Below are positions 1 to 10,234 of a DNA stretch of 10,234 nt, one piece after another; the stretch's first letter is position 1, and every line of letters starts with the position of its first letter. The position numbers and the translations under genes are program-made. This stretch comes from a virus (Duplodnaviria; Heunggongvirae; Uroviricota; Caudoviricetes). The notes beneath the pieces are model-generated. The model did no database searches. It was given only the letters and a program-made list of their open reading frames with translations, and had not been told where the DNA came from. Location of the stretch: IMG/VR virus record IMGVR_UViG_2617271049_000013, positions 1 through 10,234 of that record; one strand, 5' to 3'.

Positions 1-6548: not shown

Positions 6549-7598
6549 TTAGTGTGTTTTTCCTTTTTTGAAACGATGCCTGAATAAATCTACTGGCCTT
6601 TCAACTGTGTAATATAAAAAAAATGAAAATACAATAGTGAAAAAGTATGTAATTGCTGTAGTCATTATTGAGCCATTGGGCACTGGTATACCTAATTTGG
6701 GGATGAAATACTGAATTGTAAGTAGGTGCGATACATAAACAGGATATGACAACATACCAATAAAATTATCGATGCTTGAGTTTTTTGTAAGGTGAAAGAT
6801 TTTCCCAATTAAAAGGGCGAAAGAAATTATTAAGATTATCTTTTTGACTTGATAGTGAAGAGGTATGAACGGGAAGGAAATAATAAATAATAGTATGAAA
6901 GCAATTCCAACTTCAGATACAAATTCATTGTTTCCTGATTCCTGATATGAATTATAATATTTATATGCCAGACTACCTATAAGAAAGATAGATAATTCGC
7001 TTGGGAAAAAACGATAAGTCCAAGGGTCAAATGAGAAGTCTTTCCCAATGAGGATGATTCTCACTAATTCCGAAGCAACGATTAGTAAAATGATAAATCT
7101 CGTACTTTTTTTTAAAATAAATGGTGCGAGCGTGTAAAATGTTAACTCAATTCCTAATGACCATCCTTGTGGTAACAATAATAACTTAAATAATGGTGGT
7201 GTACTATCACCATAAAATGAGACAAACGTTAATTCCCCGTGTTTAACGCCCAAAAACATTGCTATGTCCTGTAGGAATATTGTTGCATTTGTTAAAATTA
7301 AAAAAAAGGTAGCAGAAATAGGAAGTTTTGACAAATTTTCAGCGTAAGAATTGATACCATGAACCAATGTTAGAGACATTAATGCACAAATAATGTAAAG
7401 CGGATATAAACGAAGATATCTGCTTATCCAAAATTTTCCTTTTGTTTCATATGTAGAAATAATCATGGACATATAAAATCCAGATATGATATAAAAAATC
7501 TGAACAGCTGTTTCACCACCAACTAATTTCAATAGTTGATTGGAATTACAATGGGCGCCAACCACGGCTAAAGAAAGTAGTAGTCTGATAATTCCCAT
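6549..7598 (-). CDS. Acyltransferase family 3 integral membrane protein (Oac/OafA-like)
   Basis: 349-aa polytopic membrane ORF. Motifs characteristic of acyltransferase_3: GIIRLLLSLAVVGAH near the N-terminus, FYIISGFYMS, RYLRLYPLYI, and PQGWSLGIELTFY (WSL..E..FY). Strongly AT-rich. An in-frame TAG lies 4 codons upstream of the ATG and the RBS is weak. Confidence 0.8.
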   Translation of the reverse strand: MGIIRLLLSLAVVGAHCNSNQLLKLVGGETAVQIFYIISGFYMSMIISTYETKGKFWISRYLRLYPLYIICALMSLTLVHGINSYAENLSKLPISATFFLILTNATIFLQDIAMFLGVKHGELTFVSFYGDSTPPLFKLLLLPQGWSLGIELTFYTLAPFILKKSTRFIILLIVASELVRIILIGKDFSFDPWTYRFFPSELSIFLIGSLAYKYYNSYQESGNNEFVSEVGIAFILLFIISFPFIPLHYQVKKIILIISFALLIGKIFHLTKNSSIDNFIGMLSYPVYVSHLLTIQYFIPKLGIPVPNGSIMTTAITYFFTIVFSFFLYYTVERPVDLFRHRFKKGKTH

Positions 7599-7696
7599 AA
7601 CTAATCGCTAAGTAAATGATTATTCCGAGTTGGAATTATAACACTTATGAACGCGGTAAGATAGATGTCCAGGGTGGATAACCTCAGATTTAATGA

Positions 7697-7825
7697 ATTC
7701 TTTCGCTAGAGCATTGGGGCTATTCGGGCAGAACATTGCTTCAAGAAAGCGCTAATAAAGTGACGATTATCTATGATGTTGGCGTGTCAACTTTGTATAA
7801 GAGGTTGCCAGTAGGGGAGGAATAA
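7697..7825 (+). pseudogene. 3' remnant of a Pin/Gin/Hin-family serine DNA invertase (HTH domain only)
   Basis: Translation ends ...NKVTIIYDVGVSTLYKRLPVGEE*, matching the C-terminal HTH of Pin/Gin (…QKVAIIYDVGVSTLYKRFPAGDK). An in-frame TGA at 7694-7696 bounds it and no catalytic N-terminal domain is present. Confidence 0.6.
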
Positions 7826-7931
7826 GGTTAAAGACACTTTTTGTACAAAAGAGAATAAAACAACAGCAACTTGTTGCAATTTTATCAATACAAGTAGTAT
7901 TGTCGTAAGAAATTGATTAAAGATTAATATT

Positions 7932-8371
7932 ATGCATTTGTTTGATAATAATGGAATTGAACTGAAAGCTGAGTGTTCGATAGGTGAAGAGGATGGTGTT
8001 TATGGTCTATTCCTTGAGTCTTGGGGGGGGCGGGTGACAGAAACAAAGACTACAATATCGTTCTTGATTATATCATTAAACGGTTGGTGGATTCTGGTGT
8101 ATGCCAAGGAGATAGTATATCTGGCGTCATCATCAGTCAGAAAACACATGCATTCTTTGGATGAAAAAAATCCATCCTGGTGAATATTTTTAATTTGATT
8201 GGTAATAGCCCTCTCGATATACGCTTGAAGATGTGTGGTTATCAGGCTTATTTCAGTCGTACAGGTAGAAAGGAAATTCCTTCCGGCAACAGAACTAAAC
8301 GTATATTGATAAATGTCCCCGGTATTTATAGTGACAGTTTTTGGGCATCTATAATACATAGTTTTCTCTGA
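7932..8371 (+). pseudogene. Disrupted ORF with homopolymer tracts, in the mcrA-equivalent position
   Basis: ORF 7932-8183 (frame 0) and ORF 8180-8371 (frame 2) are contiguous and separated only by a frame change at an A7 tract (8164-8170). A G8 tract lies at 8023-8030. One extra A would fuse them into a ~146-codon ORF. The available space is too short for an intact 277-aa McrA. Confidence 0.4.
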
Positions 8372-8448
8372 TCTTAATTTCTGCAAATGTTAATTGCTAT
8401 TTTATGCTAAAAATGGTTATCAAAACTCAAAAACACATGTTTATAATC

Positions 8449-8485
8449 AATGAGTTATAGAAATGCTAAGAGCTAATGAGTTATA
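8449..8485 (+). repeat. Two direct copies of AATGAGTTATA, 26 bp apart, just inside the prophage from attR
   Basis: Exact 11-mers at 8449-8459 and 8475-8485, about 60-95 bp from the icdC boundary. Confidence 0.5.
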
Positions 8486-8543
8486 TGCAAATTAGTAAAA
8501 TTATGTTGCTATGTCAAATAGTTACGATTTAGTCATCTAACTA

Positions 8544-8708
8544 ATGTTACGCCATATGGGTTGGACTGAAGCCGCAGACCTGATTGTTAAAGGTATGGAA
8601 GGCGCAATCAACGCCAAGACTGTAACCTATGACTTCGAACGTCTGATGGAAGGCGCTAAATTGCTGAAATGTAGCGAGTTTGGCGACGCGATCATCAAAA
8701 ATATGTAA
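8544..8708 (+). pseudogene. icdC: Displaced 3' end of isocitrate dehydrogenase gene (icdC), the attR scar
   Basis: In-frame translation [54 protein letters not shown] is the C-terminus of Icd. It is 165 bp long with no upstream icd coding sequence. Confidence 0.9.
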
Positions 8709-8732
8709 TTACCACATGTATTAAATATTATA

Positions 8733-8766
8733 ACGGGCGTATAACACGCCCGTTGTTTTATTTATG
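8733..8766 (+). terminator. Rho-independent terminator (native icd terminator)
   Basis: ACGGGCGT (8733-8740), loop ATAAC, ACGCCCGT (8746-8753), then TGTTTTATTTATG. Confidence 0.75.
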
Positions 8767-8810
8767 TGGGTATTATTAATAGCACATCGAGCATATTTAT
8801 ATAAAACCTA

Positions 8811-9134
8811 TTACTTGAGCCCATATGGGCATATTTTTATAATACAACTCTTATGCAAACATTTATTTGTTATTTCGCTTTCTCCTGGAGGACACTCTTG
8901 ACTGCTTTTGAGTAAACTCCATAAATTCTTGTTGAATGGCGCAATGTTATAAATAGTAATAGGATATTCTTTATCCTTAAGGATAATACCAGGCTTAACC
9001 GGTGTAAATATACTTCCAGGAGGAAGAAATATAGTGGATTGATACCAGATGATCATTTTCATATCACCCCATATGGCTGAAAAAGATATGCCGCATGTAG
9101 GTTGAATTACCGTGTCAATTACTACCCACTTCAT
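8811..9134 (-). CDS. iraM: Anti-adaptor protein IraM (stabilises RpoS by blocking RssB)
   Basis: 107-aa [46 protein letters not shown]... matches the remembered IraM (YcgW) sequence and length. Position immediately downstream of icdC fits K-12 synteny. Confidence 0.8.
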
Positions 9135-9592
9135 TTGTTATGTCTTATCCCACGGTATTTAATATAGTTCATTTGGATGTTCATTTCTTTATTTTGCATA
9201 TGAGTATATTACCCCTTCAAAAAATAAATTAATTAAAACGATTGCTTATATAAAACAAAATTTAAAGCAAGGAATCTCAATGGATGTTAAACAAAATGAG
9301 ATTTAGTAAAAACAATAAATTATTCACTTCGTTTTAGATTTGTTTAGCTATAATGTTATACATTCAAATGACTGAACATCCTGTAATTAAAACATCGCCT
9401 TTATGCTACTTTGTGCCAATTTGCTAAACATTATGGTTGCCTTTTTATATAACGATAATAATGAATATAAGCATGACATGAGAATAAGGTTTCAATTTTT
9501 GAGTTTTATAGGAAAGGTTTAACCTGTTCCTGGCTAAAATACATATAACTGGATGATGACTAAACCAAAACACATGTGCGTTAAGTATTGAA

Positions 9593-9626
9593 ACGGGCGT
9601 ATGGCACGCCCGTTGGTTTTATAAAT
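9593..9626 (+). terminator. Second copy of the icd-terminator-like hairpin, in the iraM-ycgX intergenic region
   Basis: ACGGGCGT (9593-9600), loop ATGGC, ACGCCCGT (9606-9613), then TGGTTTTATAAAT. With its upstream CACATGT context it is about 80 percent identical to 8712-8766. Confidence 0.5.
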
Positions 9627-9829
9627 ATGTTAACCGTTATAAAATAACATATAGAAAGTCAAGTGATCACATTTCAAATATCAATTTGATAGTATTGGCC
9701 TGGTGATTATTTATGGGTAGCAATAAAAGGACAGTATTTATCATCCATAGGGATAGTCTCTGTACTTTTATTCCCATTATGCTAATGCCTTACTGAATTA
9801 TGAAGCATTTCTTAAGCATCCAACTTTAG

Positions 9830-10234
9830 CTAGATTAATGGTTTATTATTTTCTACATCTTCAATATATAAAAGCGTATTATCAATGGCGTAGTAACTGC
9901 GTTTGTTATGATTAACATCAGTAACCCAACGGAAAACGCCCGCGTCTGCCAGTGTTGAACAGTATTCCCGAAATGTAGATTTTCCGCAAATATGAAGCAA
10001 TGCGGCCTCTTTTATTTTAGCAGGGTTCTTGGTCGTACTAACTTTTAACAGGTTCCTGGTTCCTCTTAATAACAAAACCGTGTCATCGTGAGTAATAATT
10101 CTGATGTTATCCGTAGCCAGATAATAAATGTAATGTGCAATACGGTGATGTTTTAATTCTGAATAAAACCAGGAGAAGTTTTGCTCTTTTCTCACTTGCT
10201 CAAACATCTTTTGAAAAACAACGACCTGATCCAT
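9830..10234 (-). CDS. ycgX: YcgX-like protein of unknown function
   Basis: 134-aa ORF whose start coincides with the window end. Length and position after iraM match the remembered K-12 gene order (icdC-iraM-ycgX). Confidence 0.65.
   Translation of the reverse strand: MDQVVVFQKMFEQVRKEQNFSWFYSELKHHRIAHYIYYLATDNIRIITHDDTVLLLRGTRNLLKVSTTKNPAKIKEAALLHICGKSTFREYCSTLADAGVFRWVTDVNHNKRSYYAIDNTLLYIEDVENNKPLI

What the first reader, a model, noticed from the sequence alone, without database searches (positions are those of the whole stretch)
7932..8371. ORF in the mcrA slot broken at a homopolymer tract: pseudogene, slipped-strand switch, or sequencing error
A G8 tract (8023-8030) and an A7 tract (8164-8170) lie inside this coding region. 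A single extra A in the A7 tract would fuse ORF 7932-8183 to ORF 8180-8371 into one ~146-codon frame. Alternatively the frame-2 reading after the G8 tract (DRNKDYNIVLDYIIKRLVDSGV...) looks more protein-like and would imply a shift at the G tract plus a TGA at 8162. By synteny with e14 this is where mcrA (modified-cytosine restriction) sits, but the available space is too short for intact McrA and I saw no HNH motif. The draft-quality assembly (N gap) makes homopolymer miscalls plausible.
Basis: partly seen in the sequence, partly recalled or inferred. Interest (0 to 1): 0.5.

Follow-up and report, generated by a model that had tools for sequence, protein, structure and literature searches.

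The report
Decayed mcrA restriction-gene remnant
This stretch is the dead front half of the well-known E. coli restriction gene mcrA: it has four frameshifts, its nuclease half is deleted, and its run of Gs varies in length between isolates without ever restoring the gene, so it is an ordinary pseudogene.

Summary
G8 lies at 8023-8030 and A7 at 8164-8170, the two short ORFs exist, and one extra A would fuse them.

The region 7932-8361 is a relic of mcrA (EcoKMcrA) at the right end of an e14-type prophage in E. coli D6-113.11. Once the frame is corrected, it matches McrA residues 1-143, the 5mC-reading NEco domain (130/143 identical; PDB 6R64 E=1.8e-85).

Compared with intact mcrA it carries five lesions:
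- G8, where the in-frame length is G6.
- A non-homopolymer +1 (GCG to GAGA, 8109-8112).
- A7, where the in-frame length is A6.
- T5, where the intact gene has T4 (8187-8191).
- A 456-bp deletion (junction 8361|8362) that removes the linker, the whole HNH nuclease domain, the stop codon and 46 bp beyond it.

The lesions are not assembly errors. 18 other assemblies or sequencing runs carry the same deletion, GAGA, A7 and T5.

The G tract is truly polymorphic: G6 in 10 assemblies, G7 in 7, and G8 in 2 (including this window). A sister allele that keeps its full length is also frameshifted (G7 or G8, plus A3 where the intact gene has A4).

No combination of G and A tract lengths rebuilds McrA, and no intact version of this lineage was found. 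So slippage happens here, but there is no switch. Low interest; the gene and its location are already known.

The parts
7757..7826 (+). Last ~69 bp of pinE (invertase) including its stop. The rest of pinE has been replaced by the acyltransferase cassette to the left.
   Evidence: BLAST homology to the intact locus L001 starts at window 7757, which corresponds to L001:2958; the pinE CDS is L001:2472-3026. See also alignment A1.
7827..7931 (+). mcrA upstream non-coding region, conserved with the intact locus.
   Evidence: Alignment A1 columns 48-153 are nearly identical to the intact E. coli locus. The promoter-like hits are no more frequent than in shuffled sequence.
7932..8361 (+). mcrA remnant. 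It corresponds to codons 1-143 of McrA, the NEco 5mC/5hmC-reading domain, split over three reading frames.
   Evidence: tblastn of McrA against the window recovers pieces in two of the three frames; the short third stretch, KIHPGEYF, reads in the 7933 frame. The frame-corrected translation is 130/143 identical to McrA. PDB 6R64/6GHC match at E=1.8e-85. The domain limits 1-143 come from PMC6182155 and PMC7145662.
8023..8030 (+). G8 tract at codons 31-33 (W31 G32 A33). It is +2 relative to the in-frame G6 state and varies among related isolates (G6, G7, G8).
   Evidence: In this lineage TCT TGG GGG GCG reads S W G A; the CCG to GCG (P33A) substitution extended the K-12 G5 run to G6.
8109..8112 (+). 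Non-homopolymer +1 frameshift: GAGA where the sister allele has GCG and K-12-type mcrA has TCG.
   Evidence: Alignments A1 and A2. Identical in all 19 remnant-class assemblies.
8164..8170 (+). A7 tract. It is +1 relative to the sister allele's in-frame A6, and -2 relative to the K-12 sequence AAAGAAAAA.
   Evidence: A7 is invariant in the remnant class.
8187..8191 (+). T5 tract, +1 relative to T4 in both the intact and the sister alleles.
8361..8362 (+). Junction of the 456-bp deletion. The deletion removes McrA codons ~143-277 (linker and HNH nuclease domain), the stop codon and 46 bp downstream.
   Evidence: Alignments A1 and A2. BLAST alignments break at 8361/8362. The same junction is present in all 19 remnant-class assemblies.
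8362..8543 (+). Retained non-coding right end of the e14-type element, between the deletion and the icd' duplicate. The TGA that closes ORF 8180-8371 lies here, in formerly non-coding DNA.
   Evidence: Alignment A1 and the sequence itself.
8544..8708 (+). Duplicated 3' end of icd (icdC-like), which marks the prophage attachment site.
   Evidence: ORF translation. The corresponding feature is annotated as a partial isocitrate dehydrogenase in L001. Pfam Iso_dh is recorded for the called gene.

Best explanation
Window 7932-8361 is a non-functional relic (pseudogene) of mcrA. mcrA encodes the type IV modification-dependent restriction endonuclease EcoKMcrA. The relic sits in its usual place at the right end of an e14-family prophage integrated in icd, in E. 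coli D6-113.11.

Only the coding DNA for the N-terminal methylcytosine-reading domain (NEco, residues 1-143) is left. A 456-bp deletion removed the linker, the whole HNH nuclease and dimerisation domain, and the stop codon.

The remaining part is split over three frames by four length changes relative to the lineage's in-frame state: G6 to G8 (+2), GCG to GAGA (+1), A6 to A7 (+1) and T4 to T5 (+1).

The G tract is a real slippage hot spot and drifts among G6, G7 and G8 in related isolates. Every observed or conceivable tract state still gives only short, scrambled peptides of 34-147 aa without a nuclease. Tract length therefore changes which junk ORF a gene caller reports, not a phenotype.

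The predicted phenotype is McrA-negative, meaning no McrA-mediated restriction of CpG-methylated or hydroxymethylated DNA.

What is shown: the homology, the lesions, their reproducibility across assemblies, the tract polymorphism, and the absence of an ORF-restoring state. What is inferred: the order of events, the neutrality of the drift, and the phenotype.
For: Identity and location:
- About 94% nucleotide identity to annotated mcrA in 340 complete E. coli genomes. The query maps as two pieces spanning about 1216 bp against 761 bp here.
- The flanking order pinE, mcrA, icd', iraM matches the intact locus.

Lesions:
- The base-level alignment shows the four indels and the 456-bp gap.
- McrA residues are recovered from three frames.
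- The repaired translation is 130/143 identical to McrA and hits the NEco crystal construct 6R64 at E=1.8e-85.
- HNH (PF01844, residues 207-256) is found in intact McrA and in none of the window's ORFs.
- Domain limits and the catalytic H229 come from PMC6182155 and PMC7145662.

Reproducibility and polymorphism:
- The source record is identical to the window.
- An independent Logan run has the same 83-aa ORF.
- 17 further assemblies have the same deletion, GAGA, A7 and T5, with G7 (7 assemblies) or G6 (10 assemblies).
- G length tracks haplotype. The G6 class carries 13-15 linked SNPs downstream of 8410, and G7 in the sister class is linked to a G/T SNP.

No ON state:
- The full-length sister allele is also dead: G7 or G8, plus A3 where the intact gene has A4.
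- Enumerating G4-11 x A4-10 never restores the McrA frame.
- Repaired intact 276/277-aa proteins of this lineage are absent from a collection of about 15 billion proteins.
Against: No expression or restriction data exist for this strain.

Third-codon positions still carry the majority of substitutions (6/6/15; 12 synonymous against 12 non-synonymous codons). Much of the divergence from K-12 mcrA may therefore predate inactivation, and the decay may be fairly recent.

In the G8 state the +2 and the +1 at 8109-8112 cancel, so the ATG frame regains McrA residues 59-77. This could be misread as selection for an ORF.

Raw reads were not available, so heterogeneity of the tract within one culture could not be assessed.
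Confidence: 0.93

Rival explanations
1. Phase-variable (contingency) switch: slipped-strand changes in the G8 and/or A7 tract turn a functional McrA-derived product on and off.
For: The G tract is polymorphic among near-identical relatives (G6, G7 and G8). In the sister allele it also varies between G7 and G8. The tract lies inside the ORF at the W31 codon of the methyl-binding pocket.
Against: No G x A length combination restores the McrA frame. Two further frameshifts are not at these tracts, and one of them (GAGA) is not in a homopolymer at all. The HNH nuclease domain is physically deleted. All 28 sampled alleles are OFF. Intact proteins of the lineage are absent from the exact look-up.
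Confidence: 0.03
2. Sequencing or assembly artefact: homopolymer miscalls in a draft assembly break a gene that is really intact.
For: The record is a scaffold-level draft with an N gap at 4246-4255. Over about 6 kb the window differs from its closest relatives (L005, L006) only at the N-gap stretch and by one G in the tract.
Against: G8 with the same 83-aa ORF is reproduced in an independent run, SRR31488172, and in 6 samples of the sister allele. The GAGA insertion and the 456-bp deletion are not homopolymer events and are present in all 19 remnant-class assemblies. Even if G8 were miscalled for G7 or G6, the gene would remain dead.
Confidence: 0.03
3. The real gene is the antisense ORF 8000-8386 (128 aa here; 142 aa is called in the G7 assemblies), and the mcrA remnant is merely its template.
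For: It is the longest ORF in the region. The collection's gene caller picked the antisense ORF in four Logan contigs.
Against: It has no Pfam match and its exact sequence is not in the protein collection. Its length changes with the G tract. The sequence conservation is explained entirely by the sense-strand mcrA homology.
Confidence: 0.01
4. A truncated peptide from the remnant (for example the 83-aa product, which keeps McrA residues 1-31 and 59-77) has residual or new function, such as DNA binding or interference with another McrA.
For: The upstream region and the ATG are conserved. NEco alone binds methylated DNA as a monomer.
Against: The six-stranded beta-sheet domain needs residues 1-143. 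Here 27 or more residues in the middle are scrambled and the product stops at codon 83, or at 34 or 76 in G7 or G6 relatives. The N119 region is out of frame. Product length is not conserved among relatives.
Confidence: 0.02

Closest known systems
EcoKMcrA (mcrA / rglA) of the E. coli K-12 e14 prophage: type IV restriction endonuclease, 277 aa, NEco domain plus HNH domain
   Same: It occupies the same position, the last gene of an e14-family prophage between pinE and the icd' duplicate upstream of iraM. It is about 94% identical in nucleotide sequence. The repaired translation is 130/143 identical over the NEco domain, and S30, W31 and N119 are conserved in it.
   Different: It has no HNH domain, because a 456-bp deletion begins at the NEco boundary. 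It has four frameshifts and no ORF longer than 83 aa in the sense direction. It belongs to a divergent allele lineage (P33A and others) that was not seen in 5426 complete RefSeq E. coli genomes.
Full-length but frameshifted sister allele found in other E. coli assemblies (for example GCA_014941705.1, GCA_020301205.1, ENA ERZ27282053)
   Same: It has the same divergent lineage substitutions, the same G tract with G7 or G8, and the same acyltransferase cassette replacing pinE.
   Different: It keeps the HNH region and the normal stop. It has in-frame A6, T4 and GCG. It is inactivated by the G tract and by A3 where the intact gene has A4 (-1), so it lies two slippage steps from an intact 276-aa ORF.
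Phase-variable restriction-modification genes with intragenic simple repeats (type III mod and type I hsd genes of Haemophilus, Neisseria and Helicobacter; from general knowledge)
   Same: It has a homopolymeric G tract inside the coding region of a restriction gene, and the tract length differs between close relatives.
   Different: Those loci have a repeat length that yields a complete functional protein. Here no such length exists and the catalytic domain is gone. The variation therefore looks like neutral drift in a dead gene.

Membership tests
EcoKMcrA family (NEco-HNH type IV restriction endonuclease) | N-terminal NEco modified-cytosine reader domain (residues 1-143) | tested here: met
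   Met only at the level of DNA and conceptual translation. The frame-corrected sequence is 130/143 identical to McrA, and PDB 6R64 matches at E=1.8e-85 over residues 1-142. As encoded, the domain is split over three frames.
EcoKMcrA family (NEco-HNH type IV restriction endonuclease) | C-terminal HNH (beta-beta-alpha-Me) nuclease domain with catalytic His and Zn-binding CxxC motifs | tested here: not met
   Pfam PF01844 is found at residues 207-256 of intact McrA and in none of the window's ORFs. tblastn finds no significant match to residues 146-277 anywhere in the window. A 456-bp deletion is visible in the alignments.
EcoKMcrA family (NEco-HNH type IV restriction endonuclease) | Uninterrupted ORF of about 277 codons | tested here: not met
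   The longest sense ORFs are 83 and 63 aa. There are four frameshifts.
EcoKMcrA family (NEco-HNH type IV restriction endonuclease) | Location at the right end of an e14-type prophage next to the icd' duplicate | tested here: met
   The order pinE 3' end, mcrA', icd', iraM, ymgL, ycgX matches the annotated E. coli locus.
EcoKMcrA family (NEco-HNH type IV restriction endonuclease) | Restriction of 5mC/5hmC-containing DNA in vivo | not testable with these tools
   This needs a plasmid or phage restriction assay.
Phase-variable contingency locus (slipped-strand mispairing) | Simple-sequence tract in the ORF or promoter whose length varies among close relatives | tested here: met
   G6, G7 and G8 occur in otherwise nearly identical remnant alleles, and G7 and G8 occur in the sister allele. 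A7 is invariant within the remnant class.
Phase-variable contingency locus (slipped-strand mispairing) | At least one accessible tract length yields the complete functional product (an ON state) | tested here: not met
   Enumerating G4-11 x A4-10 gives at most 147 aa, with scrambled segments and no HNH. No intact protein of the lineage is in the collection.
Phase-variable contingency locus (slipped-strand mispairing) | Mixed tract lengths within a single culture or read set | not testable with these tools
Sequencing or assembly artefact | The lesions are not reproduced in independent assemblies | tested here: not met
   The same G8, GAGA and A7 occur in Logan run SRR31488172. The deletion, GAGA, A7 and T5 occur in all 19 remnant-class assemblies.

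The most novel reading that the evidence does not exclude
The divergent mcrA lineage to which this relic belongs acquired a G6 tract through a P33A substitution. In as yet unsampled isolates with an otherwise intact gene, the tract might act as a true ON/OFF slippage switch for McrA. That would be phase-variable type IV restriction in E. coli, and the window and its sister alleles would be switches locked OFF that then decayed.
Probability: 0.03. Interest if true: 0.5.

Novelty: already known. Interest (0 to 1): 0.1.

Why it matters
It matters little beyond annotation.

The 83-aa ORF is deposited as 'Protein of unknown function' (CDU35753.1). It should be labelled an mcrA pseudogene, and the strain should be predicted McrA-negative.

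The case is a clean small example of how a single substitution can lengthen a homopolymer (G5 to G6). The tract then drifts among G6, G7 and G8 in a dead gene, and each length makes gene callers report a different spurious ORF (34, 76 or 83 aa, or an antisense 128/142 aa).

It is also a caution. Tract-length polymorphism among isolates does not by itself show phase variation.

Tried and rejected
- A 21-mer spanning the deletion junction was scanned in genome contigs. The only hit was a chance match in a Clostridiales MAG contig (L002) with no similarity to the window. That collection holds one genome per species, so the E. coli representative simply lacks the allele.
- A lineage-specific 24-mer ending in the G tract was scanned in metagenome contigs and viral contigs, with 0 hits in each.
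- Rfam on the whole window gave no family at gathering score.
- The promoter and terminator scan of 7600-8560 gave 3 promoter-like sites against 4.2 expected, so it is uninformative.
- I tried to read the PGAP annotation of CP057465.1, a complete genome carrying the G7 remnant. The record is not in the held collection.
- The homology search with the repaired full-length sister protein returned the K-12-type cluster (91% identity, 938 members) as the nearest. All were absent.
- I considered whether the G8 (+2) and GAGA (+1) compensation indicates selection for an ORF. I rejected this because G8 is the rarest state (2 of 19 assemblies) and the frame breaks again at A7.
- I considered microhomology at the deletion junction. 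At most 1-2 bp is shared, so there is no informative repeat.

Full report
OBSERVATION. G8 lies at 8023-8030 and A7 at 8164-8170. ORF 7932-8183 is 83 aa and ORF 8180-8371 is 63 aa. The alternative frame after the G tract reads GAGDRNKDYNIVLDYIIKRLVDSGV... and stops at the TGA at 8162. Adding one A to the A tract gives one 146-codon ORF. G8 is the only G or C run of 7 or more in the window. The N gap is at 4246-4255, far from this region.

WHAT IT IS. A megablast of 7800-8560 against 5426 complete E. coli genomes hit 340 genomes, all at 90-95% identity. The match always lies over annotated pinE, mcrA and the partial icd copy. In 329 genomes it is split into two pieces spanning about 1216 bp for a 761-bp query. 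An intact locus was fetched as L001 from NZ_CP015912. It has pinE, mcrA (834 bp, 277 aa), icd', iraM, ymgK, ymgL and ycgX in the same order as the window.

The base-level alignment (A1; codon walk) shows about 94% identity and five length differences:
- +2 at the G tract.
- +1 at 8109-8112.
- -2 at the A tract.
- +1 at the T tract 8187-8191.
- A 456-bp gap after 8361. It removes McrA codons ~143-277, the stop codon and 46 bp of downstream DNA.

McrA residues are recovered from three different frames. The frame-corrected translation is 130/143 identical to McrA. It matches the crystallised N-terminal domain construct 6R64 at E=1.8e-85.

According to the structural papers, residues 1-143 form the NEco modified-cytosine reader, 144-146 are a linker, and 147-276 form the HNH nuclease and dimerisation domain with catalytic H229 (PMC6182155, PMC7145662). 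The deletion therefore starts at the domain boundary and removes everything catalytic. Pfam finds HNH at 207-256 of intact McrA and nothing in any ORF of the region, in either direction.

SOURCE AND REPRODUCIBILITY. The 83-aa ORF is deposited as CDU35753.1, 'Protein of unknown function', from E. coli D6-113.11 (GCA_000731355.1, HG977190.1). That record is 100% identical to the window. The chromosomal flank from icd' to ycgX is 98.5% identical to E. coli.

An independent Logan assembly of run SRR31488172 carries the same 83-aa ORF. It has one SNP (at 7808) and no gaps over 921 bp.

Using the neighbouring acyltransferase and tract-variant ORFs as handles, I collected further assemblies. Together with SRR31488172 that makes 18 other assemblies of the same remnant, and all have the same GAGA, A7, T5 and deletion junction. 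None of the lesions is an assembly artefact, and two of them (GAGA and the deletion) are not homopolymer events at all.

TRACT-LENGTH VARIATION. In the remnant class the G tract is:
- G8 in 2 assemblies: the window and SRR31488172.
- G7 in 7 assemblies: GCA_045069175.1, GCA_016115025.1, CP057465.1 and four Logan runs.
- G6 in 10 assemblies shown, out of 19 contigs read.

G6 is the in-frame length. This lineage reads TCT TGG GGG GCG (S W G A) where K-12 reads TCG TGG GGG CCG (S W G P). A C to G substitution (P33A) therefore turned G5 into G6, and slippage then added one or two more Gs.

G length tracks haplotype. The G6 class has 13-15 linked SNPs, nearly all downstream of 8410.

A sister allele was found in 9 samples. 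It keeps the full-length gene including HNH. It has an in-frame 3-bp loss at the A site (A6), T4 and GCG. It is nevertheless dead because of G8 (6 samples) or G7 (3 samples, linked to a G/T SNP), plus A3 where the intact gene has A4 in CCCGATGGTAAAAGC.

The window's A7 is thus one A too many relative to its closest in-frame relative.

IS THERE A SWITCH? I enumerated G4-11 x A4-10:
- G7 gives 34 aa.
- G6 or G9 gives 76-77 aa.
- G5, G8 or G11 gives 82-88 aa, or 144-147 aa when the A tract also compensates.

The longest products contain 106-107 McrA-identical residues, have scrambled internal stretches, and never contain a nuclease. Exact look-ups of the repaired intact proteins of this lineage (G6 or G9 with A4, both sister haplotypes) and of the G6/A3 products found none in a collection of about 15 billion proteins. 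The junk ORFs of the G6 remnant and of the G7 sister allele were found.

The tract does slip, but there is no ON state. The variation is best read as neutral drift in a dead gene.

HOW IT PROBABLY AROSE (inferred). A divergent but functional mcrA allele existed first. Third-position substitutions still predominate (6/6/15 by codon position; 12 synonymous against 12 non-synonymous codons). In both allele classes the same e14-type element had pinE replaced by an acyltransferase cassette. The gene was then inactivated. The remnant class accumulated GAGA, A7, T5 and the 456-bp deletion before its sub-lineages diverged, because all of them share these lesions. The G tract has changed length repeatedly since then, in both classes.

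COMPARISON AND VERDICT. The locus is homologous to mcrA and syntenic with it, but it fails the defining features of a functional McrA: it has no HNH domain and no intact ORF. It shares with phase-variable restriction genes only the polymorphic intragenic homopolymer and lacks the essential ON state. It is an ordinary pseudogene of a well-known gene in its known location, so novelty is 'already known' and interest is low. The practical outcome is an annotation correction and a predicted McrA-negative phenotype.

LIMITS. No raw reads and no expression or restriction data were available. Some Logan runs may be the same isolates as NCBI assemblies, so the counts refer to assemblies and runs and are not necessarily independent strains.

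Noticed in passing
window 6549-7598 (- strand), with flanks 6300-7756: A low-GC (about 0.31) Acyl_transf_3 gene of 349 aa sits where pinE and part of the invertible tail-fibre segment lie in K-12 e14. Only the last ~69 bp of pinE remain. The cassette has no match in 5426 complete RefSeq E. coli genomes, apart from an IS110-family fragment at about 6360-6500. It looks like a prophage-borne surface-polysaccharide (O-antigen or LPS) acyltransferase acting as cargo. Relatives encode versions of 349, 356, 335 and 307 aa.
   Followed up: partly
window 6616-6623, 7106-7113, 7300-7307: Three 8-base A or T runs lie inside the acyltransferase ORF. The run at 6616-6623, near the 3' end of the gene, is A7 in one relative (L029, SRR15526878), and that relative's gene is called at 335 aa rather than 349. 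All other sampled copies have 8. This could be real slippage or a single error.
   Followed up: partly
window 1-930 (+): A 309-aa ORF with very low GC (0.31) lies next to intE, in the slot where K-12 e14 carries lit. It has no Pfam or PADLOC match. Exact or near-identical copies occur in E. coli, Enterobacter, Klebsiella and Cronobacter. It may be a mobile accessory or defence-type gene of unknown function.
   Followed up: partly
window 3813-5383, N gap 4246-4255: The 10-N gap interrupts a tail or baseplate gene. In a relative without the gap (L006) a single 519-aa product combines DNA_circ_N and tail Collar domains. This suggests an internal prophage deletion that fused a baseplate gene to the tail-fibre gene. 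The element between intE and icd' is only about 7 kb, and I saw no lambdoid regulatory genes among the ORFs I scanned, so it is a heavily eroded prophage.
   Followed up: no
window 5383-5985 (+) and 5957-6271 (-): Two convergent, overlapping tail-fibre-assembly genes (Caudo_TAP) remain, typical of a Pin-invertible segment, but the invertase gene is gone. The segment is presumably frozen in one orientation.
   Followed up: no
window 2500-3135: A GC-rich stretch (0.53) just inside xisE has overlapping ORFs in several frames. Part of it (2499-2788) matches DNA next to a frameshifted hypothetical gene in the intact-locus strain at 91%. Its nature was not determined, and Rfam finds nothing.
   Followed up: no
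L016 (CP057465.1, GCA_013834965.1): This complete genome carries the G7 remnant, but different genes lie beyond the acyltransferase (a 176-aa ORF, DUF4222, Phage_CP76) in place of the tail-fibre genes. The record is absent from the held RefSeq E. coli set. The element therefore exists in several deletion or rearrangement variants.
   Followed up: no
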